Of a stretch of DNA of 64,000 nucleotides, positions 1 through 64,000 are shown one piece after another; position 1 is the first letter of the stretch, and each line of letters opens with the position of its first letter. Position numbers and translations under genes: made by a program. The notes below the pieces were generated by a model, which did not search any database, was not told where the DNA came from, and was given only the letters and a program-made list of their open reading frames with translations. This stretch comes from Camelus dromedarius (taxonomy: Eukaryota): NCBI RefSeq assembly GCF_036321535.1, contig NC_087436.1:36396001-36460000 (forward strand), given 5' to 3'.

Positions 1-429
1 AGCACTAAAACTGTAGCAAATGCAACTGACAATTGATGGCTCATGCCATTTTAGGGTTCTGCAGTGCTCTGTCCCCTGAGTGTGGTATAAGTGGGATATG
101 TATATAACAATTATATACATATCCAACTTTGTTCTAAAGAAACAGCATTCAGGGGGCCCATGAATTCACTGATGTGTGGGCCTTTGTTTATGAACTGCCT
201 AAATCATTTTCAACCATATACGTATCATTATTTCTCAAAAAAAGTATGTAGCTAGTCTTGTGATGAGTTAAATACAAATTCATTTAAAAGCACTCTTGAA
301 TTCATAGTGACTCCTTGGTATTAGAATTCCTCAAGCAAGAGGAAGACTGAACCAGTTTCTACCATTTACTATTATGGAAGGTGAGACATTTTTGATACTT
401 AGTAGGAGCTCATGTCATAAAACATAAGA

Positions 430-1445
430 TTCTCAGATACAGTAATATAAAACAAAATCTCTGTAGGGCAAAAGACACCACAGAGAAAATAATTTAAACA
501 TGTTCAACATATTTTTAATAGAAAAAGAGCCCTTATGGGTAAGAAACAACCCAATAGGTGGGCAAAGAATATGAACAAGGCTGTTTACAGAAAAAAAAAA
601 AGCCCCACTGATAATAAAGATATGAAAATATGCCAAACTTAACTATTGGTCAAAAAAAGGGAACCAATGATAGCGTACTACTTTTTTCTTGCCTGAGCAT
701 AATGGCAAATATTTAAAGTATTGACAATATAAAGTGTTTATGAGAACACCGAGGAAAGGAAACTATTGTTGGAGGGTGTGTAAACTGGTAGAACATGTTG
801 GAGGGCAATGAGGCAGTTTCTACCAAATTTTTAGGATATAATGTTTCCACTTAGGAAGCAAAATGTGGGATATGAATCTAAAAGAAGTGTAGCTCACATA
901 CGCTTAAAGATACAAATGTTTAAGGATGTTCAGTGCTGCACTGTTTGCTGGAGATCAAAATTTGAAATAATCTAAATATCAGTAGAACCATGAATGAATT
1001 CTAGTGCAGCCATACAATGGAATATTAATCCAGCTCTTTAAATGAGACAGCCCTGTGATGAACACTGTATGGATTCTTGGCCCTGACGTATCATTGAGTG
1101 AAAAAGGGAAGTTGTAGAATATGCACGGTGAAATTAAATTTTTATGTAAAAAAGCACATTTTTCTATGTCTGTATCTTTATGTCTCTTTTTCTATATGCC
1201 TCCTTCTCCATATATAATTCTATCTCCTTCAATCTCTACGTATCTATATCTATACCTCTATGTTGTTTTAAGTACATGGGAAAAAAGTCTATAATGATAC
1301 ACTGTAAACTCTCAAGAGTGCCCCCAGGAAGTGAAAATTAGGGAAGACAAGGGAGCAATTTTATATTTTGCTTTTTACTTTATACAATTATATATTCTTT
1401 GAATTCTTTGTTTTAATGACCCACATATACTGCTTTTGTAAATTC
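430..1445 (+). mobile_element. Old degraded LINE-1 3' fragment (L1ME/L1MC-like)
   Basis: L1 ORF2-end and 3'UTR-like phrases (aacccaataggtgggcaaagaatatgaac, tgtaaactggta, catacaatggaatatt). No open frame. Confidence 0.65.
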
Positions 1446-4112
1446 AAAGATCAAAGTAGTAATGTTCCAAAATGATCCTCATCCCTAGAAACAGAAATAA
1501 CTGTCCACACAAGGGCTTCATTCAGCCTGGAGACTCCTCTCTCTGAGATCCTGACGCCACCCCTTGGAGAATGTGGGAGGAGGTTCCCATGAACAAGGAA
1601 CTCAGCAGACACTTTAGGAAGAGGACACAGCAAAGGCAAATGTTGTACTTCTTTATTTTCATGACCGTGGGTTAGGAGCTGTAGGGTAAGGCAGAAGATG
1701 TTTACAGCCATCCCTCGCCCTAGGGAGGGACTCAGGTACAAGCCTTGAGTCCAGAGACAACAGGATTTCTTTGACCATTGATGTTGGACAGGAGGCTAGG
1801 GAGGCGGGTGGAACTTGTCACATCTCGTGGTGTGAGGTCAGTGTAGAACCTGGTTGAACAGCACAGGTCTTCCAGTTTTTTTCTCCCTCCTTTATGCCTG
1901 ATGGGTCATGGAATGATGGACATCTGATCTCTAGCCTCACTGATGGGTTGCCTGAAGATCAGCCTACAGATAAGCCACCTGTCTGAATCCTTTTGGCGTG
2001 TTGGGATGGCACATATTATAATAAGTTCTATCACTTTAAACCCTAGAGGTCTCTCTTCCCAGAGTTTTCCATACAGGACATCTAATTCTACCCACAAGGG
2101 GCCAAAGCAAGTGGAAGCAGAAAGGGAGTATTTGACACCTAGGGGTCACGAGGAAGAGCTGGGAAGACAGGACAAGGGACTTGGCACACGCAGTAACCAG
2201 CACGGTCTTAGACCCGGCATATCTTTCCCCCCACAAAACCACAAACTAGCAGCATTCATTTTCAGACTTCAACTCCTTCCTCCCTTGATTCCTCTCACCC
2301 TCAGTCTGCTCTCCCTGGCTGGGAGCCTTCCTTTAGTTCCCTGCCTTCTTCCTACCCTGACCTGGTGGTCTATAAGCATAATGCATTTGAGAAAATCCTT
2401 GAAAAATGGCCATAAAATCCCCTGGGTCTGTGCCTAAAGTTTCATGCTTTCATGGTGACGACCTGGGTTATATTCCTGGAAAGAATGCATCTAGCAGAAC
2501 CCACCACCTCACTCCAAGGTACTCAGTAAACATGGACACTAAGTAAAGGCAGTGTGCTTGCTGTGCAAGTGTGGCTTCAGCCAGACTGCTGCTCCTGTCC
2601 CGCTCCTGTCCCGCAAGTCTGGGGCTGCCACTCGAGCCCAGTGCCATGTGCCAGCTGGAGAAGCGGGGATCACACTGCCCTTCACAGAAGTCTCTGTAGC
2701 CTAGAAAGTAAAAACAGCAGCTGCCTGACACTTCCTTTGAGAAGCAGATGAAATATCAGGTTTTCTTCTTCCCGTAAACATAAACACAAAATTTTGCAAA
2801 TAATTTCAGGAGACTCAGGGAGGCCAAGATGAGCTCCCCTGTGCTAATGGGGAAGGACCGGGGAGGAGCGGCATCGGGATTTTAAAATATCTGAGCTCAG
2901 GTGGGCCACGCGTGAAAATAAGAAACAGTTTGTTTTTCATTTTCTCCTCCTTCCATCGGCTCCCTTTTCTCTCCCTTCTTAGGAATAAATCCTTCATCCT
3001 AGTCTTGTTCTTTACCTGGATGTAATCAGATGCTGTTGAGGCTGAAGGGTGGCACTTCCAGACAAAACACAGTCAGTTCTGCTAAAATGTAACATCCACA
3101 TTTCTAAAACTCACTCCACTGTGTAAAATCATGCAGTAACAACCACAGAGCTTACAGGGAAGGGAGATTAGAGGCATAACACCAAAATTTTGTCAGTGAC
3201 ATAAAAAAGATGATAGGAACCGAATACAAAAGACAGCAGTTTTGCACAAGTGAAATGGTGAAGAAATGCATAAATACTACAAAAAATACAGCATGTTACC
3301 TAGAAAAAGACCTGAAGTTTGTTTGTGGAGGTGTGTTGGAAGGGTTCCCAGGGTGGAAAATCGTTTCAGCCCCAGATGTGGACGGGGCTGGGGGTGGGGA
3401 TCATCACACATGCGGTGCACTGAGGCAGCTGGTGGGTGTTTGAGGCGTGTGTGCATCGTGTGTGTTCCTGTAAGGCTCGGTTCAGCTGGAAGCAGTTTTC
3501 TGCATTCACTTAGCACTTCTTGAGGACAAAATCGCATGTTAGGAAATATAAATTTCTGGTTATACTCAAATTGTTCCCTGGTATGTTAGTCAAGGTGAAA
3601 TAAATTCTCATATTCAATGCAAGTGTTAGGACAAGACTGGCTGAATCTAAATAAAAAAATCATAATTTAATGAGTAAAAAGCCTTTAAGACCCCAATGAA
3701 GTGATGCTATAAGTTAATATTTCTAAGCAGAGAATACATGAGTCAAGTCAATCTGATCCTCTTTACTCCCACCCTGAGGTCTGTCTCAACACAGTAAAAA
3801 ATTCAAGTGAAATACAAATTGGGCTCCATAACTTGGAAACACACTGTCACTCCTGAGCAAGCCTTCTCAGTGCCGGGAAAAAGTTGTTATAACACTGCCA
3901 GACTTCCTGGAAAGTCCTTATCATACATTCTTATCTCTAGTATCCCATGCTCCATGGTAGTGCCACGAATCTTACTTCCCTCTCTTCTTCATGATTCCTT
4001 TCCCCTCTACCTGCATCCCCCAAAAGCCCAACGAACCAAATTCTAGCCTTCATAAGTTCTCTCCTTATCACCGCTTCCTCTCTTTCCCACTGTTTCTCCA
4101 ACAGGAAAAAAT

Positions 4113-4578
4113 CCATACTTTCCTATCGCTACTGTAACACATTACAACAAAATCAGTGGTTTAAAACAGCACAAATCCATTATTTTACAGTTCTGGATGT
4201 CAGAAGTCCAGAATGAGCTTTATGGGGCTAAAATCAAAGTACTGGCTGAACTCCTTCTGGAGGCTCTAGGGAGAAGTCTGATCCTTGTCTTTCCCAGCTT
4301 CTAGAGGCTACCTGTATTCTTTGGCTTCTAGCCCCATATCCCTCCAACCTCTGCTTCTGTCATCACATCTTCTTGGACTCTGACAGGCCTGCCTTCCTCT
4401 TATAAGTACCCTTGTGATTACATTGGGCCACCATGATAGTCCAGAATAATCCCTCATCTCAAGATCCTTAATTCAATCACATCTACAAAGTCCCTTCTGT
4501 CATTTGTGAAGGTTAACACACAGTCTTCAGGCATTAGGGTGTGGACATCTTTGAGGTGCCATTAGTCAGCCTACCACA
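4113..4578 (-). mobile_element. MaLR MLT1-family solo LTR
   Basis: Typical MLT1 text (gtggtttaaaacagcacaaat...ttacagttctgga...gattacattgggcc...cagcctaccaca), reverse orientation to consensus. Confidence 0.8.
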
Positions 4579-6399
4579 CCAGCAGTGATATTCAAAATGC
4601 TTAACAACTGAAATGCCACTTAAAGCAGGGAATCAGACTCTCAGAATGGTCTTTGGGTTCTGATGCTAGAGCAGGACCTTGGAGATCCTGGCATATTGGC
4701 TGATGAATTGCAGAGGTGTGGGAGGCGTCAGGGAGGGACTGGGGTGTCTAGGGTGGTGGTGATGCTCTCCAGAGTCCAGATGAGAGATTCTCTCTAAGCA
4801 GCACCAAAGACTTCTGATCTTTTTATGATCAGTGTAGCCACACCCGTGCATTTTGGCTGACCTACCCATGCTCTTTCTTCCCTGGATCAGTTTAGCCTCT
4901 CTAGGCTTCTATAAATTCTCCTCTCCCTCCTCATTCGTGGTCAGCACACAAATCTCCTGGGAATCTGTCCTGTGCTGTACTTGGCCCTTGTACCTGGATG
5001 TCTACTTAAGCCTCACCACAACCCTATGATCAGATTCTATGCTTATTTTCCTTTTGCAATAACATATCCAGGGGCATGTGTGCAATTAATTATTACAGCC
5101 TGGGTTTGAATTCAAGCACTTTGCTTTAGAAATTGAGCTCTTAACCCCTGTGGTTAGTATCTTCAAGGAGACTCACATCTCTTTAGCAGATAAGGAAAGC
5201 ATGTACAAAGATGGTGCAGGTACCAGGTGGCAACCCCCAGGCCATAAGCATTTCATGGGTTTACACAGAACACTCATTCCCTTATAGAATTTAATGGTTA
5301 TAGTGAAGATTTCTTGATCATAGGGTAAGAAATTTAATCTACTCTGTAAGACCAAACCTGAATACTCCTGAATAGATATTCTGTGGTAAAAGATTATATT
5401 CAACCTTCAAAGCAAATCAAATCTGAAGTCTAATTTATCTTGGCTAAATAACATTTTAGAAAAAAGTATGGCTGTAAGCATGTGATGAAATAGATGAATA
5501 AATAAATGGATACATAAAACCTATAGTCAGAAGTTCGATTTGTAAGACCCAACTGAGTGTGGTACAACACTACTTCAGTGATTCTAGAGTAACACATTCA
5601 GCTTTCTCAAATGAGTAAGGAGTAGCAGGAATAGGAGAAGCAGCAGAGAGGAGGACGATAAAACCACTTCTGGACTTTGAGTCTTTTATTAACCTCTACC
5701 TGGTAATACTTAGAAATGTGTTGTTCATACCCAGAGAAAATAACATCTAACAGTAATATTGTGATAAGCAACACTACCTACAGAGGAAAAGATCACTTAT
5801 GGGTATTTCTGGACTTTGCTGTTTGAAATAAAATTTTGGTTTGGAGAAGAAAGAGTATTAGCACTTTCCATTCATTTAACTGATGCATTATATAGAAGAC
5901 ACAGACATTAGGGAGTTTTTTAAAATGACGTTTGAGTGAGATCTTGATTGGGGGTAGGATAACACGAATAAGTCAGATTTAAAGTAAAACGTTAGAAGCC
6001 AAGATTAATGTTATTTAAAGATGCTTTGGAGAAGAATTGGAAGCAAATTCTACTTTAAACCCTTGCACCTGATTAAGAACCTAAACTATTCTTGCTAATT
6101 TGGAAAATACCCCTGCTATTTAAAATTTCCTAAAAGGTAGCTCTCCTCCTACATTTATGATGGAATACTGGATGATTTCAGTCAAAAGGCACAGTTATTA
6201 CCATAAGAAAAAGTCCTGCAAAAAAGCACATGTTGCCACTTTACTCATTACTGAAGTGCCCTTATGACTGTCAGAAGGAACAGGTAAGATGCTAAAGGAG
6301 GCAGAGATAGAGAGATCAAAGTGTTTTGTTTACTTCTTTGAAGTCTTGTAGTACCTACTGTTTACTGTGCACACTTCTTGATTCAGGCTGAACATTGGA

Positions 6400-6679
6400 A
6401 TTCACCCATTTGTCTCTTTTTCCTGTCTAAGATGCAGATGGGGCACATTTCGTTGACTCCATCAATCCCTGCCCCCACGCATTAGCACATGCACACGTAT
6501 ACCTAGCCAGTGGAAAAGAAAAAAGAGTTACTCACATTCATCCATTTTACAAAGATTTCCAGGCTGCAATGGGAGGGCTTTACCTCTCCCTGAAGGATGA
6601 ATAAATAGGTAGCTTTACTGACAACCTGTTCACTGACTGAAGTGAAAACAGAGACCAAGGTCTTGATCTACTGGCACTT
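6400..6679 (+). promoter_or_regulatory. IL21: IL21 proximal promoter and 5' UTR
   Basis: NFAT cores TGGAAAA 6511-6517 and TTTCCA 6556-6561. TATA-like AATAAATA at 6600-6607, about 75 nt upstream of the first ATG. Confidence 0.7.
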
Positions 6680-6847
6680 ATGAGATCCAGTCCTGGCAAC
6701 ATGGAGAGAATAGTCATCTGCCTGATGGTCATCTTCTCAGGGACAGTGGCCCACAAATCAAACTCCCAAGGGCAAGATCGCCTCTTGATTAGATTGCGTC
6801 AACTTATAGATATTGTTGACCAGCTGAAGCATTATGTGAATGACTTG
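6680..6847 (+). CDS. IL21: Interleukin-21 coding exon 1 (signal peptide and helix A)
   Basis: Translates [56 protein letters not shown] (56 codons), recognisably the IL-21 N-terminus. Ends at donor TTG|gtaagg (6848). Confidence 0.98.
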
Positions 6848-6955
6848 GTAAGGCCATACTTGTCACAACAAAATTTAAACCATATTCTTCAATTAATATG
6901 AAAGGAGCTTTTTGACTTATAAAAATAACTCAGAACTAATTTTGTTTTGCTCTAG

Positions 6956-6991
6956 GACCCTGAATTTCTGCCAGCTCCAGAAGACGTAAAG
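6956..6991 (+). CDS. IL21: Interleukin-21 exon 2
   Basis: Acceptor ttttgttttgctctag|, 36 nt encoding DPEFLPAPEDVK, donor AAG|gtaaga. Intron 1 is 108 nt, phase 0. Confidence 0.98.
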
Positions 6992-7425
6992 GTAAGACCA
7001 GCTGAATTTATTTGTGAAAATATATTTGATGTAAGTTTTTTTAAGTCCAATTAAGAAAGGCATTAACGTGATTATTTAGGAATATACTTAATTTCAATGA
7101 ATTGGAGGGTTTAATAATTGGTAAAATAGTTATTTCTATTTTGCTTAAATATTCATTGATTTACCAGCAAGCCAACCAATAAAACACTACATACCTTATA
7201 AGATATATTTTTATCTTCAAATATCTCTAAGTATTCCCAAGTAGTATTGTTGAGACAGAAAAACAAAACTAGAAAATAAATCTACACTATGATCATTTTC
7301 TGAACAATAACCAAACTAATCACATTTTAAGAGTCCTTGTGCATGAAAGTTCTTGAGCCTCTTTGTAACCCTATTTAAGAAATATAGACACATACCATAA
7401 GAAGCAGGATTCCCCTTTAATAACT

Positions 7426-7525
7426 AGAAAGGAAGAAAGAAAGGGAGAAGGAAGGAAGGAAGGAAAGAAAGAAAGAAAAGAAAGGAAGGAAGGAAGAAAG
7501 GAAGGAAGGAAGAAAGAAAAAAAGA
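7426..7525 (+). repeat. Polypurine (GAAG/GAAA)n simple repeat in IL21 intron 2
   Basis: About 100 nt of pure purine tract. Confidence 0.95.
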
Positions 7526-8667
7526 TTACAGGAACAGCATGGAAGAATGGCAGTATGGAAATCAAGGCCGTCCTTTAGAATATAATTCCCATATACCTTG
7601 GTCTCAACGAGTCTTGTCTTTGGCCTTCCGTGAGATCTTTTGAAAGGATCATTTTCAACAACTCATTCAGTTCTTTAAGGCATTTAAATCCGTTAGTTCC
7701 CAGGAAGAAGAGGCCTAGCATACAGTTCAAGAGTGCTGTGTGCTGATCTTTTCCTTGGTAACTTCGATCTAGTCTTCAGGTTTGGTACCCCGAGGATATA
7801 AACGCAACTGGGGGAAATGTTTTCATTGCCACAGACCTTTAACTGCATAAATTAGAATAACTATATAAGTGCTACCAGTAATTAGGACACTACAAAGGGG
7901 AGACTTATGAAGATACATTGCAAAGAAAACAATTATCGTAAATGACTATATGTAAAAGTTTAGAAAGTGAATGAGTCACAACTATTGCTTTTCTCTAAAA
8001 TTCACTCTCTAGCTCTGAACCTAACCACTCTCATTTACTCGGTCCTTTTCTAATAAGCAGCATCTAAAATGAAAGTAGCACATTCAGCTCATTGGAAAGA
8101 CTTTTCCAATAAGTAAAACAATTTCTTACTGTTCTAATAATCAAAACATATATATTTTCAGCATCTCATGCCCTTTGTTTAACTGCTGTGGTTAGAGTTC
8201 TTTCGGGAGGTTTTTAGCTGCTGTCAAGAACTTCCAAAATAAGAAACATATCCCATTTCCTAACCTGAGTTGATTCAGTGGGTACTTCTTTTACATGCTT
8301 TGTTAAAGAGAGATGTTTTTTACCTGACATCATAATGACAAGATTTTGTCTCAGTGATACTTTACCTATCTGATAATCTGATCATGCATGCTGGCTTTGA
8401 TAAAGTGAGTAATGGTATAACTAAGATCTTTAAGCTAGGCTAGCAGGAAACTCAGGAAAAAGAAAATAGTTCAAGGCCACAGTAGAGTTTTATCAAGTTT
8501 TTCAGGGCTAGCATCACAGCAGTCTATCAGAGATTTTTAAAAGATTAAAAAATTTAACGAAAATAAATTCATTTAACTGTTGCATATAAATATTGATATA
8601 TGGTGATCATGTAAGATTGCCAATTGGCCTCACCAGGCATCTTCCTTCCTCTTTCTAATCATATAAC

Positions 8668-8885
8668 CAGTGGTCCTCATCAGGTGGTGATTTTGTCCCA
8701 TGAGAACATATGGCACTGTCTGGAAAAATTTCTGGTTGCCACAATCGTGTGGGGGTGGTTTCTATTAGTGTCTAGTAGGCAAAGGCCAGGGATGCTACTA
8801 AACATTCTAGAATGCACAGGACAGCCCTGACAACAAAGGATTATCCAGCTCAAAATGTCAATAGTGCCACTGTGGAGACATCCTG
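8668..8885 (+). mobile_element. MER20 hAT-Charlie MITE
   Basis: cagtggtcctca...gattttgtccc...ggccagggatgctactaaacattcta...aaatgtcaatagtgcc...cctg, about 220 nt. Confidence 0.85.
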
Positions 8886-10538
8886 ATGAAAACCTAGTTT
8901 GTATGTGGGACAAAGGTAATTTTATCCAGTTAGCAAGACTTCCTAGTATGAATGGCCAGGCTTTCTTAGCCAGGAAAAAAAAAAAGTAAGTAGGTCAAAA
9001 ATAAGTTGTAAGGAGGCAAATATTTTCAAATATTCAATTGCAAATCAACAAAGCCAAGTGCACCTCTCTGCAAAAGCAGTGCTTGACTGCTCTCTGGTTA
9101 AAAAGGAGAGTGGTTTGTTAAGCTTGCTTTTGATTTTCTTACTGTGCCCTCTATTTTGCAAAACTAATGTAGGACAGCTAACTCCTCACGTTCCAGGTGT
9201 GGATGGATGAGGGAAACAAAGCCTTGTCCTCTGAGTCTGCAAGGCACAGCAAAGGAAAGCAATGGTTCTGCTCCCAGGTGGTGGTGCTGCACAGGAACTT
9301 GGGGTCATCCTGAGTGACAGGGCACCAGCAGCTGCCTGAATCGAGGTTAATCTCTCCACTCCCCGTCTCAACGCAGTCTTTAGGCAGTTAGCAGAACAGC
9401 TCCTCCACTTCTTTTCTTCTCTGAGGCTGCCTTTGATGTGCACCTGAAGCCAAATCTAGCAGTTGTTTGTCCTGGACCACAGAATGACAGGAACAGCTCT
9501 CCTGCTTGCAGAAAGCACAAAGCAAAAATCTATTGTCTGTGGACAGGTGAACAAGGAAGAGCAGGAGAGGGATGCCTATCAGTATGGGCATCTGTGTCCA
9601 GATACCAGAGGCTTTTGAAAAGGCTTTCTCAGGTGCAAAATCTTGGTTCACTTGTCTTGGCCACTCTTGGCAATACTGTCTCAAGGGAGTTCATTTGGTA
9701 GGCCCCTATACTTCTTTGGAACCTAATTTTCTTTCAACATACATGTGTAAATGTTAACTCAGCAAAATGGGCCTCTGTGAGAAATGCTGGTTTCTCAGAT
9801 CATCACGGATGAAGCAGTTAGTGTTTTCAGTTTCAGCTGGAAAATATACCTCTTTAAATATGAATATTATTTTTTTCCAGTAAGTTAAGCCGGTTGTGGT
9901 CAAAAAGAAGAGAAAAGAAAAAACTTCAACAAACATGAACATGTGGTTTTCAAGGAAAAAAAAAAGTGCTATAATTAACATTTATAAATAGTTTCTATTA
10001 AATAAGCATTTTGGCAAACATATGTAAAGGACACTATCTCGCCCTTATGAGAGGCAAGCTGCTCTGATATAAGGAAACCAGATAAGCTGGTTCTCGGCTT
10101 GTGGCTACGTATGCAAAGCAAATCTGACGGGGTTGTGCCTTAAAGATGCGTGTTATTAATCGACATTCATATTGGGTAACCATATAGGTTGGAAAATGCA
10201 AAGCAGGCCAGATGCTATTTTCAGCTGATTGTCCATGAGAAGACTCAGGTAATATTCTTATATATGGGATGGCACTGGTAGGAACTGAGGGAAACTGAGG
10301 CTTCTGGTTATACAGCAGTGGATTCCAAACATATTAGTGAAATGAAGACATAGCAACTTTGCAAGGGGAAATTGCATCATATACACACAGTTGCTGAAAG
10401 AAGAAAGTAACTTGGATACAAATTCTTAGATCAGCATTAAAATGTTTTCATTAAGTTAGTATAAATTTTGTTTTTCCAATATATTCCATATCATTTGCAG
10501 TTCAATTTCTAAGACTTGTACTTATTCACTTAGTCACT

Positions 10539-10753
10539 AGAAATATCTCTCATTTAGATGCAAATCTAAAGAAAATGAGCATGGCTTTAGAAAAGATGGG
10601 TATTTTGGTGACTGAGACAGAAGAACTGGCAGAGAATATACTCAAGTGGCGAGAACAAGAGAAGGAAGTTTCCTCTTTTATCCCCAAAATATTAGCTGAA
10701 GAAGATTTTCTCCATAAACATGATGTTATAATTCCAAAAAAGAAAAAAAAAAA
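10539..10753 (+). pseudogene. HAUS2: 5'-truncated processed HAUS2 (augmin subunit 2/CEP27) retrocopy fragment in IL21 intron 2
   Basis: Uninterrupted frame [66 protein letters not shown] aligns colinearly to the recalled human HAUS2 C-terminal region ([66 protein letters not shown]). An A-tract at 10736-10753 follows directly. Confidence 0.88.
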
Positions 10754-11650
10754 CAACTCCAAAACAACCTAGTAATTCAACTAACCAAGAGTCAAATTTT
10801 GGATTCTTGTTCTGTCCACCTCTCCATGCTCTGAGACGTTACTCCTACTTTCTGAGGGGCAGTCTTCCCTCTCATTAGTGGGGCAAGTCTCGAATTTTGT
10901 TCCTCAACTGCTTGATTCAGGCAGAATCCCACCCTAACTGACCAGAGAGTATGGATAGGATTTTAGAAAAGTCAAGTATGGGATACAGCAGGTGTACTGA
11001 ATCTTACATTTGGAATATGCCATCTGAGGTAGGTAACCACTTCCTATCCCCAAAGGAGGTGCTTTAACTCACTTATCTGCTGACTTCACAGATATTTGTT
11101 GAGCACTCATGAGCAACAAGACACTATGCCAGGTGTTGTACAGGATGAGGACATGCATGCTCAAGCCACGTATGTCACTGTTAGATACTCTTATGTCCAA
11201 TGCAGAGAGAAACAAAAAACAAATGAAAAAAAATTTTAATCAGACTACAGCTGCCAACAATCATAATGTAACTCTTACAGCCTCATAGTTCATAAAGTGT
11301 GTTCTAAAACCAAACTAACTCTCCCTTATGAAACACCAAAGTCCTTCCCAACACCCAGACCTCACAATGACATTAGGAATAAACAACTGTGGCAAAGCGA
11401 GGCTCCCTCCTCTTGTCTGTGAGACAGGGAGATGTCCTCTCTTCCCTAATACAGGGAAATTTTACATGGCAGGGAGCTCATTCTCTTCAGCCCCCAAAGT
11501 AAGAAGGAACATGAAATCATTCCTCATTTGTCTGCTGAAATGAATGGGATCCAAGACATTGTAGCAGGAGTAGAAAAGGAGGATTGGGAAGGTCATTTTC
11601 ACTTTTTGAATAACTTTCATTAACACGTACACGAATTATTTCTCTTTCAG

Positions 11651-11806
11651 AGACACTGTGAGTGGTCAGCTTTTTCGTGTTTCCAGAAGATCCAACTAAA
11701 GTCAGCAAATGCGGGAGATAAGGAAAAGATAATCAATGTATTAACTAAGCAGCTGAAGAGGAAACTACCTGCCACAAATGCAAGGAGAACACAGAAACAT
11801 GGACTA
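11651..11806 (+). CDS. IL21: Interleukin-21 exon 3
   Basis: Acceptor tttctctttcag|, 156 nt encoding RHCEWSAFSCFQKIQLKSANAGDKEKIINVLTKQLKRKLPATNARRTQKHGL (C71, C78), donor CTA|gtaaga. Confidence 0.98.
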
Positions 11807-12859
11807 GTAAGATTATCATCTGTCATCTTTCTTATTTGTACTTATTAACTATATTTATTATATTATATACAGGCACGCTTGCACGCCCATATAGCCAGAG
11901 CCTTCGGTGCCTTCCTTCCAGTTACATGTTACACCTTATCATATACAGTGTGTTTCAAGAAGCAAAGTCACCTCTTTTCAGTGCTACAGACTTGAAAGTG
12001 CCTAGAAACCCAATTAGAATTTGCTGACAGTCTCTGGTACACAGAATAAATTAATATAGCTTTCCAAGGTAAGGAAGTCATTAGGCAGAGAATCCAATTG
12101 TGACTTAGGGATTAAAAAATATTTTCCTCTCATTATACGATTGCATATAACTTGTATTCTTATTAACAGGAGCTAGATCCTAGTTTTCCTACAAGAAAAG
12201 AGACAGCCTACAAGACACCAGGATAAATCTCAGACTTTGCCTTCCTCTCTTAAAGAATATTACCATCCTGTACAATTTTGGAGTCAGTACTACATTTCAA
12301 TGGGTAGACGCCATTATTTGGCTGGGGAATTTCAATTGTCCCTAGCTTTTTGGGGCCCTGAGACCCTGTTGTATATTTCCTCTTATGCCAACTCATGAGC
12401 AAAGCTGATAATCTCATGAGTAATTAAAGCATTAAACAAAACCAGTTAATAAACCTATAAGATAAATTACTCAAACTTTAAAAAATCAGTTCTCTCTCCT
12501 CCAAGGAATTTCACATGCGGTTCAAATGAGATCTTAAGACAATATCAAAATTTTTACTTACTTTGATTGCTTGGCCAGGTTGCAATGTGAAATGTATTCC
12601 TGTAAAACTTTCCTCAGGAAGAAGGGGGCTGAGCATGAAATCTAGTATCAAAGACACATGAAATGGTAGTATCGCACTGAACTTAGAACTATCTGGTTAA
12701 ACACCTTCATTTGATAGATAGGAAAACGAGACCAAAGACGTTAAGTGACTTGTTCCAAGCCCCATTAGTAAGTGCCAGAGTGAGAATTAGAACTTCTGTC
12801 TTTTACTTTTCAGTCAACTATCTCTCACCACATCAAACCAGCATTAGAGATGCTAAGCA

Positions 12860-13570
12860 GCAAGCAATGGCCTGGTGTTTGGTCTCTCAACAGGAATAAG
12901 GATAAAGAACACAAACCAATAATATTTTTTAAAGACATGTAACTGAGGAATACACATATTAAAAATTGTTTAATCTCCCCATAGTCAAATAAATGCAAGT
13001 TAAGACAGGAAATTCTATTTTTTTCCAATTAAAAATTTTAATGATACCCAGTAATGGTAAGAATGTTCTCTGTAAATAGAGGTAAAAGTTTTACCATGTG
13101 CATCAAAAGCCTTAAAATTTTTTATCTTTTTAATTTAATTTAGCAATTCTACTTCTAGTAATTTATCAAATAAAATAAAGATGTATGTGAAAAATTATTC
13201 AGAGACGTTCACTGCAGCATTGTATACAATAGTGAAAAGTTAGAAGAAATCTATGTGTCCAAAAACAGTAATACTTCACTCCTACGTAGGAATGCAAGGC
13301 AACCATTATAGGTCGTATTTTTGAAGAATATGTAACACACAGAAAATGCTTGTGATATGTTAAGTGTAAGAAATCAAATTAATAACCAGTGTAAATAACA
13401 TAAGTGAAAAGAAAAAATTACTGGGAGGACATATATCAGAACATTGCAGTGGTTATATCTGAGGATGGGATTACAAGCTATTTTTCTCATTGTTATTTTT
13501 TGAACAATTTTATGTACTTCTCAAAGTTTTTCAGTGAACATGATTTATATCTCTAACTGGAAAAACAAGC
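12860..13570. mobile_element. Degraded old L1 fragments in IL21 intron 3
   Basis: L1 3'-region-like phrases (gcaattctacttctagtaattta, gttcactgcagcattgt, gtggttatatctg) in mixed orientation. Confidence 0.5.
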
Positions 13571-13637
13571 TTTGAATAAACATTTTATTAAACAGGATAA
13601 AAGCTTTAAAGAAGATTATTCTTTCATTGATTTCTAG

Positions 13638-13715
13638 ACATGCCCTTCATGTGATTCTTATGAGAAAAAACCACCCAAAGAATTCCTAGAAAGACTGAAA
13701 TCACTCATCCAAAAG
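13638..13715 (+). CDS. IL21: Interleukin-21 exon 4
   Basis: Acceptor ttgatttctag|, 78 nt encoding [26 protein letters not shown] (C122, C125), donor AAG|gtatat. Confidence 0.98.
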
Positions 13716-13807
13716 GTATATAACTTAAATTGTATATGACTGTCAAGTTCATCTTTACCCAGATTGCTTCCTATACTTGGGTTACTCATGGTATACTATT
13801 TCCACAG

Positions 13808-13831
13808 ATGATCCATCAGCATCTCTCCTAG
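13808..13831 (+). CDS. IL21: Interleukin-21 exon 5 coding part
   Basis: Acceptor tatttccacag|, encodes MIHQHLS then TAG (13829-13831). Intron 4 is 92 nt. Confidence 0.97.
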   Translation: MIHQHLS

Positions 13832-16450
13832 AACACGTGGAATACGAAGGTTGCAGAAGATCTCACTTGAAGCTGGACACTATATTACAGACTCTAACAC
13901 AGTAGTGAAACTCACTTCTTGGTATTCCAAATGGAGGAGTACGACATATTAGTGATGGGGGAAAACTCAGATAAGTGTTCAAAGTCAGGATTATTTACCC
14001 CAAATCACTATGCATGACTTCAGTTTGATCCACACACTCTGTGTTTGGTCAACTTGAAAAGACTTTGTTCTCAATTAGAGTCTGATTTCCTGTGTTATAG
14101 GTTTTGATGACTTCTAAAGTTTTAACTTTATCTTACTGCCCAACTATGACATCTCTTAGAGAAGCTTAAAATTTTTAGCCAAAAATACAATTTGGGGATT
14201 TATTGATCTTATATTCACCTTGATCTTGATTACCACAAGAATGAGGTTTCTGATGATCATAACTTAAAAGTTCTACACCTTCACTCAAGAGGAAAAACAC
14301 AGAAGTATAGGGTGAAAATCAAAGTTGAACATTTATTCTTTTAAGAAAATGAAAACTGAGTATTTAAAATCTATATATGAAGACGTTTTTCCCTCAGAAT
14401 GTCTAACATATGATTTATTTATGTACCAGGAAGATAGCTTTACGAGATGGCTCAAAAAACCTCTGACTTCTTTATTGGGATTTATCAAAATATTTAAATA
14501 CTATAGACATGAATGTATTTATGGAATAGACTCTTTCAGTCTCTTTTTCTCTAAGTGGGTGTAATAGTACCTTCCCCAACTTAAGTCCCTTTATAACCTA
14601 ACATTCTAAGCTTATGGAAATGGCAATTAAAATTTATAGAGGGACATATATTAGGTGGTCTTCTGGAACCAAACAGAATTTTTGTAAGTCTTGTGGCTCT
14701 CTTCCCCAATTGTTATAATGATTGTATGGGAGTGAGCTAATCATGCCAAACGTCTATTTCCTTCCTTCTTTCTTCCTGTCTTGTCTTTCATCTTTTTAAA
14801 TTGGCAGACACTTTGTGTTGCATGTGTTCTATATAAGGTAAATCACCTCTACAAAACCAAAATCAAGAGACAAATCAAGAGGCCAGGACTCCTGTCCTAG
14901 TAGAAAACAGACCTTTGCATAAGCATCCCCATCTTTCAACCATGGGTAGTAGAAACAAGCAGCCTGCTCTAACTGCCATTTCATATCAACTCCAGCAGTT
15001 TATTTAAATATACAGTTAAAAACGCTAGAAAAATAAAATTTTCACTAGACTGTTATAAGCTATTTGAGAATCTCTAATAGTAAAATGGCTGAGTGTACAA
15101 GAGGATGTTGAACGGGAAATACTTTATGCTTTGAGAAGAAAAATGATCTACTTAAAAATATTTTTTAAACAAGTACAGATTAATTTATGGTTCTAAAACA
15201 TATGTTAGAAATCAATGATTTTATGAAATCTCAATGAAACGTTTTATCCTCAGAAATAAGGTATGCTGTGCTAGAATTTTAAAATGTTATTACAAAGAAG
15301 TCATGTAAATACATGCACCATGATGACAACATGCATCTACAGCCTGCCCCAGAGTCAGGCCAGGTTGTTGGGATTAATATGGAAAGTAAGCACGAGGTTG
15401 ACTTGGGAAAGATGGAGTCCTTATTTCTTGTTTCTGGCTTTACCATTGTTGACTTCTTTCACACTGTGATTTTATATTTAAAATAACATATTTATTTTGG
15501 TGTGTTTACTGTTAAAAATCTCTGTTCTAATCCTTTCAACCAGAGTTCTACTTTAAAAATAAAATTAATTTAATGGAGTGCTGGCTAAAAGCCTTCACTA
15601 AACTGAGTTTAAAGACTCGGGTAAAGACCCTAGCAACATCCCAAGGAAAGCAATGCATCAGAATAAACAAGATGAAGAAGTGAGACTTGAACTGCTCCAT
15701 CTTCACTGCTCTGTGTTCAAGACCTAGTCAGCCCCCCAAAAGGATCTTAGGCTAACCTGTAAGCATTGCTGTTCACCTATGGATGGTGGTGCAGGAGACT
15801 GGAAATCTCGCTGGCTGTGAAATTGTGGTCATTTCCTTAAATTTTTTGGTTTCCATTTCTTTATCTGTAGAGTGAGGGTGTTGGACTTAATCTCTAAGGA
15901 ATATTCTGCCTTTTTTTGAGCTTTATGTGTCTATGAGTATCTGAAGTTCTGGATATTCTTATAGGAACATCTGACCATACTCCCGAGTAAAACTTTCTAC
16001 TGAACCTGGTGTTCATTTGCTCAACATCATTTCAATAGCAGGAAGAAGGGACATGTTTCCCCCCAAAAAGGAAGGAAGGAAAAAAGAAAGAAGGAAGGAA
16101 GGAAAGAAGGAAGGAAAAAAGATTGCTGTAGGTCATGGGAGTTCAGGAAAAATAATCATGATTTTTACCATTTTAGCTCAAAGTGTCTTCTTCGGACACG
16201 TATAAAATTGTAGCATTATTATTCTATATTATTGCTCTGTTGTATTTACATTTGCATTTGAGAATTTAGTTTTAATGTAAACTATGTACTTTATAACTTA
16301 ATGATTATTTATTATATATTTGGTTTTAAATGTTTATGTTCATGGCTTCATATTTAAGACCTGATCATATTAAATACTACCCAGTCAGTACTACTGTCTT
16401 TTGTGATTCCCTGGAAACCCATAATTCAATAGTCTTAGCAGAAAATAAAA
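13832..16450 (+). other. IL21: Probable long IL21 3' UTR with AU-rich elements
   Basis: No obvious interspersed repeats. ATTTATTTA at 14413-14421 and a very AU-rich block at about 16200-16380. Candidate poly(A) signals are AATAAA 15032, AATAAA 15558, ATTAAA 16369 and AATAAA 16444. The true end cannot be determined from sequence. Confidence 0.55.
16069..16120 (+). repeat. (GAAG)n purine-rich simple repeat
   Basis: Direct reading. Confidence 0.9.
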
Positions 16451-18092
16451 GATGATCCTTAGTTTCTGTCAACATATAGTTTTTATATGTATATGGTAAA
16501 GACGATCTTTTCTCCTTACATAATTTCACTCAAATGGAACTTTCCAATTCCTGTCCCTACCTCAAGGACACTTCCTTTGCAGCCCTCATAAACGTATGGC
16601 AGGTCTAAGAGGAGTTGAAGATCTCCTTCCCAATGCCCATGACACGTACACTCTTGTGCAAAATTCATTCTTGCTTTGAAGTTTATACCATCTAGCTTGG
16701 CTCTCCCCTTACTTCTTATTGAGGATTGTCAACTCCTCCATGAACTCCTCCATGTTCTTTCAAGACTGAGACAAGTTCCTTTTCTTGAATCCGGATTCTA
16801 CCAACATCCTGGGTAATTTCAGTGACCATGAGGAGGATTCCACAACACTGTAGCTTCTCAGAATCTTGAGCGGCTCAGTTCCAAACACCTGCATGTTTTA
16901 CCCCATCATCAGACCCCTCCCATGACCATGCACCAGACTTCATCACCTGGAACCATTCTCTGTCTGAAATCTTTACATATATAAAAACACCCACCTGCTA
17001 GGCTCTTTGCTCTCAAACTGCCCTACTACATCTTCCCTGAGGCTCGATCACGACAGCCAGGCCTTCACCCTTCCCATTCTCTCAGTTCATTAGCTTTCCT
17101 CTCTCCCCCACTGATCCTGGGCCCCTGATCAATCCCCTGAACTGCAAACTTGGCAGCACACACAAGCTCATTCTTCTCGACGACCTGCCTATAAACTCCT
17201 GACCTAGATGTCTGTCTTGCTCCCCTAGTCCAGCTTCAGACCCTGGCTCTGGCCTCTTTCCTTTGGAGACCCTTTCAGACTCCCCTATCTGACTTACTGG
17301 AGTCACTTTCCCACTTCATTCTCAGCTCTAAACACTTACTTGCTTTCAACAGCTGCCTCCATCTACTCCAGTCCACAGGTTAGTGTGGGCATGGCCTCAC
17401 CTCACGTGGAGGAGAGAGGTTTGGGTATTTATGTGAACTTAAGCTTGTTGAAAGAGTAGTCTATGCATGTGTCTACACTCCCTCACCTCCTATCCACTTC
17501 AAACCACTATAATCTGTTTTCTACCCATCCCACACCCTATCGCTGTATCATTAAAATTGTCCTTTCTTTGGTCAACAATGACCTCCAAATTACTCAACTC
17601 GCAAATGCATCTAAATCCTTATCTTACTTGATTTGACTGTGACCTTTGCTGTCTTTGATTACACTCTCTCATTCCCCTTTTTGACTCTGGAGGCTACTCT
17701 TCCTTCTGCTTCTTGTCTTACCTCTCTGACCATACATTTTCAGTATCAGTTGTAGGTTTGCTTCCCTGCATCCTCCCCTTAGAAGATGATGTTCTTGAGG
17801 ATACTGTCCTTGGCCACCTTTTCAGTTTAAACCTTTTCCCTCTAAACCTTTTCCCTCAACAGTCGAGTAAGTTCCTGTTGTTTTAAATACCCCTGTATAT
17901 GCCACCGACCCTCAAATCTATAGATAAAGGCTATTTCTTTCTTCTAATTCCCAGGCCCATAGATCCAACTTCTCCCTGGAGATTTTCATCTTTATCTTCC
18001 AGGCCCTTCACCTAATCTCACATGCCAAAATTGATCTCATTACTTTTCCCCATTTCTGTGACTTTCTCTGTTTTCCAGTATTGCCTAATCTT

Positions 18093-19720
18093 GTTCTTCC
18101 ATTTCTATCAGTTTTTAATTTTTCTTTTTTTTAGAATTATTTTTTATTGAGGTAACTGGTTTATAACATTATATAAGTAAAATGTGTACAATATTATATT
18201 TCTACTTCTGTATACACTACAGCGTGCTCACCACCAAAATTTAGTTACCACCTGTCGCCATACGATTGACCCCCTTTACCCATTTCACCTTCCCTTTCCT
18301 GCCCCTTCCCCTCCAGTAACCACTATTCTGTTCTCTATATTGTGTTTTGTTTGATATGCTCACATATTTTGATTTTGGTTTGCTTTTCTGTTTTTTATAT
18401 TCCACATCTGAGTGAAATCATATTGTATTTGCCTTTCTCTGACTGACTTATTTCACTCAGCATAAATACCCCTAAGGCCCATCTTCACTGTTGCAAAAAA
18501 AATAAATAAGTAAGTAAAGATTCCATCCTTTCATCCTTTTTATGGCTGAGTAGTATTCCACAGATATATACACCACATCTTCTTTTTTTTTTAACGTTTT
18601 TTATTGATTTATAATCATTTTACAATGTTGTGTCAAATTCCAGTGTTCAGCACAATTTTTCAGTTATTCATGGACATAAATACACTCATTGTCACATTTT
18701 TTTCTCTGTGAGTTATCATAACATTTTGTGTATATTTCCCTGTGCTATACAGTGTAGTCTATTCTACAATTTTGAAATCCCAGTCTATCCCTTCCCACCC
18801 TCCACCCCCCTGGTAACCACAAGTCTGTATTCTCTGTCTGTGAGTCTATTTCTGTCCTTTATTTACGCTTTGTTTTTGTTTGTTTGTTTGTTTTTGTTTT
18901 TGTTTTTTAGATTCCACATATGAGCGATCTCATATGGTATTTTTCTTTCTCTTTCTGGCTTACTTCACTTAGAATGACATTCTCCAGGAGCATCCATGTT
19001 GCTGCAAATGGCATTATGTTGTCGGTTTTTATGGCTGAGTAGTATTCCATTGTATAAATATACCACCTCTTCTTTATCCAGTCACCTGTTGATGGACATT
19101 TAGGCTGTTTCCATGTTTTGGCTATTGTAAATAGTGCTGCTATGAACATTGGGGTGCAGGTGTCATCCTGAAGTAGATTTCCTTCTGGATACAAGCCCAG
19201 GAGTGGGATTCCTGGGTCACATGGTAAGTCTATTCCTAGTCTTTTGAGGAATCTCCACACTGTTTTCCATAGTGGCTGCACCAAACTGCATTCCCACCAG
19301 CAGTGTAGGAGGGTTCCCCTTTCTCCACAGCCTCTCCAGCATTTGTCACTTGTGGATTTTTGAATGACGGCCATTCTGACTGGTGTGAGGTGATACCTCA
19401 TTGTAGTTTTGATTTGCATTTCTCTGATAATTAGTGATATTGAGCATTTTTTCATGTGCTTTTTGATCATTTGTATGTCTTCCTTGGAGAATTGCTTGTT
19501 TAGGTCTTCTGCCCATTTTTGGATTGGGTTGTTTATTTTTTTCTTATTGAGTCGTATGAGCTGCTTATATATTCTGGAGATCAAGCCTTTGTCGGTTTCA
19601 CTTGCAAAAATTTTCTCCCATTCTGTAGGTTTTCTCACCACATCTTCTTAATCCATGCATCTGTTGATAGGCACTTGGGTTGCTTCTGTATTTCGGCTAT
19701 TGTAAACAATGCCATGATGG
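18093..19720 (-). mobile_element. Older 5'-truncated LINE-1 3' end (host of nested L1)
   Basis: Degenerate poly(T) then L1 3'UTR text. Flanked by an imperfect 17-bp TSD, CAGTATTGCCTAATCTT (18076-18092) and CAGTATTCTCTAATCTT (19721-19737). Confidence 0.8.
18585..19635 (-). mobile_element. Young 5'-truncated LINE-1 with intact ORF2 C-terminus
   Basis: Uninterrupted ORF2 C-terminal frame at 18907-19635 including the cysteine-rich [18 protein letters not shown] motif. Perfect 14-bp TSD CACCACATCTTCTT (18571-18584 and 19636-19649). Poly(A) tail on the minus strand. Confidence 0.95.
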
Positions 19721-22224
19721 CAGTATTCTCTAATCTTAATTGATGGGAATGCATTTCCCAGCCTCCAAGACTCTGCCTTCTCTCTCATACACTATAACCA
19801 ATTAGCTTTGGGCTTTGCTATTTCTAGCTCTTAAATCCTTCCTTTTTCCTACTCCCTCTGCCATTGCCTTAATTCAGGTTTTCAGCAATGGTTGCAATAA
19901 CTTTCGGTTGGGTTTTTAGCCTCTTGCCTTCTTCTCTTTCCAATCTATCTCTGCGTGGCCACCAGAATGATACTTTATAAAATTTAAGTCTGATCACAAC
20001 TCTCCATTATTTAAAACCTTTCACTGGCTCTCCTTTGGATAGCCCAGGAATGAAACATGGTATGTAAAACCCTTTATCATCTGCTCCACTCAGTTCCCAG
20101 CCTCTCTTCACCTTGAACTTCAGATTCCAGCCAATCCAATCTACTTCTATTTCCCTGGACACATCATGCTGTTTTGTTTCTCTGTGCCTTTGTACTTGCA
20201 GTGACCTCCCCCGGGAACACTACTTCTCTACCCTCTTCCTTAGCACCCAGAAAACCCCTCATGTGTCCATCAATAATCAGCTTAGTCATCACTTCCTCTA
20301 GAAAGATTTTCATCATCATCTTACTCCATCTCTCTGACAGTGTTAATCTCTCTCCACTTTCAGAAATTGAACATACTATGATTATTAGATTTAATGTGGT
20401 GTACACAAATTTACTGATTTATATGTCTGTTTCTCTTTCTACAATATAAGCCCTTTGGCAGAAGGAATTGCATTTTGCTAGCACAGTGCCTTGTATATGC
20501 TAGAAAACCTACAGTAGAAAACAAATGTTTACATAATTGAATTGAACTAAATATATAATTATGTGTGGAAATTTTCCTTGACATTTCTCCTTCTCTTTCA
20601 TGTTCAATTGAATTATCACCAAAGCCAGTGATAACTGCCAACTGTTCTTAAAATATCTCTAGACTCCAACTATTTGCTAACATCTCCAGTCCCACTTTAT
20701 TGAGGCCACCACAATCTCTCACCCAGATGATTGTATTATCTTCCCAAATAGTTTCCCTACTTTTGTCCTTGCCCCTCACCAAAATCTATTTGCAACAAAG
20801 CAACCTGAATGACCCTTTAAAAACTCATCAGAATATGTTACCCTCCAGCTCAAAATCTTCCAATGGCTCTCATCTCATTCAAGGTAAAGCCTGAGTCCTA
20901 CAACAGGGGCTATATGGTCATGTCCCCTCTACCCTCCCATCTCTCTAAGCTCGGTTTCACTCTTCTTGCGCAAATCCAGTCACACTGACATGCTTTCCTT
21001 TCTCCAACACTCCTAAGCCATTTGTACTTTTCTGTTCCTTCCTCTGGAATGCTCTCTTTCGGAATGTCCATGTGGTCCACTGTCTCACCTCCTACATGTC
21101 CATGTTCAGCTGTCATCTTCTCCACCAGGTCTTCTCTGACCACCACTGTATTTTAAATTGCAACCTCTCCCTTATTTTATTTTTCTCCATAGTACTTACC
21201 ATCCTGGACATACATATTTTAATAATTTACGTGTTTATTGTCTGTGTCCTCCACTAGAATGTAAGCTCAATTTTACAGAGATTTGTTCTGTTTTGTTCAC
21301 TGCTATATATCTAGCACCTAGAACCATGCCTTGAACATAGAAAGAACTCATTAAATATTTGTAGAAAGAATTGATGGGTTCTATGATGGTTGACACTGGA
21401 GGTCTCCCATAGGGTTTTAATCCCCAGTGCACAGTTTGTTTTCTTTTTATTATGCAAGTGGTGTACTAATGGTTTTTTCCCTTAGAGCTTCTCCCTGGCC
21501 TCTCGGTATCATGTGTTTTCTGCAAATTTCCCCCCATCCTCTTATCTGATGTACCCACATCTCTTTATTTTTGAAGTTGGCCTTCAACGATCCAAAATTT
21601 GGAAGATAAAAATGGAAACATTCTACTTATCATTAAAATTTTAGCAAAAATATTTTTCTTAAGAAAACTTCTGGGGTTTTATTGTCTAGAGTTCCTTTAC
21701 TTGTAGATAAAGCATTTTGATGTTTCTCAATCATACCACTGAAACTCTTCCATATGATATCCCTTCTCCCCTTACAAAAACAGAAAATATAAAGCATCCA
21801 TACACCCATTAATGAGTCCCTAACGAGGTCTTTTCCATCTTCGTTCATAATGAATATTTTATTTTTTTCAAGAAGGCTTCCTTGCATGTTACAAATTATT
21901 TTATTTTTCTCACTTTCTTTAGTTTTCTTTCGTTCTGAATGAGATGGTAAAGTGCTATGGAGAAACGCTACAGAGAAACACAACCAGAGAGAAGGGCTTG
22001 GGTGGGGTGGGCGGGGCGTTGTGAGGCAGATGAGAGAGCAATTTGAAATAGGATGGATACCTACATTCAATCTTTTCCTTGGTTTCAATGAGGTTAAGTG
22101 AGGAATAACATGAAGTTCAGCAGCAGTCATGTGATTACAAAAAAAGCCTGAGAGAAAACTCTGAGATAGTGTTGAAATGGGCTTCAGGTCAAATGAATTC
22201 TCTAATAAGTGTCAACAAATTGGC

Positions 22225-22389
22225 AAGTGGTTCTCAGCCCGGCATGCATTAGAGTCATCTGGGGAGCTTATTAAAAACACTACTGGGTATTTCATTAAAA
22301 TAAAATCAGAATGTCTGAGGGCCTGTGCATTGGTGGTATGTAAAACTCTCCAGGTGATTCTGGTGTGTAATCAGGGCTGAGAACCACTG
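22225..22389. mobile_element. MER5A hAT-Charlie MITE
   Basis: Terminal inverted repeats agtggttctca / tgagaaccactg and internal ccaggtgattct. Confidence 0.8.
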
Positions 22390-22659
22390 AGTCAAGGCAG
22401 TGCTGACATTTTATGGCCAGGACAGAGAGATGATATGTACTACTAAATTATGAGCACATTATTGTACTGTTTCCAAGTCATTTCCTTTTTGCAACAATTT
22501 AATTCTCTCCGAGGTCCTGACAACAAAGATAGCACCAAAAGATGGGCTTTTTTTTTTTTTTTATAACAGAAAGAGAATTCTGGAGATGTTTTTAATAGGA
22601 TGAATTATTTGCTTAAAAAAGGAATAGATTTGGAATAATCGTATAAAAGAATTCAATAC

Positions 22660-22975
22660 AGTAATAGATAAAGGAATAGTAGCTACATGGCTGAATCCCA
22701 GAAACATAAGGCTAAATAAAAGATGCCAGACATAAGAGAATATGTATTTAATGATTCCATTTATATGAGGTTCCCAAACAGGAAAACTAACAGACAGTAT
22801 TAGAAGGCTGAGGGTAGTTATCCTTGGGGAGAATGAGGCTAGTAATTGAGAGAAAAAATGATGGGGTGCTCCTGGGGTTCCAGTAATGCTACATTTCTTG
22901 ACCCAGGAGGAGGTATTTAGTGAGTTTATGACTTACAACATTTTCTCTATGTATAATTCAATAAAAAGTTGAACC
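22660..22975 (+). mobile_element. Old L1 3' end fragment
   Basis: tgattccatttatatgaggttc...tttcttgacc...ttcaataaaaagtt. Confidence 0.65.
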
Positions 22976-24744
22976 TAAATGAGAGAAAAAGGTGTTTTAA
23001 AGAAATCCTCTTTATCAGATGAATGATATACGGCACTTCTAGAAATGCAAACAATAGAGGAGGCAATGGAGAGGGAAAACAGTTAGCTAAGCAGTAACAG
23101 GGAGGAGAGTGAAGAAAAAAACCAGAAATTGCTACAGAGGAAGGCTGAAGTTGTGGTACCTCAGTTAAAAAATAACACCTTTAAAATTATCTTTTTAAAC
23201 TAGCCCTGATCATGCTACAATCTTCCTGTTAGGCTGAGAGATGGTCAGTTGGGAGGAGAAAGTTTGTGTTGTTGTGTGTTTTTCCCCTATAATCTTAATT
23301 CAAGAAAATTCCCAAATCTAACTTATGAAAGAAAAGAGAAAGAATGAGAGAAAGACAGACAGAGGAAGAGAGAGAGAAGAGAAAACAGTAAGTATCCTTG
23401 ATTGGGTTTTCCCAGAAGTAGAACCTGAGTCAAGGATTCCAGTGCCAGTGGTTTACTAAGAAAATGCCAGGAAAACCGGGAAGGGAATGGGGAAAGCAGG
23501 ACTGGAAGGAGAAATGCAGGCCTGGGTGTAAATTCAGGAGAAGCCCCAGATTCAACTTAACCCTGCAGGGCGCCCTGGAGAGCTGTTAGTTCTGCCTGGA
23601 ATGCAAGGGACTGGGCTTCTGTACTTCTGCAACCAACCGCCGGTTATGTCTGCGGAGCCTCAGGACACAGTGAGGCTGCTCCAGTGCCTAAGGACCAGCC
23701 TCTGAGTGTCCCATGTCATCAAAGTGCACAGATGGGATGGGCACACAGTGCTGGTGAAAAGGATCCAAGGGCATCTGGGCAGGCACCAACAGTCTACTAC
23801 AGAAAGAATGATTTTTTTTAAAGTTTGTTTTTTTAAATAAGAAGGTGGCTTAGGGCAAAGATTAATTTTCTTATCAAAATGATGTAGTTTCAGGAAAGTT
23901 AGGATATATTTGCTCATATGTAATTATATATGTATTTATGGTATATATTTTATATAGGTTATCTCTTTTGGGGAGGGCACAACTTAATTCTCAAAAGCCC
24001 CCTTAACCTAAAGGAACCCAGTGGGGATAAACAAATCTGCAGCACAAAGAGTGAGCTCTCAAGGGCAAGCATGTGATACTACTGATGGGCACGCCGAGGA
24101 GGACCTGCTACCCCTCCTTACCAACCTATCCCTGCCCCAGGGCAGCCATCACTCCATGCTACAAACAGAATAGATTTTTCCTGATTAGAATATTCTTATT
24201 CACAGAATGTAGGGCAGTTGGTGGATTTGAAGCTTCTAGTAAGTCTCCCCCCCCACTTTTTTTTTTTAAAATTCAGTTGAAATCAACCATTCCTTGGGAG
24301 AAATGCCATTGTGAATGGAATTAAAACATATCTGTTGATGGAGAAATCAATCCTGAAAAGAGAAAAGAGTTTGGAGCTGGTCACTCAGAACAGTGGAGAA
24401 GGGCAGGTGTGGCCAGGTTGGAAACAATCATTCACAACATTATGGGTGGGAAAGTGCTTAGTGCTGTCTGGCAAAGCTTTTCCCATAGGCCAAGTCCCTG
24501 ACACAGAGAGAACTAAACAGCATTAGAATGCAAAATGTTATGATACAACTTTTGCTCTGAAGTTACTGCTAGTGGATCAAAGCCTGATCAATGACTTGAG
24601 TCGTGACCATGAGCAATGTATTCATAGTGAATCACAGGGAACATTTCCTATTTGCCTTTATTATTATTAGCACCTCTTCATTTCCTGACAGAGCTTATCA
24701 CCGAATATGTCCTTTTAAAAAGATAACCTTTTAAGGAGAGGACA

Positions 24745-24760
24745 TGCTGCCACCTATCGA
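24745..24760 (-). promoter_or_regulatory. Candidate CTCF site (reverse orientation)
   Basis: Minus strand reads TCGATAGGTGGCAGCA against the consensus CCASYAGRKGGCRS. Confidence 0.5.
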
Positions 24761-27659
24761 AACAATGCAAATACATACAGACACCCAAATTCACCTTGTC
24801 ACTCCACACAAAAGCAAATGGTATAAACCTTGAAATGTTTTCTCAGTTCTTTCATTCCTGGACTTCAGAGAGATTTCCACTACCGAAATCATTTCTAAAA
24901 GGAGCTTTGGGACCAGGAAGACCATTTCTCCTTGGACCTACAGAACTCAGTGTAAGAAGAACAGGATTGTTTGAAACCTGCCCTGGTGATGTTAGCCACT
25001 GTCTCGCTCACACACGAGCAGCTGAGAGAATTCTCAGGATCCTGAATGGGCAGAGTGCCTGGCCACTGGCTTCTGGGAAAGTGACCTTAATCTAGTTGGG
25101 GTCCTTTAGCCAGGACACTGTTACCCTTTGTCCTTCATTTAGGATGAAGCCAGAAATGCACTGCGGATTTCCTTACCTGTGAAATAGTTGTAATAATTCC
25201 AGCACCTCTAACATCACAGACGGCTCACAAAGATAAATAAGTCAGAAAGTCCCTTCTAAAGTGTTTACACATTTGACAATGGAGGAGCTTGTTTTCAGAC
25301 TTAGTCTGCCACTAGTGACCATTAGCTTGTGCTGAGTTCTCGTTCACCTCATTCCGTTCAAGGGATTTCTTTCACGATGAATAATGGCTCATGGGGGACC
25401 CTCTTTTCCACAACCTTGGCCTCACTGAATTGTATTTTAATTCAAAGTTTCCTAATAGGTCCAAAAGTGTTCCTAGGGATTGACACAGAAGAAAGACTTG
25501 AGGTTGCAGCACGTTAATTAAACACATCAGATAAACCATCTTTTTTAGCAGCCTCTGGTCACACCTCCTCCTTCTCAAAGTTTACCAGTATCTTCTGTGT
25601 AATGCAGCCCTCCTCAGCACAGCTGAGGAGCAACCAACCAGCCAGCAAGGATCCACAACCCCTTGTTTTTGATGGCCTAGCGTCTCTTTTCCTTCCTCTG
25701 CTGTTAGAACCCTTCTCTTTCTTTGGGAATCAATTCTTGACCAACTCTCAGTCCTTGCGGTCAACTGGGGGTGGTCTCACCCCCTCCCCAGCTCCACAGG
25801 TAGGGACGTAACACAAGCCAGAGCATGGAGAGGCCTTCCTGTAACTTCTGTTGTAATTATTTAGAGAAATGGTCTCTTCCTACTGGGGTTGTTAAGCTGA
25901 TACAGGATTTAGGCTGGAGCTGCCAGTAGTCATCTTTGGGGAGTGATTTCTGAGCACAGAGAAAAGCAGAGTGAAAGAGAGAGAGAGAGATTATGCCTGA
26001 AGGTTCACCATGAAGCTGAATCATGTAACACAATGAATCCTCTCCTCATAGATAAACTAGTTCCAATTGTATTTTTGTCACTTCTGACCAAAAGAGCCTT
26101 AAATTAGACTTAATAGACTCTTCAATGCCAGCACTTTAAATTACCTTAAAAATAACTTTTATAAAAGTGAGATAATATCCTGATCCTTTACCAAATCTTT
26201 GGTTAAATAAAATTGAGGTGTGAAACTCCATCTAACAGTACTCCCTCTGGCTAACCATCTGTGGAAAACAAAAATGTAGAATCCCCTCCATTTACCTTTG
26301 AAAACAAGGTTATGAAAGCTGCCAGCCAGAATTAGCTCTTGACAGTAGGATGGTCCCTTGCAGGTGACGGAGCCCGAGATGCAGCCTGTCCCTAGCCGCC
26401 AACCTACACATGCCTTGTAGTAAAGGCTATATTACCACGGAAACAGCAGAAAGGACCAGAACCATGTAGAAGCGTTACACTGAGTAAAAAGTTCTGAGAT
26501 CCCACAACTATTTGCACCGTTTACGTTCTCTCTGACAATCAGGAAACACTACTTTATCAAGTACTGGTCAGCATCATATTACAACAAATAGAATCTGAGG
26601 TCATACCTTCCATTTTTTCTTATCTCGAGTGCATTGCTGCTCCACAGAGCTAGGAAATTCACTCGGGCTGGACTGAAAAGTATTTTTTCGTATTCCTGCC
26701 TGCAGGAGTGAGGAGGGCCATGGCCATCATATCTGCTATTTCAAGTCAGAGGTTTACTATAATCATTTTAAAAATAAAATAAGAAATAATGTATCATTAT
26801 TTCCTATTTACTATGTTAATCCGTAATTTGGGACTAATTGCCAAAGGGCTGGTTTTTATTATTGACATCACTATAAATTAATGGCAAAATCACTGAGCCT
26901 GGAGAAAAGAGGAGCATAATTTTCTCCTGTGATTCTCAGGACACTCTTCAAGTGACTGGCCTGAGAAAACCAATGTTCCATACGAGAACTGCTAAAAAGG
27001 CAGTCCCTCCCACCCTGGTGGTCAAACTTGTTAGTTTTATTAAGTTTATTTATTCAGTTAACATTTATTGAGCACAATGTGCCAGACACTGTAATAGGCA
27101 TTAGGGAGACCTGAATAAGTAGATCATATCCTAAAGAGTTCAAAGTCTACTGAGAGAGACATATAATTATATTCATAATTATAGTATAATAAGACATTCT
27201 GTGATAGGTGAATGTTCAAAATATAATAGGAAAACTCTTGTTCTGAATGGCGGAGTAGTTTTTATTCAACCAACTCTCCCATAGATTAAACTGCTTCAAA
27301 ACCTTGCATGGTCCCTGAACTCTGCACATACAGAGAAGACTTCAAAGAGCCCAGTGGATAGTTCAGGGACCATCCAAGGACTTGAAGCAGAATATGTGCC
27401 AATTTAGACGTTTCCTAATTGTGGCTCTCCCATTTTTGGTCTTCCCTCCCTCAATTCCCAGCTACTATAACATTCTAAATTATGTCTTGTGACAACTCAA
27501 ATCAATAGACTGAAGCCTTCTGACTGAGTTCTGGTTGCACCCCACCTTATGGATTGAAGGAGCCCTCAAGATAAAAGTCACATAAATGGAGCACTCAGTA
27601 TAGTTTCCTTCATTCAAGAGTCAAACTTCTTCACTTTTTGCCTGCTTTTGATTTTCAGC

Positions 27660-28993
27660 AAACTATAAATAGTAGCTTTTCATGCTTTATCAAAAGTGAA
27701 GGTAAAAAGGCATTCTCAAATAAACAAAAGCCTATAGAATTCCTACAAGAACTATTAAAAGAAATTCTAACTAAAGGAAGTGATAGCAGATGAAAACTCA
27801 GATATACAGGAAAGAATAAATAACCACTGGAAACAGCAGATATATGAAAATATAAAATAGCATATTTTTTTCTTCTTGTAATTTCTTTGAAAGAAAAATA
27901 CCTGTTTAATGCCAAAAATTATAACATCTTATTGTGGAGATTATAAAAAACATATGACAACAGCAGCACATAAGATGGTATAGTGGTAAATTGAATTACA
28001 TTGTTTCAGGGTTCTTAAATTTAATACAAAATGGCACAATATTAACTCTACATAGGCTATGATAAGTTGAGGATGCATGTTGTAATCTTAGTAGCAACTA
28101 AAAAAGATTCAAAAAATAGCTAAAATTGGGAGACTTAAAATGGAATAGTAAAAATGACTAACCTAAAAAAGGACAGGAAAGAAGGAATATAAGAACAAAA
28201 AGCAGATAGGAGAAAGAAAACACGTAGGAAAATGACAGACTTAAATCCACCAACATATAACTAATTCCACTAAATGAAAATAGACTAAACCTTCTATTTT
28301 AAAGCAGAGACTGTTAGGTTGCATTAAAAATAAGACATAACCACATGCTTTCTACAAGAGACATCCTGTAAATATAAAATCAGACAGATTCAAAGTAAAG
28401 GAATGGAAAAGGGTATAAGAAACTAAGTATAAGAAGGTGTTAATATCAGACAAAATAGATTTCAAAACAAGAAATATTACCAGTAAAAGAAATGAATATT
28501 TCATAATAATAAAAAGATAACTTCATTAAGAAGACATAACAGTTAGGATGGTGTATACATCTAATGTAGAATTTCAAAACAGATGAAACAAATACTGACA
28601 AAACTAAAGGGACAAATAGGTATTTTAACACACTTCCCTCAGTAACTGATAGAACATTGAGTATACAGAAGATCTGAACAACACTATCAACCAACTTGAT
28701 CTAACTGCTCTTTACAAATCATATACCCAACAACTTCAAAGTACATATTCTTTTTAAGTGTGCATGAAACAGTCACCAAGATAGGCCGCATCCTCAGTCT
28801 TAAAATAAATCTCAAAAGAAATATATCTCAAAACCTTAGAGTATATACATATTTTACCACAATGAAATTAAAATAGACATTATTACTACTAAGATGTCTA
28901 GATACGTTCCAAATATTTGGAAATTAAGAAACAGACTTCTAAATAACCCATGAATCAAAGAAGAAATCACAAGAGGTATTAGAAAATATTTTA

Positions 28994-29032
<39 letters not shown>

Positions 29033-30625
29033 ACATCAAAATTGTGGGATGTAGTTAAAGCAATGTGTAGAAGGAAATTTTTAGCATTATATACTTTTAT
29101 TAGAAAAGAAAAAAGGTCTAAAATCAGTTATCTAAGATTCCACATTAAGAAGCTAGACAAAGAGGAGCAAAATAAATCCAAAGTAAGTAGAGGGAAGAAA
29201 ATAATGAAGAAAAAAGTAGAAATCAATGAAATAACCAGACAAATAGAGAAAACCAAGAAGAGCCAAAATTTATTCCCTGAAAAGATTAATAAAATTGACA
29301 TATCCCTAGCAAGACTGATGAACGAAAAAGAAAGTATACATAACCAATATGAATAAAAGAGGAGAAATCACTACAGATTCCACAGACAGTATAACAAGTA
29401 AATATTATTTTAAATACTTTATATCAATAAATTTTTAAAAATGAGATGAAATGGACAAATTCCTTGAAAGATAAGTTTACCAAAATGGACACAAAAAGAC
29501 AAAGAATAGCTGAAAAGCTCTGTATCTATTAAAGAAAAAAATGTCTCACAAGGAACACTCCAGGCCCAGATGGCTTTCCTAGTGAATTCTATCAATTGTT
29601 TATGGAGGAAGTTATAACACGTTTGCACGAACTCTTTTAGAAAACAGAGGATGAAAGAATACTTCCAAACTTATGAGGTCAGCATAATCCACATTCTAAA
29701 ATCTGAGAAAAATCTTTTGAGAAAATAAAATCACAGACTAATATTCTTCACAAACATAAATGCAAAAAAACTTTAAAACTGGTATATATTATCCAGCAAT
29801 ATATATGTTTATTAGATTATGACCAACTACAGTAGTTCATGCAAAGAATGCAAGGATTGTTTAATATTAAAAAACAATCAATATAATTCACCATATTAAT
29901 AGATTAAAGGAGAAAAAGCAAATCATTATTTTAATAAAAGATGCATAAAAAGCATCTGATAAAATTTAACACCATTCCTGATTTTAAAACAACAAAAAAC
30001 CTCTGCAAATTGAAATAGAAGAAAACTTCCTTATTCTGATGAAGTGCAGTTTTTAAAAACTTACTGCTAATGACAAACTTAATGGTGAATTATTAAACTC
30101 TTTACATTTAAGGTCATGAGCAAGGCAAGGATGTCTACTATCACTTTTATTCAAAACTGCCTTGGAAGCTCAACAAGTATAATAAGGCAAAAAATACATA
30201 GAAATTACAAACATTGGAAGGGAAAAGCAAAACTGTTTCTATTTATAGATTGACATGACTGAGAACATAGAAAATTCCATAAAATACAAAAAAATTTACT
30301 GGAACCAGTAAGTAAATTTATCTTGGTCTCAACATACAAGGTCAATATACAAAATCAATTCTATATATGCCAGCAGTAAAAACTGGGAAACGAAAAATTT
30401 TAAATCTCATTCATTATAATATCAAAGTTGTAAAATGCTTAGCATCATATTCAATAAGAGACACAAAACTTCTAAACTAAATCTTCAAAATATTGTTGGG
30501 AGAAAATTAAGATCTCCGTAAACGGAGAACTGTATTATGTTCATGAATTGGAAGACTGAATATTGCTAAAAGTCAATTTCCCCCTCAATTTATCTATAAA
30601 TTCAGTGCAATTACAATTACATTCA
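27660..30625 (+). mobile_element. Old degraded LINE-1 (ORF1 end to ORF2 EN/RT region)
   Basis: A-rich strand with ORF2-like remnants (MWDVVKAMCRRKFLAL...EKINKIDISLARL; ccaggcccagatggcttt; caaggcaaggatgtc). Many stops and frameshifts. Confidence 0.85.
28997..29031 (+). repeat. (TAA)n microsatellite, about 11 units
   Basis: Direct reading. Confidence 0.95.
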
Positions 30626-31695
30626 TAATCCCAGTCCCTTTAGCAGGAGGGTCTTGGAAGAGGAGCCTAAAGAGGGAAGTAGGGACAAGTTGGAAAGGGC
30701 CTCATGGATTAAGAAATTTGAAGTTCATCCTGAAAGCTGGAGAAAGCCACTGAGGCATTTTATGTTGGCAAAAACAAACCAAGAGCAGAGGAGAGACTGG
30801 GTGTGAAGGGATCTCATCCAGGGCCAGGAAAGTCATGCTCTAAAGAGGTACCACACAAGAAGTGATGAGGTCCCAGCCAAGGCAGAAAGAGACACCTATG
30901 GGGAAAGAGAAATCTTTAAGAGATTAAGGAAGTAGAATCTATACGTTTAATGCAGGAGTGGGTGCTAGGATGGGTGAGAGGGAGACGATTAGGTTGACAG
31001 ACGAAATGTGAGTCCTGAAGGACTCCATTCCTCCTGTTTTCCCATTAGCCTGTTATTAGCTTAAGGGAGTTGGTGGCACATAGGGTACCAGGGCAGCTGT
31101 GAGTAAAAACTGGATGACAAGTGGGTTTCTCAATTTAGCTATACATGTCAACTAACATGAAAGGGAGAGCAAAATATGTTTTGCCTTGCAAAGTTCAGTT
31201 TTTAACTAAGGTGAAAGAAAATGAATGTAATGCAAAAAAAAAAAAAAAGTCTAATTTACAAAAAAAAAAAAGCAACGGTGAAATAAAGCTAACATTTATT
31301 GAATATTTACTTTGTGCCAAGCACTATGTTAGGCACATTTTATGCATTTTCTTGATAAATCCTGGCACCAGCCCTGAGAGAGTAATATAATCACGGTCCC
31401 ATTTTTCAGAGCAGGAACTGAGATTGCCCAAGACCATTCAGCTTGCTAGTGGTGGAGGCAGGAGCCAAGGATGCACGGAGAGCTGCTTTGGTCACCCGTG
31501 TAAGGTTGTTAGTGCCAAGGATACATCAGGTGATTTTCATTTCTGACCTCACAGCCCTCAGTGATTTGGAGGTAGAAGGTGGAAAGATTGTTAAACAGAA
31601 GCCAGAGCTGGGAAGGGATGAGGAGAATTGTTCATCAACTGAAACATATTCCTCTGGACTTGCACTTCAGAATGTTAGAGATAATAAAATCCATC

Positions 31696-32152
31696 TGTTA
31701 TGGACTAAACTGTGTCCCCCCTGCCAAATTCATACACTGAAGCCCTAACCCTCTAGTATCTCAGGGTGTGACTGTATTTGAAGATAGAGCCTTCAAAGAG
31801 GTGATTAAGTTAAAATAGGTGATAAATTAAAGAGTGGGGTGGGCCTTAAACCAATCTGACTGTTTTTTGTTTTCTTGCTATTGTTTTTTTATGGAGGTAC
31901 TGGGGATTGAACCCAGGACCTTGTGCATGCTAAGTATGTGCTCTACCACTGAGCTGTACCCACCCACCCTAGTGTTCTTATAAGAAGAGTTCAGTGATCT
32001 GCAAGCCAAGGAGAAAGACCTCAGAAGACACCAAACCTGCTGACACCTTGATCTTGGACTTTCAGCCTTCAGAACTTGAGAAAATAAATTTCTGTTGTTT
32101 AAGTCACCCAGTCTGTAGTACTGTGCTATGGCATCTCTAGCAAACTGATCAA
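31696..32152 (+). mobile_element. MaLR MLT1A-like solo LTR
   Basis: tgttatggactaaactgtgtcccc...gtgactgtatttgaagatag...ccttgatcttggactttcagcc...aataaatttctgttgtttaag. Interrupted by a SINE. Confidence 0.85.
31862..31969 (-). mobile_element. tRNA-derived SINE, camelid Vic-1-like
   Basis: Minus strand GGGTGGGTGGGTACAGCTCAGTGGTAGAGCACATACTTAGCATGCACAAGGTCCTGGGTTCAATCCCCAGTACCTCC plus an A-rich tail. Pol III A-box and B-box are present. Confidence 0.8.
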
Positions 32153-32411
32153 CCGCACATCAATCCATCTACCCATTCCCTTGTTCTACCTTATGTGCTA
32201 AGCTGAAGAGACACATAAAACACTAAACAAGAACCATTTCCTTATCTCCTAAAGAGAAAAATGGGTAAAGAACAACTATAACATCTAGCATGTAGTGACA
32301 ACTGTTTTGATAGCTTTATGTTCAGCTATCACATAGGCATTAGACAAGGTGTCCTGGGGGAAGTGACATTTAAACTGCAGGCTAATGACTTGTAGGAATT
32401 ACTAGATCTAG

Positions 32412-32593
32412 AAGAGTTTTTCAAGCTGGCGCTACTGACACGTTGTGCGGACTTATCTTGTGCATTATAGGAGATTAAGCAGTATATCTGGCCTCTACCA
32501 CTTAGATGCCAGCTGCTCCTTAACCCTAAGTTGTGACAACCAAAAATGTCTCCAGACATTGCCGCGTATCTCCTGGTGGGGCAAAATCGCCCT
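32412..32593 (-). mobile_element. MER20 MITE
   Basis: ctggcctctaccacttagatgccag...gttgtgacaaccaaaaatgtctccagacattgcc...gggcaaaatcgccc. Confidence 0.8.
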
Positions 32594-34220
32594 CTAGTAG
32601 GTCTAGAGGGTAGTTATGAGCTTGTAGGCAGAAGCCACAGCACGGAATCTGGCCACAGACAGCATGGCCATTCAGGAGGCTACAACCTTCCATATATTCC
32701 TATAAATGGACAAACGAGGGCTCGAGAAGGCTCAGTGACTTATGCTAGACTATGAGCTGGTTAGTGTAACCAGAAGCAAGTGTAACAGTGGGAGGAGTGG
32801 GAATAAATGCAAATCCAGAAGAAATCTTTAATATGAGGCTTGTTTCTGTGTTTTTTTAAAGAAAAATAATACGAAGCTGTTGCCTGTTGCAGCATTTGAG
32901 ACTGTGGGTCAAACATGTTAAGGGTTTATTTCCTATGCCTTGGAGCAGCAAACTAGAACTGCTGAAGTAAACCTGAAACAACAGGGAACCTGATGTCTAT
33001 TTTCATTTTTCAAAGGAATAGTCTAAGATTCATGCCTTGGTAACTAGTAATTAGCCAGTAACCGTGCATGCGTGTGTTTGGCTGGGGCAGATGCTGAAAT
33101 TTTAGCTAGCAATGCCATTATGTGCTGTGATGGGGAAGCAGGCTGCAGACCTGTGCCTGGCTGGTGGGACAGTCCACCGTGGCAGGAGTGCTGAGAAGAA
33201 AGCATCTGGACATGTGGGAACTGAGTGATGGTCAGTATAAACATTCTAGCTCGCTGGCACAGTTGTTTGCCTAGAACGATACCTAAATGAAAACAAGGGT
33301 AAAATGATCCCACAAAGGTGACTTGTTTTTCTACAGTCACAATTTATGGCAAATATTGCTGGATGCCAGGGGGTACCTAGCATTTCCTGCTGGAGCCCAG
33401 AGCTCCATGAGGCATTGACAATGGCAACATGAAAAGAGGCCTCTCTTATTGCCGTGGAGGGTAAAGGCAGGACATACACAAGTCTCAGAATCAGAATCTG
33501 GGTTGTAGAGCTTCCTTTTGGGAGCTGACTGAGAAACATCTCCAGGAATCTTTGGGCGGTCATGCTGGACCCCGTGCTGCCTTCACCCTCTCCTCAGTCC
33601 TTATGTAGAACCTCTGGCTTGAACAATAAACTAATCTTTCCTCCTGCTGAGAAGGCACTCAACAAATGTTGACAAGAATGAGGTTTTCTTGTGTGTTTCC
33701 TGGTCCTGGAGGAGGATTCTGCCTTCTTTTGTTTTCTGTCGTCATCCCATCATCCCATTTTCCCTGTCAGTGACCCACCCTCCATTGGAAATCCTACAAC
33801 ACCCAATAGAACTTTGTTGTTTGCTGTGCAGGGGTGGATAGTTCACATGTGTGTGGTTGGAGCAGGGGAGGAACCTTCCCCCAGAGCTATCTGAAAGGTG
33901 TCCCTCACTCCTTTAAGTAGCCTGGAGTCTATTCAGGGAATCTCAGAAGGTTCCACGGAGCACGATTTGAAAACCCCTGCTCTGGTCCAGTGGTTAGGCT
34001 ACAGACTAGAAAGCAGAGGGCCAAAGGGTCTAAATGTCCTGCCCAGGCTGCAGATCTCTAGGGTGGCATTGCCTGAACCAGATTCTACATTCCTTCCTCA
34101 CATCCACCAGGTGCCTTGAACCACCCCTTCCAGAGATTAAAGTATTTCCTGCTCTAGGCCCTGGGTATACTCACTGGTTGGATCCAGAAGGCTAGAGTCA
34201 AATATTCCTGACACCATATA

Positions 34221-34873
34221 TGTAACCTAGTAGGACCCTATGGGGCCTTCGCAGGATAGACCTCCCCTTCCCTTCCCTACCGCCCCCCGCCATGTCCTCC
34301 ACCTGCCTCCTGTTTATAGAAAAACTAGCCTCCTAGGCCTTCCCTGAGTTTCAAAGAATAAACTTAATTAGAGAAGTGAGAAAATGCAGAAACAAAGGAA
34401 AACAGTCAAGCAAGTCAAACTAATAATAGTTTAGCCATTAAACAAAGTCAAAGACCTTTAGTTCCTCCTCAAGGGCTATAGATAATATTCTGAGCCATAT
34501 CCTTTGGGCTGTTTTGCAGATACTGAAATGCCCACCAGCTGGAAGAAGTTAACTGTATGCTGCCCACAAGCACGTAGATCCCAGACTGGTTGGAACCAGA
34601 AGGTTGATGATACTGACTCCCAATTACCTCACCCCAACCAATCAGAAGAATGTCCATGAGCTGATTACACACACTGCAACCCTCTCCCTCACCCTGTCTT
34701 TAAACACCTTTCCCTGAAAGCCATCAGGGAGCTCAGAGTTTTTTAGCATTAGCTTCCTATACTCCTTGCTTGGCACCTGCAATAAACATTACACTTTCCT
34801 TCATCACAACTCAATGTCAATAGATTGGCTTTACTGCACACAGGCAAGCAGACCCAAGTTTGTTTCAGTAACA
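34221..34873 (+). mobile_element. ERV1-class solo LTR
   Basis: TGTAAC...GTAACA termini, 4-bp TSD TATA (34217-34220 and 34874-34877), CCAAT box near 34638, AATAAA at 34781. Confidence 0.88.
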
Positions 34874-35227
34874 TATAGAAATGGTAAATGAAGTTGGTTG
34901 ACTGACTGAAGATTTAAACAGTATTAATGAAATAAATCAGTTTAACAAGGTCACCACTCCCTTTGGTCACTATGGCACAAACCACTATTACTATGAGACC
35001 AGCTCTCAGCTTTCCAGGTTAAAATCATGAGGACCAGTCATGGAATCATGCACTACACTCTGCTCATCCAGCAGCCTTGGAGATGCACATCAGATCCACC
35101 CAAAGGCTGCTCTTTCCATGCTCCACTCTGGTATACTGTTAATAGGGGCAATAAAAACTGCAATCTCTAGGTATATACTTTGTCTGTCTTGAAGGAGATC
35201 AGACTGTCTCATCCTCAAATAGGCCGC

Positions 35228-36232
35228 TGTAAGAGAGGAAAGAAAATATGCTTTCCATTCTGCCTTCCTAGGTTTAATGGCTAGGACTCTGTAAATTAGT
35301 CTGACAAAAGACAGCTTAACAAGAGAAAAGCATATTACATATATTTACGTAACATATGTTTTATGTAACATGGGAGCCTTCATAAGGAAATGAAGATCCA
35401 AATAAGTGGTTAAGCCTGAGCATGTTTATACTAGGTTTGATGACATCTGGAAAGCCATGGGAAAATATGATAGGGCAAAAGGCATGTGAATGAAAAATAT
35501 TGCCAGCCATATCAGTAAACAAAGAACGCTGTGGCCATCAAGTCATCAGCGGCTACTGCCACCCCCAACAGTGAGTGGAGGGAACTAAGGATGGAGATAA
35601 GCAGGCATCCTGGACTTCTGCTGCCACCCACACTATGCACCCTGAGGGAACTCAGAATGGGAACAAACAGGACACTGGCCCTAGATAGTGAGGTGCTTAT
35701 CAAAGGAATGATTTAAATGAGCCTAGAGTTTTGCACCTTCCCATACATAGAAAAGTGCTAAATTCCTTAACTTGAGATATCTGACTTTCTTTAACAGTAA
35801 TCTTTTCATGTTCTGACTACCTGGTCTTTGTGGCAAAACACCTATGTATTCTGGCTCCCCTGCCTCTTAGAGCGATCTGAGAGGCTACCTCCCAGGTTCA
35901 AGTCCTCAGAAAGTTTGCCGAATAAAACATAACACTCAACTTATAGACTGCATTTTACTTTAGTAAGAACTAAGGGTAGCAAACTGGGGGAAACTTAGCA
36001 AGGCCTGTTGGTTTGGATTCCTCTTGGCAACTCTGTCTTCAGAGATAAGGATATTCCTTTCTTCCAGATATAGGGAGGGCAGCTCTCACATGAGGGTCTT
36101 AAAACCTGCTTTAGCAGGGACAGGGGAGGTCAGAGTCCTTCCTGGATCTGCCACTTCTCAAATTCTTTCACATTAAAATATTCAACATGCCAAGGGGTCA
36201 TATTTTAAGGTGGTGTGTCCTGAACGCTTTTT
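35228..36232 (-). mobile_element. MER34/MER39-like ERV1 LTR, reverse orientation, nested
   Basis: Minus strand begins gttcaggacacaccaccttaaaatatgacc and ends tttcctctcttaca. Confidence 0.6.
35485..35969 (+). mobile_element. Innermost ERV1-type LTR
   Basis: TG start (tgtgaatgaaaaatattgccagcc), internal repeated gggaactmaga/gg unit, AATAAA at 35921 followed by a short U5-like tail. Confidence 0.6.
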
Positions 36233-39029
36233 CCACTTTGGCATAAAGATTATTTCGAGTTGAAGACATTCGAGATTCAATGGCTGTAGAAAGAAGCTAT
36301 CCCAGATCTTCCCTTATTGGACGAACAGCAGAAACTCCTGAGAAATAAGGACTGTCATAGATCCCCTATCCCAGGGAAGTTTTATGGCCATGAAGACGGA
36401 AAGTTGGTATTGAGATGAACCTGCACAAACAAACCTTGCTAAGATAGCCCTTACTTTCTGTCAGTTTCCCCCATATATTTACCTTCTCATAGTTTTCCAC
36501 ACTTGAAAGCCCCAAACCCTTTTCCTTTGTCTTGTCACACCTCCACAATCTACCATCCTTTCTTAAAAATGGCATATAAACTCTCAGGAATATTCACTTC
36601 TTTATGTCCTCACTTCTTTTCCAGGAAGGCCCCCAAAGTTAACATCAAATAAAATTTGCATCCCTTTTCTTCTGTTAAGCTGTCTCTTGTCATTCTAATT
36701 TGCAAAGCCCCAGGTAATGAACCTAAGAGGGTAGAGGAAATCCCCTCTACCCCAGTGTTTGTTTATGTTACTTCACTATTTATTTTGTTCTTTATGCTTG
36801 CTGTTCATCTATGTTCACTGATGGTTAACATTTGGCAGTGTTTGCTCTATCCATTCATCTATCCATCTAGCCATTTATTTATTTTACTGAATCATTTGAG
36901 TTACTTGTAGATATCATGGTACTTCATCTCTAAATAGTTCAAGACTCTCCAAAAACAAAGGCTTCTTCCTATACAAACATGATGATCACACTTAGAAATT
37001 TAACATTGAACTAATACTATTATTTAATACCATGCTACTCAAAATGTGGTCCAAGGGCCAGAAGCATCAGACTTTACCCCTAGGAACTCTCCGCTGGTGT
37101 GTGTGTTTGGACAGGGGTAGGGGGTGGGTGGAAATCTGTCTTTATAGAACCCTCAAGGTGATTCTGACTCTGTACTAAAGTTGGAGAGCCATGGTTCTAG
37201 ATTAAAAGAGACTTAGGAAACTTGATGACTAAATGCACGTCCAATAAGCTGCTAGGGGATGCTGATGCTGCTGGCCTGGGGACCATGTTTGGAGAACTAA
37301 TCTAGAATAATTCCCCAATCTTTTGTTTTGTTTTTAAAATTACATTAACTTCTTTTTGAAGAGCCCAAGCCAAATGCATTGCAAAATATTTCACAATTTG
37401 CACATACATAATTGTTTTCTCACTGTTAGATTCAGATTAAATGATTTGGCAGGAATACAACAGAGGCAGTGCTGAGCCCTCCCAGTATGGCACATCAGGA
37501 GACACTCTTTAATGCATTTGCAGCTTCAGCTTCCAGCCTTTCTCCCTCTGCCCATCCCACCCACTTCCCCAGCAGGGGTGGTGTCAAAAGAAGTCCAAGG
37601 AGACCTTTACCTGCACTCACATTCTTCCTGGCGCTGTTGACAGGAGCGACTGTGAAGAACTAATGGGAAAGCTGAATACCTGTTGCAACAACTTTCCTTG
37701 ATCCATCTCCCTAACTCAAACCCCAGTGATACAAAACAGTACACCTATGTTTGTGAAAGTCCTCCCTACTAAAGATGAATCACCTGTTTGCCTCGGAAAT
37801 GAAAAGGAGACTAATTCAGGCAAGCTCTGTTGCCAAAAATACCCTATGGAGGATGTTATACCAAAAAACAGAAAGTGAGCAGAAGTCAACAGAGAAAGAC
37901 AGAGGGTGTTATGACAGACCTACAAAAGTCCTTTTGAAGATAAATATAGGTAACAGGGTTTGAACCTCCTCTGGAAAATAGCTATCAGTTCAGTGAGCGT
38001 CTTCCCTTTACTGTCAAAGGGAATCTCAAAATAGAGTAAGAATCTTTTTGTCCAAAGATACAAACTTCATAAAGAAAACTCACAGAATAAACCGATTGAA
38101 GAGAAAAATAAGAATACATGACTTTTGTGAGGAATGAGGCATTAAAGTGGACTAATGAGGAAACATTTTAATATTTCAAAGGCAAAGAAATAGAGGGAGA
38201 GTAGTTCTTGAGACTAGCCAAGACAGCCATAAAACTCCTAGTCAGTAGGAGCTGCAGGACTCAAGGTCTATCCTTAGAACATTTTTGAGAAGGACAATAC
38301 AAGAACTGTAAAATAAATCTGCCCCTAGGCATGCTGTGACTTCCACTGAAGGCAGGGCTGTGGGTTGTGCCTCATGTCCCCAGTCTCTAAGCTGGGAGGC
38401 AGCTGGTGCAGCCCCCCACCTCCCAAAAAAAGAAAAGCCTGCCAAACCCCGGTGGCTGGGAGAGTCAGTTTTCTCCAAACCTGGGGACACTTTGGATCTC
38501 ACTTCCATAGCCCGAGACTCTAAATGTGGTGGAGTTTCCAGACACAGGCAGAGCTCGAACACTCAGCCACTCTGTCCCAGAAACAGCAAGCATAATGAGA
38601 GTTTTTACACATGACCTCCAACCTTATCTTTTAGGTCTGATGTGTTGTTATTAATTAAGGGCAATTACTGGGAGAAAGGTTTAAATGCAAGCAAAGTGGC
38701 GGGTTTAGTCCATGAAATTTAGGGGACTTTTATAAAAGTTGCCAAAGACAAGCTGACCTCATCTCTCCAGTTCTGTCTCTCCTGTACCCCTCTGCAATCT
38801 GCAGCCCAGGCATTCTGAACCAAGCTAACAACAAACTCTTGCCCCCAGGTCTTTGCCCCTGCTCTTCCCATCATCAGCAGGTTCAGTTCAGATTAGATAA
38901 TCTCTTCTGCTTATGGTCTTGTGTGTGTCTGTCTCTTCCTCTAAGCTATAAGCTCCGTGAAGGCAGAAACCCTGTTTTGTTCCACTTTGAAATTTCAGCA
39001 TGCCTGGCACATGGTATTAACTATGATAG

Positions 39030-39260
39030 AGATGTACTTATTACACTCCAGGCGCTGCTCTAAGTACTTCACATTGATTAATTCATTTGATATTCACATC
39101 ATTATGAGGTAAGTACTGTCATCACTCCATTTTACAGGAAACGGAGGCACAAGGTATTTAAGTAACCTGTTTGTGGTCTCACAGCTCGTAAGCTGTGAAG
39201 CCATGATTTACACCTGGCTGGTTTAGTTCTATGGACCATGCTTCTCAACTCTAAACTATG
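39030..39260 (-). mobile_element. MIR SINE
   Basis: ccattttacaggaaacggaggcacaagg...aagtaacctg core. Confidence 0.7.
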
Positions 39261-39989
39261 TTGCTCTTAACAAATACCAGATGGAAGGACGAACGAATGG
39301 AGATGCTGTATATAAGGATGGATGGATGGATGAGTGTGCAAGTTTCTAGCTAGTTAAAGAAGGCTAAGGCATGAAAAAATGTGCCCACAGTAGGCCTCTG
39401 CAAGGAAGACCCAACTAAGTGCAAATCTGGGGGCACGAAATATTTCACACTAAAGCAGGAATCTATATTTTTGTGCGTTTTGAACACACAAACGCACAAA
39501 AGCAGACACAAAGAACCCATGGAAATGCATGGTTTTTGAAACCAAAGGACTGGATTTAAGTTATGTCTCTGCCATATTGGGGCCAGTTACTTTGTCTAAT
39601 AATACCCACCTCATCAGTGGAGGAAATGTGTGTATCCAGTGAGTGCCTGGAACTTAGGAACCTGCTGATAAACTGTGGTCCCTTCCCTGCTCAAGAGAGA
39701 TGACATCTCTTGGATCCAATTTATCACAAGCAGAAAAATGCTGAGAAAAGGACTGGAGTGGCTGGCTCACTGGAGGACAGGGAGGCAGGACTTGTCTGGG
39801 CCCCCTGTCCTCTTCCTAGGACCGGGCTTTGGGCTTTGAAAAGAGACGTGGACTCATAGCTTTCTTAGCTCTGCCAATTCCTTAAACTCTAGAATTAGTA
39901 GACAATTCACATGCCAGCTTGGAAAAATATGCCCATTATACAAAATGTGATATCCTTGAGGACAGAGTGCTTGATATTTATATTTTAAT

Positions 39990-40680
39990 ACTTTTCCTCA
40001 AGTAATTACAGCTGATTGCAAAAAACAATTAAAGAAATAGAAGTACATACAAAAAAAGAAACGAAAGAGGAGTCAATGTTAATCATCTTGGAAGGTCTTT
40101 CTTAATTTCTACGTATATATTTACGTATACTTTGTTTAAAAAGCAGAAACAGAATGAAGGGCAGCATTCTGTTATTTTTGCTTGATGATGTACTGTGGAT
40201 AGCTATACTAACAGAGGTATACATCAACTGCATGGCAATCCATTGAAAGGATACACCATAAATTATTTACCAACACTGTTAAGTGACATTTATATGGAAT
40301 CATTATTATGAATAATAATTCAAGGAAAATCTCTGTATGTACATCTTTGAGCCCCTTTTCTATTATGTATTTTATTTAAATTCCTAAAATGGGAATTTCC
40401 AGGTTGAACATGGGCATTTTTATTTTGATACACACATATCATCAAACTCCTCTAGAAAGGCGGTATTTCATAAAAGTATAGAAAAATCACCCACATGCTC
40501 TCTAACACTGGGTATAGCTATTGTTTCTAATGTTTGTCAGTGTCAGAGCAAAAAAAAAAAACTTCTCATTTTAACCTATATTTAACTGCTAGTGAATTAT
40601 ACACATTTATGTTTATTGACCATTTAAATTTTCTTCTGTGAATCTCTAGTCCATGTCCTTAGCACATTTTCGTATCTATT
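39990..40680 (-). mobile_element. Old degraded L1 fragment
   Basis: Reverse L1 ORF2-end-like text (ttcctaaaatgggaattt, tttattgaccattt, ttcttctgtgaat). Confidence 0.5.
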
Positions 40681-43214
40681 GTACAGCATGTATTCATCTT
40701 TGCAAATCTGATGCCTAGTATAGAGCCTCACACACAGTAGTCGGTCAATAAAAGTTTGTTGGATCTCTGCTCCACATGCATAGTTGTTAATCCCATAAGG
40801 CTACGTTTATTCCCACAGGATGCAGGGCCAGGGGTTCTAAGTTTCAGTTCTGACTACTGAGAATTTACTATCTAACTTTGTAAAATCAAATTCTTGGAAT
40901 CTGGAAATGCTGACCATAGTCAGACTGCCAGTAGGCCTGACACCATGTATCCCCCAGTCCAATAGTTTAAAGAGAACAGCTCCTATGTAACAATTTGCAG
41001 AAAAACAGACCAGGAAGGAGAGCAGGAGCCACCTACCTGGTATCACTGAGAGGTCCCACACGGCTGGCCTGTCCCCAACCTTCCTCTTTCTTGATGGAAG
41101 CTCAAAATCCATCTTCTGGGAGCCTTATACCTTAACAAGTCCTGGAATAATCAAGAACTCTTGTTTTCTATGGGATATTTAGGAAAAGAAATGATGTTTT
41201 CTATCAAAATCTCATTGTATTCATATTTCAAGAAGACTTGGTCAATCCAGACCATGCAGAGAAATCCCTAAAGAAACATTTGTAATGCTTCCTTTTCATA
41301 TATGTAATTTATACATATATAGTGTATATAACACAATTTATGTTGTGTTTACTTTCAATGTTTCTAAAAACATGTATTTCCATTTTCTCTCTTTTCTCTT
41401 TTATTTTAATGACAGGGAATTTTAAAGATACGAAATCGTTTTCTAATAACAGAAACCAACGTTATAATATTGTGCTTTTAAGAAAAGGGCCTTATGAGTC
41501 TGTTGTGCAGGAACCTATTTGGATGTCATTGGGAGTCACCTGCACCATCACTCAATAGATAGCAGGCCCTCTAGGAAAAATCCATGGAATTTTACTGTCT
41601 TCCTTCATACACTGACAAGTTTTCAAAAGAATGATCACATTCATCCTTCACATTAACTTGTGAGAAAGAACAAAAAATACTATATATTTTTTTAGTTCTG
41701 AGGGGCCACTGATTAAAAGATACACCATTTATTTAGTAACAGCTTTTGGGGATTAAAGAAAAAAAAACATTTCCATGTTAAATGTATACATTTAAAAATG
41801 TTTCCAGATTTCAGAAATACAAGAAAAAATATTTCTTAGCATCAGGAAACCATGATGGCACTAGCCCCATTTAACCTGAAGAAACAACGCCTTACCCAAA
41901 GAATCAAGATGTGGACGCACATTTCCTTGGTTCAGTGCCTCTATATGACACGTTTGCTGGATCAAAGTGGGTAAGAACGAGTTTGAAGTCTGAGGTCAAG
42001 TCAGCCAAAGGGGAGGAGGGCCTGGCAGGGAAGGAGGCTGGGCCACAAGCCAGACAGACACTGCCTGGGTTGTGATTTCGCCATTGACCACTTTGTTTCT
42101 GACCATGGATTCCAGATCCTATTCCAAACATGCCGAGCTATATGCACAATCTATCTTGACTTTTTATTCTCTTTTGTCATTCCCAGCATCCTGTCCCCGC
42201 TTCAGATACCTGTCACTTCCCCATTTTTACCAGATATACCCACCAGAATGTCTGTATTCTAAGAGAGATTGAAAAGACTCAAAGAAATAAAGTTCTAGTG
42301 GTACTGAGGGGCCGTAATACACAGCGGCTGGAATTTGACATTGTTGGCTGGACAGTCAAATTTATGTGTCTATATGTACCCTTAAAGTTATAACTAAAAA
42401 CAAACTATTTGTAACCTGGTGCTCTCTTTAACAAACGTGCCAGTCTGTCCTCGGGGCGGTGATTGGGTGGCTTGCATATTGGCATTGTCGCAATGGGAGA
42501 GGCTGAAATTCTACACAACTTGCCTTCTCTCACAAGGCTTTGCAATGCCCATTTAGCCCTGGAGTCTTACTGTCCTTGGCCTCTGTCCTTATACAGCCAA
42601 GCTAAGCCAGGTAATCCAGAACACAGGGGCCTCAGACTTCAGGCACACTTCTCTGGGGGCCTCAGGTTGCAGTCTGAGCCTCAGCCGGCACACACGCACC
42701 TGCGAGGCTTCTCGAGCAGCAAGGAGCCACCCATGTGATCGGGCAGAGCTCAACAAAAACGTGATTTTCGCTGCCCAACTTCCTCCTCTCTCACCCCAGC
42801 GCTTCAAGAGAATAGAGACTTTCTGTCTGATAAAGTTCTTTCTTTACCCACATGAAAGGGGTGTGGAGCAATTGTAAGCTCGCTGAAGAGCAGTTGTCTG
42901 TGGAGACAACCACAGCTTCGGTTTTTGGGCCACCAGCCCCCATGGCTGCCTCTCTTCCTACCTTTGTTGGAGCAGGAGGAGCAGTTTGTGCCAACTCCAG
43001 AACTTCAAGTGTGTCATTTCTGAAACCACAATAAGTCTCTCAAGCTTCCTGAACAAAGTGCACGGAGTGGCAAGCCCTGAGTACTTTTGGGCCTCCTGAA
43101 ACCACAAAGCTGATTATTGAACAAAGCCCTGGAGCATCCGAGCACAGAAGTGCCTTCCTTGGAGCTCATCTCAGAACATGAAAAACAGCTGTTGAGAGGA
43201 GGGACTGGGTAGGC

Positions 43215-43216
<2 letters not shown>

Positions 43217-43252
<36 letters not shown>
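43217..43252 (+). repeat. (GT)18 microsatellite
   Basis: Direct reading. Confidence 0.95.
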
Positions 43253-43254
<2 letters not shown>

Positions 43255-43779
43255 GGTGTGTAGGGGGGCTGAGGTGGGAGGGAGTCTGTCCTCTGCTCAG
43301 AACAGTAACACCACCTAGATAGTCTGCACCAGTGATGGGTCACAACCTTTTCAAGCACAAGGACCTACCTGTAATATCAAATTTTAAAACATAAATTTAT
43401 ATTTTGCTAGTTCTGGTTATCCTCACATTTATAAAAAATGTTGGTAAGTTTGCACAAAACATTATTTTTTCACTCCTGAAATTATGCATCTATAATCCAG
43501 ATTCACGGATATTTTGCAATAACTGTGTGGCCCACTAGAGGTCCCACCAGAGGTTGGGAACCACTGATAAATGGGAAATACTCTTCATGTCTAGTACCCA
43601 ACAGGTTTAGTGACAGGTCTTCAAGCTTCCAGAAGAGAATCAACTATGCATGTGGATGCCTATCAATTCAGTGTTTATTTATGGGCTTTGAATTACTTGG
43701 ATAAATTCCTCTTGGAATATAATGCCAGGAAATAACTGTCTCTCTCTCTTTCTTTCTTTCTCTTTAAAATCATTAAAAA

Positions 43780-43920
43780 ATTTTTGTCCAGCTTTATTGA
43801 AATATAATTAACATATAACATTGTGTAGGTTTAAGGTGTACAGCATATTGATTTGGTATGTTTATAATTGCAAAATGATTACCACCATAGCCTTAGCTAA
43901 CAGCTCCATCCCATCACAGA
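43780..43920 (-). mobile_element. Short L1 3' end fragment
   Basis: gctttattgaaatataattaacatataacattgtgtaggtttaaggtgtacagcat. Confidence 0.75.
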
Positions 43921-44716
43921 AACTATATATCTCTGAAGGAGGGTTATATTTTCTCCTTCTAGGCAATGCAAACCATATAATTCTCTGTATTTCCTGTTTT
44001 TCCTTAGCTATAAGGAAGTTTAGAACTAAATGTGATGCTTGGTTGTGGCAGTAACCTGGTACCCCAGTCCCTGAACTTTCTGCCCCTTCCTCAACATTGC
44101 TTCTAGTCCTCCTCTTTATTTTTCAAACGTCTCTCTAAATGTCATATTCATCGCAGGCCTCCTCACCTCACTGGAATTAGATTGGGCATAAATTATAAAT
44201 AAGCACCAAGCACTTCCTTTGGCTGTGAGCCTCCAAGGTAGTTAAAAAGGGTAAAATGCCCTGCAGAGGGCCTTCCTCTGGGCCACTGAGCTAGTCTGCC
44301 AACTGCTCTGCTGAGCATATGCTTGTGGACGGGTGTCACTCAATTTCCTAGGCTTCATTTCTCCAGGATGATAGGGAGGGCAGGGGACAGCGGTGGATGA
44401 GCAACTTGACTCAGTATCACAACACCCACCCTACACAGGGCTCCAAAGCAAAGCAAAACAAAACCGAGCGAAACCCTATCTGTCCTAAGGAATTCAGGAG
44501 AGCTGGCCATCAGAGATAGGCAGGAAAAGCATCTCCTCAAGCGCCAGGAGCTCTCCCCAACACTCTCAATGGCAGAATCTCCTGACCACTCTTCCAGGAA
44601 ATGTTTTTTCCTATTTTATTTCTTATCTGGCCTGTTGCCCTTGCCTTGTTCCAGCCTCTCAACTGTCTCCTTCACGTCCAACCTGCCTCCTTCCGCCAAC
44701 AGACTAAGCCATTTTA

Positions 44717-44732
44717 CCACAAGGGGGCAGTG
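44717..44732 (+). promoter_or_regulatory. Strong CTCF core motif (forward orientation)
   Basis: CCACAAGGGGGCAGTG matches the CTCF core at nearly every position and lies in non-repeat sequence. Confidence 0.65.
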
Positions 44733-44879
44733 CAGTTAAAGAAACTATGAATCCAACAGGCTTTGCAGCTCTAGGCTAAGAAGTTCTAGTCATAAGATCA
44801 TTCCATACATTGTGCTTCAGAAACTTGTATTTCTCCATGATTTTTTTCCCCTCTCCACTTTAAAACTCACATTCTGGTG

Positions 44880-45290
44880 AGATGTGTAGGCCCCTGCCTG
44901 AAGGCTCTAGAGAAAAAGCCATAGGCTGGACGGATAAACAAGCTGTGAGGAATGTCATGTATCCAGTATGGACGATTGGATAGCCAATGACGGGTAAGAT
45001 CCTCAGAGGAGGACAACCTAAGACAGGCACAGCCGGCTGGATAAGAGATGGCCTACTTAATGAAGTTTCGTGAGAACTTTGAAACAATCTGTTGATCATG
45101 TAACATCCTGTGCTTACTACAGGAACTTGGGGACCTAAACAGATTAAAACTATTAACATTGTCATAACTTAGATGATATGTGAGGCATCGTGCATGTCCT
45201 ATATAAATCCTTTTCCAAGAATCAATAAACAGAGAACTGCTTCGCTTCTCTCCACACAGTGTTCGTGTGCACATGATATCGCATCACCAA
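44880..45290 (+). mobile_element. Probable LTR remnant
   Basis: ATTGG/CCAAT boxes near 44976-44989, TATATAAA near 45200, AATAAA near 45224. Family not recognised. Confidence 0.4.
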
Positions 45291-46379
45291 CAAGATGCAC
45301 ATTGTAAATCTGTATTCATATCAATGATTTTATAAACTGGTTGTCTTAAATTCTATCAAAGTCCTCTTTAAGATGCCACTTAATACACGGTGATGTGATA
45401 TGTATATCAAAATACAGACCCAGAGGTCATTACATTTGACTAGGGCCTCCTTTGGGTACAAACAACAAAGTTATGATGATGTGGTGTTTCTTAGAACTAA
45501 ACCCCTTCGGACAGTGCTGTGAGAGCCCTGCAGAGTAAGGGGGTGGAGTGGGGTCTCTGAACTTGAAAGGAAGCTAAGAATTACATACTTACAAATATCC
45601 AGTCTGCTTAGTGACTTTCCTCTTTATTATAAAGGCTACTAGGTATTTGGTCTATGTACTGTGAGTTTGGTTAGTGTGAGTCAGACCCCCAAGCCAGTTC
45701 TGACAGGCTCCAGCTGCTGTGTGGAGCATGGTGGCTCCCAGGTCTGGCCTCAGGGGCAGTGGCTTTACTCCATTATCTCTAAGTGTCTGTTTTTATAATG
45801 GGATGTAATATTTGTTCTGCTTTAATTATAAGAGTTTGTCACTATAAATAAAGGTACTGCCAAAGGAGGGTGAGTATTATGATACACATAGTCACTGCTC
45901 AGTCATTAATTCAAACTGTCACTACTATTTAACTCTTAATTAACACCAGAGGATTACTAGGTATTTTCTAGAAAACAGAGAGAAAGGATATGCCTGCAGT
46001 TTCAGCTGTAGGTCAGAAGAAAGCATCAACTGTCACTAATGAACTTGGCTTCTGCTCCTTAGAAATGACCCTGAATGGATCATGAGACTTAGGATCTCCC
46101 TAAGATAGGTGGTTCCCCAAAGAGTGCAAGGAAGATTCGATAGTCAAGCATGGGGAGATTTTCCAGGTACCTTACATTGGTAGACAAAGATGTATTAAGA
46201 CTGAGAAGAATCAAACTTACTGTGGTGATCATTTTGCAATACATACAAATACCGAATCATTATGTTGTACACCTGAAACTAATATAATGTCAATTATATC
46301 TCAATTTTTTTAAAAAGTTGAACTTTCTAAAACAAAAGACTGAAAAGAAAGGATCAACTGCTAGGTAATCTAGAGCAGA

Positions 46380-46800
46380 GCGAAGAAAACAGGTTAAGAT
46401 CAAGGGAGATAATGCTCCTGTCTCTCAGTCTCTGTAGAAGGATAGGAACCTCCCTTAGATAAGTGCTTTGCTCCAAGGTACAAAACTGCCCCCTGTCATA
46501 AAGAGATGAGAAGTTTTTTTTTTTCTCCAGATAAAGTCAATTAGTTAACACAGATGGTCACCCTAAGTACAAGGTAAAGTGAGGATAAACTGTGACAAAT
46601 GGCGCTATAGGAGCATCTTACATGAGGACCAGTTGTTGTTTATCTTGAAAACATGTATGTAATTGGTTGTATCTGCGTGGCTATATAAGGCGGTGAGATT
46701 TCTTTCTGTCTTTGCAATCTTTTAGCAGGTTGCCTGTGATGTGCATCAAATTCAGGTTTAATGCTTATTGAACAATAAAACTGTTTCCTTTTTCTAAAAG
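46380..46800 (+). mobile_element. ERV1-type LTR remnant
   Basis: cccttagataag, TATATAA at 46682, AATAAA near 46774, LTR-like order of elements. Confidence 0.55.
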
Positions 46801-46869
46801 AAAGCAGGTTAGGGAGGACTATGAAAGGAAGGGAAATTTACAGAGGGGAGTGTACTGAATATGGGCACT

Positions 46870-47085
46870 ATAGTAAGCGCTTAACTTGGATTTATATAAC
46901 CACCCTAGGAGGGAGGTAGGTATTATTATTATTATTACCCTTATGTAAAAGAGGAAATTGAGTAAAGAAAGGTAAGTAATTTTCCCAGAGTTTCCTAGAG
47001 AAACAAGTGGGGTTTTAATCTGGCCCATGTTCTTAATTGCTACCATGCTTCCTACTCCAGAGTCTGCATTCTTAACCATGCTGCT
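46870..47085 (-). mobile_element. MIR SINE
   Basis: aaccaccctaggagggaggtaggtattatt...gaggaaattgag...ttcttaaccat. Confidence 0.65.
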
Positions 47086-49061
47086 GTCCCCTCTCCAGAA
47101 GGGTCTATGAACCTAGAACAAGTTAAGGAAAGGCAGGACAAAGGCTCCAGGGAGGTGGTCCTGGGCCCAGCTTCTCAGCATTCCTGCCACACTGATAGAT
47201 AAGGACAATTTATTTTCATTTCCCCGGTGATAAATCTCTGTTTCTTTATTTCAGGACTGTGTGCTTGAGGGTCCTTCAGCACAGACATGGCATTACTTCT
47301 CAGGTGAATCAGACTTCAGCACAGAGAAGTCATTCAGTAGATATATTGAGTTTTGTGACCAAAACTTGGGAAAAAGGAAATCTATAAATAGTTTGATGGC
47401 AAGTGCATCTCTGGGAACTAAGATAAGTAACAACCACTTTCATCAGTTCAGTCAAAATTATATAAATAAAACTGCATACATTATGGGAAAATGCAAGCAT
47501 ACCATTTAGTGAGAGGGAAATATCTGTTGAAAGAATCATGTTAGGAATCATTGTAGTCATGCAGAATTGGTGTCACAAATAACTGCAGATACACATAATG
47601 AAGGGGATCTCAACCATTCATCTCGACAATATACAGAGGTTAAAGAAACCACAAAAGACAGACTAGGGTGGCTGTGGGTTATACTAACTAGTACAATAAC
47701 GGCCACACCTTATTCCACAAGAGTAAAATTTCAATTTAACTAGAAGAGAGTGAACCCGGTGTAATATTAAATGACCCAGAATTATCAGCATGAATACAAA
47801 CCATTGTGTCATGTGGAACTGTCTGTCCTGATGCTTTGCCGTACTCAAATTCTTGTGTCTGATTTGTAAATTCCTTTTCTTTTTCTCATTGCAGACTGCG
47901 TGCAGTGATGTGTCTGTTTCCAGTGGCTGCCAAGCTCCCTGTGGTCCCTTTGACTCCTCCCTGGTACATAGGGGCAGGTTCCTAGAAGAAGCAAGTTCTT
48001 TAATAGGACCTGGCACCTGGTAACAATTGATTGCATGAGGGGTGGGCACCTGACCAGGTTAATTGGGGGTCCTTCCAAGGTAACGTGGATTTTGGAGCTT
48101 AGAGTGAGTGTTACATTCTCTATGGGTCTGTAACTGTAATATATGAACTGAGAAGCTGTCATCTAAACTCATCCATGGCCTGTCCTCTAAGCCCTTTGTA
48201 AAGTAGATGCTTGATGAGAAGGAGGAATAAGAGGCAGTAAAAAAGTGTGCAAGGATTCACAATGGACTTCTCAGTACCAATTCAACTCTTTTTTGAGGCC
48301 CAGAACATTCCTATCCTTAGGTTCCTCTATAAGACATCTTCATATTCTGAAAATAAATCCCATTTACTGCTTACATGGGTGTCGTGGACATTTGTTGTTG
48401 CTTCTCCAGCATCCTTTCTTTACTTCCCCCTTCCTAACAGCCCCCCCAATTTCCCATCATATGTTTTGAGTAGAACTGACCCTAAATCTCAGTTCCAAGG
48501 TGGGCCCAGACTGCAGTCAGCACAGCTCATGATCCTGGATAGGGTTACTGATGCAGAGGGGAACGCATGACCAAGTTTGTCCTGACTGTGCTATCAAGAG
48601 ACTTTTCTGGGAGCGTCTGAGAAAGTTTCCATTGTCATTCTTAGGAGTTAGCAAAAAAAAAAAAAAAGCCTAGTGGCCATAAAAGAGATTTTAAGTGTCA
48701 GGTGCTTCTGACAAACACATTCAACTATAAGGGAATTCAGACTTAAGATAAAGCCAAAACTATGCAGAAAAAAATGGGGTTCTTAGTGAGAACATAGACC
48801 AAACTTTGCCTGAAGCCTTTATATATATCACTTATATGGATGATACATTTCCTTTACTTTTAAAGAGTAATTTGAGTTAGGTTTTTGGTTGTTTGATTCC
48901 TAATTAATAAGCAGTTTTAAGGTGGTTTCTGTCATCTGCAACAAAAGAACACTACCTTTGTAGTATTCAGTGACTTAAATCTGAGCAGTATATAAAAGTC
49001 AGAGTAAGTAGGCACTAAGGAGAGACCGAAGGGAATCTCTTGCTAAATAAATACTCAAGCT

Positions 49062-49104
49062 TGTGTGTGTGTGTGTGTGGTGTGTGGTGGTGGTGGTGGT
49101 GGTG
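49062..49104 (+). repeat. (GT)n/(GGT)n compound microsatellite
   Basis: Direct reading. Confidence 0.9.
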
Positions 49105-51544
49105 CTGATGGTGTTGTGGGTGGGGTTTAAATACTATTTTTACTTGTTCTGAGGCCTTTTGGAAGTTACTTCCTGATTTTTGGTCTTCTCAAGAAGCTAG
49201 ACTACCAAAGAAAGGAATTCAGGATAAATCTCAGCATATTTTACTAATAGAGGAGACTTTAGAATGATGAACTAATTCAACTTCATTTTATATAGAAATC
49301 ATGAAAATTACTGCACATTTTCAAACACAAGTGTAGCAGGTTGTGGAATAGAAGTTTTTCTATTGTCCTGAAATTTCAGCTGAGGTACAAATCTGAAAAT
49401 AATGGGTAATCCCTCTAAATTCTAAACAGTCATGACTTGGTGGGAAGTATCTGACCTAGTCCAGATCCCCAATACACTGTATAAAAGCAAACTAAGGATT
49501 CCCTGGGAAGAGGAGTCCTTGCACAAAGTTCACAATAGAGACCTACCCTCCCTGTGAGGGAAGATTTGGGCTACATGTCCCCTTAGTGCATGAGGCAGAT
49601 CCCCAAAGAAGTCCTCCTAGGGACCAGGGTTATTGGCCAGAACAGGGCCAACCTGCATCTCTTGCCATGTGCTGCCACCACCAAAGTGCACGTAGATGAG
49701 TTTTGGGAGCTTAGGGACACATCTGAAGGAGAAACCAGAGCAGCCCAAGATGGCAGGGTAAAGGGAGAGGGAAGCAGTAGGACGGAGCTGGGCAAGGATG
49801 CCAAATGTTCCCAGGGTCAGTTCTGGGTGAACGGGTGGTGGAGTGGGCACGTGAGAGTCAGTCCTAAAAGGCTCCAACCCAAAAGGCTGTCCACTAGGGT
49901 GATGGAATCCTGGCAGAACAAGGCTGCATGGGGTTCCCACCAGTGGGAGGAGCTGATGGGGTATCATAAGAGGTCATCCGGGGAGGGAATCGCCCTAAAT
50001 CATGAACCAGGGAAAGTGAAGATCTCTGTGGAATTCACCAGTGTGTGCCATGAAAGGGCCAGCATGTGAATCTCAGTGTGAGAGAGCAAAGTCAGAAGCA
50101 CCAATTAGTTAAAGCACCAACCTCTACTTCTTGTGTCTCCCCTCCCCCTGGCCCTGAAGGAGCTGAGGGTAGCAAAGATGTGTGTTTGCAGGGGGAGAGA
50201 AGGGAGAGCGAAAGAGCAGAGTACTGCATTCTCTCTTCCCCCAAGGCTGGTTTAAAGCTACGAGCCAATTCCAAGCTAGCAGGTAGGAGAAGGGAGAAGC
50301 TTTAATTGGATGAAAGATTTAAATTTTGTTATTAGATTGGCTGTTCTTCTATAGCTGAGAATAGGATTGTTCTGATGTTCCAAAATGACTGGAAAAGATT
50401 GGAATCTGCCTCATATATTATCCAGATGTGGAGAATGGAGAGCCATTATGGTGCTTAGGGCCAGTGATGGGAGAAGAATAATGCTGTTTCACTTGCTAAA
50501 TAAATCAGTAAGACTTTTATCATAAACATAAACCAATGTACAACAACATTGTGTTGTTTAGGGCAGAAACAATAGCAGATCAACAAATTCAAGCTACAGA
50601 CCTAACATTTCACTAATTGGTAATCAGAGTAAAATAGAGCAATCCACTGATAATGCTCTTTAACTAAAACAGAGCTGGTCCAGAAACCTGCCACAAAGCT
50701 GAGTGTAACCATGCCAGAGAAGCCTCCCTGCCAAATGCATAGGCTAAGCTTCGGCTTTGAGGGCACCAATATGATTACCATGGGGATGCCCTCTCTCTTT
50801 CCGGTACTCTGGCCATTAAAAAAAACTCTTGATTTTGCCTCACTCAGTCACTTTCCCCTTTCTGTCTGCCTAGAAGGTTCTTTAGAGACTTCAAAATACT
50901 ACGGGTTATAACATCCAGTTTTACAATTATCTATGGGTAATTTTCACTATATTATGTAAAAGAGAATGAGTATGACTCTACTTAGTATGTGTGGGTAGGG
51001 AAAAATTCGTGATAATCACATTTGTTAAAAACTAAAGTCCTTGTGTTTTGGAGGTTTGAACTCTCCTTGAGATCTTGTGAAAGATACCAGTGGTTTAGTT
51101 TGATCCTTGAGTAAGTCTGTCCTATTATGAATGCACATACAGATGCATGCATGTGCACATGCCTTTGACTTTTCAGATTCTCAGTTCCTTATCCATGAAA
51201 TAAAGTGTTGCATCCCAGGATATGATCCACAGTCTTTCTAGAGCTATAGTTCCAAACAAGGTACTGAAAATTAAGCATCAAAATATGCAATTACAATTGC
51301 AGTATATTTTACCCTAATTACAAAGACTGGAAAACATATACATGTAAAACAACCCTCTCAAAGTGGTAATTAAAACCAAAAATCTTTTATTTAATCCTAG
51401 ATTGTCCAGAAAATTCAGTTAACTATAATAGCCTATTCTTTGTATACTCTGATTAATTATGTTTAACATATTTTTAGAAGCAGGTCATTACTAGTATAAT
51501 GGAGTTAAAATATAGGTAACACCAAGTTAATATAATAAGTAAGC

Positions 51545-51760
51545 CAGATGGGCAAAATAGGTGAAGGAGATTAATAGGCATAAACTACCAGTTATAAAAT
51601 AAATAAGTCGCAGGAATATAATATATAGTATAGGAAATACAGCCAACAGTCCTGTAATAACTTTGTGTATGGATAATATATAGAGATACTGAATTACTAG
51701 GTTGTATTCCTGAAACTAATATAATATTGTAAGTCAGCTGTATTTCAAAGAAAAGAAGAA
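51545..51760 (+). mobile_element. L1 3' end fragment
   Basis: ataggtgaaggagattaa...ccagttataaaataaataagtc...ctgaaactaatataatattgtaagtca plus an A-rich tail. Confidence 0.75.
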
Positions 51761-52093
51761 GGCAAATAATAATATGAAATTATGCTTTTGTGGAGCATTC
51801 TTGCTGATTTGGAAAATCTTTTAAACTTTATTTCTTTGCATGAAATTTTTACCCAAGTTTGAATTTCCAGTGATTACAAACTCTCTTTTAATAAAATTCT
51901 GGTCTAGTCAGTATCCTCATTTTATGAGATGAACATTATCAATAAGATGGATAAAAATTTCCTGTCTCGGAACAAAGACACTGAAAATGAAACAAACAAA
52001 AAATCCAGAACTATTGCAACATTTTGAATCCATCAGAAATCACTACCATTAATTTTTTTGGAGACTACAAATTCTGTTTTGCACACATGAAGA

Positions 52094-53736
52094 TTTTTTA
52101 TTGAAGCATACTTGATTTAAAACATTGTATTAGTTTCAGGTGTATAACACAGTGATTCAATATTTTATATATTATATTCTATTTAAACTTATTATAAAAT
52201 ATTGTGCTGTAGAGTGTATCCTTGTAGCTTATTGACTTTATACATGCTAGTTTGTACCTCTTAATCCTCTACCCCTATCTTGCCCCTTCCCCCCTTCTTT
52301 CTCCCCACTGGTAACCACTAGTTTGTTCTCTGAAAGTTTTTTTCTGTCTTGTTATATTAATTCATTTGTTTCATTCTTTAGATTCCACATTTAAGTGATA
52401 ACATACAGTATTTGTCTTTCTGTCTGATTTATTTCACTAAGCATAATATGCTCCAGGTCCACCTATGCTGTTTCAAATGGCAAAATTTCATTCTTTTTTA
52501 TGGCTGGTAATACTCCATTGTATATATATACCACATCTTCATCCATTCATCTGTTGATGGACATTCAGGTTGCTTCCATATCTTGGCAACTGTAAATAAT
52601 TCTTGGGGTGCATATATCTTTCCAAATTAGTTTTTTCCTTTTCTTTGGATTTACACCTAAAAGTGACATTGCTGGATCATGTGGTGATTCTATTTTTAGT
52701 TTTTTGAGAAACCACCATACTGTTTTCAAAGTGGCTGCACCAATTTACATTCCACCACCAGTGTACAAGGATTCCCTTTTCTCCACATCTGCATCAACAT
52801 TTGTTATTTGTGTTTTTTTTTATGATAGCCACTCTGACAGATGTGAGGTGATAACTTATTTTGGTTTTGATTTGCATTTCTCTGATGATTAGTGATGTTG
52901 AGCATCTTTTCATGTGCCTATTGGCCATCTGTATATCTTCTTTGGAATAATGTCTATTCAGGTCTTCCGCCCATTAAAAAAAAATTTTTTTTTGATATTG
53001 AGTTGTATGAACTGTCTCAAAGCAAACTACAGATACAATGCCATCCCAATCAAAATACCTATGCAATTTTTCACAGGACTAGACCAAATAATCCTGAAAT
53101 TTACATGGAACAACAGAAGACTTCAAATACCCAAAGTAATCTTGAGAAAAAAGAACAAAGCTGGAAGTATCATGCTCCCTGGCTTCAGACTACACTACGA
53201 AGCTAGAGTAATCAAAACAGTATGTAGGTCAATGGAACAGACTACATTATGAAGCTAGAGTAATCAAAACAGACATGTAGGTCAATGGAAGAGAATAGAG
53301 AGCCCAGAAATAAACCCATGCACTTATGGTCAATGAATGTATGACAGAGGAGACAAGAATATACAATGGAGGAAAGATAGTCTCTTCAATAAACTGTGCT
53401 GGGAAAACTGGACAGCTACATGTAAAAGAACAAACTTAGAACAACAACAACAAAAAAAACCTCAAATAGATTAAATACCTAACTGTAAGACTGAAAACTA
53501 CAAAACTCCTAGAAGAAAACACAGGCAGAATATTCTTTGTCATAAATCACAGCAATTTTTTTGGATCTGTCTCCTAAGGCAAAGAAAAAAAAAAAAGAAC
53601 AAATGGGACCTAATTAAACTTAAAAGCTTTTGCACAGCAAAGGAAACCACTGGAAAAATGAAAAGACAACCTACTGAATGGGAGGAAATATTTTCAAATG
53701 TTATAACTCTTATAGAGTTAAAATCCAAAATACATA
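52094..53736 (-). mobile_element. LINE-1 with 5' inversion (twin priming)
   Basis: 52094-53013 is the L1 3' end on the minus strand. About 53014-53736 is upstream ORF2 sequence on the plus strand ([14 protein letters not shown]...). The two pieces are nearly contiguous in L1 coordinates. Confidence 0.85.
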
Positions 53737-54149
53737 CACACAGATTTTTTTGTCACCTCTTCGCTATTATCCATTCTATAACATGGTCATTATTGTCAAA
53801 ATGAAACATGAAATACAATTTATGAAGTTTTGTAGCTCAGATTAGCCTCAGCTGAAAAAGAAGAGATGTGTTATAAAGGCTTTTAGAATAACAGAAGATT
53901 GTAAGCCTTAGGTGTTTTGCAACACTAAATAAATGATGCATAATCAAGTATGACTAATAGATTTACTTCCTCACCACAAATTTAATCTGCTTACAAAGAA
54001 ATATAGTTCCCCTCTTCAGTATTTGATACCACTGATAATCTTCCATTTTTCTTCCCCACTGGTTCCCTAATATACCCTGTCCTAATCCTCCTACTACCTC
54101 TCTGATTTTGCCTTGTCTTTTTCTTTAGCTCTTCTTTGTTTCACCTTGA

Positions 54150-54615
54150 GTTTGTATTAGTTACATTATGTTCAGTTGAAAGCAACAAAGATCCAACTAA
54201 AGTGGCTTATACACACAAGGGTTTATTCTCTCCAGTGAAAGAAAATCTAGTGTCCAGAATGCTCAGAACTGGTATAGAAGAGCCTCATGAAGTCAATAGA
54301 AATTTGTGCCTTCTACTGTTTGGCCCATTGCATGTGACTTCCTCAAGGCCACCCCATGGCCAGCATGCCTGCTAGAGTCAGCCACTGCCTCTGCATTCCA
54401 AGCACTAGGAAAGAAAGAGGGCATGCTCTGTCCTAGAAGTCCCATACAACACTTCTGACATCACATAATTGGCCAGAACTTGGTCATGGGCCAACAGCTA
54501 CATGGTAAGCTGAGAAATGTGGTCTTTCATTGCAGGAGGTAATGTGCTCAGCTAACAGTTTGCATTCTGTTATTAAGGAAGATTGCGGAATCGGTACTGG
54601 GTAGGTAGATAGCAG
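54150..54615. mobile_element. Old MaLR (MLT1J/K-like) LTR
   Basis: aagtggcttatacacacaagggtttatt...attggccagaacttggtcatgg...gctgagaaatgtggtcttt. Confidence 0.55.
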
Positions 54616-57600
54616 TCTCATCAAACCTTCTTTTATCTCATCCCATATTCTACACTAGTAACCTTAACCAGCTCCACAGTTTCAGGGATGGACTCAAATC
54701 TCTTTCAGCCTCAATTTCTCTTCAGTTTTCCCTTCCCCATTTACATAATCCTGTTTGGCTTTTCAATCCAGACCTTTCTCTAGATTAGAATCTCAAATTC
54801 AATATGTCTAGAACCAAATTTATAATCATCTTGTTAAATTCCCAAACCAGCTTCCATGTAGTTCTTTGAAGCTTAAAGCCTACACTCAACACAACCAGCT
54901 GACTCCCCAAGAAGCAGTTTTCCAGTCTCGCTCAGTGTTTACTGCCTTAGGGGTAAAGAGCTTGCTGTGACCTGCACTGTGCTTCACATCACAGTTTACT
55001 TCTGATCTTATGTGATTCCCATAACCATTTGTAGAAAAAATTTTTTTTCAGTTTTTTTTGGTAATTGAGCAAAGCCTCCTATAGATGCAGGACTGGGCTT
55101 CCTATGTGACATCATTATAAAGTAAAATAAGTAACACTACCAAAAGGATGCAAAACAAGTGATTGGAAATATGGGTTTTAAACCAATTCTGGTTTATGCC
55201 AATTTGTCTTTTCAGTAAAACTATTTTTAAACAGATTATCTGGTGTGCGCCACATGGCTTTGTTGGTTGAGTGATGGTCCAACAGGGATGCTATTTGTAA
55301 AGTTCATCAATACAAATGAAGTTGTCCAGACAGCTTCTGTTCAGGTAAGAGCAGAGAGTTCTTTTTACCAGAATCTGCTGTGCAAATAACTCAAGAAACA
55401 ACAGTATCTTCTACATGCAAACAGAAATGAAGGGGAGGAGAGAATAATACTTGATATATGAGAAGGATAAATCTCAATATGTTTGGGGAGGAGAAGGGAG
55501 AAGGAAAAAGGGAAAGTGAAGAAGTCTGCTTCTGGTTGTCAGCAAAAGCTGATGTCATAAATAGAAATGCTAGAAGGTAATGCTGATGCCCTGCTTTCAT
55601 GGCTGCCACAGAGACACAGGTTGAGGTGAGTAAAATAACATACCAAATGTCCTTTGTGCATCCCTCTACTGAAATTGCTGTCTCTGAGGTCATTAATGCT
55701 GAAAGCTCTTGTCATTATTTATCCTACCTAACCTCTCCATAGCATAGCATCAGTCACTATAAATTACATAAGGATTTGAGTGAGCCTGATGACTTTTTCT
55801 ACTAGAAATATCCTTGAGTGTTCTCTACTTTTAAAAAAAATATTGAATTGAGGATGGAGTGGTAAGGGAGCAAGTGGTGAGGATTGTTTCAGAGCCAGTG
55901 ACAGACACTGTATGTTGTTTCCCCTGTACCCAGATCCAGCTCTCTTCTGACTCTATCTATTTTAGAGGATGCAAAAACAATTTATTTCTCAGTCTTTCTT
56001 GCTAGAATCCCCAGGCATTACCAAGTGACACCATTCTGGCAACAAGACAGAAAAAAAATTTTGTTAACATTAACCCCTTTCTCCTAGCCCCTCTCCTACT
56101 GTCTTGGATGAACATGGATGTGACGTCCAGAGCTGCAGTGTTCATCTTGTAAGTGATACACGAGGAAGAAAGCAGTCCTAACTGATATAGAGGCAAAGCA
56201 AATCCCAGCAGGAATGGCTACCTTTAAGCCCAGGCCATGCATGAGGCCTCCAGTCTCTGCTTCACCTAAACACATGTGACCAGATCAAGGAAGATGCTTC
56301 AGCCTAGCTCCAGTCCAGTTGCTGTAGGACAGTCCTGCTGACAATACCTTGTTTTCAACTGAGTGTGAATTTGAGTCACTCATCACTCTTATCTCCACCC
56401 ATCCATGATGTCCTCCTTCTCATCCCACTGTTACAAGAATCTACCTTGTTTTAGGCCCTTAACCTTTCAGTAGGGTCCCCACTCAGAAGCTCCCAGCCCC
56501 CTTTACCCTGCCAACCTGTTCTAGCTTGGTCACATCTCTGTCTGTTGATCCTTCCTGCCTTACCATGTCCTGTTTAGACAGGGCAGAGATAACATCATGG
56601 GGAAAGAAAGGACTGGAGGGCATTTATCTTCAACTCAAGCTCTAGCCAGAATGAGTTCTTTCATTGGCTTCCTGAGGCCAGCATTATGTTTATGAACTGT
56701 TAAATCCACAGAGGAACAGGAAGGACCCTGGGATGAAGGCTACTCTCAGCTACATTCCTATGTAGAAGAAGCAAAAATCTGTACAAAGCGGAGTAAAGTA
56801 AATTTACTAGGCTCTTTTTTTTCTGAAATCACCCTGACCCTTTTATGTTCCAACTGTACAAATAAAATTAAAATTAAATAATTCTTAATTCTAAGTCTAA
56901 AATTTACCAAAAAAGTCAACAGAGTTATTATTTTTTCCTCTGGGATAACATCCCCAGAAATCACAAGATGAGAGCCAATAATTTGTATGTCTGTTGTCCT
57001 TTGAGATACTTTTGAATCAATCCTCCCTTCTCTAGCATAGACTTATCTCCTTGACACAGTAGCAAGCTCTTTGAGGGCAGGGGCAGGGGGCTTCCATTCT
57101 CATGTAACCCACAGGGAAACTAGCACATTGTAGTCCACACTGTAGACTCAAGACAGTTTTAACGAGTATATGTAGATCACTTTCTTTACTCCAATCAAAA
57201 TACCTTCCAAAGTGATTTAGGCCACTTGTTAAACAGCAATCTTCTTAGATGGGAATGGAAAATTCCTGCTCTTTGGTGGTTCATGGGACAGCTTGAAATT
57301 AGATGGTAGGTGGTTTCTGTTTAGTTACTGTAGGTAGACAGCTTTTCTTTCTGAAGACATTGCCTTTTACAGTAACTGGCACTCCTGGTGTTTTTGGTTG
57401 GGAGGCTGAATGAGTCATGGAGGCCTCAGGTTACAATTGAGGCAGGTTTTAAAACCACATGGGAAAAATATTTCACCTGAGAAAACTGAAGTGTGTAACT
57501 ATCTATCATGACATCATCATCGTCTATCTGGTATTCATTCAACATACAATTGAGCCCTGCTAACTTATAGCCTAGTAGTAGATACAAACAAGTAGACAGG

Positions 57601-60600
57601 ACATGTTAATTGAGTACAATCATGACATGATTAATAGATAATTATGTACAGTATCATCACAGCAAATCCTGTGAATCCCTATATTAAAAAACAAGAATGA
57701 CAACCTATAAGCAGACCGCCACACAGCAATCAGAAGAGCTTGGGCAAGAAGAGTTTTTCCTGACACTCCAACTCAAAACAACAAGAGTAATGGCAACAAT
57801 TCTTCATACTTGCGAACAAAGGACAAGTTCTAAACCACTGTGACGTAGTTTGTTTAATCCATACAACAACCTTTTTGGAAAATACTTTATTACAACCCTT
57901 TATAGAAGAGGAAACTGTGGCTTAGGGAAGCTAAGTCACTCTGAAGGAGTGCTTTCACATTTTAATGGCAACAGCACGTGGTTCTCTTTATTATAGGCAT
58001 ACTCTGTACTGAGTGCTATTTGATCATTATTATCAATTTTCTAAATTAAACCCTTGTATTCCTAAACACTGTAAATAAGAATTGCTTTTATATGAGCAAG
58101 TGTGCAATTTACCAAAAATAAAAGCACCTTATGAGAAATGACTTGGGGACTGTGACTAAAAGACCCAGAACTACTTAGAAATTTCAAGTCTCACTTTCTT
58201 TTATCTTGGAATTCTTTTTAAGTGTCTCAATTTTAAAATGTTCCACTCTCCCCTACATGGGAAAAAAGTAAAACCTGTCTTTCTATTTTAAGTCTGTAAA
58301 AACATCTTGAATGATCCTTTACACTGCAGTCAATATTCTCAGGCAAACAGCATCGAGCAGCATTTCCCAGCCCAGCGGAGACTGAATGACCAGCTATGTG
58401 ATACCCTACAGATCCTCAAAACACAGCATTTTATAATCACAGTAATATCAATATGTACATCCTTCAAATTCACTTTTCCTTCAAAGCATGAAGAAATGTG
58501 AAAATCAGTAAATTCTACTGGTGGTAGCATAGTACCAAATATCCAGTATTTATACACACCAGCTATAGTTTGAATGCTTTCTTATTATCAGTCAAGACTT
58601 AAACATTTAAAATTGAATTTAAGTTTGTTTTTTAAAGTCAGTAAGTAGTGATATATTGACAACTGTATAAGCACTTCAATTATTTTAAATGTCTTCAGTC
58701 ACCATTGCCAAATCAATGAACACTTTACAATAAAACTTAATCTTTTAAAAATACAGTTATATTATGAAATCAGCTGTTACTATGCCTGAGAAGTCACTTG
58801 ATTTTGAAATAATAGGAGAGACCGATTTCTCTGCAGATTTCTCAGTCTTTTCTGGGGAATTTCACTGGTCTGTTTCTTTGCTTTTTCAGGAAGGGAGTGA
58901 GCATAGACCCTGTTTCCTGGGGGATAAGAAGGATATTAGGACAGTTGCCTGGTTTTCTGAAGGAAGATCACGTTCTGATTTTTCTCTGTGATTTTCTTAT
59001 TTGTCATGCCCCCAAAAGTCACATCACATTGGCAGAGGTGTATTTACCATGAAGAAAAAGGAGGTTAAGCATCGTGTTTCCTTACTTAAACTGATCCCTT
59101 CCAGGGCACTGGGAGGGTTCCTCTCAATGTGTTCCTATGGTCATATGTTCCTCTTCCTTCCAGTTTACCCCCTGTCACATCTTCCCTTGGGCCAAGTGGC
59201 ATGAGAATGGCATAAATATTTAGGGAGATTCGGCTAAGGCATGCTTTCTCAATGCAGTGACATTGCTCCTCACAGAGGCAAAACATCTCATTCTTTATGT
59301 ATAAAGCTCATAGATACACATTATATAAACATATATACAATATATCTTTGGCAGTAAAATTTCATGAAGGAGGCAATTAAGAAAAAAATGTCTAAGAACA
59401 TTCCTTGGAGAAAGGCGATAAATGGGAAAAAGAGGTTGAGAAACATTGGGCTAAGGGAGAATTACACTGGAAACATAGTTAGTTTAGGTTTAGTAGCATA
59501 TGCTCATATGGTTTGCAGTCCTCTTTGTTTATAGTTAAGCTATCGTAGGAATGGCCTCCAGGAGTGTTCCTACCGCCCTATGGTGCCAACTTATCTGTGT
59601 CGTGACATGAAGAGAAAGGGCTAGAGGTGGATTAACCATATGAATGTGTCCTGCCATGCCCAGCATCAGTAGATACGGGGAGCAGAGGAGAAAAAGTGCT
59701 TGAAATGTATGACATCAGAAGCTGCTCTACGAAAATTTCTTCTCATCACCAGAATCTTCACATGTATAAGCAAAGGATTTAGTTCGTGTAGATACCAAGT
59801 CAAAAACGGAAGTTCTCCTTGTCATGACAAAGCAACATGTACAAGTGGAAATGTACCATACATTTTTATGTGGACCACACAGATAGAACTGTTCAGATCT
59901 CTGTGTTGGGGGAACTCCATCTATTGCGGTACTAAAAGTAGTTAGCATGCTTGTGTGAATACAGTGAGTTCCACATTTTAGACATTTGACTATCAATCAT
60001 AAAAACAAAAGTTCAACAAAAGTCTGAATTACCTTTTAATTTTCTCAATAGAGGAAAATTTTTAAAAACCCTATGTAGCTGTCATTGGGAACTGCTTTTA
60101 CTTGTTCCTTTCATGTTTCACTGGAGTCTCTCACAGCTGGTGGAGAAAGGATGGGGCCCACATCATTGTCTTCCTTGAGTCTGGTGCCTACACCTCCCAC
60201 TCCTGGAAGGAGCAAGTTGGTCTGCTCCTGCCCAACTCCACAGATAAGCAGCTAGGGTGATTGTTTCTCTACTTTCAGAGCTTCTCTTTTTGCTAATGTT
60301 GAAAGATGGCTGTGACTCGAAGCATGAACCCTGAAGTTTGACCTTGGCTCTGCCACTCGGCAGCCACTGGACCATACTAAACGTCTCAGTACAGCCAAGT
60401 GACTCTAGTCTCTGCCTTTGTTATCACATGGTGTTCTCCCCATATGTCTCTCTTCACACACCGCCATCTTCTTCCAAGGACATCAGTCATATTGGATTAG
60501 GAACCCACCTTACTCTGGTAAGACCTCATCTTAACCAATTACTTCTGTGATGATCTGATTTCTAAATAAGGTGATGGGGATTTGGACTTCAATGTATCCT

Positions 60601-60974
60601 TTTTTGGGGTAGGATACAATGCAACCTCTAAGACGTGGCATTCCTCATCCCATGCTGATCCACACTGAGTCACATCAGCCTGGTCACTTCCTTGTGCCAT
60701 GATATCTTGTCCTATTTCAATTTCCTTGAAATCTCCTCTAGGAAATTAAAATCATATTCACAGTATTTGGGTTTAGGTTACAAAAATGGATATACTTAAG
60801 ATACATAGTTTGCTGTGTATAATTGGGGGAAAAATTTTTTCTCCTCAGCAGATGTAAGCTCCAAAAGTGTTTTAGAAGTAATGCTTCCCTGAATAACATA
60901 AAGTAGTAATCAAAGGTGGGCTCTTGCTTCTAACCAAAGGAGCTTGGTAGTAAAATGATTTAAAAAAAACCCAG

Positions 60975-61200
60975 CTAATATTTATTGAACAATCACTGTA
61001 TCAGACACTATTCTAAGCACTTTAGATACAGTAACTCATTAAATACATACACACAGCAGGAACTAAAGGAAGATACTGCCATCACCCAATCTTATAGTTA
61101 CTTAAGCACTGAGAGATCACAAAGCTAGTAAGTAGTGAGTGGTGGGGTTGCAACTGAAACCCAGCGGGCTGACTTCAGAGCCTCTGCTTTTAACCATGGC
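60975..61200 (-). mobile_element. MIR SINE
   Basis: gctaatatttattgaac...actattctaagcacttta...gaaacccag...ctgacttcagagcc...ttaaccat. Confidence 0.65.
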
Positions 61201-61447
61201 ATTTCTTGCCTCTAAACAAACAATATATGAATCTGTGAAAACAACAATTAATCAAATGACCCTTCAATAACTGACAGACTGAGTTTCACAATGAAACAAA
61301 GGGAAACAGTCTCAAGAGCATCTGGGGCATCACTGGCTAAATCCCAAATAAGAACTAACCTCTACTTCCTCTGAAGCATCTTGGGAGAGATGGATTGGTC
61401 ACTGCAGGCCTGAGATAAGAGGGAGAGCCTGGAAGAGACTCTAGGCC

Positions 61448-61620
61448 AGTGGTTCTCAACCATGCCTGTGCATCTGAATCACCTCGGAAGCTGTTAAAAA
61501 AATACCAGTGCTTGGACCCCACTCCTAAGATGCTAACTCAATTAGTCTGGGACAGGCTAGCCATTGGTATTTTCTCAAAAGCCCCTGAGTGATTCTAAAG
61601 TGCAGACAGGGTTGAGACAC
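61448..61620. mobile_element. MER5A MITE
   Basis: cagtggttctcaacc...gaatcacct...gtgattctaa...gggttgaga. Confidence 0.8.
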
Positions 61621-64000
61621 AGCTCGAGACATAGGGCAGGCTCCTGCCATTGCTGTTTTATACCCTTCCTGTCCTAAAGCTGTCCTGAAACCCAGCTCTA
61701 AACCTGCAGTGCCCACTGCCCCAACTTCAGAGGTCTAAGGTCAGGGCCCTGGAGACACACAGACACTTTCTGGAGCAGCCTTTATCACAATACCGATCCC
61801 ATGCAAGGGTGGGGTGCAAAGTCCTTCTTTGCCTCCTTCCCCTCAAAGTGATTTCACTCCACAAAGCTGGCACGCTCAGGGATTCCCTCAGTTCTCCCTC
61901 CAAAGGTGGCACCAAGAAGAAAAGCAAATGAGCTGCTGACACAGTTGAGACTTTGTATGAGCCTGGCACCCAGCCTGAGTTCACAGAGTAAGTGAGGACA
62001 CCAGGACCCAAGTTTGGGGCTGTCTACTACTTCCCAGGGTAAGGTTATGGCTCAGTTGTGATCCTTATCCTTTTTAATGACTATTTTAAATGAATTTTTA
62101 AATAAAGGCTATTTACCTTTCAATGTCAGTCACACAATTAATTTGAGCACCAAGAATGTAACTGAGGAGACCTCAGCAGGGCCTGGTAGAGCATGGTGGC
62201 TACAGCAGGAGCTGGGTGATGGGAGGACCACCATTGTTAAATCAGTGAGAAGGAGCTAGGGCCAGGGCAGCCCTCCAGAAGTTCTGTCCTACGCGGCCCC
62301 ACAGCCTTTGATTCCTAAATGGCCCACAGCCGTGGATGTGATGCATCCACCAGGACAAGTCTACCTGGGACTTAACCTCTATCTCAAGATCTTGGTGAAT
62401 TCTCTCTTTAAAAGTCATGTTCTGGTGAGTCTAATTTCTCAACCAAAATTCCATGTTAGACTTCATCCATGGATGTGAAGCTACAGTGATCCTAAGGAGA
62501 TAACCATGAAAGGATGTTGACTGGGAGGCAGGGAAAGAAGTATGTCCCTTCCAAGAAGAAAAAAAGTAACTAGAGATCTTGACTAGGGGAAAGACAGGGT
62601 TTTACTTAGTGACCTCATCTGTTCTCTTTCAGAAGTGGCAATGAAGAAAAACAGTTTCTTCCTCATTTTAGAACACAAAGAACTTTTAAAAAAATTGAAA
62701 ATCCCCACCTCAGGGAAGTTAAAACTTACAGTGAAATAAAGATCAGATATTTGACTCCTGGTATAGGTTTTTCAATTCTGGAGTGGTTTTTGATTCTAAG
62801 TATAGAGATTCAAGATGAAGAAAAAAAAAATCTACACAAGCCCAGGGAAAACAGGGTGAGACTGAATAATGATTGATGACAGCTAAGAATTTGTAAAGTG
62901 CCTAATTGTTCCTAAGCGTTTTTATTTATTTAATCATATTTTCTGTATTTTTTAACAACACGACATTGTTATACAGATAAATGTTTTTGCTTTGCAGTGT
63001 GTGTTCACATTTTAAAAAATGTAAGTGAGAGAGGATATTTTTTTCCATGAATTACATCTACAGGAAGTCTAACTGCATTCAAATTCAGCCACTGTGTTAT
63101 TAAGATTCTGCCCTTTGGAGCCCTGTGACCACACTCACCCACTTCCTCTCCTACTGATGTAAAGGGACTCACCCTCAGGGCAGAGTGGAGGAGATCACTA
63201 GGTAGGGCTTAGATGAATGTGTCAGGGAGAGGTACCAGGCTTTCTCAGATCCTCTGGCTCTTCTAGCTGCACATGCCTTCTCCCCGCCACCCAGCCCCTG
63301 GTTCATCCTCATAGTGATGTTCCTCTGGGCATTCTTCATCCATTCCTTTCTCTCCTCCACCTGTGCTTTTGCCAAATCCCATTAGGTTAAAGTCCCCATC
63401 CACCCTTTCTGCCCTCACTTTCAATCTCAGAATACAAAGTCACAAACCTGGGCTGAATGAATCCATAATAAAACCATGCAGCATGACCTGCTCGGCCATC
63501 ACCGCTACTTGACGAGGTTCTCTCTTTAACAGATGCACCAATAAAGGTTTAGAGTAAACCTTTCCACCAAGCCCCAGCATCACTGCTGCCACGCTCACCC
63601 TCAATAAACAGCTTCCCATCCTATGTAATATGGACCTAGGCCGCTCAATATAAACCTCCTATACTTTTTTCCTTTTCAAATTATATTTTCTTAGTATTTC
63701 ACACCCCTGCCCCACCAAGCTCTTTCTTCCTTCCTTTATGTCTCTTTCCCAGCCAGTCTACCAAGTTGACCCCACCACATTTCACTCCAGGAGCATCATT
63801 CTCTCAAAAACTCTATTTCTCTTGACCCTTTAATAATTCCCTCTCTGTCTCTCATGGACATATGTTCTTCTTTCAATAACATGCTCTAGCACCTTCTAGT
63901 CTTAAAAAAAAAAAAAAAACCCAAGAATCTTTCTAATGACACCACTTTTTTTTACCTTGTGTTAAAGTTATTTATACATATGTTTTATCTCCTTTACCAG

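Follow-up and report, generated by a model that had tools for sequence, protein, structure and literature searches.

How did a fragment of HAUS2 coding sequence, followed at once by a run of adenines, come to lie in an intron of the dromedary IL21 gene, what kind of transcript was it copied from, and does it have a role in its host? These questions were addressed in a 64,000-nt stretch of Camelus dromedarius DNA carrying IL21 (hereafter the window), together with the HAUS2 loci found elsewhere in the same genome.

Results

The insert lies in sense orientation in IL21 intron 2

Exons 1 and 3 match IL-21 structures in the PDB (E 3e-8 and E 1.7e-19, respectively), which identifies the host gene, and a splicing model with canonical AG/GT boundaries joined five exons into a 153-aa ORF (Table 1). 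Insert and IL21 occupy the same strand, and 897 nt separate the end of the insert's tail from exon 3. Putative consensus sites for STAT (7093 and 9949) and AP-1 (7972) in intron 2, found with simple patterns, all fall outside the insert. The literature search returned no passage locating a regulatory element at the position of the insert in IL21 intron 2; the part of PMC3312336 that was retrieved concerns intron 2 of IL4, not of IL21.

Elsewhere in the window, a 246-aa stop-free frame on the minus strand (18907-19647, about 5 kb downstream of IL21), to which Pfam assigned no family, is what we take to be the C-terminal part of LINE-1 ORF2. A 52-nt tandem duplication at 53186-53294 (2.1 copies, 91% match) is presumably L1-like.

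Table 1 Coordinates of the IL21 exons and of the parts of the HAUS2 insert in the window
Feature	Position	Strand	Basis or remark
IL21 coding exon 1	6680..6847	+	PDB match and splicing model
IL21 exon 2 (36 nt, ends in phase 0)	6956..6991	+	Splicing model
IL21 intron 2, host intron (4,659 nt)	6992..11650	+	Splicing model
HAUS2 retrocopy fragment	10538..10735	+	Parent CDS nt 459-656, both ends cut, no indels
Last 40 nt of HAUS2 exon 5	10538..10577	+	Parent exon G000:C5 21,036,795-21,036,903, minus strand
First 158 nt of HAUS2 exon 6	10578..10735	+	Directly follows exon 5; 1,626-nt intron absent
CATAAA, His-Lys codons 212-213, candidate variant polyadenylation signal	10713..10718	+	17 nt before the tail; putative role
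A6-G-A11 tract read as poly(A) tail	10736..10753	+	Starts inside codon 219
IL21 exon 3	11651..11806	+	PDB match and splicing model
IL21 exon 4	13638..13715	+	Splicing model
IL21 exon 5, coding part up to the stop	13808..13831	+	Splicing model

The insert is a copy of spliced HAUS2 RNA

The parent gene lies on the minus strand of G000:C5 and has six coding exons encoding 235 aa, identical to the protein named Camelus HAUS2. Over its whole length the insert aligned to this coding sequence without a gap, with 178 of 198 nt identical (89.9%) and 20 mismatches. It spans codons 154-219 of the 708-nt parent CDS, so that 66 of the 235 codons are kept and sequence is missing on both sides, including the promoter and the first exons. 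The frame opening at 10539 runs through these 66 codons without a stop and straight into the A-tract. When translated, it matched human HAUS2 (PDB 7sqk_B, chain residues 203-268) with an E value of 3e-27, as the sole match in 177,635 sequences, and it matched the Pfam HAUS2 family at E 8.8e-6 (26 bits, just below the 27-bit cut-off). A protein search with the insert found 97 proteins among 141 candidates, every one of which (97/97) carries PF15003. Two pika proteins with a HAUS2 domain that match the insert are named 'synaptosomal-associated protein 23' by their source, a label that is probably an annotation error.

The junction between parent exons 5 and 6 is crossed at 10577/10578, where the intron is missing at the exact exon boundary, and the insert therefore came from spliced RNA. 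In the dromedary genome (2.3 Gb), all four candidates returned by the search were true matches: the insert itself, two C5 exons and a second copy on C2. Collectively, these results bear out the preliminary description of the locus, which had named HAUS2, reported a stop-free frame of about 66 codons with an 18-nt A-tract and gap-free colinearity, predicted this exon-exon junction and placed the fragment in sense orientation in IL21 intron 2.

Both junctions of the insert were also looked up in an index of sequencing runs. In 14 of 24 rows, all from one organism, a share of 0.99 of the 72 words across the junctions was present; 12 of these rows may be the source of the assembly and the other two come from two further studies, which makes an assembly artefact less likely. 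Shares in six RNA rows were 0.04-0.51, and these rows were not counted as evidence. With similarity to its parent, intron loss, an untemplated tail and coding decay, the insert is a retrocopy, or processed pseudogene in the broad sense.

A second, near full-length HAUS2 retrocopy marks the normal poly(A) site

The copy on C2 (about 27,996,620-28,000,880 of G000:C2, minus strand) is near full length, has no introns and is dead, with frameshifts and an in-frame stop. It shows two AATAAA hexamers about 1.6 kb past the stop followed by an A12 tail, and thus marks the normal HAUS2 poly(A) site. Its target site duplication (TSD) matches at 11 of 12 positions, a score that random flanks reached in 6 of 200 trials. 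The 3′UTR of this copy differs from that of the parent by 13.1% substitutions and has been broken up by later high-copy repeats. Its tail and TSD together indicate that L1 acted on HAUS2 mRNA in this lineage.

The two copies share their parent and are both intron-less, dead and, by residue states, probably older than the Camelus-Vicugna split. The C2 copy differs from the insert in its length, its normal AATAAA site, its A12 tail, its 11/12 TSD and its repeat-interrupted 3′UTR.

The tail of the insert starts inside the coding sequence

The tail begins 16 codons before the stop; the parent CDS runs on for another 52 nt, stop codon included. The preliminary description had missed this 3′ cut; its 5′-truncated processed pseudogene therefore holds for the 5′ truncation but not as a plain copy of the normal mRNA, since the 3′ end is also cut inside the CDS. 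No other plus-strand 18-mer of the window has 17 or more A, and the tract abuts the last homologous base. At the corresponding position both the parent and the C2 copy are pyrimidine-rich, and the 40 nt of the parent beyond the break contain 45% T, a value reached by 4.6% of 668 CDS 40-mers. The tail was thus neither templated by the parent nor primed at an internal site. Each flank of the insert matched only itself in the genome (one match each, in a search that skips common words), which argues that the tail is not part of an adjoining repeat.

A candidate signal, CATAAA, ends 17 nt before the tail and has been lost from the modern parent through K213N. According to a passage of PMC7356254, single-base variants of the polyadenylation signal sit 10-35 nt before the cleavage site, and the spacing seen here falls within that range. 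At spacing of this 17-nt type, an NNTAAA-class hexamer occurs at no position of the modern parent CDS, and any of 13 listed hexamers at 13.9% of positions; the hexamer and U-rich tests were post hoc, and the list of 13 is loose. Two observations count against polyadenylation within the CDS. The template of the insert has no CA dinucleotide at the break. In addition, CATAAA is a weak hexamer: the AATAAA-to-CATAAA mutation at the beta-globin poly(A) site causes loss of function. That mutation is named in the title of a reference listed by PMC7356254.

By eye, HAUS2 sequence seemed to resume after the tail. This candidate was rejected as chance-level: random 120-mers scored as well in 588 of 3000 cases for the parent and in 2233 of 3000 for the C2 copy.

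No TSD is found at the insert

In agreement with the preliminary description, which had read no clean TSD, none was found beyond chance. The best match (6/7) was equalled by 134 of 300 random flanks and that of a wider search by 82 of 100, and a repeat finder gave chance-level matches only. The routine that recovers 11/12 at the C2 copy finds nothing at the IL21 insert. Two features of classical L1 TPRT are accordingly absent from the insert, namely a TSD of 5-20 nt and attachment of the tail where the transcript normally ends. The L1 mediation proposed earlier is still suggested by the tail and by the C2 copy; its TSD hallmark, looked for at the insert, was not found there, yet is readable at the other HAUS2 retrocopy.

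When the whole IL21 gene was compared by BLASTN with the parent region and with the C2 copy, the known fragment was the only match. A 5′ inversion or additional HAUS2 sequence in the left flank was considered and rejected, the four gapped alignments being equalled by 7, 35, 16 and 9 of 200 random segments. The closest call was the best of these (proximal 3′UTR, 7/200), which is heavily gapped and AT-rich beside an insert that is gap-free and 90% identical. A search for outgroup or empty-site DNA by metagenome scans confirmed none of 596 pattern hits to IL21 exon 3 and none of 591 hits to the HAUS2 fragment, and a look-alike index gave 0 windows.

The insert shows no protein-level constraint

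The open frame is unremarkable, as 56-75% of simulated frames stayed open after 6-12 random substitutions. All six changes that could be polarised to the insert branch are non-synonymous, with at most three further synonymous changes and a synonymous site share of 0.197; with six polarised changes, this test is one of small numbers. Several of the changes hit near-invariant residues: among 157 proteins, counting isoforms, Q194 occurs in all 157 and D174 and P157 each occur in 152. The changes are consistent with neutral decay. A functional ORF or an IL21-HAUS2 fusion was rejected on the grounds of a frame open at chance level, non-synonymous changes and the absence of an in-frame splice route.

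Residue states point to a probable insertion on the camelid stem

The age of the insert was estimated from a comparison of 17 named proteins and the C2 copy. Camelus and Vicugna HAUS2 share the derived states K195E/G, C200S, K213N, H214R/C and P219S. None of these five changes is found in the insert, which carries K195, F200, K213, H214 and P219; F200 lies one base from TGT, the Cys codon that we infer as ancestral. In codons 154-219 of the parent, eight amino-acid changes would have occurred along the Camelus line since the insert branched off (five on the stem, three in Camelus only), and by this count camelid HAUS2 evolved fast over these 66 codons. Both retrocopies appear to predate the Camelini-Lamini split, which a passage of PMC6726744, citing Wu 2014, places at ~16.3 Mya. 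The parent's changes at 200 and 213 are present in the C2 copy and absent from the insert, so the insert is probably the older of the two.

An upper bound comes from states that the insert shares with camelids. M168 is found in camelids while the other five of five artiodactyls shown have T; the same residue occurs in caniform carnivores and can arise independently by CpG decay. I218 is again a camelid state, with M in pig and V in hippo, whale and ruminants; the C2 copy has V218, unlike both camelids and insert. F210 is shared with pig, hippo, whale and camelids. The bound at the camelid stem, given by residues 168 and 218, is of moderate strength. The insert branch has accumulated 6-9 changes in 198 nt (3.0-4.5%; 95% range 1.1-8.6%), a number too low for an age of 60 My under assumed rates of 1.5-2.2e-9, the date being likewise assumed (P at most 0.017). 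They are also fewer than the 14.3 changes expected from the divergence of the C2 3′UTR if the insert is older than C2 (P 0.012-0.098), which counts somewhat against that order. Taken together, residue states and change counts make an insertion on the camelid stem very likely, probably more than 16 Mya.

An insertion of this age should be fixed in all living camelids. The earlier suggestion that it is lineage-specific thus probably holds at the level of camelids as a whole, from HAUS2 residue states, and its proposed use as a presence/absence marker is unlikely to succeed within them because the copy appears older than the Camelini-Lamini split. Purine-rich (AGAA/AAGG)n microsatellites lie at 7426-7525, inside IL21 intron 2, and at 16065-16121; as polymorphic markers these are likelier candidates than the retrocopy.

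Whales (220 aa) and, independently, horse and rhinoceros (212 aa) have a shortened C-terminal tail of HAUS2, and the last 15-23 residues of the protein therefore look dispensable. The whale protein stops one residue beyond the last position of the insert.

Discussion

The position of the tail calls for an explanation, and we consider it on balance probable that the insert is a retrocopy, made by the L1 machinery, of a HAUS2 mRNA polyadenylated within its coding sequence ('nonstop' mRNA). A spliced HAUS2 transcript would have been cleaved and polyadenylated in the last coding exon at a weak site, where CATAAA is followed by a 17-nt spacing and a U-rich stretch, and the resulting message would have had no stop codon. 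LINE-1 reverse transcriptase would then have primed on the tail of this message in IL21 intron 2, in the germ line of a stem camelid, and synthesis would have ended after 198 nt. The 5′ junction may have been resolved with a target deletion at insertion, or trimmed by a small later deletion, either of which would leave no readable TSD, and the fragment would then have decayed neutrally, without activity. Cryptic polyadenylation inside coding sequences is described as a known process in PMC5504347, a passage of which also states that stop-less mRNAs are quickly degraded; such mRNAs should therefore be rare templates, which counts against this origin.

A different source would be the normal HAUS2 mRNA with its tail about 1.6 kb past the stop: the reverse transcriptase would have jumped from the tail (possibly that of another RNA) to codon 219, or a later deletion would have removed everything from codon 219 to a point within the tail. 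Normal transcripts greatly outnumber stop-less ones and, as the C2 copy proves, are substrates of retrotransposition; the lack of a TSD means that the insertion was either irregular or edited afterwards, and a hexamer from the loose list stands at such a spacing by chance at 13.9% of CDS positions. Set against this, no trace of the 3′UTR is left before or after the tail (588/3000 and 2233/3000 random 120-mers), the deletion must end exactly in the tail and would not in itself erase the left TSD, and both CATAAA and the U-rich downstream tract become coincidences. On these grounds a normal-mRNA template seems unlikely, if a serious candidate. It is improbable that L1 endonuclease had no part and that a piece of HAUS2 cDNA patched a DNA break beside an A-rich tract of the host, so that the 'tail' is host DNA. 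Lack of a TSD and truncation at both ends fit a non-classical insertion of this kind, as does the A/C-rich composition of the 30 nt to the right of the tract, in an intron with other, shorter A runs. The tract is nevertheless the only one on the plus strand of the window with at least 17 of 18 A and starts exactly where homology ends; chance adjacency of the two is very unlikely.

Whatever its template, the insert could have been co-opted in IL21 regulation, as a sense intronic poly(A) site or cryptic exon damping output or as part of an intronic enhancer. Its sense orientation and intact CATAAA would suit such a role, as would the shortfall of changes relative to the C2 3′UTR clock (6-9 vs 14.3). 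By crude patterns, however, the range 10440-10760 holds nine YAG acceptors, none of which continues the phase of IL21 exon 2 and each of which runs into a stop within 3-26 codons, and 10501-10900 contains no donor-like site. The U-rich downstream element stayed behind in the parent, the changes in the insert are mostly non-synonymous, and the putative STAT and AP-1 consensus sites of intron 2 lie elsewhere. We regard co-option as very improbable and would be greatly surprised if the imported signal now acted as an intronic brake on camelid IL21; the insert most plausibly lacks function.

On the origin from a CDS-polyadenylated mRNA, a stronger version would make the insert a direct genomic fossil of a stop-less message captured by L1 in the germ line, with K213N later removing CATAAA from the parent. 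This is a tentative proposal, possible rather than likely. If it is true, substrates of nonstop decay can be retrotransposed, the camelid record preserves both a faulty transcript and its repair (K213N), and a scan of retrocopies for CDS-internal tails would map ancient cryptic poly(A) sites genome-wide. By itself the insert matters little: fragments of this kind number in the thousands in mammalian genomes, and an insertion that is fixed across the family settles no disputed branch. It is a record of ancestral HAUS2 residues predating five camelid changes and probably also of a transcript that ended inside a coding exon. In practice, its 18-nt sense A-tract may mis-prime oligo-dT libraries, and T-cell data from camelids could then seem to show an intronic poly(A) isoform.

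No report linking HAUS2 retrocopies, camelids and IL21 was found, and supplementary retrocopy catalogues (e.g. RetrogeneDB, PMC4069623) could list the locus; nor did a search of titles, which gives weak evidence of absence, return one on retrocopies tailed inside the CDS.

The insert belongs to a known class, the L1-type processed pseudogene, and has a mildly unusual 3′ end. In the passages retrieved from Kazazian 2014 (PMC4151081), which define L1-mediated processed pseudogenes and report 5′ truncation in 74% of somatic cases, these elements resemble the insert in having a parent on another contig, no intron, a 3′ A tail and a truncated 5′ end. The insert differs from them in its missing TSD, in a tail inside the CDS and in its length of only 198 nt. 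The nearest precedent is the TMF1 semi-processed pseudogene in intron 1 of CYBB; according to the same source, its template was a transcript that had terminated at a variant poly(A) signal, and it too is a 3′-truncated retrocopy in an intron of an immune gene. The TMF1 copy ended in an intron (at AGUAAA), is antisense, was exonised and caused disease (PMC4151081), whereas the insert ends in a coding exon, lies in sense orientation, is old and shows no route to exonisation. Finally, prematurely (CDS-)polyadenylated nonstop mRNAs are handled by ribosome quality control (PMC5504347), and the template proposed here would be like them in that its coding frame leads directly into poly(A), read as lysines. 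Unlike those mRNAs, the insert would be a fossil in DNA.
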